A DNA stretch of 64,000 nt from Octopus sinensis (Eukaryota). This document shows, piece after piece, positions 1 to 64,000 of the stretch (positions within the stretch are counted from its first letter, which is position 1; each line of letters starts with the position of its first letter). The stretch lies in contig NC_043009.1 of assembly GCF_006345805.1 (NCBI RefSeq), positions 60,512,001 to 60,576,000 of the forward strand. Reading direction: 5' to 3'. The translations under genes and the position numbers were made by a program. Under the pieces are notes generated by a model that was given only the letters and a program-made list of their open reading frames with translations, did no database searches and was not told the DNA's origin.

Positions 1-470
1 CACAGCAGACAAATATATTGATGAGGTGTCTAGTCTCATTTTGCAACAGTAGCCTCATTCTGAGAAACTAGCCTCCTTCTGAACTACACTGTAAAAACAG
101 CCTCAGTTCCTGCCAAGCTTTGGTCAAAGACTCATGTCTTCTACACAGCTCCATATGCAATCTCCCATGTGCAACTCACATGTCTATTCACCTCAACACA
201 AAATATATGGTTTGTAAACAAAGCTATTTTATCACACATACATTCTCAAAATGACTGTTCTCATTGCACACATGCAGACATACTGTAATACAAATATTAT
301 ATGTTACTTCTTTTAGTGCAAAAGCAAAAATCAAAACTTTCTTTGTATGCAAACACTCACGTTTTTGTATGATACTCTATGCTTCCACAACAAAATGGGA
401 ACACAGAATAAACAATATATTTATACATAAGAATGTCTTACGGTGATTCATACTATTTTACATTTAATAC

Positions 471-697
471 CTATTTCTTTACTACCCACAAGGGGCTAAA
501 CACAGAGGAAACAAACAAGGACAGACAAACGGATTAAGTCGATTATATCGACCCCAGTGTGTAACTTGGTACTTATTTAATCGACCTCGAAAGGCTGAAA
601 TGCAAAGTCAACCGAGGCGGAATTTGAACTCAGAACGTAGCGGCAGATGAAATACCGCTAAGCATTTAGCCCGGCATGCTAACGCTTCTGCCAGCTC
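471..697 (-). mobile_element. tRNA-derived SINE, family A (Meta-domain-like centre)
   Basis: Reverse complement of the family A consensus seen many times in the window: A box TGGCAGAA, B box GAGTTCAAATTC, core CTTTCATCCTTTCGGGGTCGAT, tail AAAGAAATAG. Confidence 0.85.
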
Positions 698-715
698 TCT
701 GTCTTTTTTCATTTA

Positions 716-1615
716 ATAGCATGCGCTTTACTACCAAGATATGTAAATGACTTCACATTATTTAGGCTTTTCCCATCAATGTGTATAGGAGTGTCAGGAA
801 AATTGTGAACCGGTTGCCTCTGCTTCGCACCTTGAATTTGTTTGGGAGTAGGGCAAGGTTGGTGTATAACTTCTGTCTTCTTTATGCTGATGGTCAAACC
901 AAAGGCTTTCCATGCAGCAGAAAACCGGTCTAGAAGTCCCTGAGCTTCCTCTAGAGAGGACACTACTAGTGCAGCAGCATCTGCAAAAAGTAGATCTTCA
1001 ATGATACTGGTGCGTAGCAGTGTTCTGACTTTGAAACACTGATGATTGAATAGTCCACCACTTGTTCAGAACTGGAATTTGATACCACTTTGTACGTTGC
1101 CAAAAGCAAACCTCAGCATCACTGAAAAGAAGAGTGCAAACAATACAGGAACCATTACACAACCTTGCTTTGTGCTGTTTGTAAATTCGAAGGAAGCCGA
1201 AGATCCCCCACCGGACACGACAGCAGCCTTCATTCCCTCAAAAACTCCGCATACCGGAAGCCAGCAAGTGTATGGGGTCATCAGGAGAGAATGCGCGCCG
1301 TTTCGGGGCCTACCTCTCAGCTTGTTAATTTTCCCAGTTTCTCCACTGTAGAGCCTGTCATTTTATAAAGAGCCCGACATACCTTCTTTTCAAACTCTTT
1401 ATATTATCCTTTCTCATTAGCAGCCGGCCACAAAACCCTCGGTTTCCTCTGAGTATTATCTGATGCACCAGTTTCATGACTTGCAGTTTCCTTGCGGGAA
1501 GAGGTCTTTGCTGTAGCATTTATTGATCTGCTGTGGTTTGAGTCCGGGGATGATTTGCTTCATTGTAATAATAGTATTGAGGCATCGTTTACACAGCTGG
1601 ATGCTCATTCAGTTC
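716..1615 (-). mobile_element. RTE-clade LINE reverse transcriptase fragment (degraded)
   Basis: Minus-strand ORF pieces read KQGCVMVPVLFALFFS, LLFADAAAL, FGLTISIKKTEV and FTYLGS, which are RTE RT motifs; frameshifted. Confidence 0.8.
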
Positions 1616-1985
1616 CTAACTTTTAGCTGTTTCCATAGGAAGGGATCTTTTATTCCACATCTCTTTGAAAGCACAAATACAGCAGACGATCTGTTGACCG
1701 GGAGAAATTGATGATAATATCACCATTTGTAGTCCAGTGAACTTTGGAGATGTACACACACACGCATACATGTGCACACACACACACGTGCGTGCATGTG
1801 CATGCACACGCAAACACACACACACATTGTTTAGTAAACACAGTCTGAGTTGTTTTCATCCCATGAAACTATCAGCAGCTAATAAAAATATATACGGTGT
1901 TTATTAAATAATATTTATCTGTCACCTGATGGAGAGATTTTTTTTTCCTGATCTTAACAGAACATTATATATATATATATATATA

Positions 1986-2150
1986 TCATCATCATCATCA
2001 TCATCATTTAATGTCCGCTTTCCATGCTAGCATGGGTTGGACGATTTGACTGAGGGCTGGCGAACCAGATGGCTGCGCCAGGCTCCAATCTGATCTGGGC
2101 AGAGTTTCTACAGCTGGATGCCCTTCCTAACGCCAACCACTTCGAGAGTG
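1986..2150 (-). mobile_element. Family D element: RTE 3' end / V-domain-like sequence with (ATG)n tail
   Basis: (CAT)n followed by GGATGCCCTTCCTAACGCCAACC, the same block attached to RTE RT at 25360-26190 and 62588-63898. Confidence 0.75.
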
Positions 2151-2379
2151 GGTGATGTGTAGGTGTGTGTGTGTGTATGTACACACACACACACACACAC
2201 ACAGAGGAGGCATATGAAACTAGCAGGAGCTATGATATTGAGAATATAACAGCCTGTCAAAGGCCTTTGGCTAGATTCCACACTTGGTTTTAGTGCTAAG
2301 TGCTTAGCTTCATATTTAGGATTTGTAGGGAAAGGGCTGTTTCAGAATGCAGGAGAGGGCACAAAAGCACCTGAAGAAA

Positions 2380-2765
2380 TCTTTATATATAAAAGTGAAT
2401 TTGTGTGTCTGTTTCCTACGATTTAGATTCCTAACTACTCCCACATTTTGCGGTGCAGTTTAACCATAGTCGTGATTCATATCGAGCCCTTCTGGGTACT
2501 AGCACGCGTCTACGATGAGACTACGATTTAAAAAAAAATTTACCATCATTTTTTTCCGTTTTAATGCATTTTTTTCGCTATTATATAAGGGAAGTAACTC
2601 TCTAAAAATGTCTACGATGAGTCAACGATTTAAAAAAAAATTTACTATCATTTTTTTTCCATTTTTAATGCATTTTTTTTTGCTATTTTTTGGCTATAAC
2701 TCTCTAAAAATGCTTATATAGTTAATTCCCTTACAAACCCGAGCAACGCCGGGTGATACTGCTAG
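2380..2765 (+). mobile_element. Non-autonomous Helitron
   Basis: Starts TC after A and ends CTAG before T, with the hairpin CCCGAGCAACGCCGGG just upstream; near-identical copy at 30379-30753. Confidence 0.8.
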
Positions 2766-3064
2766 TGTAGTATAAATCACTAATCAGAAATCAATATAAA
2801 TTAATTGCTTTTTTCTTTTACCTCTTCTTTCATCATTATCATTTAACGTCCGTTTTCCATGCTAGCATGGGTTGGACGATTTTGACTGAGGGCTGGCAAC
2901 CAGATATCTGCACTAGGCTCCAGTCTTTCTTCTTGTTTATTTACAATTTAGTCACAATTGAAGGATAAATGCTTATTATAGACTTTATCTCTCATTCTAG
3001 CCTCATGCAGTTATTTAGTATGGACTTTATTATATTGTTTTTATTTTCATGTGATTTGAAGCAG

Positions 3065-3235
3065 ATGACAGCATATGTAACCATGATGAAAGTCTACCAA
3101 CAGTCACCCCTACTCCAAAGATGGATAGAAAAACTAAAAGTAAACTGTTGAAAACTATGTCATTGAGTTTTATTTTGGGCTCTGCTTCTTCAAAAATTCA
3201 AAATGGTTCATTATTGAGTCTGCCTGACAATTTGG
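3065..3235 (+). CDS. Exon A (171 nt, phase 1-1) of an unidentified gene: xDSICNHDESLPTVTPTPKMDRKTKSKLLKTMSLSFILGSASSKIQNGSLLSLPDNL
   Basis: Pyrimidine tract plus GCAG acceptor, TTGG|GTAAGT donor, length divisible by 3, stop-free in phase 1, joins in frame to the exon at 7110. Confidence 0.65.
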
Positions 3236-3889
3236 GTAAGTATGAAGAATTTGTGAAATATTATCAAAGCTTGTGATAGTTCTCATACAGTTGTCAAATG
3301 GTTAGTTTTCAGAAGTGGAATCCAAGCCAATTTCTCACTATTTTGTCTATCATGTCCAAAACTTTAGATCTTCCATAATCCTTGTAGACATAATGAGAGA
3401 TGGGTCTAGAGGAGTTGTGAGGTTGCTAGAGAAGTATCATGGTGGACCTGTGCTGCGTGCAATAGGCTAAATGCAGAGAAGCCTCAGCCATACCGTTCAC
3501 AGACATGAAACAAAAGTACAAGTTTTCCTTGATTGGTAGCAGTAATGGTATGAGTAGAATAAGCATACTTTTGTAGAGAAGTGTGTAGATAAAGTAAGCA
3601 AGGTAGTCAGAGTGAATGATAAGATAATTAAACTTTGATTAATTTTACATAATATGAGAGCAACAGTTATCTCCACATAATTTCCACAATCCGGATTAGC
3701 AGATGAACTGAAGATCCAGTTCAATGAAGCCTCATTCTTACTACTTTAGCGACAAATGGCAATGTCTTCATCATTTTGGCTAATAACTTCAATAAACATG
3801 TTTGGCAACACCCTAGAAGTTTCCATAACATACATGGATATTAAAACTTGGATCTAAGAGACAAGGAGGAAACAAAGCTCCTACACGTC

Positions 3890-4130
3890 TATAATGTTGA
3901 TGAATGACAATTTGCAACACTGACTTCAGGAAACCGGCCAGGCACCTCAACACCTACAAATCAAGTAAACACACAAGCCGGATAAACTTCATTCTTAGAT
4001 CGTGAATGCTAAGTCTTTTGTCTGAGAAGAATGTACAACCCAACACAGATTGGAAATTAGTGGCTTCAGAGGAAGATCTAGAATGGATTCAGAAATACAG
4101 AACTTCACTTAGGGAATGACAAAGGACTGT
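3890..4130 (+). mobile_element. Possible LINE apurinic-endonuclease remnant
   Basis: Degraded reading like TICNTDFRKPARHLNTY...INFIL resembles the end of the APE domain; weak. Confidence 0.3.
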
Positions 4131-5899
4131 GACAATCAGTAATGCCCCTATTGATGGAGGCCAGGTGGTTTATATCATCGTCATTATCATCATTATTTAC
4201 TGTCCATGCTCCATGTTGACATGGGTTGGACAGATTGGTTTACTACTACAGTCAAGATGCCTCACCATCCACGATACACCAGATTCTGCTTTACACTTAA
4301 CAATTATGACAATATCGACGTTTATAGACTTCAGCATATGGAGCATATTCTTTATATGGGTTTTCGAAAATTTTCACCAAAAATTTGACCCAAAAATTTT
4401 TCAAAAATTTTCCCCGAGCTAAAAATAGATTTTTTGGTGGCTAAAATTTTAGGTGGAAAATTTTACCCACAAATTTTTCGAAAATTTTCACCAAAAATTT
4501 TACCCATAAATTTTTAGAAAATTTTCACCAAGGAATGCATTGTGCTTCAGTATCTGTTTTGGCATGGCTTCTATGTTTGGATGCCTTTCCTAATGCCAAC
4601 CATTTTACAAAATGTAACTGGATGCTTTTATGGCACCAGCACTATTAAGATTGCCATGCAGCTTGCAACACCACAAACTCTGAGGGGACAGTTGTATGCT
4701 AGGATATGAGGGGTTAAAGGTATAAAAAAGGGAGCAGAGTAGAACAGGTTTCCTGTCCTTGTGTGGCTTCTCCCATTTTAGAAGAAAGGGCTGGAAGTGA
4801 TCAAGGTAGAGCTGAAAGTGGTAAAATTAGTGGTGATTAGTGATGTATGGGGTGAGTAGAAGTGAATGGGGAGAAAGGAACTAGGAGTGTGGGTGGGTGG
4901 GTGGCAATTTCAGGAGGGTATGGGGAAGAGAGGTGAGTGAGAACTGTAAAGTTTGGGTAGGATTGAAAGGTGGATATAGTGAATGATACAGAAGGGGTGT
5001 GAAACGACCAGTGGTGCAGGAATTGGTGGGAGGTAGGAGGAGTAGATGATTGACTGGCAACGCAGGAAAAGGGTGGGAGATGGGCAACAGAATGATGATA
5101 CAGTAATCAGGGATTCTCAATGTGGTCAGTACCACCCCAAGGGGGTGCTGGGCATGTCAAAGGGGGGCGTTGGGCTCGAGGGGGCAATGAGGTAACACAA
5201 TATGCTAGACTTTACCTATAATAGTAATTATATTTTCTACATGATAAAGCTAGAAATCCTTAAATCCTTAAAAATGTTTTAGCCCAAAGGCCGAGGCCAT
5301 GCTGGGGCACCTCATTAGGCACAGGGAAGTCATCAACTTGCAAGGAATAAAGTAAACTTTCAACTTTTGTCTGTATTAATTGTTTTTTCATAATTTCATT
5401 GTTATGCCAACCAGTTTTAGAGTAAAATTTATAAATTATCATCCATGTTAAATTAGTCAAGCTGTGATACCCCATTCGCCACTTGGGTGGGTGCAAGGCA
5501 TAGCAACTACTTAAGAGGTAATGGGTGGGGCTACAAAAAAGGTGGGTGGGGCTACAAAAAAACACTGCTATAAGCAGAAGGATGAAAGAGAAAGAGAGAG
5601 AGAGAGAGATGTAGTAGAGTAGGTTGGGGAGGGGAAAGCAGACGCAGAGGAGGTGAGTGAGAGGTGCATGGTGGTCCATGCACCTCCCTCATGGAGGAGG
5701 AGAGATAATGTTGTGACTCAGTGGGTGGGTGAGTGGAAATGATCATTGTAAAGTTTGGGTGGAGAAAACAGTGTTAATGGTTGAAGGATGAATCGTGAGT
5801 GAAGGTAAGTGGTACCAGGTAAGCACTGGAGTGAGAGAGATGATGGTGGCAGGGTGGGTGTATTTTGATAAGGAAACTGGGAAAAGGGCCTTGTTGTCC

Positions 5900-6470
5900 A
5901 TACATACACACCATCCGGTCAACTGACCAATCAGTCAGTCAACTATCCAACCAAGTGGCCAACTTACCAACTGCTCAACCAACCAATCAACCAGTCATTG
6001 AACCAACAAACCAACCAGCCAGCCAACAAACTAGCCAATCAACCAACCTGCCAGCCAGCAAGATTAGCCATCCAGCTGACCACACACCTCCCCAACCAAC
6101 CAACAAACCAATAAATCAACCTACCAACCAACCAACCAACAAACCAATAAATCAACCTACCAACCAAACAACCAACCAACCAGCCAGCCAGCCAACCAAC
6201 CAACTAACCAACCAACCAGCCAGCCAACCAACCAACCAACCAACCAGCCAGCCAGCCAGCCAATCAACCAACCAACCAACCAACCAACCAACCAACCAAT
6301 AAATGAACCAACCAATCAACTAATAAATCAACCAACTTATTTACCAAACAACCAACCAACCAATAAATCAACCAACTTATTTACCAACCAATCGACCAAC
6401 CTACCAACCAGCCAGATCAGTCAGCCAGCTGACCACACCCCACTCTCCAACCAACCAACTGACCAAACAT
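5900..6470. repeat. Compound (CCAA)n/(CCAG)n microsatellite
   Basis: Visible tetranucleotide periodicity; explains the PTNQ-rich ORF 5865..6302. Confidence 0.9.
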
Positions 6471-6676
6471 GGTAGAGTTTAGTGCAGGCAGCCTTCAATA
6501 TCCTACCTGTCAGCAGTGAATTCCTCAGGATGCACCCTCTTCCTGACAGCCTCCCAGACAACTCCAAAACAGTTGGGCTAACGTACCTCAAAGAAGACTT
6601 AGATGTGAAATGTTCAGCATACCCAAAACAAAAAAAGACTGTTTCCTAAAGACTCAAAGAAGGTGATGATATTGCT

Positions 6677-7000
6677 CTTTACTCTTTACTCTTTTACTTG
6701 TTTCAGTCATTTGACTGTGGCAATGCTGGAGCACCACCTTCAGTCGAGCAAATCGAACCCAGGACTTATTCTTTGTAAGCCTAGTACTTATTCTATTGGT
6801 CTCTTTTGCTGAACCGCTAAGTTACCGGGGATGTAACTACACCAGCATTGGTTGTCAAGTGATGTTGGGGAGGACAAACACAGACACACAAACATATACA
6901 CACACGTACATATATATATACATATATGTGACGGGCTTCTTTCAGTTTCCATCTACCAAATCCACTCACAAGGCTTTGGTCGGCCCAAGGCTATAGTAGA
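6677..7000 (-). mobile_element. tRNA-derived SINE, family C (CORE-like), 5'-truncated
   Basis: Matches the family C body and (GAGTAAAA)n tail seen at 13561-14057. Confidence 0.85.
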
Positions 7001-7109
7001 AGATAAAAAAAACCCTGCTTCATTGAATGAGAGAATACATTTCTGAAAATTCATATGATTTATAAATTTAGTAAACAATATATTCATATTTCCCAATTTT
7101 ATTTTACAG

Positions 7110-7145
7110 ATGAACCCAAGTGCCGTTTATCAATTCCAGTTCAAG
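7110..7145 (+). CDS. Micro-exon B (36 nt, phase 1-1): DEPKCRLSIPVQ
   Basis: TTTTATTTTACAG acceptor, CAAG|GTAAGT donor, symmetric and open in the frame of exon A. Confidence 0.6.
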
Positions 7146-8759
7146 GTAAGTAGATCATTATTATTCACATTCTACAGTCTATAATCTCTCTAATACAAAG
7201 TGAGCAGATTTCAACAAGGGGAGTATAATATGCAGGGTATTTTTAGGGAGCTGTACCTCTGAAAAACTTAAACCTTGTGTATAATACGCACCCCTTCTCT
7301 AACTTGAGTCAAGGAGGTCTGTATAACGTCCTTGGTTTGTAAAACTGTATATGGTAACGTCCTTTATTATTATTGTATATATAACATAATGCAAACGTGT
7401 AGCTTTTTTGTGCATTTTGTTTGCAGAAAACAAAGAAATAACAGTAATGACGTTAATAAATGTTGCTTACTGCAAGTTATGGATGATCCTTTTATGACTT
7501 CATTGCTTTCAGGTTTAGCTTAAGGTATTTTTGTGTCCGACCTCACAAAATGCGTCTGAATAAACATTGCCGGACAGCAAATAGAGTCTCGGACATTGCT
7601 TAGAAAATATTATTCATTTTTAACCTCGTATATAGTATGCAGTTGGGATTTTGACCTTTAAACTTGGAGGGGAAAATGCGGATTATACTCGAGGATTTAC
7701 GGTATATATCTCTATCCTTATAAAAAAACGAAGTTTGTTTGTATGTTGACTGCTGAAAATGCTAATATTTGAGATTTTTCATGTCATTTCAATTAATTTT
7801 ACTTTTCTGCAGACAGCTGTACACTAATTTTATGAAAATGGAATGATGGGGGCTGAGTTAGTGGTATATTGGTTCCTATTTCTAGTGACCCATGTACCTT
7901 TTATTTCACCATAATGCTTTTTACAGATAAGGCATACCTACACAAAGGGCCACACCAAATTCTTTTCTTCATGACTTCAGAAAATGGATATTTTTAAGTA
8001 AAATTTTCTTCAACTATGCTTACAATAGTACAGATTCCAACTATATTGGAATTTGTTGTGAAAACCTTTATTTTGCTCCCAATAAAGCTGAATCGTTTGA
8101 AATTTCCAAAACTGCTCTCCTGACTTGTGGAGAATGATTTTCGCAACAAATTCTGGAATCTAAACCATCTGGAACATTTTTTATAAAATTTCATTTAAAA
8201 ATATCCATTTTTCAGAAAGTTAAGAAACAAACTCTGTGGGGCACAGTTGTGTAGTTATGACTATAAGAACACATTTATATATACATGCATGCAGGAAGGC
8301 TGACATTTTTACATATACATTCTCACATAAATATAACACACATGTATATTTATATATACCTACATTCCTATATACATTCCTATATTTTTAAACATTTATC
8401 TCAGATGTATACTTTTATAATATACTAGCATTATGACCTGACAACATGAGTACTGTCCAAATCTCCGACCAATCACATACAGCTAGCTGGCATTCAATTG
8501 ACGTATCAAGTTTCGGGCATTTTGATTGGATTTTGAATAGAAAATTCACAAAAACGTCACTTCTATTGATTTTTTAATGGCTTTGCGGGGTGACTGGGGA
8601 AATGTAAAGATGTGCATGACCACCCTTGGACAGTTTTGAATGACCATAGAAAGTACGAGCCCTCTAACTGAAAAATTGTGGATTTGTATAAAGGACACAC
8701 ACACACACACACACATTTTGCCATTTATATATATAGAGATTACAGTAATACTAACACAT

Positions 8760-8804
<45 letters not shown>

Positions 8805-9360
8805 TTTACTAGCTCTACAACTACTGCCAACACCAAACGGGGAGGGAGGGGCCCTTCACAGTTGGAGACAAGCACATCTCAACTGTTTTAATAAATAAGA
8901 AGCACCCACTGAGGTCATGAAGAAATTCTTTCCATACATTTTTTCCTGTCTTTCCATGCCTCGAATTCATTGAACAGCTGGTAGCTGTGTATTTTATGAT
9001 TATGCTCTTATCTACTGATAACCTCCAAAATAATATCTATCCAGATAAACTGATGACAGTAGTCCCAAATACAGAAGCCAAATGTCTATGGGACCAAAAG
9101 GTCTCCACAGCATAACTGCAATTTCTAATGCTAAGTCAAATACTCAGTTCACAGTTTATGCCAAAACACTACAAAACACCCAGTCACTACAAATTCATCT
9201 TATCTGCAAAACACTTTGATTTACTATTGGAACATCCCTTCTCTTACATGTATTACGGTTACAAGGTGACTATAGCAAACGATGGAGAGAAGCCTAAGAA
9301 AGGCTTGGGGGGCAGGGATTGCCGTAGATATCTGAGAGCATTCTGGGTGAAAGCAGATGT

Positions 9361-9741
9361 TGGAAGCACTCCGTCAGTTACGATGATGAGGGTTCCGGTT
9401 GATCCGAATCAACGGAACAGCCTGCTCGTGAAATTAACGTGTAAGTGGCTGAGCACTCCACAGACACGTGTACCCTTAACGTAGTTCTCGGGGATATTCA
9501 GCGTGACACAGAGAGTGACAAGGCCGGCCCTTTGAAATACAGGTACAACAGAAACAGGAAGTAAGAGTAAGAGAAAGTTGTGGTGAAAGAGTACAGCAGG
9601 GATCACCATCATCCCCTGCCAGAGCCTCGTGGAGCTTTAGGTGTTTTCGCTCAATAAACACAACGCCCGGTCTGGGAATCGAAACCGTGATCCTATGACC
9701 GCGAGTCCGCTGCCCTAACCACTGGGCCATTGCGCCTCCAC
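9361..9741 (-). mobile_element. tRNA-derived SINE, family B (about 390 bp, full length)
   Basis: Head GGAGGCGCAATGGCCCAGTGGTTAGG...GGTTTCGATTCCC with A and B boxes; copies at 34118 and 60361. Confidence 0.85.
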
Positions 9742-9976
9742 GTGAAAGCAGATAAGTAAGGTGTGACAGTAGGCAGGGAAAGATAATGGGAAACGGAGGT
9801 GGTTTGGGGTAGGGAAGAAAAGTATCCGGGAAAGGTGGGGGTTGTAGTATGTGGCTATTCTGCTCCCAGGTTATAGAGAAGTGATGGATGTTTGGATATG
9901 AAATTTGAGGGGCAAAGGTTGACAGTGCAAAACCCCTTATATACAAGCATTGCCAAAGTGGTTTTAGGATATCAAA

Positions 9977-10207
9977 GGCGGCGAGCTGGCAGAAACGTTA
10001 GCTCGTCGGGCGAAATGCTTAGTGGTATTTCGTCTGCCGTTACGTTGTGAGTTCAAATTCCGCTGAGGTCGACTTTACCTTTCATCCTTTCGGGGTCGAT
10101 AAATTAAGTACCAGTTATGCACTGGGGTCGATGTAATCGACTTAATACCTATGTCTGTCCTTGTTTGTCCCTTCTATGTTTAGCCCCTTGTTGGTAATAA
10201 AGAAATG
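9977..10207 (+). mobile_element. SINE family A
   Basis: Full-length match to the family A consensus. Confidence 0.85.
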
Positions 10208-10436
10208 GGTTTTAGGATATCAATTCTACTGTGGTAGCCGAGTCTTTTTAAGAATGGCAAGGTGCCAGTTATCTCAATCCTTTTTCATCTCTTTTGTAAG
10301 GCTCAGCATTCTGAGATCAACCTTCAGTACTTCATTCCATGTCTTCCTCTTCCACAAGTTCCAGGAACACAGAAGCATAACCTGTATTTTATGCCTTATA
10401 TAATTTAAACTGTATTTCTCTATTTCATTTTTTCAG

Positions 10437-10466
10437 AGCATGGTAGCACAGCTGTATCAGCTTATG
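10437..10466 (+). CDS. Micro-exon C (30 nt, phase 1-1): EHGSTAVSAY
   Basis: TTTCATTTTTTCAG acceptor, TATG|GTATGT donor, open in frame; flanks are paralogous to exon D. Confidence 0.65.
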
Positions 10467-10519
10467 GTATGTATATCTTTTTCAACTAAACTATATACAG
10501 TCTGCCAAGTGAAACTATA

Positions 10520-11145
10520 GTCATAGCCAATGCTGGGGTCACATAACTGGCACCTGTGTCAATGGCATGTAAAAAGCACCCTTTGAATGTCGGGCCTCAC
10601 ACAGGTAATAAGTAACCAAGACCTTTAGTGATATGCCTATTTCTTTACTACCCACAAGGGGCTAAACACAGAGGGGGACAAACAAGGACAGATAAAGGGA
10701 TTAAGTCGATTACATTGACCCCAGTGCATAACTGGTACTTAATTTATTGACCCCGAAAGGATGAAAGGCAAAGTTGACCTCGGTGGAATTTGAACTCAGA
10801 ACGTAATGGCAGACGAAATACGGCTATGCATTTCGGCCGGCATGCTAACGTTTCTGCCAGATTGCCGCCTTTAGTGATATGCCATGCTTGAGAAGACTCA
10901 TCTAGCCAACTGAAATCATAAGTGTGACCGGTGGTGGTGTCATTCCACTGGCACTCATGCTAGTGGAACATAAAAAGCACCCATTACATTTTAGGAATGG
11001 TTTGCGTTAGGAAGGGCAATCAGCTGTAGAAACCATGCCAAATGAAATTGGGGCCTGATGCAGCTCTCTAGTTTACCAGTTTTAGTCAAACAGTCTAACC
11101 CATACCAGCATGGAAAGCAGGTACTAAATGATGATGATGATGAAG
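10520..11145 (+). mobile_element. Family D (RTE 3' UTR / V-domain-like) element, interrupted by a family A SINE
   Basis: GCGTTAGGAAGGGCAATCAGCTGTAGAAAC and an (ATG)n tail at about 11128-11145. Confidence 0.6.
10637..10870 (-). mobile_element. SINE family A with target-site duplication
   Basis: Full-length copy flanked by the direct repeat CTTTAGTGATATGCC at about 10623 and 10870. Confidence 0.9.
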
Positions 11146-11149
11146 ATGA

Positions 11150-12745
11150 GGAATCAGCCTGCATTTATCACTCGCCACCCCATAAGTGTAATGGGTGTTT
11201 TTACGTGTCACCTGCATAGATGCCATTTGCATGACATTGGTATCTACCACGGCTGCAGTTTTACTTGGCTTCATGGGTCTTCTTCTCGAGCACAGCATAA
11301 TGCCAAATGGACTCGGTCGTTGCTCTGTGATGGGTCTTCTCTCAAGCATAATATAATACCAAAGATCTCGGTCATTGCCTCTGTGAGGCCCAGCATTTGA
11401 AAGGAGCTCAACCACTTCTGCCTCTGTGAGGCTCAGCACTTGAATGGTGCTTTTCAAGTTCCACCTGCATGAGTGCTGGTTATGTCACACCAGCATCGGC
11501 CATGACTGTGATTTCACTTGGCTTGATGGGGATTTTTTCAAGCACAGCATATTGCCAAAGGTCTCGGCCACTAGTCATTGCCTCTGTGAGGTCCAAAGTT
11601 CAGAGATCATACTTCACCACTTCATCCCATGTCTTACTGGGTCTACCTGTACCACAGGTTCCCTCCACACTTAAGGATTGGCACTTCTTTACACAGTTAT
11701 TCTCGTCCATATGCATCACATGACCATAGCAGTGCATTCGTCTCTCTTGCACACCACTTCTGGTGCCTCTTATGCCTAACTTTTCTCTCAAAATGTTTAC
11801 TCTCTGTCATACATGCACACTGACATTGCACATCCAGCAAAGCATGCTGGCTTCATTTCTTTCAAGCCTATGCATGTCCTCAGCTGTCACAGCCCATGTT
11901 TCACTGCCATGTAGCATAGCTGTTCACACACAGGCATCATGCAATCTACCTTTCACTCTGAGAGAGAGGCCCTTTGTTGCCAGCAGAGGCAGAAGCTCTC
12001 TAAACTTTGCCCAAACTAATCTTTTTCTGACAGCTATGCTCACACAGCATCCACCTCTGCTATAACGTGATCACCTAGGTAACTGAAGTTATTTACTACC
12101 TCTAGCTTATCCCCATGGCAATTGATGGGGTTCTATTTTATGTACATTTTCGGTGTTTATTCTACCTGTGCATCTACCACACGCAAAAGCTATTTTCCCT
12201 GTTAACCTTCGTCTGATATTGCTGCACCTTTTATGTGTCAAGAGCTTACACTTGGTTCATCTTAGAGAGTTAATACCTACACCTTTTCTACACATAGAGC
12301 AGGGCTATCTACCTGAAGGGACTTGTAATTTGTCTGCCTTCCTACTTACTACAACTTTGGTTTTTGGTAGGTTAACTCTAAGGCCCTTCAACCTTGCTTC
12401 CACACCTGGAACATCTTCTCCAGTTCTGGTAATGATTCAGCTGTAAGAACAAAGTCATCAGTGTAGAGGAGTTCCCAGGGGCAGCCAGTCTTAAATTCTT
12501 CTGTTATTGCCTGTAGGACTATGATGAACAAGATGGGGCTGAGCATCGATCCTTAATGAACCCCTACTTCTACCCTAAATTTTTTGCCGTACACATCGCT
12601 AATCCTCACAATATTGGTAGCATCTCTGTACATAACTTGTACAGCTCTCACCAGCCACTCATCTAACCCTAGTTTCCACATTGTCCACCAGATAAGGAAT
12701 CGGAGGGATCCTGTTAAAAGCTTTCTACAAGTCCAGAATGTCAAC
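11150..12745 (-). mobile_element. RTE-clade LINE 3' half (degraded RT)
   Basis: GVQERRMHCYGHVMHMDE...GRPSKTWDEVVK and KLGLDEWLVRAVQVMYRDAT...FRVEVGVH; multiple frameshifts. Confidence 0.85.
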
Positions 12746-12945
12746 GAATTTTAGAGAACAATGACCAGTTTAATTGAATGTTTGAAAGAAAAGCAGAGAA
12801 TTTGCATTTTTTATTCTATAAGTAGCTTCAAAATTGGAAACATAATACTCATCTCTATAAATATTCAGGTAAACATATATATATGTATATATGTAGCATT
12901 GGATTTTTCTAACTTTACATATTTTTCTAATTTGTAAATATTCTC

Positions 12946-13335
12946 TCTTTTACTCTTTAACTTGTTTCAGTCATTTGACTGCGGCCATGCTGGAGCACCG
13001 CCTTTAGTCGAGCAAATCGACCCCGGGACTTATTCTTTGTAAGCCCAGTACTTATTCTATCGGACTCCTTTTGCCGAACCACTAAGTGACGGGGACGTAA
13101 ACACACCAGCATCGGTTGTCAAGCAATGCTAGGGGGACAAACACAGACACACAAACACACACACATACATATATATATATATACATATATATGACAGGCT
13201 TCTTTCAGTTTCCGTCTACCAAATCCACTCACAAGGCATTGGTCGGCCCGGGGCTATAGCAGAAGACACTTGCCCAAGATGCCACGCAGTGGGACTGAAC
13301 CCGGAACCATGTGGTTGTTTAGCAAGCTACTTACC
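12946..13335 (-). mobile_element. SINE family C
   Basis: Full-length; CORE-like TTGGGCAAGTGTCTT block and internal (TA)/(CA) tract. Confidence 0.9.
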
Positions 13336-13478
13336 ACACAGCCACTCCTGCACCTATTGTTTGTTTATGTAAAACATGAAATTGAAAGAAACCTGACTTT
13401 ACTTTTCAAAGCAAAACATCGAAATTACACAGTGTAGCCATAGACATATGACATATTTCTAAACACATGAACTCACAG

Positions 13479-13553
<75 letters not shown>

Positions 13554-13560
13554 AATTTTC

Positions 13561-13751
13561 ATAGGCACAGGAGTGGCTGTGTGGTAAGTAACTTGCTTAC
13601 CAACCACATGGTTCCGAGTTCAGTCACACTGCGTGACACCTTGGGCAAGTGTCTTCTACTATAGCCTTGGTAGGCTATAGTAGAAGACTGTAATGCCTTG
13701 TGAGTGGATTTGGTAGACGGAAACTGAAAGAAGCCCGTCGTATATATGTAT

Positions 13752-13821
<70 letters not shown>

Positions 13822-14057
13822 TATATATATGTGCGTGTGTACGTGTTTGTGTGTCTGTGTTTGTCCCCACCAAAATCGCTTGACAACAGATGCTGCTGTA
13901 TTTACATCATTGTAATATAACTGTTCAGCAAAAGCAAGTGATAGAATAAGCACTAGGCTTACAGAGAATAAGTCCTGGGGTCGATTTGCTCGACTAAAGG
14001 CAGGACTCCAGCATGGCCACAGTCAAATGACTGAAACAAGTAAAAGAGTAAAAGAGA
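13561..14057 (+). mobile_element. SINE family C
   Basis: Full-length with expanded internal (TA)n; head-to-head with 12946-13335. Confidence 0.85.
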
Positions 14058-14654
14058 ACCTTTTGTCTTCTTTCTGAGGAAGAAAAAGAAGCAAAAAGGA
14101 AAAAAAGAGAAAAAAAACGAAAATGCTTTCAGTGATGACTACACCACATTTCCAGGAGTGTCACTCATGGAAGATCTTCCAGGGACATTCTTCCACTTTT
14201 GAAGTTCCCATGCCACTCAAAACATTGCAGACAACCCACGGTCTCATCGCCATAGGCTTGTCAAAGTATGTTCAATGCCTCTGTGGCAGACTTGCCAATT
14301 TTAACACAAAATTTCCCATTGGCTTTTTTGCTCCTGTCCAAGACAAAATCACAGACTACAGCATATATGGAATCACAAAAACACAAATTTCACAACTTGA
14401 GAAATAAACACAGGAATATTACTTGACACATAGCCTCAAGAAGGTCACTACTAGCTCTGACAGTGCATGCAAGCATGTACTGCCATCTGTTGGCACACTA
14501 TAAAACAAGTCCAGGAACTTTTTTATACCACCTTATATGGAAACTGGTGATAAGATTGGAAATAACAATGTCATACACATATACACACACATTCACATAC
14601 ATACACTCATATATATATCATATTTTAAACTGTATTTCTTTCCTCCCTTTTCAG

Positions 14655-14684
14655 CGCTTGCTAGTTTAGAATCATCATTCTTTG
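14655..14684 (+). CDS. Micro-exon D (30 nt, phase 1-1): ALASLESSFF
   Basis: CTCCCTTTTCAG acceptor, TTTG|GTATGT donor, open in frame; paralogue of exon C. Confidence 0.65.
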
Positions 14685-14908
14685 GTATGTATATCTTTTT
14701 CAACAAAACTATATACAGTCTGTGTGTTAACATTAGCATTTCCTTTGATACATGTAATCAGCCTGAATTTATCACACATCACACTTTAAATAGAATTGAT
14801 ATTAGCAGAATTTGCCGACAAAAACTAAATCCTTATACACACACATGTATGTATGTATGTATGTATGTATATATTTAATATAAATTAAAAAGCAGAACAC
14901 AAAGGATA

Positions 14909-15003
14909 TCACGGTACACGTGTTTCAAGCTTCATAAACAATCCGTTATTACATCAGTGTATTAATGATATAAAAGATGGTTTAAAGCTGTCTTCAGCCG
15001 CAA
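14909..15003 (-). ncRNA. Type I hammerhead ribozyme motif (inverted copy)
   Basis: Reverse complement of 15330-15424; core CTGAAGA/GAAA and GUA site intact, but 10.1-11.1 is a C-U mismatch. Confidence 0.55.
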
Positions 15004-15329
15004 ACATTGTTAGTCCAAAGATTACATCACAATATAAAAAATATAAAAAGTACATGTAGTATTAGCCATTATAATAGGTTTATCATATCTCCCTGAAAAA
15101 GTATATTTGTATAATTTTCTAACTGTATAAATGTATAAAGATGCATGCTGATTGGTGATACAGTATGGGCAGATTTTCGAAATCCAATGAATCTTTATAC
15201 ATTTATACAGTTAGAAAATTATACAAATATACTTTTTCAGGGAGATATGATAAACCTATTATAATGGCTAATACTACATGTACATTTTATATTTTTTATA
15301 TTGTGATGTAATCTTTGGACTAACAATGT

Positions 15330-15424
15330 TTGCGGCTGAAGAGAGCTTTAAACCATCTTTTATATCATTAATACACTGATGTAATAACAGATTGTTTATG
15401 AAGCTTGAAACACGTGTACCGTGA
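15330..15424 (+). ncRNA. Type I hammerhead ribozyme motif, GUA site (predicted cleavage after 15418)
   Basis: Stem I TTGCGG/CCGTGA, core CTGAAGA (15336-42), long stem II GAGCTT-TAAAC...GTTTA-TG-AAGCTT, GAAA (15407-10), palindromic stem III ACACGTGT, GTA. Confidence 0.7.
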
Positions 15425-15639
15425 TATCCTTTGTGGGACTGAACCCGGAACCATGTGGTTGGTAAGCAAGCTACTTACCATACAGCCACTCCTGCACCTA
15501 TAAATGCGTCTATGCCCTTGTATTTAAGGATGCATATATATAATGGTAGTGATGTCTTTGAAAAGCTGAACTTCTAACATGGGATTATTTCCAAGTCAGC
15601 TGATTCCTTTCATTAATGCTTGGTCAAGGTCTCTCTCTT

Positions 15640-15693
<54 letters not shown>

Positions 15694-15803
15694 ACGCACA
15701 CAAACACACACACACTCATTCACTCACATCACACTAACTTACTCACAAAATATGCATGTTTAATTTGCTTCAAACCTCATGTTGTTATTCTTTCACTCTT
15801 CAG

Positions 15804-15834
15804 ATATCAGTTTGAATCATGAATTTTCCAGAAG
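15804..15834 (+). CDS. Micro-exon E (31 nt, phase 1-2): DISLNHEFSR
   Basis: TTTCACTCTTCAG acceptor, GAAG|GTAAGT donor; the only open frame is the one continuing from exon D. Confidence 0.5.
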
Positions 15835-16136
15835 GTAAGTTCCAATTAACCACTTCTCTTTTTGCACATTTTTCCTTTCACTCTGATAACAGCTTGTGAT
15901 TTCCTGCTTTTCCTGCTTTCCCTCCCATCACAACACTTGTTCAACTTTACCGGGACAGTTATAAAAGGGACACTACTCTTGCAGAAATTCTGCTAAGTTA
16001 AACCCGGCGATGCTTCATCATATTTGATTCACAGGTTTCATCTTTGAGTTTGTATGTCACATAATCACAGATATTCACTTCTATGTATGTCTGACTGAGA
16101 GTTTATGCCCTTGTATTTAAGGATGCATATGTATAA

Positions 16137-16325
16137 TGGCACGTAAAATGCACCCACTACACTCATGGAGTGGTTGGCGTTAGGAACGGCATCCAGCTGT
16201 AGAAACACTGCCAGCTCAGACTGGAGCCTGGTGCAGCCTTCTGGCTTCCTGGACCCCGGTCGAACCATCCAACCCGTACTAGCACGGAAAACGGATGTTA
16301 AACAACAATGATGATGATGATGATG
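16137..16325 (+). mobile_element. Family D 3' end with (ATG)n tail
   Basis: Present in the second copy of a local duplication and absent from the first copy at about 15545. Confidence 0.8.
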
Positions 16326-16422
16326 TAGTGACGTCTTTGAAAAGCTGAATTTCTAACATGGGATTATTTCCAAGTTAGCCAATTCCTTTCATTAATGCTT
16401 TGTCAAAGTCTCTCTCCCTCTT

Positions 16423-16492
<70 letters not shown>

Positions 16493-16584
16493 ATTTCTAT
16501 CTCTATCTCACTCACACACATCCCAGCTACAATGTTGGCAGACAAGATCCTGGACATTCCCTGGTTATATCAATTATGACCAAT

Positions 16585-16920
16585 GGATATGGAAGCACTC
16601 CATCGGTTACGACGATGAGGGTTCCGGTTGATTTGAATCAACGGAACAGCCTGCTCGTGAAATTAATGTGTAAGTGGCTGAGCACTCCACAGACACGTGC
16701 ACCCTTAACGTAGTTCTTGGGATATTCAGCATGACACAGTGAGTGACAAGGCCAGCCCCTTGAAATACAGGTACAACAGAAACAGGAAGTAAGAGTGAGA
16801 GAAAGTTGTGGTGAAAGAATACAGCAGGGATCACCACCATCCCCTGCCGGAGCTTTGTGGAGCTTTTTTAGGTGTTTTCGCTCAATAAACACTCACAACG
16901 CCCGGTCTGGGAATCGAAAC
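16585..16920 (-). mobile_element. SINE family B, 5'-truncated, with TSD
   Basis: Flanked by TATGACCAAT at 16575-84 and 16921-30. Confidence 0.85.
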
Positions 16921-17639
16921 TATGACCAATATTGACAGAGGAAAATAATGAGGCTCAAAAACACCTGAACCTTTTACTAATTTTACTAATTTTCTTTCTT
17001 ATCCTCTCAATTTTTGATCTCTGCATTCGCTATGAGTGTCATTATAACCATTAGACATTAACCAAGTTTTCCTAATGCTAAATCTGTTTACCAAATAGTA
17101 GTAATTGGCATTGTAATGTGACAATCATTTTCTATCTACCTAAATTTCTTTATATGGAACTTTGACATCTATTTCACCCCTATTTCTATAAATAGAAAAT
17201 CTTTCTTGTCTCCTTTCATTTGTCCATTCTTCTCAGAACCTTCAAGCAGTTCATAGCAACTGAATATTATTCAGTCAATTGATAAACTCCACTACCTTAA
17301 ATGTTCTTAAAATTTAAATCCATGTCTTTGTCTATATATCTACCTTCTCTATAATGTTATCACTTGATATGAAAATTATGTATTAATGGAAAACCTCTAT
17401 AATTGGCTGATGAGTGCTCAGCATTTTAAAACTGTTGTAATACTTACAACATTTAATAAAATGATGTAGTGCGAAACGATCATACCAAATTACCAAAGTT
17501 ATTCTTGTTGCTTATTTTGATTATAATCACCCCATGGATTTATATGGATAACACCATGCAAAATTCTGGTGCATCTAACTTAAGTACCATATTCATTTGA
17601 ATCTGCATATATATATGTATGTATGTATATGTATGTCTA

Positions 17640-18130
17640 TATCATCATCATCATCATCATCATCATCATCGTTTAACGTCCGCTTCCCATGGGTTGGACG
17701 GTTCAACTGGGGTCTGGCAAGCCCGAAGGCTGCACCAGGCCAGTCAGATCTGGCAGTGTTTCTACAGCTGGATGCCCTTCCTAACGCCAACCACTCCGAG
17801 AGTGTAGTGGGTGATTTTATGTGCCACCGACACAGGTGCCAGAAGAGGCTGGCAGACGGCCACACTCGGATGGTGTTTTTTATGTGCCACCGACACAGCT
17901 GCCAGACAAGGCTGGCAGACGGCCACGCTCGGATGGTGTTTTCTTATGTGCCACCGACACAGGTGCCAGACGAGGCTGGCGAACGGCCACGCTCGGATGG
18001 TGTTTGTTACGTGCCCTCAGCACGGAGGCCAGTCGATGCGGTACTGGCTACGGTTACGTTCGGATGGTTTTCTTATGTGCCACCGGCACTGGTACCACAA
18101 GGATACAAATTCCATTGATGTTCATCTATT
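17640..18130 (-). mobile_element. Family D element with about four internal 60-bp tandem units
   Basis: (CAT)n, V-like block, then repeats of TTTTATGTGCCACCGACACAG...GGCCACGCTCGGATGGTG. Confidence 0.8.
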
Positions 18131-18197
18131 TTGATTTGGTTTGATTTGATTTGATTTGATTATATATATATATATATATTTAAATTTTATTTTTCAG

Positions 18198-18241
18198 TCA
18201 AGATGTCCTTTAGAAGGCCAGTCCTGTTTGGAATCTTTACG
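18198..18241 (+). CDS. Exon F (44 nt); frame ambiguous (SQDVL* after E, or VKMSFRRPVLFGIFT after D)
   Basis: Strong TTTTATTTTTCAG acceptor and ACG|GTATGT donor. Confidence 0.5.
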
Positions 18242-18360
18242 GTATGTATATGTTTGTATGTGTGTGTATCTAGTCAGCAATCCCCATCATCTTCTAATAT
18301 CCATCTTCCATGCAGTTTTCTTTTTCAGTCTCATGACATATTGAAATTTTGATTCTTCAG

Positions 18361-18419
18361 TTCATTTACCATATATATTGGAGCAATAAACTTTGGCAGC
18401 ATAACTCTATGATTTCAAG
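18361..18419 (+). CDS. Possible exon G (terminal or internal)
   Basis: TTTTGATTCTTCAG acceptor 119 nt after the F donor; weak AAG|GTACCA donor; frame depends on isoform. Confidence 0.3.
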
Positions 18420-18615
18420 GTACCAGCTTCACAGCATGGCACCTTCTATTATGACCCTGTGCTGGCCAATGCCTTGTCGTAGAATTTGTCGATGTAAACT
18501 TGTGTGGAAGCTTGTATGTATGTATGCATGCTTGTATGTATATATATATATATATATCATTATTTAACATCTGTTTCCATACTGGTATGGGTTGGATAGT
18601 TTAAAAAGAGCTAGT

Positions 18616-18910
18616 ATGTATGTATATCACCGTGATCACTGTGACCGACCAGGCTATCAAATATTGCTCCACATCGCTAGTCACAATGCGCTTTGCATTG
18701 TTTTTTAGCTTGAGCATTCCAACAGAAGAAAGAGTGAGAGAAAGTTGCGGCGAAAGAGTACACCAGAGATCGCCACCACCCCCTGCCGGAGCCTCGTGGA
18801 GCTTTAGGTGTTTTTGCTCAATAAACACTCACAACGCCCGATCTGGGAATCGAAACCACGATCCTACAACCGCGAGTCCGCTGCTCTAACCACTGGGCCA
18901 TTGCACCTAC
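18616..18910 (-). mobile_element. SINE family B variant with an alternative 3' tail
   Basis: B head plus the tail also seen at 62140-62220. Confidence 0.7.
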
Positions 18911-19095
18911 ATCATCATCGTTTATGTATATATATATATATATATATATTATTATTACGGAGATGTACTCGCATAGCAAGTAATTTGATCTGAGATTGTG
19001 TGCTTAAACGAAAACAATTGCAGCGTGGAAGGTGTTTGTAAGCCATTTAAGAAACACACAAAAGCCATTCGATTCACTTCAACATTTAAGTTTAA

Positions 19096-19145
19096 TTTGT
19101 CAAAATATTTTCATCGCTAAAATCCGCGACCTGTTCACTGACAAA
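19096..19145 (-). ncRNA. Hammerhead-like motif with G3-C8 swapped core
   Basis: Minus strand TTTGTCA GTGAACA G GTCGC ggatttta GCGAT GAAA ATATT T TGACAAA: 7-bp stem I, 5-bp stem II, palindromic stem III AAATATTT, UUU triplet. Confidence 0.45.
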
Positions 19146-19559
19146 AATCCGTGCTGCATTGTTGTATATATATATATATATATATAATAAATTCATGGTG
19201 AATACTTGATAAGTGTAAGCACCTGTATATACCAGCTAGTAGCAGAGGTGAGAGGGTATATGCATGTGTTCTGTTTTTATTTCATTTGATGCATATATAT
19301 ATATATATGCTTTATTTTTAACACAACAGCTGTTTCGGGGAGTTTCGAATTATGTAATAATCACAATGTTCATGATTAGAAGATGGAATGTGAAAAAAGT
19401 TAAGGATTTGCCAGTTTTTTCTCCTAATAAAGGAAGCTGGTCTTATGGTTATGTCTGAATGGGATCATTTACTGGTTGCATATTCTGTCGAGTTAAAATT
19501 TCTATGAACTCTCTTAATATACATAAATATATATGTATATCTATATGAATGTGTGTGTG

Positions 19560-19601
<42 letters not shown>

Positions 19602-20199
19602 TGCTGCATGTCTTTGTGTTTGTCACCACACCACTTGACGAATAATGCTAGTTTGTTTGCATCTCTATGATGTAGCAGTTCAGCAAAAGAGACTAACTGA
19701 GTAAATATATCAGACCTAAAAAAAACCAGTACTGAGCTTGCTTTGTTTGACTAAACTCATTGAGACAGGGCCCCAGCATGGCCACAATCCAGTGACTGAA
19801 ACAAGTAAAAGAATATATAATGTCTTCTTTGTGTGTGCGTCTGTGTACAGTAAATAATTCACTTTCTATTTTGTTGATCACTAACCATTTATTTCCGCTT
19901 TCATACAAATTCCACTTAAACTTTCATTTATCATTTCTGGATAATTTTCCCTTTATTTGGAAAGTTTCCTGTCAAGAATTTCCATTCATTTGCAATATCT
20001 GCTGACAACTACTTCAAGAGTAACATGAAATTCAACCATTATCCAACAACTTCCTGAAACAAGCAGATTTCTCTCAAGTAACAATGTCAGACTGCTGTTT
20101 CTTACAAAACATTAATATAATACATACAAAAAATATGATAAAACAAAGCATAGGCTCAGATATTAGTGATACATCAACTAAGAAGAGACAACCATAGAC

Positions 20200-21620
20200 A
20201 GCAGTCAATATTAGCCTATGTTCTTTTTAGCTTAATGACCCTGCTTTCAGATGTATATTATTTCTGCAGTTCTGTATTTTGCACACATTATGAACTCTCT
20301 GCAATCAAGAAATCAAGGGCTTAATACTCTCCCTGGTAATGTGAGTTGTGAATTGCTACTAACCCTGCAACCAAAAATCTGATTAAATGTGTTTTGCATT
20401 CATGATAGAAGAAATTACACTAGAGTTTTATTCCTAAGAACCCCAGAGACTGAAAGCATTTCCTGTTATTATACAGGATGAATTAGTTGTTAGACACAAA
20501 AAAAAACCCTCTTCAGAGTCATTCTCTTGAAGTTATTTATCCAGAAACTGCCTGCAACTATGAAAGATATTGCTCAATAATGGAGCCAATATTGAAGTTA
20601 CGGAACATTCTCCAAGAGAACTTCATATTCTGAACTGCTGTTCTTCAAAGTGAATGTCAACAAAGTTACAGCGCAAAATGAAGGCATTGACTCTGCAAAC
20701 CCAGGAAGTCTGGCAGAGAAGAGGGAAACCAAGACTTTAGTCATTCTGGTAGTTCTTACTGTAACACTAACATTACCAAAGAATGAGACAGTTTATGTTG
20801 GGACCATCGAATCTTTAGAGAAAGGACCCAACATAGCAATTCACTTTGTTGATCTATATTGAAACTTGCATCTAACATGACAAGTGAAAGAATCAGGAAT
20901 TAGCAGTGACCAATTTAGCTGGTCATGTACCCTTTAGTCACCCATTCTACATCAGTGACAAACACCAGCATAAATTTCTCATTGATACTAAAATTGATGT
21001 GAGTGTCTTTCCTGCCACACTAACTTCTGATAAGAAAAGCCTATGGCCCTTATTGCTTAAGGTTGTTCATTACTCTTCCATCACTACGGCAAGAAATTGT
21101 TAACACTAGATCTAGGAATGTGATGAATTTTTAACTGGATACGCTGCTTATTTATCCATTCCTATTCTCAGAGTTGATAATCTTTATCAATTGAAATTCA
21201 TTCATTGAGGTAAAACAACAGTGTCTTCTTGGTTCTTCAACCAACCTTATTGTTCAAATCCCAGTATTCCAGTCAGCTCCTACAACTAAATTTGAAGTTC
21301 TTTTACAAAAAATATATATTTAACATGTTGTGATTCTTATGAATTGAGAATAGGGCATAATGTTACCCACCATGTCTAAACTAAATGACCTCTGGTCAGA
21401 TCTCGATACTTGATCATCTAAATATAGCTAAACAGAAGTTCAATCACATCGTTGGACTTTGCTTTATTTGTCATTCTAGCACCAATTGCTCATCACTCTA
21501 CACATGGTTCTGGGAAAAACACCAGTTGAATGGTATTCTTGCAATGATTAACAGACACTTAATCCCAAAACATTCTTGAAAAGGTCTTGGTATAACCCAT
21601 CTTCAAGCCTGACATTTCTT
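20200..21620 (+). mobile_element. Ty3/Gypsy gag-protease-RT relic
   Basis: HKFLIDTKIDVSVFP (protease FLIDTGADVS-like) and LNIAKQKFNHIVGL...HSSTNCSSL (RT N-terminus-like); many stops. Confidence 0.6.
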
Positions 21621-21779
21621 CTGTTCAAGAGACAACAATGTCTACCAAAATTAGGTCTAAGCTGAGATGATAATCAAATTCCTATAGAACCAAAAAACAA
21701 ATAGAGAACTGTTGTCACCACACACTTTGGACTCTATGAGTTCTTGCACATACTATTTAGTTTTCAAAATAACCTGCAA

Positions 21780-22480
21780 GAAAGAAAAAACTAAAATAAT
21801 TTCTGTATCTCTAAAGCCATAGGAATCATTCACATGTATAAGTAAGTGCAGTCAGCTCTCACTGATGTGTGGAACAGTATCCTCTCCATTTTCTGGGATG
21901 GGTGGAGCATATGTAACTGCTGAGTGTTCAAGATAGAAGGGAATGTGATAGACTGAGCATTACACACCTATTCTAGAAGCTTATGCTGATAGCTATGGCA
22001 TTGCCACAAAAGTGATGAGGCCAAGAGCCATGATAAAGGCAGGTTGTAAGTATCAATGTAACCAGGAATATTTTGTGGTTGAGGGGAACCTGTATGGAAA
22101 TACGAGTCCTGAAGACCCTCAAACGTCACTGTACCATTCTGAAGAATGTAGAAATAGAAGCCTAGTGGTGAAGATTAGCAAGCCCACTTACTATACATAT
22201 GGAAACAAGGGTTTTTCTGTCAGACAGGGGAGGAAAACAGAGAAGAGTGCAACAAAAACAAAAGGTCCCAGGAGCTGTTTTCAGAGCATCACTTGTCAGG
22301 GCTTGGAGAAACATCAGAAGAGATTGCTTCAGCATTGGTCCCAAGAACCAATGAGCAAGAAGTTGAAGACTGAAATGCTGAGTCCCACTCTGAGGGGTAC
22401 CATCCATCATCTTGAAATAGTGAGGATACAATTGAGACTGAAGAAGTGGGATAAGGACGTGGAGATGGCCAGCAAAAAAG
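21780..22480 (-). mobile_element. Possible Gypsy RNaseH/integrase relic
   Basis: Weak motifs GTNAEAIS, HTGSPQP and WQCHSYQ on the minus strand. Confidence 0.3.
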
Positions 22481-22526
22481 AAAAGAAAAGTAAAAAGAAA
22501 AACAAGAAGCCCTATTAGAAAATCCT

Positions 22527-22890
22527 CATCATCATCATCGTTTAGTGTCCACTTTCCATGCTAGCATGGGTTGGACGGTTCAACTGGGGTCTGGGAAGCC
22601 AGAAGGCTGCACCAGGCCCAGTCTGATTTGGCAATGTTTCTACGGCTGGATGCCCTTCCTAACGCCAACCACTCCATGAGTGTAGTGGGTGCCTTTTACG
22701 TGCCACTGGCACAGGTGCCAGACGAGTCTGGCAAGTGGATACGATTGGATGGTGCTTTTTATGTGCCACCGGCACGGGGGCCAGGTGAGGCTGGCAACGG
22801 CCACAAACGGACGGTGGTTTTTATGTGCCACCAGCACGAAGCCAGTCAGGGAGGCGCTGGCAACGGCCACGCTCGGATGGTTCTCTTACA
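22527..22890 (-). mobile_element. Family D element with about three internal units
   Basis: Same architecture as 17640-18130. Confidence 0.8.
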
Positions 22891-23382
22891 TGCCAAAGAG
22901 AACCATCCGAAAATGTTTGAGAAAAAAGAGGGGCCCACAACTCCCTCAACCTTTCAGTTAAATTATTCAAATATTTATCTTACATTTTCACAATTTAATA
23001 CTAAACCTATTGAATAAGGGTCCAGTTTATATATTCATTGAATGCAAAATGGGGAAATGGTACTAGAACAATCCACGAAGACAGACTTTTGGTAAAGACC
23101 ATATTGATAGTGGAGGGAGGTGGATGTTTGAATATTTGAGGAATGTAGAATCAGTTTTAGGGGCTTATTTACCCATTCCTATTCTCAGAGTTGATAATCT
23201 TTATTAATTGAAATTCATTCATTTGTGAAATTCATTCAGGTGTGTGAGAAATAGGTGACCAGAAACATAGGTCACCCTCTACCAACTTAACCACTTCTCC
23301 CCTATTTTTTATTTTGTTTTTGTTTTGTTTTTGTTTTTCCAGTTTCAGCTCTTGAGCTGTGGCCATGCTGGAGCACCGCCAT

Positions 23383-23545
23383 TGTGGTGAAAGAGTACAG
23401 CAGGGATCACCACCCCCTGCCGGAGCCTCGTAGAGCTTTTAGGTGTTTTCGCTCAATAAACACACACAACGCCCGGTCTGAGAATCGAAACCGCGATCCT
23501 GCGACCGCGAGTCCGCTGCCCAAACCATTAGGCCATTGCGCCTCT
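23383..23545 (-). mobile_element. SINE family B fragment
   Basis: Head half of family B, abutting a family C tail at 23330-23382. Confidence 0.7.
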
Positions 23546-24059
23546 ACATTGTCTTGTTTTTTAACATATTTTTTTAATTATTTACTTGATATACTTATCT
23601 AATTATTTTGTATAATTATTTCTTCTTTTGTTCTTTTATTTCAGAAAAAATTTTACATTTTAAACTTCATAAGAAAATTATTTTTGACGACAAACCAATG
23701 CAAACCATCTTTTCTTTCAATCTACACTCACATACTCTTTTACTTGTTTCAGTAAAAAATAGTACGAATATAAATACAAAAAAAAAACAATAATAACAAC
23801 AGGTGTCTTTTGACTCAGACGAATTGAATCAGCTGGCGTATTTGAAAGATAAGGCCTTATGGCAGATAAAGAAAGTGGTGTTATCATAGCGAAAGGGCTA
23901 TAGTTGGCCAGTGGTTACATGAGAAGAGAAGAGAGAGAAAAAGAGGGGCAAAGGAATTAAAGAGGGGGAGAAGAGAGAGAAAAAGAGGAACAAAGGAATT
24001 AAGGAGGGAGAGAAGAAAGAGAGCGTGTCAAGGATTGGTGAGAAAAAAGAAAAACAGGG

Positions 24060-24436
24060 ACAGTGAAGTGCAAAGTATATATAGACATATATAGACAGGC
24101 TTCTTTCAGTTTCCATCTACCAAATCCACTCACATGACTTTGGTCGGCTAAAGAAGACACTTGCCCTAGGTGCCACACAGTGGGACTGAACCTGGAACCA
24201 TGTGGTTGGTAAGCAAGCTACTTACCACACAGCCACAAGTTACTTCCCTTTCATGATTAAGTTAATTTTGGAGACTTTTCTCATTATTTATACTCCAAAA
24301 CCCCTTAATATTTTGGCAAAAAGTGACTGATAGAATAAGTACTAGGCTTACAAAGAATAAGTCCTGGGGTCGATTTATCGACTAAAGGGGGTGTTCCAGC
24401 ATGGCCGCAGCCAAATGACTGAAACAAGTAAAAGAA
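24060..24436. mobile_element. Two SINE family C fragments in opposite orientation
   Basis: Head half on the minus strand (24060-24240) and tail half on the plus strand (24310-24436). Confidence 0.7.
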
Positions 24437-24757
24437 TATTGACTAATAAAAAGCACAATTCTCTGTACCAGTAAAAAGAAAAGGAAACTAACTTCGTATC
24501 TTATGTTCCAAATGCCGTTTTATCAATGAGAATTGGAAATCACTGCTTTAGATCATCATCATCGTCTTTATCATCACCATTTAAAAATAATGTTTACAGA
24601 TTTTAGCTCATGCCAAGCAATCATGAGTTGGATAGTTTAGCAATATTGTTTTCTTCATTGCTATCTTCACTGTTTGAAAGACAAGGCAGAAATGATCTCA
24701 TTTGAGGTTACAGCCATCTTTGGCCAACTTGTTCCTGTTGTAACCACTAACCTGATT

Positions 24758-26430
24758 TGTTGACACGTGACGCGATTTGTTTCTACTTATTTCGCGCCAC
24801 TGTCCCAGGCCAGCCAATCACGGCCTTTGGTTAAGGTCCCATTTCCTAGGCTCTGTTGAGTCACCTTACTTGTATATAAGGGAGTGTTTTCAGTATACTT
24901 GCGTCTTTGGTTCCAGTCCTTATAAAGGCTAACCTCTCTGACCACAGAGCTACTCAACATGTTCCAGTCACAGCGACAGACGATCAGCCGCGACGACGCT
25001 AATGTACACCCGCAACAGAAAACCAATTTCTATCTCCGCCACCGTCGTCACCATCATTGTACCAACTTCAAGTCGCCATCACCATCGTCCACTTCAGACA
25101 TGTACACACCAACTTCACAGATTCAACTCATACTGTTAGTGTGAAATTCTCACCACGTTGCAGTTGAAAGAATATCTGTATCAAGAGAAAAATAACCAAG
25201 CAAAACATGATATGAAGACGCTATAGTAAACCAAGCGACAGACATAACGTCATCGCCAACATCGTCTCTATCTACCAAGATTTAACTTGTACACAAGATA
25301 ACTATAGATTCAACTCATGCTGTTAGGTGAAAATCTCACCACGGAAAAACAGTTGCAGTATCATCATCATCATCATCATCGTTTAACGTCCGTTCTCCAT
25401 GCTAGCATGGGTTGGACGGTTCGACCGGGGATCTGGGAAGCCAGAAGGCTGCACCAGGCTCCAGTCTTATCTGGCAATGTTTCTACAGCTGGATGCCCTT
25501 CCTAACGCCAACCACTCCATGAGTGTAGTGGGTGCTTTTTACGTGCCACCCGCGCAGGTGCCAGAAGAGGCACAGAAGCCAGTCGAGGCGACGCTGGCAT
25601 CGGCCACGATTCGGATAGTGCTTTTTACGTACCACCAGTCCAGGGGTCCTGGCACCTGCCGGGTGCCAGTCATAGGATTGGTTCAATTTCGATTTCACTT
25701 GTCCCAACATGTCTTCGCAAGCAAAGGGGGTTGACATGGGTGCCTGTCGTCGGATGAGGTTCGATATCGACTTCGCTTGCCTCAACAGGTCTTTGTGTCC
25801 AAGGGGGGAAAGGCATGCATAAGTGGGCTGGGCTCACTTGTCCTGCCTGGTCTTCTCACGTACAGAATATTTCCAAAAGTCTCGGTCGCTGGTCATTTCC
25901 TCAGTGAGACCTAAAGTTCGAAGGTCGTGCTTCACCACCTCGTCCCAGGTTTTCCTGGGTCTACCTCTTCCACGGGTTCCCTCAACTGCTAGGGATTGGC
26001 ACTTTCTCACACACCTATCTTCATCCATTCTCGCCACATGACCATACCAGCGCAATCGTCTTTCTTGCACACCACAACTGATGCTTCTTAGGTACAACAT
26101 TTCTCTCAAGGTACTAACGCTCTGTCGAGTATGTACACTGACATTACACATCCATCGGAGCATACTGGCTTCATTCCTCGCGAGCTTACGCATGAAAGAA
26201 TATCTATATCAAGAGAAAGATAAGCACAACAAGTGATGCAACTAATCTCAGCTCCGAGACACAACATCTTGATATTGAACGCTTACACTTCGTGTACCTC
26301 ATGAACAGTAAATCAATTTCCATCATTAACTCTACATTCTGTACCTACTATGTCACACGTTTTCACTTGCTAGCACTCAAAACCTTCTAACATTAACACC
26401 GTTGTAAATAAAATCTTATCTTCTCTCAAA
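24758..26430 (+). mobile_element. Possible solo-LTR-like repeat split by an RTE insertion
   Basis: TG start, CCAAT (24814), TATATAAG (24873), AATAAA (26407); an internal duplicated block resumes after the LINE at about 26188. Confidence 0.3.
25360..26190 (-). mobile_element. 5'-truncated RTE LINE (RT C-terminus plus family D 3' UTR)
   Basis: ORF 25834..26193 RNEASMLRWMC...RLRWYGHVARM...GRGRPRKTWDEVV, followed by the V-like block and (ATG)n. Confidence 0.9.
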
Positions 26431-27407
26431 CGGTGGGACGGCTTTGTCGTCAATTCATCTAAATTCTGTTGGCACTGCATTGTATAAAAGTGTACTAATG
26501 GCTTATCTTAATTCGTTAAGAATGCGACCACGTGCGATCGCACTTCCTACACAATGCGACCACGTGCATTCATATTACTTACACTGTCGTAAGGAATGTG
26601 ACCGTGCGACTTACCTATGTCACCAACCTCGACATATGGTCGTGGCAATAGATGTGCCACAGAAATTTCAGAAAAATATTGACTTGGACGATTTTGTTAT
26701 ATTTTTTCTTCAAAATTCTGCACCCCCAACATAAATAGATTACTCTCAATTCACCTAGGATTTGTACCCACTACATCTGTGCAAAGATACGCATACAATT
26801 TTTGGTGATCTTTAGAAGCGCACCTCTCCAAGAAAATGACACCTAATTTCTAAAAAAAATTTATGAAAATGGGAAATATATCCAAAATAAATGAAGTATG
26901 CAAAAAAATTAGGAAGATTAATCTACTTTTAAATATTTTATACTAAAAATAAAACACGGAAAATGGTCATTTGTAAATATAAACAAACATGTCAGACGAT
27001 AACTTGTATATATATATATATATATGTAAATGAGAATGCGTGTATGTCTGTATGCCTTTGTGAATCCGACTTCATTCAAATTTTACGCATGCCTTACTAA
27101 TTTTAATTGTTCATTTTGAATTGATAAAAGTAGTATTTTTTAATATTTTTAATACAATGGCCCAGTGGTTAGGGCAGCGGACTCGCGGTCGCAGGATCGC
27201 GGTTTCTATTCCGATTTTTTGGTCATTTTGCAGATTTTCTGGTGAATGCAAGTATCGATTAAATAAATTATCTAAACCACAATCCGATGCTTTCCAATTG
27301 TTTTACTTTGATGTTGTCCAGATGCCTATTTTATATGCTACCTCCACAACATCTTTTGCTACACCACCCTGCTGCACCTATGGCATTTAAATTAATAAAT
27401 TAAAATA

Positions 27408-27990
27408 ATAAGCGGACCACTCATCTAAAGAAATTAGTGAACCTTCTGCACATTCTCTTTCTATAATTGGGATCAGACTGTTCCCGTCATGCCGTTTCAC
27501 ACACAAAAGTATCGACAGCCTGAGCCTTGTTTGAGACCAAAAACCCACGGCCCATCAATTCTACGTCCAAGGTTCCTGTTCTTTCATTGTTCTGCATCCC
27601 TGTCTTCAAAGAGAAGAGCGTTGTCACCAATTCAGCATTTTTCCTCGATTGTCGCTTCATCGACCAGCAAATCATGCTTCGTCGATCAAAATGAGGCCAT
27701 CGTTTGATTCAACCATCTTCCCTTGTCATACATAATAAACTATGGCTCCACAAACCTCGCGGCACATATTGAACCAATCGGTTATTGTATTTTCAGATTT
27801 TCCTGTCAGAGTCACTGCTGTGGTCATGGGTACTTCCATGACAAAGAAAAATATTAGTTCTAAAATATCACTCAGGCTCAGCTTGCAGTTTCATTTGTTG
27901 TTAATGTCCGTACAATGGAAAAATTGGTTTACTTTACAAACTGAACTTTTAAGGTTGATAACCCTGGCTATACTGTTTGACAACATGGTA
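27408..27990 (-). mobile_element. Merlin (IS1016/ISXO2-like) DNA transposase relic
   Basis: Minus strand LSDILELIFFF...TITDWFNMCREVC, LVDEA, RNLGRRIDGPWVFGL and SLIPIIERECAEGSLISLDEWSAY; stops and frameshifts. Confidence 0.75.
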
Positions 27991-28039
27991 GACTGCATAC
28001 TATACCAGCGCCTAAATTGTTTTCTTCTGAACCGCGTGT

Positions 28040-28620
28040 ACATACATATATAAACAGATATATATTATATGTAGAAAAATACAAACTGGGACAAGAACGT
28101 AAAACATTTAGAAGACGATACAACAAACACGAACGGGACATTCGAAGCCTTCAATCTTCAGTCAAGAACCGGATCATCCTGCCGTGAGAACATCGTTGTC
28201 TTCGTCTGCCGATAAAGGCATTTTTTCCAAAATAGCCAGCTAAACTAAGTTGTACTGTTTATTAGTTGTAAGACACCCGCTGTTTTTGTCCTGTTTTTAC
28301 AATTATTGTTTTTTGTATTTTATATTCGTGTAGCATCGTCCGTTTTTCTGTCCCTGTTTCGTATACATTCGATCCTTCTTCCAAGAAATCTAATGCTCGT
28401 AGCTTAGTTTTTCCTTGGGGCTGGCCGGATTGGAGCGATCTCAAGATTAATCACCCGAAATTGCTAGGATGATCCGGTTCTTGACTGAAGATTGAAGGCT
28501 TCGAATGTGTTTTTTGTATCGTCTTCTAAATGTTTTACGTTCTTGTCCCAGTTTGTATTTTTCTACGTATAATATATATAGCGACGTCCGTACCCTCTTT
28601 GGCCTTATGTAAGTATGTAA
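28040..28620. repeat. Palindromic copy of an interspersed repeat (Penelope-like arrangement)
   Basis: 28075-28180 is inverted at 28465-28575; the body is homologous to 41045-41400; abuts (TA)n. Confidence 0.6.
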
Positions 28621-28696
<76 letters not shown>

Positions 28697-28870
28697 TCTA
28701 CCAATTATATACGTTTTTATTATTACTTTTTTGCAATTTACTTAATCATCGGTATTTTATTGTTATATTAATTTTAATATTTTTATTATATGTAATTTTC
28801 TAGATGGTGCAATTTTAATTGTTCATTTTGAATTGATAAAAGGTGTATTTTTTAAATTTATATATATATG

Positions 28871-28947
<77 letters not shown>

Positions 28948-29224
28948 CTGTGTGAAATTTGAATTAGTATTTCTAAATTGTAAGTTAGGATTAATATTCC
29001 CTCAAATAATTATATATATATATATATACACACACATATATATATATTGTTATATTTCGGAATAGTTATTTTGCCAGTTTAGCCAATAATATATATTATA
29101 CTTTGATAGGTTTCGGCCATTATTGGCCCAGGCCATGTCTAACTTAATAGCACCACCTGATAAAAACGGTAAGATAACAAAAGAAAGAAAGAGACTCAAT
29201 ATTATGTAAATAGAGGAATTTATC

Positions 29225-29425
29225 TGTAAATGTAATATCTGAGAATTATTCTGTAGCCAAGATAAAACTCTGAGTTTCGGATGCTGAGGTGGAAACGCAC
29301 GCCAACATCTCTTTTTCAGATTCACACGGATAACTGAAGAGATGGTGACGTGTATTTCCACCTCGGCATCCGAAACTCAGAGTTTTATCTTGGCTACAGA
29401 ATAATTCTCACATATTACATTTACA
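29225..29425. repeat. About 200-bp imperfect palindrome containing a hammerhead-like motif
   Basis: TGTAAATGTAATAT...GATAAAACTCTGAGTTTCGGATG is inverted at CATCCGAAACTCAGAGTTTTATC...ATATTACATTTACA. Confidence 0.85.
29329..29389 (+). ncRNA. Type I hammerhead-like motif, GUU site
   Basis: GATAA CTGAAGA GATGGTGA...TCGGCATC C GAAA CTC A GAG T T TTATC; one extra C before GAAA. Confidence 0.5.
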
Positions 29426-29616
29426 TATATATATATAGTCGGTCTATGAGGTTACCCGGTGTTTCACGCTCCTAAAGAACTTAGCATTACAGCATCTCTC
29501 CCCACCCTGGTGACCGGTGGCCTATACCATCTCTTCAAAAATGAGGTAAGAAAAGACCACTTTGCCAGCTGAACACACACACAAAGAGTGGATTGTCTCC
29601 CTTAGACCACTATCTA

Positions 29617-29856
29617 CTGGGTTGTCCGGAAAGTTCGTGCCGATTTATAGTAGCTTACCTTTCGACTTATTTTAGAAAATGGTTGAGTCCATAAAATAGG
29701 ATTTCTGGGAAGAGGGTATTTTCAATTTAAAGGAAAGATGGAGATGCATTGTGCAACAAAATGGTTCATATTTGGTTGATTAAAAATGTACTGGCAAGTA
29801 TTTATTGACCATTTTGTTTCCTTTAAAAATCGGCACGAACTTTCCGGACAACCCAA
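29617..29856 (+). mobile_element. Internally deleted mariner element
   Basis: TIRs GGGTTGTCCGGAAAGTTCGTGCCGATTT, TA duplication at both ends, transposase C-terminus GIFNLKERWRCIVQQNGSYLVD*. Confidence 0.85.
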
Positions 29857-29916
29857 TATAATCGCTTGTGAGGGATGCAGGACTGTATATATACATATAT
29901 ATGTGTGTGTATGCAT

Positions 29917-29948
<32 letters not shown>

Positions 29949-29966
29949 GTATGTGTGTATATATAT

Positions 29967-30008
<42 letters not shown>

Positions 30009-30055
30009 CTATCGAAGTCGTCTACCCTCACAAGCCGATTATATACATGTGTGTG

Positions 30056-30302
30056 TAGAGGCGCGTGGCTTAGTGGTTAGGGTGTCAGCATCATGATCGT
30101 GAGATTGTGGTTTCGATTCCTGGACCGGGCGACGCGTTGTGTTCTTGAGCAAAACACTTCATTTCACGTTGCTCCAGTCCACTCAGCTGGCAAAAATGAG
30201 TAACGCTGCGATGGACTGGCGTCCCGTCCAGCTGAGGAACACATACGCCATTGAAACCGAGAAACCAGGCCCATGAGCCTGGCTAGGCTTTAAAAGGGTG
30301 CA
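30056..30302 (+). mobile_element. tRNA-derived SINE, family E
   Basis: A box GTGGCTTAGTGG, B box GGTTTCGATTCC, TTCTTGAGCAAAACACTT block; related head at 56373-56712. Confidence 0.75.
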
Positions 30303-30320
30303 TTTCTTTATTTAATATTG

Positions 30321-30363
<43 letters not shown>

Positions 30364-30378
30364 ATACACACACATACA

Positions 30379-30753
30379 TCTTTATATATAAAAGTAAGGT
30401 TGTGTGTCTGTCTTCTACGATTTAGATTCTTAACTACTCCCACATTTTGCGGTGCAGTTTAACCAAAACCGGGTATCTTATAGTTGTAATTCATATCGAG
30501 CCCTTCTGGGTATTAGCGCGCGTCTACGATGAGTCTACGATTAAAAAAAAAGATTTACCATCATTTTTTTCCATTTTAATGCATTTTTCGCTATTATATA
30601 AGGGAAGTAACTCTCTAAAAATATCTACGATGAGTCAACGATTTTTTTTCCATTTTTAATGCATTTTTTTGCTATTTTTGGCTATAACTCTCTAAAAATG
30701 CTTATATAGTTATTTCCCTTACAAACCCGAGCAACGCCGGGCGATACTGCTAG
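30379..30753 (+). mobile_element. Non-autonomous Helitron (same family as 2380-2765)
   Basis: 5' TC, 3' hairpin plus CTAG|T. Confidence 0.85.
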
Positions 30754-30754
30754 T

Positions 30755-31144
30755 ATATATATATATAAAGCTGAGGTTGTCTGTGTATGGCAGGTTTGGT
30801 AGCCTTCAACTAACACTATCTTCTCTGAGACCCTGCAGCGCAAGTTGACCAAAATTGAGAGTATGATAGAAGAAGGCTTGCTCTTCATTCCGTAGAAGAA
30901 AAAATTCAAATCTGATCATGTTAACACCAAAAATTATTTACATCAAAAAGGTGGTTTTTTTTCTATGAAAATCCCAATTTTTTTACGATTTTTTGACTGC
31001 TGTGTCGCCATTTTTCGGTGTATTTCAACCAGAAAGATGTTCACTTAAAGAGAATAACAAGCTACATAATGCAAAATTTTTACTAATTTTTACTAATTCT
31101 AAAGGGTCGAAGCAAACCCGAGCAACGCCGGGCGATATTGCTAG
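30755..31144 (+). mobile_element. Second Helitron family, directly in tandem
   Basis: Different body with the same 3' hairpin CCCGAGCAACGCCGGG and CTAG|T; a 5' fragment also lies at 37786-37845 (minus). Confidence 0.75.
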
Positions 31145-31653
31145 TATATATATATATATATATATATACTATCGAAGTTCTAGGCGTTCACAAGCCGACC
31201 AGAGATAGCGATCTAAGGGAGACAATCCACTCTTCGTGTGTTCAGCTAGCAAAGTTGTCTTTTCTTCCCTCACTTTGAAGAGATGCTACCGGCCATGAAG
31301 GTGAGAAGAGATGCTGTAAAGCTAATTGCATTATGAGTGTGAAGCACCGGGTAACCCCATAGACCGACTCTATCTATCTATCTATCTATCTATCTATATA
31401 CATGCGGTTCGGAAGAAAACAATTTGGGTGAAAAATATAGCGTGCGGTCTACCACGTTGTCAAACGGTATACCCAGGGTTATCTACCTTACACGTCCAGT
31501 TTGTAAAAGAAATCAATTTTTCCACGTGTGTGTGTTAGTGTGTGTGTAAACATCGTATTCTATTTTAACTTTTATATTTGTTTTTGTTTTTTTTATTCTT
31601 TATTTATTTCTGTTACTGATTTATTTATAAACTTTTTCATTTCTTTTTTATTA

Positions 31654-31884
31654 CTTTTAATTTTCATTCCTTTATTGATTTTGTATTAGTTTTAATTTTT
31701 TTATCCCTTGGTTCACACATTCACGCATACACACACACCTTTCTACACACTCATACATAGACACGTGCACGGCCACATCCACGGAAAGGCATATATGCAT
31801 ACACACAGACGGAGAAAGGAAATCGCCAACGATATATACATACATACATACATACATACATACATACATACATACATACATACA

Positions 31885-31931
<47 letters not shown>

Positions 31932-32144
31932 CATGTATATGTATAAATATACATGTATGTATATATCGTTGGCGATTTCCTTTCTCCGTCTGTGTGTATG
32001 CATATATGTCTTTCCGTGGATGTGGCCGTGCACATGTCTATGTATGAGTGTGTAGAAAGGTGTGTGTGTATGCGTGAATGTGTGAACCAAGGGATAAAAA
32101 AATTAAAACTAATACAAAATCAATAAAGGAATGAAAATTAAAAG
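31654..32144. repeat. Long palindrome with a (TACA)n/(TA)n centre
   Basis: Arms of about 190 bp are nearly perfectly complementary (ORFs 31708+ and 31743- begin with near-identical peptides). Confidence 0.9.
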
Positions 32145-32193
32145 AGGGGAAAATTCTTATGAATTAACCCCGAAATTTGGCCCAATACGGTAA
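32143..32193 (+). ncRNA. 5'-truncated hammerhead copy (lacks C3-U4-G5 and the 5' strand of stem I)
   Basis: AAGA GGGG...CCCC GAAA TTTGGCCCAA TA CGGTAA. Confidence 0.45.
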
Positions 32194-32601
32194 TAACGGA
32201 TTTTTTAGAAATTTCTATCGGTTTGTTTCGAGACGCATAAATTATAATGGTGATTGACAATTTTGTCTTTTTTTCGGCATATTTAGCATTAGAATTTTTC
32301 TTTTGCCCTTATTTTGTAAATTATTTATAAATTTAACCTTTAAAGGTATTTTTTGATATGCTGGCCATTGATAAAATTTTTTTCTCAAAAAAAATTTTTA
32401 TCCTACATTAGTTATAAATTGAATAGTGTTCACTTCCGGATTCTCTCACTCTGCGAAAGTTTCTAGTTCGAATCACACGTGTCTCGAGATGTGCCGAAGA
32501 TTTTCTATTTTGGATATATTTGGGGTACTTAGGTCTACTCAGGACTTAGTGCTTGCTTTTTCCATGGGTATGAATAAGTATTTCATTTATATCTCACGTA
32601 T

Positions 32602-32662
32602 TTATCGCTGAAGAGGGGAAAATTCTTATGAATTAACCCCGAAATTGGGACCAATACGGTAA
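32602..32662 (+). ncRNA. Canonical type I hammerhead ribozyme, AUA site (predicted cleavage after 32656)
   Basis: TTATCG CTGAAGA GGGG aa AATTC ttat GAATT aa CCCC GAAA TTGG ga CCAA T A CGGTAA; all core nucleotides are canonical and all three stems pair. Confidence 0.75.
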
Positions 32663-32826
32663 TAAGGGATTTTTTAAGAAATTTCTATCGGTTTGTTTCG
32701 AGACGCATAAATTATAATGGTTATTAACAATTTTTGTCTTTTTTTCCGCATATTTAAAGGTATTTTTTGATATGCTGGCCATTGATAAAAATTTTTTCTC
32801 GAGAAAAAAATTTTATCCTACATTAG

Positions 32827-32873
<47 letters not shown>

Positions 32874-32879
32874 TCTGTC

Positions 32880-33281
32880 TTTCATTCTTTTACTTGTTTC
32901 AGTCATTTGATGTGGCCATGCTGGAGCACTGCCTTTAGTCGGGCAAATCGACCCCAGGAATTATTCTTTGTAAGCCTAGTACTTATTCTATCGGTCTCTT
33001 TTGCCGAACCGCCAAGTTACGGGGATGTAAACACACCACCAACGGTTGTCAAACGATGTTGGGCGGGGGGGTCAAACACAGACACACAAACATGTACACA
33101 CACATATATACATATAAACGACGGGCTTCTTTCAGTTTCCGTCTACCAAATCTACTCACAAGGCTCTGGTCGGCCCGAGGCTATAGTAGAAGATACTTGC
33201 CCAAAGTGCCACGTAGTGGGACTGAACCCGGAACCATGTGGTTGGTAAGCAAGCTACTTACCACACAGTCACTCCTACGCC
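32880..33281 (-). mobile_element. SINE family C
   Basis: Full-length match. Confidence 0.9.
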
Positions 33282-33620
33282 TGACCGCGAGTGTACCATT
33301 GGCGATTTTTTTTCCTCCGTCTTCCCTTCCTTGGATCTTTCGTCTTCCTATGTTTCCGAGGAAGAGCTCCGCTTGAAACGTTCAATCCTCCTTCTTTCTT
33401 TCCTTTCCTGAGCGTCCAATAACACTGTACTTGTTCCACGTCCTCGCGTTGTTGTGTTTTCTCTGTTATTGGACACTCACGAAAGGAAAGAAAGAAGGAG
33501 GATTGAACGTTTCGAGCGGAGCTCTTCCTCGGAAACATAGGAAGACGAAAGATCCAAGGAAGGGAAGACGGAAGAAAAAGATCGCCAATGGTACACTCAC
33601 GGTCAGGCGTAGGAGTGGCT
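33266..33620. repeat. Palindrome (arms about 155 bp) joining two SINE C heads
   Basis: CAGTCACTCCTACGCCTGACC...TATTGGAC is inverted; contains the degenerate core CCGAGGA-A-GAGC-TCC-GCTC-GAAACGTT. Confidence 0.85.
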
Positions 33621-33785
33621 GAGTCGTAAGTAGCTTGTTACATCCCTAAAACTTAGCGGTTCAATAACCGAGCCTAATAAGTTAAGTATTAGGCTTACAA
33701 TGTATAAGTACGGGGGTCGATTTCTTCAACTAAAAGGTGGTGCTCCAGTATGACCACAGTCAAATGACTGAAACAAGTAAATAAA
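33605..33785 (+). mobile_element. SINE family C, internally deleted
   Basis: Head fused to tail. Confidence 0.65.
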
Positions 33786-34019
33786 TGAAAATATATGTAC
33801 GTATATGCGTGTGTGTGTGTGTGTGTAGTTGCAGCCAGGTTTTCAAGTTGTCTTTCTTCAACTTCTCTTTCTCTCTACCCCCTGACAAAGGATTATATCC
33901 GAAACGTTGAATATTCTACTCCTTACGGCAAGTTCACTCTAACCCCTTTTACTTCTTTCCATATTTTTTCAAGTTTTGCCAACGCAGAGCTACACAAGAC
34001 TCTTTGTGGTTTGCCTGAC

Positions 34020-34109
<90 letters not shown>

Positions 34110-34117
34110 TGGTGTGT

Positions 34118-34510
34118 GTGGAGGCGCAATGGCGCAATGGCCCAGTGGTTAGGGCAGCGGACTCGCGGTCATAGGATCGCGGTTTCCATTCCTAGACCGG
34201 GCGTTGTGAGTGTTTATTGAGCGAAAACACCTAAAGCTCCACGAGGCTCCGGCAGGGGATGGTGGTGATCCCTGCTGTACTCTTTCACCACAACTTTCTC
34301 TCACTCTTACTTCCTGTTTCTGTTGTACCTGTATTTCAAGGGACCGGTCTTGTCACTCTCTGTGTCACGCTGAATATCCCCGAGAACCACGTTAAGGGTA
34401 CACGTGTCTGTGGAGTGCTCAGCCACTTACACGTTAATTTCACGAGCTGGCTGTTCCGTTGATTCGGATCAACCGGAACCCTCATCGTCGTAACCGACGG
34501 AGTGCTTCCC
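34118..34510 (+). mobile_element. SINE family B, full length
   Basis: Matches 9361-9741. Confidence 0.9.
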
Positions 34511-34904
34511 ACACACACATACATATATATATATATATACCGGAGTAAGCACATAAATGTGAAACAAGGTGGAAAAAAGAGTACTCAAATACCAGAGTAA
34601 GAGTAATACGCTCTATTTAAAAGCTCATAAGATCGTTACCTTTTCCTTTCTTTTTCTTCCCCCTCTCTGCGTTTTACTTCAAGTCTATATTTATACACCA
34701 AGTGATTTTTGCATGCGGACAAGATTGCGCATACATATGTATATGTGTATTTGTGTGTATATTTACGTTTTGCATTTATATGTCTGCATATGTATGTAGT
34801 CTGTGTATATCCATCTGTGTATTTTGATGTATATATGTATATTGATGGTTTAAATAATAAAATAATAATAAAAACATTGTGTACAGTGCTCAGGTGCACT
34901 ACAA

Positions 34905-35115
34905 CTCATCTAAAGTGTATGTATAATCAGGTGTAGTCTCGGCGGATTTCGGAAAGCATGAGGGCCTTAAAGGATGCAGTGTCATGGCAGTCAACAACTG
35001 ACGCAGGCAGTTTGTTCCATGCTTCAGCAACTCTGAGCGTGAAAAGATGTTTCCGAAAGTCATGGGAGCTGTGTTGTTTTCTGACTTTGTAGGCATGTCC
35101 ACGTGAGTTAGACAC
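34905..35115 (-). mobile_element. CR1/L2-type LINE 3' end
   Basis: RGHAYKVRK...RKHLFTLRVAEAWNKLPASVV...FK is the typical CR1 ORF2 C-terminus. Confidence 0.75.
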
Positions 35116-35738
35116 GTATTAGTATATACTGTTGTGAAATATTTTATTTTAATTTTTATGTATTAATTGTATTAATCGAATTATATTTTCTATATAATTA
35201 ATGACAATATGTATTTTAAATCCGCTCTTCGATTTAAGGTTTTTCCTCGATTTTTTTAATAATTTATACTGAATTCATTTATTTCGTTTATTTTGTTTTT
35301 CGCATGTTTAAGACCGTTATTTCACAGGACCAATGAAACAAATCCATTTTTAAAGGTGTATCCTTTAACTAGTTTTGATCAAATTGTTACTTCTGTTCTA
35401 TTATTAACAAAACTGTCCGACGAACGGGAACGTGAAATTGATGTAATGATTGCATTGTTCAATTAAATAGATTCGCTTGAAACGGTCGTACTGCATCATC
35501 ATTTCATATCCTGTTGCTTATTTTGTGTGTGTGTGTGTGAGAGAGAGAGAGTATGTGTGTGTATGTGTGTGTGTCTGCATTTGTCTCCCCACTATCGCTT
35601 GACAACCAATGTTGGTGTGTTTACATCCCCAAAACTTAGCGGTTCAATAATATTTATATTATATTATATTATATTATATTATATTATATTATATTATATT
35701 ATATTATATTTGTTACATTTCTACTGCTTTTAAATAAA

Positions 35739-35866
<128 letters not shown>

Positions 35867-36335
35867 CAATAATAATAATTTATATATTTTGCATTTTTCA
35901 CATCTCTCTAACTCCGAAACGCGTATACAGTTAATCAGAGCCGGGTAGATTCGTTATTTTTTTCTCTTTACCTGCGTGAGTTGTTGAGTATTGCTGTCTG
36001 GGAGATGTCATATAGTAGTAGAATAGTAGATTTTAACAGCTATTTCTAAATTTCGGTATGTGGTGAAGCAAATTTTGATGAACCCTAATTATAATTATAC
36101 TCATGATTATATAGAATTTATATACATACATACATACATAATACATACATATATATATATATATATCAGATACAATATAAATGAATTTTCTATTTCTATT
36201 TCTATGTCTTGTTATATTTGTAATATATCATGTATAATATAACTGCTGTTGTGTAATGGTTTAATAAAGTATTGATTGGGTATTATCTGATGGTTGATGA
36301 TTGATTTAGGTATATTTCTCCATTTTCTCATTTTG

Positions 36336-36443
<108 letters not shown>

Positions 36444-36764
36444 AGTGTCTGAAGTGGTGTACAGATAGTGTATATTGAGAAAAAGGAGGCAGTCAGAGTT
36501 TTGGATAATTCTTTGTAAGCACTTTCGTTCGTTTTTCGAACTCGTCAAGACTAAATCAAAATGGTAAAAACAGAACGTTCCGTTGCTCATTTATATCGGA
36601 TGCTTCTTTGCTTTGTTTGGAAGAGGAGAATATTGTTTTTGTTTTTGGGGAAAAATGAGGAGAGAGAGAGAAAGAAAAGTAGAACACGCATACAGGGTGC
36701 GGACAGTATTAATTCACAATTTCCAGCTACTAATTGTACACGTATTTTTTTCTTTTCCTTTTTA

Positions 36765-36905
36765 CTTTCAGTTTCCGTCCACCAAACACACTCACAAGAC
36801 TTTGGACAGCCCGAGACTATAATGGAAGACACTTAGCCAAGGTGCCACGCAGTGGGACTGAACCTGGAACAGTGTGGTTGGGAAACAAACTTCTTACCAC
36901 AAAGC
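36765..36905 (-). mobile_element. SINE family C head fragment
   Basis: Degenerate match. Confidence 0.7.
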
Positions 36906-38068
36906 CATACCCACAGGAGCAAATAAGCCCAACGGTTGATTCGTAATCAAAATCCGGTTTGTAGTTGTTACGGTTTACATATGATATCCTAGATACATAG
37001 ATCTCGGTCGTATCTGCTCAATTACAATTATTAACAATATTGAGCCCTTCAGAATTAATTTTAAGGGTAGACCTAAATGCACGATTACTATTGCTATAAT
37101 GCTCCCTGCAAATTACGTTATTATGTTTAGGTTATAGAAATTTCCCATTTTGTCGGGATGCCCAAGAACCCCTGATACTTAACTGAACTTTTTGATGAGG
37201 TTGACCAGTTTCTTTCGGTATTCATTCCGTAATGGGTATTTTTTGAATTTCATAGTCCTAATCATACTAATGAAGTCCTTCTCGAACCCTGCGAAATAGG
37301 GGCCATATTGTGGATTATACTAAGGCTTGAATTCAAGCTTCAAATCGCTGTTGATATTCTGCGTTTGTTGGAATGATAAACCTTCCACCTCATGCATTGT
37401 ACGAAGTCGACTACGTACACATTTATCAAAAACTAGCGTCCTTTGAATCGATCTACTCATCTGACTATGTTAGAAATCATTACTGTAAGGCCAATGAGTT
37501 GCGTGATGATGAACTTGTAGAGCGTGAAACAAAACCGTGTACGACGCTGACTTACGTTCCTTCAGTGTCTGCGATCAAATCCTGCCACGGTCTGTTTTTT
37601 GCGTGTCGACCTTCATCGGTCAATAAAATAAAATAATTGTCAAATTAGATTTAATTAGCTTTACTCCACTCCTAAAGTTTTAATAAGGCAGCGAGCTGAC
37701 AGAATCGTCAGCTCGCCGGGCAAAATGCTTGGCGGTATTCCGTCCATCTTCACGTTCTGAGTTCAGATTCCGTCAAGGAGGAGATAGTGTTAGTTGAAGG
37801 CTACCAAACGTGCCATACACAGACAACTTCAGCTTTATATATAGAGAGAGATTTCATTTAAAAGATAATTTATTATCATTTATTTTTTTCGATCGGAAGT
37901 TCATGCTCGAGGCTCTTTAACGGGTATCCAAGACTGGTGGGCTGGAGGTACTTCAAACATGGCCTGCTAAGCTGTCAGGTAGAGGCGCTAAGTCTTTTGA
38001 GGGTCGATGTAATCGACTAGTCTCCACACCACCAAATTTCAGGTCCTGTGCCTTTAGTAGAAAGGATT

Positions 38069-38100
<32 letters not shown>

Positions 38101-38190
38101 TATTATTATTATTATTATTATTATTACATTGGATATCCACTAAACTGTTTCCCCTAAAAGCTGTTGGCCTTATACCAAAATTTGAAAAAA

Positions 38191-38883
38191 TGGCCAGTTG
38201 TCAGAATCGTTAGCGTGTCGAACAAAATGCTTAAAGGTATTTCGTCTGTCTTTATGTTCTGAGTTCAAATTCCGCCGAGGTCGACTTTGCCTTTCATCCC
38301 TTCGGGGTCGATTAAATAAGTACCAGTTACGCACTGGGGTCGATGTTATCGACTTAATCCGTTTGTCTGTCCTTGTTTGTCCTCTCTGTGTTTAGCCCCT
38401 TGTGGGTAATAAAGAAATAGGTATTTCGTCTGTCTTTATGTTCTGAGTTCAAATTCCGCCGAAGTCGACTTTGCCTTTCATCCTTTCGGGGTCGATTAAA
38501 TAAGTACCAGTTACGCACTGGGGTCGATGTAATCGACTTAATCCGTTTGTCTGTCCTTGTTTGTCCTCTCTGTGTTTAGCCCCTTGTGGGTAGTAAAGAA
38601 ATAGGTATTTCGTCTGTCTTTATGTTCTGAGTTCAAATTCCGCCGAGGTCGACTTTGCCTTTCATCCCTTCGGGGTCGATTAAATAAGTACCAGTTACGC
38701 ACTGGGGTCGATATAATCGACTTAATCTGTTTGTCTGTTCTTGTTTGTCATCTCTGTGTTTAGCCCCTTGTGGGTAGTAAAGAAATAGGTATTTCGTCTG
38801 CCGCTACGTTCTGAGTTCAAATTCCGCCGAGGTTGACTTTGCCTTTCATCCTTTCGGGAATCGATAAATTAAGTACCAGTTAT
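38191..38883 (+). mobile_element. Tandem array of SINE family A (184-bp period)
   Basis: Junction AAAGAAATAG|GTATTTCGTC at 38420, 38604 and 38788. Confidence 0.9.
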
Positions 38884-39555
38884 CAAAAAAAAAAAAAAGA
38901 TTCATAACAACAGAAATCAACTAAAATTATTCATGGCAGTGCTCCAGTATGGGCCGCAGCCAAATGACTGAAACAAGTAAAAGAATACTTTAAAATTTAT
39001 ACAAACATAAATACAAACCTGAATATATTTGAAATTATAACATTCTTACGAAATCTTTATATATAGAGAGAGATTTCATTTAAAAGATAATTTATTATCA
39101 TTTTTTTTTTTCGATCGGAAGTTCATGCTCGAGGCTCTTTAACGGGTATCCAAGACTGGTGGGCTGGAGGTACTTCAAACATGGCCTGCTAAGCTGTCAG
39201 GTAGAGGCGCTAAGTCGGGAAGTGGAATTAACACTGTTGTCTATGTAGGAAGTGGTAGGATTTGAACTCAGAACTCGAAGACCCAAACCAATCACGACAA
39301 GGCATGTGATTCAGATTACAATTCAACAATTACATTACTCTTTATTGGCACATTCTACTGGCCCAAAAGAATGCAAAGCAAAATGGCCTTCGACTGGAGG
39401 CTGGGGCTTGAACTAAGATCACGCAGAGTCGATATAAGCAGTGAGAGGTTTTGATCCGATCCTCTAATCACTCTGCCAATTCGCCGCCATAAGTTAGTTC
39501 TACTATGATTATTGTTTTCGATCAATGTGTCTTTCGTCCAATTTGTTTTTCTATA

Positions 39556-39926
39556 TCTTTTACTCTTTTACGTGTTTCAGTCATTTGACTGCGGCCATGC
39601 TGGAGCACCGCCTTTAGTCGAGCAAATCGACCCCGGGACTTATTCTTTTGTAAGCCCAGTACTTATTCTATCGGTCTCTTTTGCCGAACCGCTAAGTGAC
39701 GGTGACGTAAACACACCAGCATCGGTTGTCAAGCAATGCTAGGGGGACAAACACAGACACATAAACACACACACACACATAAATATATATACATATATAC
39801 GACAGGCTTTTTTCAGTTTCCGTCTACCAAATCCACTCACAAGGCATTGGTCGGCCCGGGGCTATAGCAGAAGACACTTGCCCATGATGCCACGCAGTGG
39901 GACTGAACCCGGAACCATGTGGTTGG
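39556..39926 (-). mobile_element. SINE family C
   Basis: Near-identical to 12946-13335. Confidence 0.9.
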
Positions 39927-40454
39927 TTATCTTTTAACCAACATACTTTCCACCAATGTGTTTCAATGAATTTACCATATGCCATATGCGCGCGGTCGCG
40001 CGTCTGTGTGATTTCTTGTTTGTTTTCAGCGACTCAAATTTTACATTTAATCTATTTATTCAATGCTGCTTTGTGCGACGTAATATAATTCCAGCGTGAG
40101 CAAGCGTTACATTACGAACATCAGCAAAAATTTCCATATGCTGTTTTTATAAGAATAATTTCGTTAGTAAGGGGGAGACACACAAATAAGAAAGAAGAAA
40201 GCAAAGGACCACTGATGAGGTCACAGAAGTGTGATGAAAGAACTCTGGCCGAAATAAGATTAAGATTAATGTAAAAAGTAAATAAAGCTGGAGCAAATTA
40301 ACACCAAATATATAGTGCGTGTGTTTTTATTGGTTAAACTGGCAAAATGACCATTCCTAAATACAACAAATTCTATTTTCGTAACAGACGAAGCGGGATT
40401 ACAGAGAAATGCTTGTGTCCTACGAATTACTCACAGACCAAAATAAAATGTGGT

Positions 40455-40847
40455 TTTGCTTACTTGTTTCAACCATTTGACTGCTGCCATGCTGGAGCAC
40501 CACCTTTAGTCGAGCAAATCGACCCCAGGACTTATTCTTTGTAAGCCTAGTACTTATTCTATCGGTTTCTCTTGCCGAACCGCTAAGTTACGGGGACGAA
40601 AACACACCACCATCAGTTGTCAAGCGATGTTGGGGGGACAAAGACAGACACACAAACATGTACAGACACATATATATATACATATATACTACGGGCTTCT
40701 TTCAGTTTCCGTCTACCAAATCCACTGACAAGGCTTTGGTCAGCCCGAGGCTATAGTAGAAGATGCTTGCCCAAGGTGCCACGCAGTAGGACTGAACTCG
40801 GAACCAACTGGTTGGTAAGCAAGCTACTTACCACACAGCCACTCCTG
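40455..40847 (-). mobile_element. SINE family C
   Basis: Full-length match. Confidence 0.9.
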
Positions 40848-40888
40848 TATATATATATATATACATACATACATACATATATATAATA

Positions 40889-40937
<49 letters not shown>

Positions 40938-40943
40938 ATATAT

Positions 40944-41023
<80 letters not shown>

Positions 41024-41044
41024 TATATATATATATAATATATA

Positions 41045-41560
41045 TATATATATACTTACATATAAGAGACCGAAGTGTACGTTCGCCGCTATATTTTTTT
41101 ATATATAAAAATACAAAAATGAACGCAAAACATCCAGTCAGACGATACAAAAGGAAACAAAGACGCCTCATTCGGAGTTTTCTATCCTCAGTCGAATTCC
41201 AGATTAGCTTTGCAATTTCGGCTGGTTATACTCGAGATTGCTCCAATCTGGCCAGCCCCAAGGAAAAACTAAGTGAAGAGTATTAGATTCCTTGGAAGAA
41301 AGCAGCGAATCTATACGAAAACAAGGACGAAAATAAAAACGGAGAATGTTACACAAATACAAATGCAAATAACAGGACATAACAACAGGTGTCTTTCGAC
41401 TAAGGATGAATTAAATTAAGCTTCGTGTGTGAAAGTGAAGCCTTACGGCAGGGACATAAGAGGTGACAGACATGGGGAGGAATATAGATGTTGCACGGAT
41501 GGTAGTCGAACCAAGAAAGAAAGGTCAGGCTTGGCCGAACACCGGTCACGTGGGGAGAGA
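41045..41560 (+). repeat. Interspersed repeat homologous to 28200-28620
   Basis: Shared CTCCAATCTGGCCAGCCCCAAGGAAAAACTAAG block; next to (TA)n. Confidence 0.6.
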
Positions 41561-41897
41561 AGAGAGAGAGAGAGGTAGAGGCAGAGGGATCACTTCACTG
41601 TGTCCCTTTCATTTTTTTCTCTCCCCTCCTTAATTCTTCTATTTCTCTTATCGTTTATGCAAATGTAACAGAGAAAAACAAAACATTCCGATTCACCAAA
41701 TCAGAATTTAATGAGTCCGAGCCACTCAGCCACTGAGTATTTCTGCTAATTTTGATGAAAATTCGTCCAGCCGTTTCCTAGTAATTTTGCAAACACACAG
41801 ACAAGCAGACGAAGATGAATGAATAGAATAAACTGCTTTCGCCAACGCGCGTAGGGTAAATATATACATGCATACAAATATGTACTTTCATACTTAT

Positions 41898-42297
41898 GCT
41901 GGCAGAATCGTTAGCACGCCGGGTGAAATGCTTTGTGGTATTTCGTCCGCCGCTGCGTTCTGAGTTCAAATTCCACCGAGGTCGACTTTGCCTTTCATCC
42001 TTTCGGGGTCGATTAATTAAGTACCAGTTACGCACTAGGTCGATGTAATCGACTTAATCCGTATGTTTGTCATTGTTTGTCCCCTCTGTGTTTAGCCCCT
42101 TGTGGGTAATAAAGAAATAGGTATTTCGTCCGCCGCTACGTTCTGAGTTCAAATTCCACCGAGGTCGACTTTGCCTTTCATCCTTTCGGGGTCGATTAAA
42201 TAAGTACCAGTTACGCATAGGGGTCTATGTAATCCCTTTGTCTGTCATTGTTTGTCCCCCTCTGTGTTTAGCCCATTGTGGGTAGTAAAGAAATAGT
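41898..42297 (+). mobile_element. SINE family A tandem dimer
   Basis: Same junction at 42120/42121. Confidence 0.9.
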
Positions 42298-42592
42298 GTA
42301 TATATATTTGTGTGTTGTGTGTGTTTAAATCATTTTTTGATACATTCTATTACATTTTCAGACATGTCATTGAGGCAGTTGCGAACCTCTTTCAGTCTCG
42401 TGCGGCAATACTTTGAAATCTGAGGCGTTAGTTGGCAAAGAGGCTGCCAACACTGTTACAACAAACAGGATATAATAGCTTTTGCAGAATTTGACCATGT
42501 TGTCACTTCTTGTCAACAGTGACAGATGATTAGATTTAATAATTAATGTCAGTACAAATAGAGAAGAAAACAAAAGTAGATAAAAACAACGT

Positions 42593-43129
42593 GTGCGTAT
42601 GTGTGTGTGCGTGCATGTGTGCGTGCGTGTGTGTGTGTGTGTGTGCGTATGTGTGTGTGTTTGCATGATTGTGTGTGTGTGCGTGTGGTGTGTGTTTTGT
42701 TGTTTTTGTGTGTGTGTTTGTGTGTGTGTGTTTGCGTGTGTGTGTGTTTGCGTGTTTGTGTGTGTGTGTGTTTGCGTGTGTGTGTGTTTGCGTGTTTGTG
42801 GTGTGTGTTTGCGTGTTTGTGTGTGTGCGTGTGTGTGTGTGTGTTTGCGTGTTTGTGTTGTGTGTGTGTGTTTGCGTGTTTGTGTGTGTGGTGTGTGTGT
42901 GGTGTTTGCGTGTTTGTGTGTGTGCGTGTGTGTGTGTGTGTTTGCGTGTTGGTGTGTGTGTGTGTGTGTGTGTTTGCGTGTTTGTGTGTGTGTGTGGCGT
43001 GTTTGTGGTGTGCGTGTGTGTGTGTGTGTTTGCGTGTTTGTGTGTGTGTGTTTGCGTGTTGTGTGGGTCGTGTGTGGCGTGTGTGTGTGTGTGTTTGCGT
43101 GTTTGTGTGTGTGTGTTTGCGTGTTTGTG

Positions 43130-43160
<31 letters not shown>

Positions 43161-44237
43161 TTGCGTGTTTGTGTGTGTGCGTGGTGTGTGTGTGTGTGTG
43201 TTTGCGTGTTGTGTGTGTGTGTTTGCGTGTTTGTGTGTGTGCGTGTGTGTGGTGTGTTTGCGTGTTTGTGTGTGTGGTGTTTGCGTGTTTGTGTGTGTGC
43301 GTGTGTGTGTGTGTGTGTTTGCGTGTTTGTTGTTGTGTGGTTTGCGTGTTTGTGTGTGTGTGCGTGTGTGTGTGGTTGTGTGTTTGCGTGTTTGTGTGTG
43401 TGTGTTTGCGTGTTTGTGTGTGTGCGTTGTGTGTGTGTGTGTGTGTGTGTTTGCGTGTTTGTGTGTGTGTGTTTCGTGTTGTGTGTGTGTGCGTGTGTGT
43501 GTGGTGTGTGTGTGTGTTTGCGTGTTTGTGTGTGTGCGTGTGTGTGTGTGGTGTGTGTGTGTTTGCGTGTTTGTGGTGTGTGTTTGCGTGTTTGTGTGTG
43601 TGCGTGTGTGTGTGTGTGTTTGCGTGTTTGTGTGTGGTGTGTGTGTTGTGTGTTTGGGCGTGTTTGTGTGTGTGCTGTGTGTGTGTGTGTTTGCGTTTTG
43701 GTGTGTGGTGTGTGTGTGTTTGCGTGTTTGTGTGTGTGTTTTGCGTGTTGTGTGTGGCGTGTGTGTGTGTGTGTTTGCGTGTTTGTGTGTGTGTGTTTGC
43801 GTGTTTGTGTGGTGTGCGTGTGCGTGTGTGTGTGTGTGTTTGCGTGTTTGTGTGTGTGTGTTTGCGTGTTTGTGTGTGTGCGTGTGTGTGTGTGTGGTGT
43901 TGTGTGTGCGTGTTTGTGTGGGGGTGTGTGTGCGTGTGTGTGTGTGTGTGTGTGTTTGCGTGTTTGTGTGTGTGTGTTTGCGTGTTTGTGTGTGTGCGTG
44001 TGGTGTGTGTGTGTTTGCGTGTTTGTGTGTGTGTGTTTGCGTGTTTGTTGGTGTGCGTGGTGTGTTGTGTGTTTGCGTGTTTGTGTGTGTGTGTTTGCGT
44101 GTTGTGTGTGTGGCGTGTGTGTGTTGTGGTGTGTGTTTGCGTGTTTGTGTGTGTGTTTGCGTGTTTGTGTGTGTGCGTGTGTGGTGTGTGTGTGTGTGTG
44201 TGTTTGCGTGTTGTGTGTGTGTGTTTGCGTGTTTGTG

Positions 44238-44268
<31 letters not shown>

Positions 44269-44480
44269 TTGCGTGTTTGTGTGTGTGCGTGTGTGTGTGT
44301 GTGTGTGTGGTGTTTTTGCGTTTTGTGTGTTTGTGTGTGGTTTGCGTGTTTGTGTGTGTGCGTGTGTGTGTGTGTGGGGTTGTTTTGCGTGGTTGTGTGG
44401 TGTGTTTGCGTGTTTGTGTGTGTGCGTGTGTGTGTGTGTGCATGTGTGTGTGTGTGTGTGTGTTTGCGTGTTCGTGTGTG
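42593..44480. repeat. 1.9-kb compound (GT)n array punctuated by TTTGCGTGTTT
   Basis: Visible; the source of the 600-700 aa HT/CV ORFs. Confidence 0.95.
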
Positions 44481-44809
44481 TAATCCTTCTCATATGGAAT
44501 ATGTTTGTTAAAAATCTTCTTTGTCACGAATGGCGAAAAAGCTGGCCTCTACAGGAAGTAAAGCTCTTTTCATTGAAATTTAGGAACAGCAACCGGGTGT
44601 TCGTCTGTGTATGATGCATGTATTGTTGTATGAATGTACGTGTGCAGGTGGGTAGGTTGATGGGTGGGTAGCTAGGTAAGTAGGTAGGCTGGTAGTTAAA
44701 TAGGTAGGTAGGTAGGTAGGTAGGTGGGTAGCTATGCGTATAACCAAATATCCTTTCTACTCTTGTACGAGGCCTTAAATTTATTGGGAGGATTGGCTAA
44801 ATAAGAGGA

Positions 44810-45130
44810 AAATACAGCTGGAAAATATGTGGAGACTTGAAGGTGATTGGAATGTTGATGGGAATGCAAACTGGGTTCACGAAATATTGTTGCTTTTTAT
44901 ACCAATGGGACAGTTGTGCAACTAACAAGCACTATGTGCAATCAGAGTGGCCCTTGCGAAAATCATACGAGCCAGGACTTTCTAGCGTGCAGAGTAAGCC
45001 ACTTTTAAACCCAGAAAATGTTTTTCTTCCCCCTCTTCACATAAAGCTTGGCCCCATGGAACAATTTGTGAAGACACTTGCCAGGAAAAACTCAGATGTC
45101 AGGAATGTCTGGAATGTTAGGAATTTCAGA
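44810..45130 (+). mobile_element. DNA transposase relic, probably Chapaev (CMC) type
   Basis: WKICGDLKVIGMLMGMQTGFTKYCCFLYQWDS...LPPLHIKLGPMEQFVK; family assignment from recalled motif similarity. Confidence 0.65.
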
Positions 45131-48100
45131 GATTAAAGACGGTGCCGACAAAGATCAAAGACGGTGCCGACAAAGATCAAAGAGTGTGCCGACATAGATC
45201 AAAGAGTGTGCCGACAAAGATCAAAGACGGTGCCGACAAAGATCAAAGACGGTGCCGACAGAGATCAAAGAGTGTGCCGACAAATATCAAAGACGGTGCC
45301 GACAGAGGTCAAAGAGTGTGCCGACAAAGATCAAAGACGGTGCCGACAGAGATCAAAGACGGTGCCGACAAAGATCAAAGAGTGTGCAAACAGAGATCAA
45401 AGAGTGTGCCGACAAAGATCAAAGACGGTGCCGACAGAGATCAAAGAGTGTGTCGACAAAGATCAAAAAGTGTGCCGACAAAGATCAAAGACGGTGCCGA
45501 CATAGATCAAAGTGTGCCGACAAAGATCAAAGATGGTGCAGACAGAGATCAAAGAGTGTGCCGACAAAGATCAAAGAATGTGCCGACAAAGATCAAAGAC
45601 GGTGCCGATATAGGTCAAAGAGTGTGCCGACAAAGATCAAAGACGGTGCCGACCGAGATCAAAGAGTGCGTCGACAAAGATCAAAGACGGTGCCGACAGA
45701 GATCAAAGAGTGTGCCGACAAAGATCAAAGAGTGTGCCGACCAAGATCAAAGACGGTCCAAACATAGATCAAAGAGTGTGCCGACAAAGATCAAAGACGG
45801 TGCCGACAGAGATCAAAGAGTGTTCCGACAAAGATCAAAGACGGTGCCGACAGAGATCAAAGAGTGTGCCGACAAAGATCAAAGACGGTGCCGACAGAGA
45901 TCAAAGAGTGTGCCGACAAAGATCAAAGAGTGTGCCGACATAGATAAAAAACGGTGCCGACAGAGATCAAAGAGTGTGCCGACAAAGATCAAAGACGGTG
46001 CAGACAGAGATCAAAGAGTGTGCCGACAAAGATCAAAGACGGTGCCGACAGAGTTCAAAGAGTCTGCCGACAAAGATCAAAGAGTGTGCCGACAAAGATC
46101 AAAGAGTGTGCCGACAAAGATCAAAGACGGTGCCGACAGAGATCAAATAGTGTGCCGACAAAGATCAAAGACGGTGCCGATAGAGATCAAAGAGTATGCC
46201 GACAAAGATCAAAGAGTGTGCCGACAAAGATCAAAGAGTGTGCCGACAAAGATCAAAGACGGTGCCGACAGAGATCAAAGAGTGTTCCGACAAAGATCAA
46301 AGACGGTGCCGACAGAGATCAAAGAGTGTGCCGACAAAGATCAAAGACGGTGCCGACAGAGATCAAAGAGTGTGCCGACAAAGATCAAAGAGTGTGTGCC
46401 GACATAGATAAAAAACGGTGCCGACATAGATCAAAGAGTGTGCCGACAAAGATCAAAGACGGTGCCGACAGAGATCAAAGCCGGTGCCGACAGAGATCAA
46501 AGACGGTGCCGACAGAGATCAAAGTGTGTGCCGACAAAGATCAAACACGGTGCCGACAGAGATCAAAGAGTGTGCGGACAAAGATCAAAGAGCGTGCCGT
46601 CAAAGATCAAAAGAGTGCCGACAAAGATCAAAGAGTTGTGCCGACAAAGATCAAAGAGCGTGCCGTCAAAGATCAAAGAGTGTGCCGACAGAGATCAAAG
46701 ACGGTGCCGACAAAGATCAAAGAGTGTGCCGAGAAAGATCAAAGACGGTGCCGACAAAGATCAAAGACGGTGCCGACAGAGATCAAAGAGTGTGCCGATA
46801 AAGAACAAAGACGGTGCCGACAAAGATCAAAGAGTGTGCCGACAAAGATCAAAGACGGTGCCGACAGAGATCAAAGAGTTGTGCCGTCAAAGATCAAAGA
46901 GTGTGCCGACAAAGATCAAAGACGGTGCCGACAGAGATCAAAGAGTGTGCCGACAAAGATCAAAGACGGTGCCGACAGAGATCAAAGTGTGTGCCGACAA
47001 AGATCAAAGACGGGGCCGACAGAGATCAAAAACGGTGCCGACAAAGATCAAAGAGTGTGCCGACAGAGATCAAAGAGTGTGCCGACAAAGATCAAAGACG
47101 GTGCCGACAGAGATCAAAGTGTGTGCCGACAAAGATCAAAGACGGGGCCGACAGAGATCAAAAACGGTGCCGACAAAGATCAAAGAGTGTGCCGACAGAG
47201 ATCAAAGAGTGTGCCGACAAAGATCAAAGACGGTGTCGACAGATATCAAAGAGTGTGTCGACAAAGATCAAAAAGTATGCCGACAAAGATCAAAGCCGGT
47301 GCCGACAGAGATCAAAGACCATGCCGACAAAGATCAAAGACGGTGCCGACATAGTTCAAAGTGTGTGCCGACAAAGATCAAAGACGTTGCCGACAAAGAT
47401 CAAATAGTGTGCCGACAAATATCAAAGCCGGTGCCGACAGAGATCAAAGACCATGCCGACAAAGATCAAAGACGGTGCCGACATAGATCAAAGAGTGTGC
47501 CGACAAAGATCAAAGAATGTGCCGACAAAGATCAAAGACGTTGCCGATATAGATCAAAGAGTGTGCCGACAAAGATCAAAGACGTTGCCGACAAAGATCA
47601 AAGAGTGTGCCGACAAAGATCAAAGAGTGTGCCGACAAAGATAAAAGAGTGTGCCGACAAAGATCAAATACGGTGCCAACAAAGATCAAAGACGGTGCCG
47701 ACAGAGATGAAAGAGTGTGCCGACAAAGATCAAAGACGGTGCCGACAGAGATCAAAGCCGGTGCCGACAGAGATCAAAGACGGTGCTGGCAGAGATCAAA
47801 GAATGTGCCAACAAAGATCAAACACGGTGCCGACAGAGATCAAAAAGTGTGCCGACAAAGATCAAAAAGTGTGCCGACAAATATCAAAGACGGTGCCGAC
47901 AGATATCAAAGACGGTGCCGACATAGATCAAAGAGTGTGCCGACAAAGACCAAAGACGGTGCCGATATAGATCAAAGAGTGTGCCGACAAAGATCAAAGA
48001 CGTTGCCGACAGAGATCAAAGAGTGTGCCGACAAAGATCAAAGATTGTGCCGACAAAGATAAAAGAGTGTGCCGACAAAGATCAAATACGGTGCCAATAA

Positions 48101-49025
48101 AGATCAAAGACGGTGTCGATAGAGATCAAAGGCGGTGCCGACAGAGGTGAAAGAGTGTGCCGACAAAGATCAAAGACGGTGCCGACAGAGATCAAAGCCG
48201 GTGCCGACAGAGATCAAAAACGGTGCCGGCAGAGATCAAAGTGTGTGCCGACAAAGATCAAACACGGTGCCGACAGAGATCAAAAAGTGTGCCGACAAAG
48301 ATCAAAGACGGTGCCGACAGATATCAAAGACGGTGCCGACATAGATCAAAGAGTGTGCCGACAAAGACCAAAGACGGTGCCGACAAAGATCAAAGACGGT
48401 GCCGACAGAGATCAAAGAGTGTGTCGACAAAGATCAAAGAGTATGCCAAGAAAGATCAAAGACGGTGCCGACAAAGATCAAAGACGGTGCCGACAGAGAT
48501 CAAAGAGTGTGCCGACAAAGATCAAAGACGGTGCCGACAAAGATCAAAGACGGTGCCGACAAAGATCAAAGAGTGTGCCGACAAAGATCAAAGACGGTGC
48601 CGACAGAGATCAAAGCCGGTGCCGACAGAGATCAAAGACGGTGCCGACAGAGATCAAAGTGTGTGCCGACAAAGATCAAACACGGTGCCGACAGAGATCA
48701 AAGACGGTGCCGATTAAGATCAAAGACGGTGCCGACAGATATCAAAGACGGTGCCGACATAGATCAAAGAATGTGCCGACAAAGACCAAAGACGGTGCCG
48801 ACAAAGATCAAAGACGTTGCCGACAGAGATCAAAGAGTGTGCCGACAAAGATCAAAGAGTGTGCCGAGAAAGATCAAAGACGGTGCCGACAAAGATCAAA
48901 GACGGTGCTGACAGAGATCAAAGAGTGTGCCGACAAAGATCAAAGATGGTGCCGACAATGATCAAAGACGGTGCCGCCAAAGATCAAAGACGGTGCCGAC
49001 AGATATCAAAGACGGTGCCAATAGA
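45127..49025 (+). repeat. 22-bp minisatellite GCCGACA(A/G)AGATCAAAGA(CG/GT)GT, roughly 175 units
   Basis: Contiguous tandem units without spacers; length about 3.9 kb. Confidence 0.97.
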
Positions 49026-49621
49026 TTTATAGATTACCTATGAGAATAGATAGACGTAAGCATGTTGCAAAATTTCCACTTATTTCTTGAGAGTCAAGAC
49101 TATTGAAAAGGTTTGCAAGACGCAACGAAAATTTTAGGAAAATAAAAATTAAAATAAGTGGAAATTTTACCGGTGAGTGTGTTACATTATAAGGCACAAA
49201 AAGAAAATGACTCTCCCCAGACATAACAAAATATGCTTCAACACACGAACTCATATAAAGAATCTTGCAAACCAAATCCAAAAAGTTAAAACAGCAGGTA
49301 TCATTAACATCGGACTTCAGATTCGTAATCAGCATCATAAATTAACACAGAAAAGTCAATCAGCAGTCTGATGATTAAAAAAAAAGTTTCATTTCGTTGA
49401 CCAGTGTAATTGTAAGAGCATAGGTAATTGTAGCAGCTCGGCACCTGAAGAAGCAGATACGTACTGTCCGATGGCGTCGTGGACCGATGGCGTCGTGGAT
49501 CGATGGTGTCGTGGACTGATGGACGGCTCAGGATCTCAGATCTCCAGGCGGAGAATTGAGAGTGAGTGATGAGCATGTGCTCAATCTTGCCAGAAATGAG
49601 CAGGGAGAAATAAGGCTGTGG

Positions 49622-49850
49622 GCTAAGCAGAAACGTTAGCACGCCGGGCGCGAAATGCTTAGCAGTATTTCGTCTGCCGCTACGTTCTGAGTTCAAATTC
49701 CGCCGAGGTCGATAAATTAAGTACCAGTTACGAACTGGGGGGTCGATGTAATCGACTTAATCCGTTTGTCTGTCCTTGTTTGTCCCCTCTGTGTTTAGCC
49801 CTTTATGGCTAGTAAAGAAATAGGTATTTCGCCTGCCGCTACGTTCTGAG
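49622..49850 (+). mobile_element. SINE family A with internal deletion and tandem junction
   Basis: Junction at 49823/49824. Confidence 0.8.
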
Positions 49851-49890
49851 TGGTGGTGGTGGTGGTGGTGGTGGTGGTAGTGGTGGTGGT

Positions 49891-49923
<33 letters not shown>

Positions 49924-49944
49924 TGTGGTGATGGTGGTGGTGGT

Positions 49945-49992
<48 letters not shown>

Positions 49993-50018
49993 TGGTGGTG
50001 GTTGTGGTGGTGGTGGTG

Positions 50019-50053
<35 letters not shown>

Positions 50054-50055
50054 GT
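49850..50055. repeat. (GGT)n/(AGT)n microsatellite
   Basis: Visible. Confidence 0.95.
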
Positions 50056-50248
50056 TTTCTACGGAGGGCTTGAATTATCATTGATAGTTATTTCGTAGTT
50101 AGCTGGTGGGGTGGGAATTTGACAGAGGTCGTCATACCATCCAATCAAGTTTTATTTTTAGTAAACAAATATTTGAAAGGTATTATAACATGTTAAATGT
50201 AAACTTGTCTTTAATTGCACGTTATGTGCTAATATATACAAATGATAG

Positions 50249-50758
50249 GGCGGCGAGCTGGCAGAATCGTTAGCACGCCGGGTGAAATGCTTTGTGGTAT
50301 TTCGTCTGCCGCTACGTTCTGAGTTCAAATTCCGCCGAGGTCGACTTTGCCTTTCATCCCTTCGGGGTCGATTAAATAAGTACCAGTTACGCACTGGGGT
50401 CGATGTAATCGACTTAATCCGTTTGTCTGTCCTTGTTTGTCCTCTCTGTGTTTAGCCCCTTGTGGGTAATAAAGAAATGGGTATTTCGTCTGCCGCTACG
50501 TTCTGAGTTCAAATTCCGCCGAGGTCGACTTTGCCTTTCATCCCTTCGGGGTCGATAAATTAAGTACCAGTTACGCACTGGGGTCGATGTAATCGACTTA
50601 ATCCGTTTGTCTGTCCTTGTTTGTCCTCTCTGTGTTTAGCCCCTTGTGGGTAGTAAAGAAATAGGTATTTCGTCTGTCTTTATGTTCTGAGTTCAAATTC
50701 CGCCGAGGTTGACTTTGCCTTTCATCCTTTCAGGAATCGATAAATTAAGTACCAGTTA
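50249..50758 (+). mobile_element. SINE family A tandem array
   Basis: Junctions at 50480 and 50664. Confidence 0.9.
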
Positions 50759-51011
50759 TCAAAAAAAAAAATGACAGTGCTCCAGTATGGGCCGCAGCCA
50801 AATAACTGAAACAAGTAAAAGAATACATAAAATTTATACAAACATAAAAACAAACCTGAATATATTTGAAATTATAACATTCTTACGAAATCCCTAAAAA
50901 AATGGAGCGAAAATTGAAAATAACATGACTGAACGAATGGAAGAACTGCAACTAAGTGACGCATGTAGAGCATGTGCTACCCGGGTCTCTTGACTGAGCA
51001 GCCTATATAAA

Positions 51012-51240
51012 GTGGCGAGCTGGCAGAAACGTTAGCGCGCCGGGCGATATGCTTAGCCGTATTTCGTCTGTCGTTACGTTCCGAGTTCAAATTCCGCCGA
51101 GGTCGACTTTGCCTTTCATCCTTTCGGGGTCGATAAATAAAGTACCAGATTCGCACCGGGATCGATGCAATCGACTTAATCCCTTTGTCTGTCATTGTTT
51201 GTCCCCTCTATGTTTAGCCCCCTGTGGGCAATAAAGAAAT
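51012..51240 (+). mobile_element. SINE family A
   Basis: Full-length match. Confidence 0.85.
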
Positions 51241-51259
51241 ATATATTGGGTTTGCTGTA

Positions 51260-52040
51260 TAGGCCTATATTAGGCATGCTGGTCATGATCAGTGCACACA
51301 CGTTCTCAGCTATTCCACACATGTCAAGTGTTTGCAGAATCCACGAATGCAGCAACATGTAAACCTTTTCTAAAACCTATCCAAGACATTCACAAGTGTT
51401 TTTTGTTTTTTTTTGCGGGGGTGGGGTACCGTTTGCAGTTCATTACGACCTAGTCCATCACAAAGTGGTCGTTTGTGCCCTTGGATCCTTTTTCGGCGAG
51501 GATGCCCGTTAATATTTTCCATAATATTTTCCGTTTGTCTGTCCTTGTTTGTCCTCTCTGTGTTTAGCCCCTTGTGGGTAATAAAGAAATAGATATTTCG
51601 TCCGTCGCTACGCTCTGAGTTCAAATTCGCCCAGGTCGATTTTGCCTTTCATCCTTTCGGGGTCGATAAATTAAGTACCAATTGGGGTCGGTAATTCCCA
51701 ACATCATTGCCCTTTGGTCGATCTTTCATCAACCCATTCCGGAAATGCACTACTCTGTAGGCAATTGTATAATTGCAACCCAATTCGTTTTTGTGTTGAC
51801 CTAAACCAATTGAGCCAGAAGCCGTGAATTGCGTCTGATCTTACTGCTTTCAAGTTTGACCATTTAGATACCTGTGTAAATACATCTTCCATTGTTGGTC
51901 GTATATGGACCTGTCATGGAGCTTCGGACCTCACGAAATGCTTCCACTTAGTACCGTGGTTGTAGCACCTCTTGCCCCCGGAAGTTATTCCAAAATTGGC
52001 GGGTTTCCTCTGTTCAAGAGGTATGTATCTTCTGTATCAC
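51260..52040 (-). mobile_element. R4/Dong-like non-LTR RT fragments, interrupted by SINE A
   Basis: DAIHGFWLNWF...CLQSSAFPEW, SKGTNDHFVMD and LHSWILQTLDMCGI. Confidence 0.6.
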
Positions 52041-52054
52041 CACCTGAGCTCCTA

Positions 52055-52061
52055 CAAAAAA

Positions 52062-52110
<49 letters not shown>

Positions 52111-52144
52111 GTTATTATTATTATTATTTATTATTATTATTATC

Positions 52145-52195
<51 letters not shown>
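52055..52195. repeat. (ATT)n microsatellite
   Basis: Visible; others at 54213-54470 and 54655-54720. Confidence 0.95.
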
Positions 52196-52196
<1 letters not shown>

Positions 52197-52197
<1 letters not shown>

Positions 52198-52684
52198 GCG
52201 GCGAGCTGGCAGAAACGTTAGCACGCCAGGCGAAATGTTTAGCAGTATTTCGTCTGTCGCTACGTTCTGAGTTCAAATCATTTGCGCTCCAGGCAAAATG
52301 CTTAGCGGCACATCGTCAGTTTTTACTTTCTGAGTTCAAATTCCGCTGAGATTGGCTTTGTCTTTCAGCTTTTCAGGGTCGATAAATTAAGTACCAGTGA
52401 AACACTGGGGTCGATGTAATCGACTAGTTCCTTACCGCAAAATTACAAGCCGTCTGCCTTTAGTAGAAGGGCTTATTATCATAATTATTCGAAAATTTAA
52501 TGGAGTATTTGAGTCTTCATTCATGATTATTTAGTAGTTAGGGAGGAGATTTGACAGAGATGATCATACATTCAATCAAGCTTTATTTTTAGACACGTTT
52601 GACATGTCAAATGTAAGCTTGTCTTTAATTGCACGTTAGATATAAATATACACGAAATATTTTCACACACACACACACACACAC

Positions 52685-52728
<44 letters not shown>

Positions 52729-53420
52729 TCACACACACACACACACACACACACGATTATATGAAAATATTTCGGACAATATTCGGACATTAATAAGGCG
52801 GCGAGCTGGCAGAATCGTTAGTGCGCCGGGCGAAATGTTTCGTCTACCGTTACGTTCTGAGTTCAAATTCCGCCGAGGTCGACTTTGCTTTTCATCCTTT
52901 TGGGGTCGATTAAATAAGTACCAATTACGCACTGGGATCGATGTAATCGACTTAATCCCTTTTTCTGTCCTTGTTTGTCCCCTCTGTGTGTAGCCCCTTG
53001 TGGGTAGTAAAGATATGGGTATTTCGTCCGTCCTTACATTCAGAGTTCAAATTCCGCCGAGATCGACTTCGCCTTTCATCCTTTCGGAGTCGATAGATTA
53101 AATACCAGTGAAACACTGGGGTCGATGTCATCGACTAGTCTCCTCCGCACAATTTTTAGGCCTCGTGTCTTTTGTAGAAAGGATCATTATTATTATTACT
53201 ACTAAGGCGGTGACCTGACAGAATTGTTTGAGTGTTGGACCAAATGCTTTCTGGACAAAACGCTTAGCGATATTTCATCCGTCGCTACGTTCTGAGTTCA
53301 AATTCCGCCGAGGTCGACTTTGCCTTTCATCCTTAAGTACCAGTTATGCACTGGAGTCGATGTAATCGACTAGTCTCCTCAACGCACATTTCAGGCCTTG
53401 TGCCTATGATAGAAAAGAAT
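52197..53420 (+). mobile_element. Cluster of SINE family A copies (52197-52460, 52797-53180, 53205-53420)
   Basis: Matches to family A with alternative 3' tails. Confidence 0.8.
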
Positions 53421-53429
53421 ATTATTTAG

Positions 53430-53720
53430 TGCCCTCCATTTTAGTTGCTCTCGTTAATTCTATAAGAGCGGACAGGAACCCCTTGTCAAAGATCTCACAG
53501 GTTCTTTTTCCACGATACTTAACACCCAAATGCGAATCTCAAAATCCTTGCAGTCCTCAATAGAGCAGCTTTTTGAGTATGTTCTATCTTCATATCAATT
53601 CCAATTTCTCCGCTATATTTCTCAAGCCTGGTTGTTAATATTCTCAGTGTCCCTCCTGGATGACAGCTATTTTCGTTGTTTTTATTTGGACAATTTCGTC
53701 TTTTAGTAGCATGTATTTTT
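53430..53720 (-). mobile_element. R4/Dong-like LINE ORF C-terminus
   Basis: GTLRILTTRLEKYSGEIGIDMKIEHTQKAALLRTARILRFAFGC*. Confidence 0.6.
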
Positions 53721-53814
53721 TCATCTTTTCCACCTCTTCGTCACCCACGCGAGCGTTCCCAGGTATATCCTCCCAAATACCAGGCCTTCTGCCTTTCGTA
53801 GAAAGGATTACTCT

Positions 53815-54207
53815 CTCTTTACTCTTTACTTGTTTCAGTCATATGACTGTGGCCATGCTGGAGCACCGCCTTTAGTCGAGCAAATTGACCCCAGGACTTA
53901 TGCAAGCCTAGTACTTAATCTATCGGTCTCTTTTGTCGAACTGCTATTTTACGGGGACGTAAACACACCACCATCGGTTGTCAAGCGATGTTGCGCGGAC
54001 AAACACAAACACATAAACACACACACACACACATACACATATATACGACGGGCTTCTTTCAGTTTCTGTCTACCAAATCCACTCACAAGGCTTTGGTCGG
54101 CCGAGGCTATAGTAGAAGACACTTGCCCAAGATGCCACGCAGTGGGACTGAACCCGGAACCATGTGGTTGGTAAGCAAGTTACTTACCACACACCCACTT
54201 CTGCGCC
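53815..54207 (-). mobile_element. SINE family C
   Basis: Full-length match. Confidence 0.9.
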
Positions 54208-54211
54208 TGGA

Positions 54212-54296
<85 letters not shown>

Positions 54297-54333
54297 GTTG
54301 TTGTTGTTATTATTATTGTTGTTATTATTATTA

Positions 54334-54389
<56 letters not shown>

Positions 54390-54650
54390 GTTGTTGTTGT
54401 TGTTATTATTATTGTTGTTATTATTATTATTGTTATTATTATTATTATTATTATTATATTATTATTATTATATGTTTGACTTTTGCTTTATGTCTGTACA
54501 AGTTGGCTCCAAGTCTCACCCAGAGACCTCAAGAGACAACAGGTTAGAAGTTCTGTGCCATATACTTGGGGTCTTTTTTTTTTTTTGGTGTTGTACTAGT
54601 GAATGTCTAATACATAAAAATAAAAAATAAACAAATAAAAAAAAAGAAAA

Positions 54651-54723
<73 letters not shown>

Positions 54724-54914
54724 AGAGTCTTATTTTTATCACGTGCTTTCACTACACTACCGAGCGCAGCTCTGTGTGCCTTGGGTATATGCTGTGGTTT
54801 GTTGTGATGCTCTCATTTTTACTGTGTTGAAAGTGTTTTACGTAGGATGTTGCGGTGCCTAGTAGTGATATTTTCTGTATGTTATATATACTTGTTAGTG
54901 CTGGTTATTATCCT

Positions 54915-55455
54915 TATGTGAGAGGGCAGTGCATGCCATCAAAGTGAAACTGGAGTAAAATATACGAAGCCCAGTATACCCACCATGACTACCCGTCTGA
55001 TAAGAGTACACCAGGCACATGCATCACAACCATATATGCGCGACATGGTGATCTCATATTAAGATAAACTGCACATGACCTTGCAGATGGGGCCCAGTTA
55101 AAATTTTCTTCTGGTCGATTAACCCATCCCGCTCAAAAGGTCCCTGAATAAGGGTTGTTTAAGGATGTTGAACGAACCACCCATGTTTCCAAAGATGAAT
55201 TATCCAAACCTCCAAGAATTCCTTTCAACACACGGCTATGATGCTCCCCCTCTACTTCTGCTCATGATCAGAGATGCACATATCGTCAGCCACTAGGGGA
55301 CATGCTCAAACAACTGACAAGCAAATCTGTTGTATTGAGCAGAATATTTGCTGTAGCCCATTTTTTATACCAAGACAAAACAATGTACATGATAACACTT
55401 CCAATCAGTTAAGATCAGAAGCCATGAGAGCCACTGCCTGGTACTATTATTATTA
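54915..55455 (+). mobile_element. Probable retroposon with (ATT)n tail, unclassified
   Basis: Higher-complexity 530-bp block ending in (ATT)n; single copy in the window. Confidence 0.35.
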
Positions 55456-55705
55456 TTATTTTATTGCTTATAGCAGCTATTAGAAGACTATATTACGTCA
55501 CTATTTATACACTCATTGGTGTGCATGTGATGACAGAAATATGCATACATGCCTACCTAACTGGTATTGTCTGAATTTCAATGAAAGAGCCCGGTTTCTT
55601 GGCTAGAAACAGGTTGTTTGTCAATTACTTAGATATAGAAAAAGGTGTAGGCGTGTATGTGTGTGTGTGCGTGTGTGTGTGCGTGTGTATGTGTATGTGT
55701 GCGAA

Positions 55706-55960
55706 ATATCAAGTGACCTGATAAGCCATTTAAGAACACACAAAAACCATTAGATTCACTTCTTATTTAATTTGTGTCAAAATATTTTCGCCGCTTTGAA
55801 ACCGCAATCTGTTTGCAGACGAAGTTTTGTCAGTGAATAGGTCGCGATTTCAAAGCGACGAAAATGTTTTGACAAATTAAATTAAAATTTTGAAGTGATA
55901 CTGACGGTTTTTGTGTGTTCTTAAATAACTTATAAACACCTTCCACGCTGCAATTGTTAT
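55706..55960. repeat. Imperfect palindrome of the repeat family seen at 18955-19165
   Basis: Shared TAAGCCATTTAAGAACACACAAAA and GCAGCGTGGAAGGTGTTT blocks. Confidence 0.75.
55826..55876 (+). ncRNA. Hammerhead-like motif, G3-U8 version of the 19096 motif
   Basis: TTTGTCA GTGAATA G GTCGC gatttcaaa GCGAC GAAA ATGTT T TGACAAA. Confidence 0.4.
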
Positions 55961-56372
55961 TGTATATACATATGTATAAATATATCATCATAATCAATTT
56001 AAGCCCCTGTTCAAATGCTAGATTATTTGACAAGGTCACATGAACTACAGGTCAACACTGAGCTCCTGTGTCAGCTTTGGCATGGTTTCTACGGCTGGAT
56101 GCCTTTCCTAATGCCAGTTACTTCACTGTATGTACTCCGCGTTTCGAAGGTAAGGACAAGACGCGACTTCGTTGAAACAATCCTTCCCGAAAAGCAAATT
56201 AAATAAAATTTGGGATTTTTTTGGCGGAGGGTGAAAGTGGTAACAAGAACAGGACAGTGATATATATATAAACGGCGGTGCATCAGCATGGCCGCAGCTC
56301 TGAGCTGAAACTAGAGAAAAAAATATATATATATATCGGGTTCACATGCACAGGACTTGACAAGGGCACACT

Positions 56373-56712
56373 ATGAGAGCCCCTTTGGTCATGACTGACC
56401 ATGGGATTGCACCTAGAAAGTTACCCTTCCAGGCACAAGTCCGGGTAAGGTTGTTTATGGAAGACCAGCAGTCGCCCATGCATACAGGCCTCCCCTCTCC
56501 ACGCCACAAGTGTTATCCAAGGGAAAGGCAAAGGGGCCGACACAGCTTGGCACCTGTGATGTTGCAACTCATTTCTACAGCTGAGTGAACTGGAGCAACG
56601 TGAAATAAAGTGTCTTGCTCAAGAACACAACACGTAGCCCGGTCCGGGATTGGAACTCACAACCTCGCGATCGTAAGCTCGACACTCAAACCACTGAGCA
56701 ATGCGCCTTCAC
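56373..56712 (-). mobile_element. tRNA-derived SINE related to family E
   Basis: Head and TTCTTGAGCAAGACACTTTATTTCACGTTGCTCCAG block shared with 30056. Confidence 0.7.
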
Positions 56713-57274
56713 AGGGCAGACTACCACTAGGCTAAGTGCACATGCATATATATGCATACACACACACGTGTGTGAGTGTGTGTGTGTGTGCGTGCGTGCA
56801 TGCATGTATACACATACGCATGCGCATATGGTGAATTGAGCGAAGCGGTCCAGCATCGGCTAGATTCGATCGCAGTATCCTAGATCTTTGCATTGTTAGT
56901 TCAAATTACGTTTCCGGGTCGATAAATAAACTGCTGTCCGCCCGACTGTCTCCACTTCAGAAAGAAATCGACTGCGTGAGAACCACATCAATGCCCAAGG
57001 CTCGCAAATTACCGTGACAGAAAATTCTGTGATTCCACGGGGTAACGCGTATGTGTGAGCATATATGTGCGCGCGCGCGTGTATGTGTGTGTGTGTGGAG
57101 TGTGTGTGCGTGCGCGCGTATCTACATACATATATATATAAACATATATGTGTCTCAAATTAAAAACTATTTTCCAATGAAAAGATTATTTTCTTCTTAT
57201 TATTACTGGTCTGTAACTATATTAAGGCACCGCCTTCATGCCAGCATGGGCGTATACTTTGTGTGTGTGTGTGT

Positions 57275-57314
<40 letters not shown>

Positions 57315-57348
57315 GGTGTGTGTGTGTGTGGTGTGTGTGTGTGTCTGT

Positions 57349-57394
<46 letters not shown>

Positions 57395-57638
57395 ATGAAT
57401 TATATATATATATAGAAATATACAAATATCGTCACCTAGAAACCTACATATATACGTTTACATTATTATGTACATGCGTGCATACCCACACACATATATG
57501 CATGTATGTATAGTCATTCATATATTAATACATTGCTAGGTGGATCCGTGAAAAATTCACGGAAAATATAAGAAATGTACGCAACAGTAAATTGTGTGCT
57601 GGTGCCATGCGAAATGTTTCTATATTGTGACAGTTAAA

Positions 57639-58373
57639 GGCGGCGAGCTAGCAGAATCGTTAGCACGCCGGCCAAAATGCTTTGCAGTATTTTGTCAGTC
57701 TTTACGTCCTGAGTTCAAATTCTGCCAAGGCCGAGGTCGACTTTGCCTTTCATCCTTTCGGGGTCGATAAATTAAGTACCAGTTACGCGCTGGGATCGAT
57801 CTAATCGACTTAATCCCTTTGTCTGTCCTTGCTTGTCCCCTCTATATTTGACCTCTTGTGGGCAATAAAGAAATAAGAATCGTTAGCACGCCGGGCAAAA
57901 TGCTTTGTGGTATTTCGTCCGCCGTTACGTTCTGAGTTCAAATTCTGCCAAGGCCGAGGTCGACTTTGTCTTTCATCCTTTCGGGGTCGATAAATTAAGT
58001 ACCAGTTACGCGCTGGGATCGATCTAATCGACTTAATCCCTTTGTCCGTCCTTGCTTGTCCCCTCTATGTTTAGCTTCTTGTGGGCAATAAAGAAATAAG
58101 AATCGTTAGCACGCCGGGCGAAATGCTTTGTGGTATTTCGTCCTATTTCTTTACTACCCACAAGGGGCTAAACACAGAGAAGACAAACAAGGACAGACAT
58201 AGGTATTAAGTCGATTACATCGACCCCAATGCGTAACTGGTACTTAATTTATCGACCCCGAAAGAATGAAAGGCAAAGTCGACCTCGGCGGAATTTGAAC
58301 TCACAACGTAACGCAGACGAAATACGGCTAAGCATTTCGCCCGGCGTGCTAACGTTTCTGCCAGCTCGCCGCC
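57639..58373. mobile_element. SINE family A: plus-strand tandem (57639-58140) abutting a minus-strand copy (58143-58373)
   Basis: Alternative junction AAAGAAATAAG|AATCGTTAGC; forms an inverted repeat. Confidence 0.85.
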
Positions 58374-58459
58374 TTGCTTTGTGGTATTTCGATATTTCAC
58401 GTAAAACGACGGGACTTCTAATCAGCGTGAAAATAACGCAAACTCTTCTGTAGTGAGGT

Positions 58460-58712
58460 AAGCAAGCTACTTACCACACATCCACTGTATATATTCTTTT
58501 ACCCTTTTATTTGTTTCCGTTATTTGACTGTGAACATGCTGGAGCGCCACCTTAAGGGTTTTAGTCGAAGAAATTGATCCCAGGACTTATTCTGTACTGT
58601 AAGCCTAGAACTTACTCAATCGGTGTCTTTTGCCGAACTGCTAAGTTACGGGGATATAAACACACCAGCATCAGTTGTCAAGTAGTGGTGGGGGTGGACA
58701 AACACAGACACA

Positions 58713-58720
<8 letters not shown>
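58460..58720 (-). mobile_element. SINE family C, deleted
   Basis: Tail plus head fragment. Confidence 0.7.
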
Positions 58721-58758
<38 letters not shown>

Positions 58759-59170
58759 CACGCACACACACACACACACAACACACACACACACACACAC
58801 ACTATTATGGAGAAAGCTACTTTTTAATTAGGTATATAACAATTGCAATTATTAAAGGGCTGATCGTCTGGAAATTTTTTTGTAAATTCATGTTCTAAGA
58901 AATTTCCTATAATTTCGATTTCTAAAGTTTATTGAATTTTTTAACTCCAATTTCTCGCAAATTTAAATATTCATTGCATTCACTGCGGACCATTCCATTC
59001 TCATTTGCAAAGTCTCTCAATTTCTCTTTTAAGTTTTCATTCACTATTTGGAAAACCGACAGTTTATTCAATTAATGTATACGTAATGCAAAAATATTAC
59101 TTATTAAATGAAATATTCCTGAAAAAATTCAGTTATCGAGGTAATCAAGATAGCATATTTTGCTTGCCTC

Positions 59171-59230
59171 GATAACTGAAGAGATGCCGGTGCAGGTTTC
59201 CGTCCCGACATCCGAAACTCGGAGTTTTAT
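59171..59230 (+). ncRNA. Hammerhead-like motif, same family as 29329
   Basis: GATAA CTGAAGA GATG...CATC C GAAA CTC G GAG T T TTAT. Confidence 0.45.
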
Positions 59231-59288
59231 TACGGCAACGAATAATTGTCGCATATTATATTACACACACACACACACAACATACTTT

Positions 59289-59371
<83 letters not shown>

Positions 59372-59494
59372 TCAGTGGTGACTCCAGTACTCGGGCTGTT
59401 CGGGTTTAGCTTGGGTACAAATTTAATAAAGTAGACGCGTATTTGCAAGCTGATTTAATTTCTGCCAACACTGACTTCAAGTATGTAATTGCAG

Positions 59495-59613
59495 CCCATA
59501 ACTCGGGCCCCTACTATTGAAGGTGAGCAGTCAATTGTGATCTCTGTGGAAGAGGGAACGAAGGCGGGTGAGGGGACTGAGGACTCCTCGGGAAGGGCCG
59601 CAAGAGGAAGAAG
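59495..59613 (+). CDS. Candidate exon: PITRAPTIEGEQSIVISVEEGTKAGEGTEDSSGRAARGR
   Basis: TAATTGCAG acceptor, AAG|GTGAGC donors at 59522 and 59613, GC-rich and stop-free in phase 0; no partner exon found. Confidence 0.35.
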
Positions 59614-60360
59614 GTGAGCAACAATGGTCGCAGTCAATTTATTTTCGTTTATCGTCTGGCAGTCGTCTCAGAGGTGCCCTGTCTCAAAAAATATCATTCG
59701 TAGCAGACGTTCTCCTGACATCATTCTATGGATGGGAATCGAAATCGCGATCCTATGACCGCGAGTCCGCTGCCCTAACCACTGGGCCATTGCGCCCCCA
59801 CTGACATCATTCACACACACCTGACTCAGGATCAGAATTTACAGCCCGAGTTGTTATCTATAATCGTAAAAATTAAAAGTAATTCAAACTCAATGTTTTC
59901 TTGAAACAATAAACTGCTATAGAGATTAGGATTTAAATTCCAATCTATGAAAAGTTTCCGTTCTACAATATTCTTAAAGGAACGAAAAATTATCCAGCAA
60001 CTCGGGCAAATACGAACGAACTTGATAGGTGTGAAAGACTAACTGGCATCTCTTGTCAAGAGTACAGGCGACAGTCAGACCGCTCGTGTTTGTTGTGCAC
60101 TCCGCTGTTCTTATTTGATTGCTGTTATTCTGTGCGTCCCCGTGTAAAGATCAGTTGTGTTTTGCAGGGTTGCTTTACTCTTACCCTTAAGTTAGAAATG
60201 GAGAAAGACATAGTGCTAGATATAACAAAAAAAAAAAAGCCATTCGGAGCGCTAGAAATATTGCGGGAAAAGTGAAATTCGTTGAGCAGGCATGTGTCTT
60301 ATACGTAGTCTGTGTAGAGCCCGAGTGACGCTGATGACTTGGAGTCGCCTCTGATATATA

Positions 60361-60728
60361 GTGGTTAGGGCAGCGGACTCGCGGTCATAGGATCGCGGTT
60401 TCGATTCCCAGACCGGGCGTTGTGAGTGTTTATTGAGCGAAAACAACTAAAAGTTCCACGAGGCTCTGGCAGGGGATGGTGGTGATCCCTGCCGTACTCT
60501 TTCACCACAACTTTCTCTCACTCTTACTTCCTGTTTCTGTTGTACCTGTATTTCAAAGGGCCGGCCTTATCACTCTCTGTGTCACGCTGAATATCCCCGA
60601 GAATTACGTTAAGGGTACACGTGTCTGTGGAGTGCTCAGCCACTTACACGTTAATTTCACGAGCAGGCTGTTCCGTTGATTCGGATCAACCGGAACTCTC
60701 GTCGTCGTAACCGACGGAGTGCTTCCAT
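60361..60728 (+). mobile_element. SINE family B
   Basis: Nearly full length. Confidence 0.85.
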
Positions 60729-60912
60729 CCATATATATAAGCAGGAGCGCACACAAGGACGGAAAGTGTCGCTGAAGGGTTCACAGATGTGTGACGAAAG
60801 GTTTTCGGACAGTGGACATGAGTTAAAGAACAGTAATAAACGGGTGAAGAACGAATATATATATAGTGTGTGTGTTTATTTGGCAAAATAAAAATGACCA
60901 TCAAGAAATACA

Positions 60913-60955
<43 letters not shown>

Positions 60956-61070
60956 GTATGTGTGTGTATGTGTGTGTATCTATACGTGTGTGCGTATGTG
61001 TATGTGTGTACACATGAACATGTGTTAATGAGTGATAAGAAAAGTCAGATGAAATGTGTGTTTGTGTGTG

Positions 61071-61101
<31 letters not shown>

Positions 61102-61630
61102 ATGTGTGTGTGTGTGTGTGTGGCACTTAGGCGTTTTAAGTGCAAGAATATTTGTAATTTTATACCGAAATGGCGCCCTGCTATAATTCGTCTCTTGAAT
61201 ATAAGCCACGACATACTTGAAATTTAAATAGCTTTAATGTTTGTATATGTAAGAGAATTCTTTCAAGAAATGTCGGGTTGGTAAGGTTATGATTAAGGAC
61301 AATATAACAAGGAAATTAGAAGACTACGCCTTATATTTTACAAGGCCAAAATCAAGTTGTGTTTTCTGTTTGTATATGAGAAAATCGTTTTATAGGCGTG
61401 AAGAGTACAATGAAAGGATATGGGAAATACTTGACATGGGAAATACTTAATTGCTTACATAAGCCAGAAATGAAATACAAAAAAATTAGTTCAATATGGT
61501 TCACTACACACAATACGGTAATCTTTTGACTATGGCGGGCGTTACATTCCAAATCCCTCTCCCCCCACGCGATACGTGAAAATCCGCAAAGTAAAAACAG
61601 AAATCTGTACTGTATGTATATATATATATA

Positions 61631-61665
<35 letters not shown>

Positions 61666-61676
61666 CATTTGTAAAG

Positions 61677-61679
<3 letters not shown>

Positions 61680-61748
<69 letters not shown>

Positions 61749-61794
61749 TATATATATATATATATATATATATAAGATATATATATATAATATA

Positions 61795-61833
<39 letters not shown>

Positions 61834-61838
61834 TAATA

Positions 61839-61913
<75 letters not shown>

Positions 61914-61919
61914 ATATAG

Positions 61920-61950
<31 letters not shown>
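61680..61950. repeat. (TA)n microsatellite
   Basis: Visible; other long tracts at 28620-28700, 40850-41055 and 62405-62565. Confidence 0.95.
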
Positions 61951-61954
61951 TATG

Positions 61955-62220
61955 TGGAGGCGCAATGGCCTAGTGGTTAGGGCAGCGGACTCGCGATCGC
62001 AGGATCACGGTTTCGATTCCCAGACCGGGCGTTGTGTTTGTTTTTATTGAGCAAAAACACCTAAAAGCTCCACGAGGCTCCGGCAGGGGGTGGTGATCCC
62101 TGCTGTACTCTTTCACCACTCTTTCTCCCACTCCGTTTAGCCTTCATTCGAAGGCTAAAACAATGCGAACGCATTGTGACCAGCGATGTGTAACAACATC
62201 TGATGGTCTGGTCGGTCAAG
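61955..62220 (+). mobile_element. SINE family B variant
   Basis: Same head/tail combination as 18616-18910. Confidence 0.75.
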
Positions 62221-62249
62221 AAAAAAAAAATTCATGTGACATATATATA

Positions 62250-62382
62250 TAATCCACTCACAAGGCTTTGATCGGCTCGAAGCTATAGTAGAAGACACTT
62301 GCCCAAAGTGCCATGCAGTGGGAATGAACCCACAACCATGTGGTTGGTAAGCAAACTACTTACCACACAGCCATTCCTGCGC
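62250..62382 (-). mobile_element. SINE family C head fragment
   Basis: Match to the family C 5' half. Confidence 0.75.
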
Positions 62383-62399
62383 TATGGAAGAGAAAACTA

Positions 62400-62569
<170 letters not shown>

Positions 62570-62587
62570 AGTGTGTATATATATATA

Positions 62588-63898
62588 CTGGGAAGCCAGG
62601 GGCTGCACCAGGCTCCAGTCTGATCAGGATGCCCTTCCTAACGCCAACCACTCCGTGAGTGTAGTGGGTGCTTTTTACGTGTCAGGGGAGTCTGGCATCG
62701 GCCATGATCGGTTGGTGCTTTTAACGTGCCACCGACACAGAAGCCAGTCGAGGCGGCGCTGGCATCGGCCACATTCGGATGGTGCTTTTTATGTGCCACC
62801 GACACAGAAGCCAGTCGAGGCGGCGCTGGCATCGGCCACGTTCGGATGGTGCTTTTTATGTGCCATCGGCACAGGTATCACAACTACTATTTCCATTGAT
62901 ATTTATTTCGATGTTCATGTACTTGACTCAATAGGTCTCCTCAAGCACAGCGGTATGTTCTGGTATCCAAGGTACTTTGAATGGGCAGGGCTATGCGGGA
63001 CTGGTGCAGGAAGCAGCCCGGGTCTTTGCAGTCTCAGCATATCTCCAGAGATCTTGGTCCTTCGTCATTGCCTCTGTGAGGCCCAACCATCTGAGGTCAC
63101 GCTTGACTACCTCATCCCATGTCTTCCTGGGTCTTCCTCTCCCCCTGATACCTTCAACTGTTTGGGAGCGGCACTTCTTCACACATCTCTCCTCATCCAT
63201 CCGCAGTACATGACCATACCATCGCAAGCGTTGCTCTTGCACACCACATCTGATGCTTCGTATGTCCAGCATTTCTCTCAGGGTGCTTACTCTCTGTCGT
63301 GCGCGCACACTGACATTACACATCCAGCGGATCATGCTAGCTTCATTCCTTTCGAGTCTACGCATGTCCTCTGCAGTCACAGCCCATGTTTCCCTACCGT
63401 GAAGCATGGCAGTTCGCACACATGCATCATACAATCTACCTTTCACTCTGAGCGAGAGACCCTTTGTCGCCAGTAGGGGTAGGAGCTTTCTAAACTTTGC
63501 CCAGGCTATTCGTATTCTAGTGGTGACACTCTCTGAGCATCCACCTCCACTACTAACTTGGTCACCCAGGTAGCGGAAACTATCAACTACTTCTAGTTTC
63601 TCCCCCTGGAGTGTGATGGGATCTGTTTTCTGAGTATCTGTGGTGTCTATTGTCCCTGTGCATCTGCCGCACATGAAAGCTATCTTATCAGTTAATTTCC
63701 CTTTGATGTTGCTGCACCTCTTATGCGTCCATAGCTTACACTGGGTACATCTTATGGAGTTTCTACCTACACCTTCCTACAGATCGAGCAGGGCCACCTG
63801 CCCGAGAGTGTGTGTGCTGAGTTCGCCTTTCTGCTTACTATAATTTTGGTCTTTGCTACGTTTACTGTAAGGCCCTTTGATTCTAACCCTTGCTTCCA
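62588..63898 (-). mobile_element. RTE LINE 3' part (RT plus family D 3' UTR), cut by the assembly gap
   Basis: 227-aa ORF 62991..63674 with LEVVDSFRYLGD...KGRLYDACVRTAMLHG...RLRWYGHV...GRPRKTW. Confidence 0.92.
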
Positions 63899-63998
63899 NN
63901 NNNNNNNNNNNNNNNNNNNNNNNNNNNNNNNNNNNNNNNNNNNNNNNNNNNNNNNNNNNNNNNNNNNNNNNNNNNNNNNNNNNNNNNNNNNNNNNNNN
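63899..63998. other. Assembly gap (100 N)
   Basis: Run of N. Confidence 1.
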
Positions 63999-64000
63999 AT

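Follow-up and report, generated by a model that had tools for sequence, protein, structure and literature searches.

Two candidate micro-exons, C and D, occupy a repeat-rich, octopus-like intron at a distance of 4.2 kb from each other, and several observations suggest that they derive from an old tandem duplication of a cassette micro-exon unit whose splice-proximal blocks are constrained and whose exon is drifting. We favor this explanation tentatively, and we infer the splicing of C and D solely from the points at which conservation starts and stops along the two units, which are homologous throughout. Candidate micro-exon C (10437–10466, plus strand) and candidate micro-exon D (14655–14684, plus strand) are each 30 nt long and of phase 1-1, and would encode (E)HGSTAVSAY and (A)LASLESSFF, respectively. 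The exon bodies agree at 16 of 30 nt, as the first-pass annotation of this locus had reported, and the probability of 16 or more matches between random 30-mers from the window (the whole 64-kb stretch of DNA that was analyzed) is 8e-4. Thus, the two exons are homologous though strongly diverged. The peptides EHGSTAVSAY and ALASLESSFF, which have 2 of 10 residues in common, were read correctly in that annotation, a reading valid only with a G donated by the preceding exon; the final base is G in both exon C and the candidate exon at 7110–7145. The phase-1 frame is the sole open frame of D. It had also been pointed out that length, phase, and an open frame are retained. This is true as a fact, and both exons are 30 nt long despite an indel in the adjoining pyrimidine tract, but the open frame is uninformative because 85% of random 30-mer pairs from the window share one by chance (P = 0.85).

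Similarity between the units is concentrated in four intronic blocks. The first, I1, is TTTAAACTGTATTTCT, located between 33 and 18 nt 5' of exon C (10404–10419, plus strand) and found as an exact copy upstream of D (14624–14639, plus strand); at up to two mismatches, it occurs at these two sites only in the 64-kb window. It is followed in each copy by a pyrimidine tract and the acceptor (10420–10436 in C and 14640–14654 in D, both plus strand). The acceptor block, I2 (10430–10436 in C), is TTTTCAG and is identical at 7 of 7 positions directly 5' of both exons, which together with the exact 16-mer of I1 bears out the earlier statement that the two copies share acceptor sequence. The pyrimidine tract has diverged roughly as far as the exon (CTATTTCATT in C versus TTCCTCCC in D, where 3 of 10 columns agree and there is a 2-nt indel), and despite this divergence both versions remain pyrimidine-rich and free of AG. 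The third block, I3, comprises the donor GTATGT and 32 further intronic nt (10467–10504 in C and 14685–14722 in D, both plus strand); we confirm the 37/38 identity already described over the 38 nt after each donor, the lone difference being T/A at +21. The fourth, I4 (AATCAGCCTGNATTTATCAC), is 19/20 identical between the copies and had been missed by the first-pass annotation, as had both the transposon fragments on either side of the C copy and the divergence of the pyrimidine tract. In D, I4 begins 72 nt from the donor (72 to 91 nt past it; 14756–14775, plus strand), and in C, where it reads AATCAGCCTGCATTTATCAC (11152–11171, plus strand), it is a nontransposon remnant between two transposon insertions, 686 nt from the donor. 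These are the only I4 sites in the window, with a local alignment score of 22 versus 9.6 ± 1.3 in shuffles.

Thus, from 5' to 3', conservation covers 16 nt around −30, then the acceptor TTTTCAG, then the donor with the 32 nt that follow it, and finally 20 nt around +72. The four blocks combined are 79/81 identical (98%), versus about 30–53% for the pyrimidine tract and exon, and I1, I2, and I3 together have 1 mismatch in 61 positions where the exon has 14 in 30 (Fisher p=1.6e-7). Divergence along the unit is therefore sharply bimodal, and the boundaries of conservation fall exactly after the AG of the acceptor and before the GT of the donor in both copies. As read from the sequence, 7 nt of I1 are a perfect inverted match to 7 nt at the 3' end of I3. 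Neither a 7-bp stem between I1 and I3 nor a hairpin at the I3 donor (UGUAUAU/AUAUACA) performed better than shuffles (hairpin z −0.8 to −1.6), and both are therefore treated as no more than leads.

The transposons around copy C bear on the age of the duplication. The gap between I3 and I4 is 33 nt in D and is filled in C by a 647-bp transposon (10505–11151, minus strand) that carries a nested SINE. The first base of this transposon is exactly +39 of C and its (GAT)n end is at 11151; its segment 10505–10605 matches 11421–11521 in reverse complement at 72% identity, which makes this, the older of the two insertions, only 72% identical to its best relative in the window. The SINE (10638–10867, 230 bp) is flanked by a 16-bp target-site duplication (10622–10637 and 10868–10883). 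Because these elements entered between conserved blocks after the duplication, the duplication is old and, since I3 and I4 were split by both, older than at least two insertion events, an age argument that draws on few sites and one transposon identity figure. The transposons in copy C reach the block edges and the I3–I4 gap but never the interior of a block. We considered I4 as a piece of the neighboring transposon and rejected this on alignment statistics, given that neither I4 nor the D flank shows similarity to the adjacent transposon family (z ~0).

The same observations bear on the hypothesis that the duplication is recent, that flank identity merely reflects youth, and that the peptide has since changed quickly under diversifying selection. 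The first-pass annotation had offered such selection as one of two alternatives, the other being a strongly constrained intronic splicing element. Raw divergence of the exons is 47% and NG86 gives a dN of 0.86 versus a dS of 0.54 over 9 codons; 8 of 10 residues differ, as do 7 of 9 second codon positions compared with 3 of 9 first and 3 of 9 third positions, and neighboring candidate exons are symmetric and of phase 1-1, as in micro-exon genes. However, dS is high too, and nine codons provide no statistical power. The noncoding pyrimidine tract has diverged as far as the exon and contains an indel, and the copies must have been separate for long because the transposon with its nested SINE lies between I3 and I4 in C and is absent from D. 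Furthermore, no gene model for a secreted protein was found, and a speculative 73-aa ORF lacks a Pfam match. We therefore consider recent duplication with diversifying selection improbable. Of the two alternatives, the constrained intronic element is favored, because the noncoding tract diverged like the exon; given this and the age of the duplication, exon divergence does not need positive selection.

Under the explanation that we favor, the four blocks would be cis-acting splicing elements retained in both copies by purifying selection. I1 may serve as a branch region, and further candidate roles are those of a 3' splice site, of a 5' splice site in which U1 pairing is extended, and of platforms for intronic enhancers or silencers. 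Because a 30-nt exon offers insufficient space for exonic enhancers, C and D would rely on these intronic blocks for recognition, and the exon body, of which length alone would be required, would have drifted at a near-neutral rate. Each exon could be included or skipped independently with the frame intact, since both are symmetric (30 nt, phase 1-1). Mutagenesis has shown that microexon regulation resides chiefly in the flanking introns, on both the 3' and 5' sides (bioRxiv 10.1101/2024.09.17.613571). We recognized no known regulator motif. Against this explanation, an identity of 37/38 over 38 nt exceeds that typical of intronic enhancers, and the lack of protein matches described below also counts against it.

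An identity of 79/81 across the blocks is indeed above what most functional constraint yields, and could instead point to concerted evolution, in which short conversion events, occurring repeatedly between C and D, homogenize the flanks, and any event extending into the exon is eliminated or does not arise. The copies are in tandem and in the same orientation, 4.2 kb apart. Gene conversion tracts are normally contiguous and longer, however, and here at least three separate tracts of 16–38 nt would be required, each ending precisely where the pyrimidine tract or a splice junction lies, with one of them 686 nt off across the transposon in C. We regard gene conversion as quite improbable.

It is also conceivable, though unlikely, that C and D are not exons at all and that the unit is a low-copy noncoding duplicated element whose likeness to splice sites is coincidental. 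One possibility is a module of regulatory DNA, another a small MITE-like element bounded by imperfect inverted repeats of 9 bp (AAACTGTAT ... ATACAGTCT). The uninformative open frame agrees with this, as do the inverted match between I1 and the 3' end of I3, the 51% repeat content of the window, and the lack of any match to an annotated protein: the candidate peptides, joined, in phase 1 and in every other open frame, are absent from a 5.8-billion-protein database. This database contains Octopus bimaculoides and O. vulgaris proteins (transposon ORF control), and an exact look-up of the control transposon ORF gave no match. A search with the ORF through D found no relative among 1.84 billion representatives and returned one spurious bacterial repeat protein. 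Several lines of evidence nevertheless argue for exons. In both copies, the edges of conservation sit exactly at the AG and GT, the stretch upstream has diverged and is still a pyrimidine tract without AG, and the 30-nt length is unchanged beside a tract that bears an indel. Neither copy is flanked by a target-site duplication, I4 lies outside the putative element, and transposon copies normally diverge evenly rather than as a mosaic. Additionally, pattern search, blastn, and nhmmer find two copies in the 64-kb window, adjacent to each other, and in a self-comparison of the window the unit is masked solely through its partner copy. Within the window the unit is therefore not a dispersed repeat, a possibility that the first-pass annotation had raised for the shared flanks. 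An exact scan of JGI metagenome contigs with I3 gave 0 matches.

If C and D are spliced, the locus is a natural experiment that parts the needs of micro-exon recognition (four blocks, 98% identical) from the peptide encoded, and the insertions around copy C would delimit the smallest set of required elements with nearly single-base precision. It would provide a testable map of the signals that define micro-exons in cephalopods, whose splicing regulation is far less studied than their RNA editing, and would show how a protein can gain new, unconstrained peptide segments through tandem duplication. If they are not spliced, what remains is a low-copy duplication with an odd mosaic pattern and little importance.

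The suggestion that C and D form a mutually exclusive pair found no support. Exclusivity would arise either from competing RNA structures, with the duplicated blocks as part of a stem, or from incompatible spliceosomes. C and D are tandem duplicate exons of equal length and phase, their duplicated intronic blocks could serve as selector sequences as in a published model (PMC6071210), and the ATATCTTTT in I3 departs from the U12-type donor consensus at a single position. The best duplexes formed by I1 and I3 on the plus strand from 1 to 42 kb are nevertheless microsatellites, no better than those of shuffled queries, so that no docking complement is apparent there. The U12-like donor motif has 46 occurrences versus 37 expected, that is, chance level, no U12 branch consensus lies near an acceptor downstream of D on the plus strand, and C and D have identical GT-AG, U2-type splice sites. 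The intron between them is 4188 nt, so that there is no steric block, and because both exons are multiples of three the frame is kept with both or neither. Known mutually exclusive clusters show stronger conservation in their exons than in their introns, which are only faintly alike (PMC6071210); C and D show the reverse, and their peptides share 2 of 10 residues. Mutual exclusivity is thus very improbable.

Candidate exons in the neighborhood are compatible with C and D in phase. In a scan for splice signals the top three plus-strand candidates lie within 8.7 kb and D lies among them, its score being just under the donor cut-off. The best is a 31-nt candidate at 15804–15834 (plus strand; CTCTTCAG/...AAG/GTAAGT) that carries on the phase-1 frame from D, the second is a 36-nt candidate of phase 1-1 at 7110–7145 (plus strand; TTTTACAG/...AAG/GTAAGT), and C ranks third. 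The 7110 candidate has weak nhmmer similarity to a C/D model and contains TACAGTCT at +28 to +35, which I3 has at +30 to +37. Farther downstream, a 44-nt candidate (18198–18241, plus strand) is flanked by sequences akin to I1 (TTTAAATTTTATTTTT) and to the first part of I3 (GGTATGTATAT) and contains an ATG followed by a signal-peptide-like MSFRRPVLFGIFT; it is possibly an older paralog, with a similarity that is weak and AT-rich. A speculative first exon at 3157–3235 (MSLSFILGSASS...) that ends in phase 1 at TGG/GTAAGT was picked out by sequence pattern alone, and Pfam returned no match for it. Ab initio scans yielded nothing convincing as normal-sized exons or as a signal-peptide first exon, and a candidate at 20251–20340 was discarded as it sits in an apparent retroelement remnant. 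The whole window has no Rfam hits at gathering score and no tRNA genes (ARAGORN), and searches of the literature on octopus microexons returned nothing on this locus.

A broader reading, to which we give only a slim chance, is that the blocks are a portable exon-definition cassette that acts independently of exon sequence and makes the spliceosome recognize any 30 nt placed between them. Its elements would be fixed, anchored at the splice sites, and possibly bound by a cephalopod-specific factor, and the weaker I1- and I3-like motifs at 7110 and 18198 would be older members of the series. Each duplication of such a cassette could create a new stretch of peptide with immediate freedom to diverge.

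Comparison with known systems shows partial likeness to several. Like neuronal microexons of the SRRM3/4 type, C and D are very short, with regulatory information mainly in the adjoining introns on both sides and with flanks conserved beyond expectation. Unlike them, C and D at 30 nt exceed the 3–27 nt range and fit only looser definitions (<=51 nt), their conservation is between paralogs in one gene and not between orthologs, and their exon bodies are not conserved, in contrast to the strong sequence conservation of classical microexons. The SRRM3/4 enhancer is bipartite, UCUCUC...UGC (bioRxiv 10.1101/2024.09.17.613571), but C and D lack a UGC between the pyrimidine tract and AG. In the last 93 nt upstream, TGC occurs once in C, at about −46, and not at all in D, and the interval from I1 to the AG is free of it in both copies. 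With mutually exclusive clusters such as Dscam1, ATE1, and 14-3-3 zeta, C and D share the tandem duplication of an exon with adjacent intron, equal length and phase, and intronic elements common to the copies; they differ in the inverted gradient and in that no docking site (plus strand, 1–42 kb) or other mechanism of exclusivity was found.

In the micro-exon genes (MEGs) of schistosomes, symmetric exons of 6–36 nt form most of the coding sequence, the first exon encodes a signal peptide, and the product is secreted. The run of short symmetric candidate exons here (36, 30, and 30 nt, phase 1-1), which could be freely combined and would encode highly divergent peptide segments, is similar, but there are only three symmetric candidates, the next being 31 nt, and a signal-peptide first exon is speculative. 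Introns that are more conserved than exons are also found in snoRNA host genes and in toxin genes (conotoxins, snake PLA2). The C/D blocks, however, are 16–38 nt, abut splice sites, are too short for a snoRNA, and have no Rfam match, and compared with recently duplicated toxin genes there is no toxin-like product here and the intronic pyrimidine tract has diverged.

Exon C is, in addition, bracketed by an inverted SINE pair, with a left arm at 9974–10209 (no strand assigned) and a right arm at 10636–10872. The arms are complementary over 198 nt at 90% and over a further 41 nt at 88%, and the ~430 nt between them contain I1, exon C, and I3.

The two candidate micro-exons, C (10437-10466) and D (14655-14684), are each 30 nt long on the + strand, with TTTTCAG immediately upstream and GTATGT immediately downstream. 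Their exon bodies are identical at 16/30 positions, which exceeds chance (P=8e-4 vs. random 30-mers drawn from the window), and thus they are homologous though heavily diverged. The 38-mers that follow the two donors (I3) match at 37/38 positions, and the 16-mer upstream of each exon, TTTAAACTGTATTTCT (I1), is present as exact copies starting at 10404 and 14624. Mismatches amount to 14/30 in the exon versus 1/61 in the three flank blocks (Fisher p=1.6e-7). These coordinates and counts agree with the first-pass annotation; the pattern is real, statistically strong, and wider than was seen there. A previously unnoticed fourth block, I4 (AATCAGCCTG[C/A]ATTTATCAC), lies on the + strand 72 nt past the D donor (14756-14775) and 686 nt past the C donor (11152-11171). 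At up to 3 mismatches these are its only two sites in the window, where 0.03 are expected, and its local alignment score is 22 versus 9.6±1.3 for shuffles. Furthermore, the stretch from I1 to TTTTCAG (CTATTTCATT in C, TTCCTCCC in D) is identical in only 3/10 columns and has a 2-nt indel, a divergence that matches that of the exon, yet it is pyrimidine-only and AG-free in both copies. Identity within the unit falls into two classes, 79/81 for the four blocks and about 30-53% for the exon and pyrimidine tract, and outside the units no alignment between the copies is possible. It had been considered that the shared flanks might prove to be a dispersed repeat. Within the window they occur in two copies only, no third copy of the unit was found in the 64 kb by pattern search, short-word blastn, or an nhmmer profile, and no likeness of I4 or the D flank to the adjacent transposon family was found.

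The simplest account of these data would be an old duplication after which the four blocks came under strong purifying selection and the exon body under little or none. Of the two explanations offered in the first-pass annotation, the two-class identity favors a constrained intronic splicing element over diversifying selection on the peptide. A recent duplication in which the peptide was then selected leaves the diverged non-coding pyrimidine tract unexplained. Gene conversion could in principle keep the flank blocks alike, but it would require at least three tracts of 16-38 nt each, every one halting at a splice junction. NG86 codon figures over nine codons (dN 0.86, dS 0.54; differences 3/7/3 by codon position) do not change the old-duplication account. 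Transposon sequence crowds copy C on both sides. The upstream fragment stops ~40-55 nt before I1, and a 647-bp insertion starts exactly at +39, right after the 38-mer, and stops at 11151, right before I4. This insertion, the older part of which is 72% identical to its best relative within the window, holds a younger nested SINE whose 16-bp target-site duplication is perfect. Because I4 lies beyond the transposon in C and only 33 nt from I3 in D, the duplication is older than both the insertion and the nested SINE. The insertion in C also sets the 3' edge of the 38-nt element, and thus the functional element may reach farther.

The usual exonic enhancers do not fit inside a 30-nt exon. A mutagenesis study found that micro-exon inclusion is encoded chiefly in both flanking introns (bioRxiv 10.1101/2024.09.17.613571). 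Given both the small size of the exons and this published precedent, we read the blocks as splicing elements. I1 would serve as branch region or upstream enhancer, TTTTCAG as the 3' splice site, and the first ~8 nt of I3 (GUAUGUAU) as a 5' splice site that pairs more extensively with U1. The remainder of I3, together with I4, might provide intronic regulator platforms. No known regulator motifs were recognised in the blocks, and SRRM4-type UGC is absent at C and D. I3 contains a hairpin, and I1 and I3 can form a 7-bp stem, but neither structure is statistically distinguishable from shuffles. The best explanation draws on known biology, in which micro-exons rely on conserved flanking intron and exons originate by tandem duplication; what is unusual is the 98% identity of paralogous flanks around an apparently unconstrained exon body.

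It was also suggested that C and D might form a mutually exclusive pair. This finds no support, since the intron between them is 4188 nt long and both exons are multiples of three. Their splice sites are identical and U2-type, with U12-like motifs at chance frequency. Known mutually exclusive clusters show a conservation gradient opposite to that of C and D (PMC6071210). No docking complement was found on the + strand over 1-42 kb, where the best duplexes of I3 and I1 were with microsatellites and did not exceed those of shuffled queries. Both exons are bracketed by inverted SINE copies, and dsRNA could loop them out; inverted SINE pairs are common in repeat-rich introns, and we therefore give loop-out no weight. 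The pair around C (9974-10209 / 10636-10872, opposite orientation; 198 nt at 90% and 41 nt at 88% complementarity) has arms ~430 nt apart that enclose the exon and its islands, and a duplex in the pre-mRNA could loop exon C out or be an RNA-editing substrate. The inverted pair around D is shorter (13558-13629 / 15433-15504; 72 nt, 90%).

Several features suggest that C and D are probably spliced: in each copy conservation flips exactly at the AG and GT junctions, the sequence that diverged upstream of the exon is still a clean pyrimidine tract, and exon length is kept at 30 nt. Retention of an open frame, also remarked on earlier, is true of both copies but is uninformative given a chance expectation of 85%. 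The top three + strand candidates in a simple splice-signal scan of the window were 15804-15834, 7110-7145, and C, with D just under the donor cut-off; all four lie on the same strand within 8.7 kb, and a single frame is open throughout the chain. Counting against exon status, the candidate peptides, in every open frame, are absent from the protein database, including two annotated octopus proteomes, and no ORF relatives were found among 1.84 billion representatives. C and D may be unannotated coding exons, or they could be non-coding, within a 5' UTR or a long non-coding RNA.

Two neighbouring candidates whose flanks resemble those of C and D also speak for exon status. The 36-nt candidate micro-exon at 7110-7145 has consensus splice sites, TAAAC at about -36, and TACAGTCT at +28..+35 (7173-7180), a motif found at +30..+37 in the C/D 38-mer; the chance probability of this placement is roughly estimated at ~0.01. 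The other + strand candidate, of 44 nt (18198-18241), has an upstream flank, TTTAAATTTTATTTTTCAG, that resembles I1 and a donor, ACG/GTATGTATAT, that resembles the start of I3, although the likeness is weak and AT-rich. Inside it, an ATG in good context precedes the signal-peptide-like MSFRRPVLFGIFT, and AATAAA occurs downstream at 18385. A gene may have its first coding exon here, in which case the ATG would make C and D part of that gene's 5' UTR; alternatively, the candidate could be an older C/D paralogue. Purely speculatively, a 79-nt open + strand stretch at 3157-3235 (ATG...TTG G/GTAAGT, MSLSFILGSASSKIQNGSLLSLPDNL, phase 1 end) joined to the 7110-C-D-15804-18198 chain could yield a 73-aa ORF ending at TAG 18211-18213, for which no Pfam match was found.

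The window is ~40% G+C, half of it is repeated within the window itself, and no normal-sized protein-coding exon was recognised across the 64 kb. It resembles a single very long intron, or several, filled with SINEs, LINE fragments, and microsatellites. Reverse-transcriptase fragments from non-LTR retrotransposons, all on the - strand, lie at ~780-1130, 12390-12550, 25834-26193, and 62991-63674, two of them with weak Pfam RVT_1 matches under the curated cut-off; the best named relatives of the ORF at 62991-63674 are uncharacterised proteins in Octopus bimaculoides (74-90%, part length) and O. vulgaris, matches that assign the window to an octopod or a near relative. The translation of 20938-21060 holds FLIDTKIDVSVFP, which recalls the aspartic-protease motif of retroelements, and the sequence around it, 20.5-22.5 kb, has the look of an LTR-type element in decay, with no Pfam match around 20938-21060. 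About 200 nt downstream of D, a 249-nt inverted repeat (14898-15146 / 15187-15435; 98% complementary, 40-nt spacer) is a foldback-type element. At 31708-32090, opposite-strand ORFs open with identical 27 residues, which implies that an inverted repeat forms a palindrome with its centre near 31900. The 1.9-kb stretch at 42591-44481 is a degenerate array of GT/CA dinucleotides that gives rise to pseudo-ORFs of 600-700 aa on both strands. Finally, 45130-49019 (3.9 kb) is a tandem array that repeats every 22 nt (consensus AGATCAAAGACGGTGCCGACAA, ~177 copies, 84% match) and has strong purine/GC skew and long stop-free runs in all three + frames, which we take to be a satellite and not a gene.
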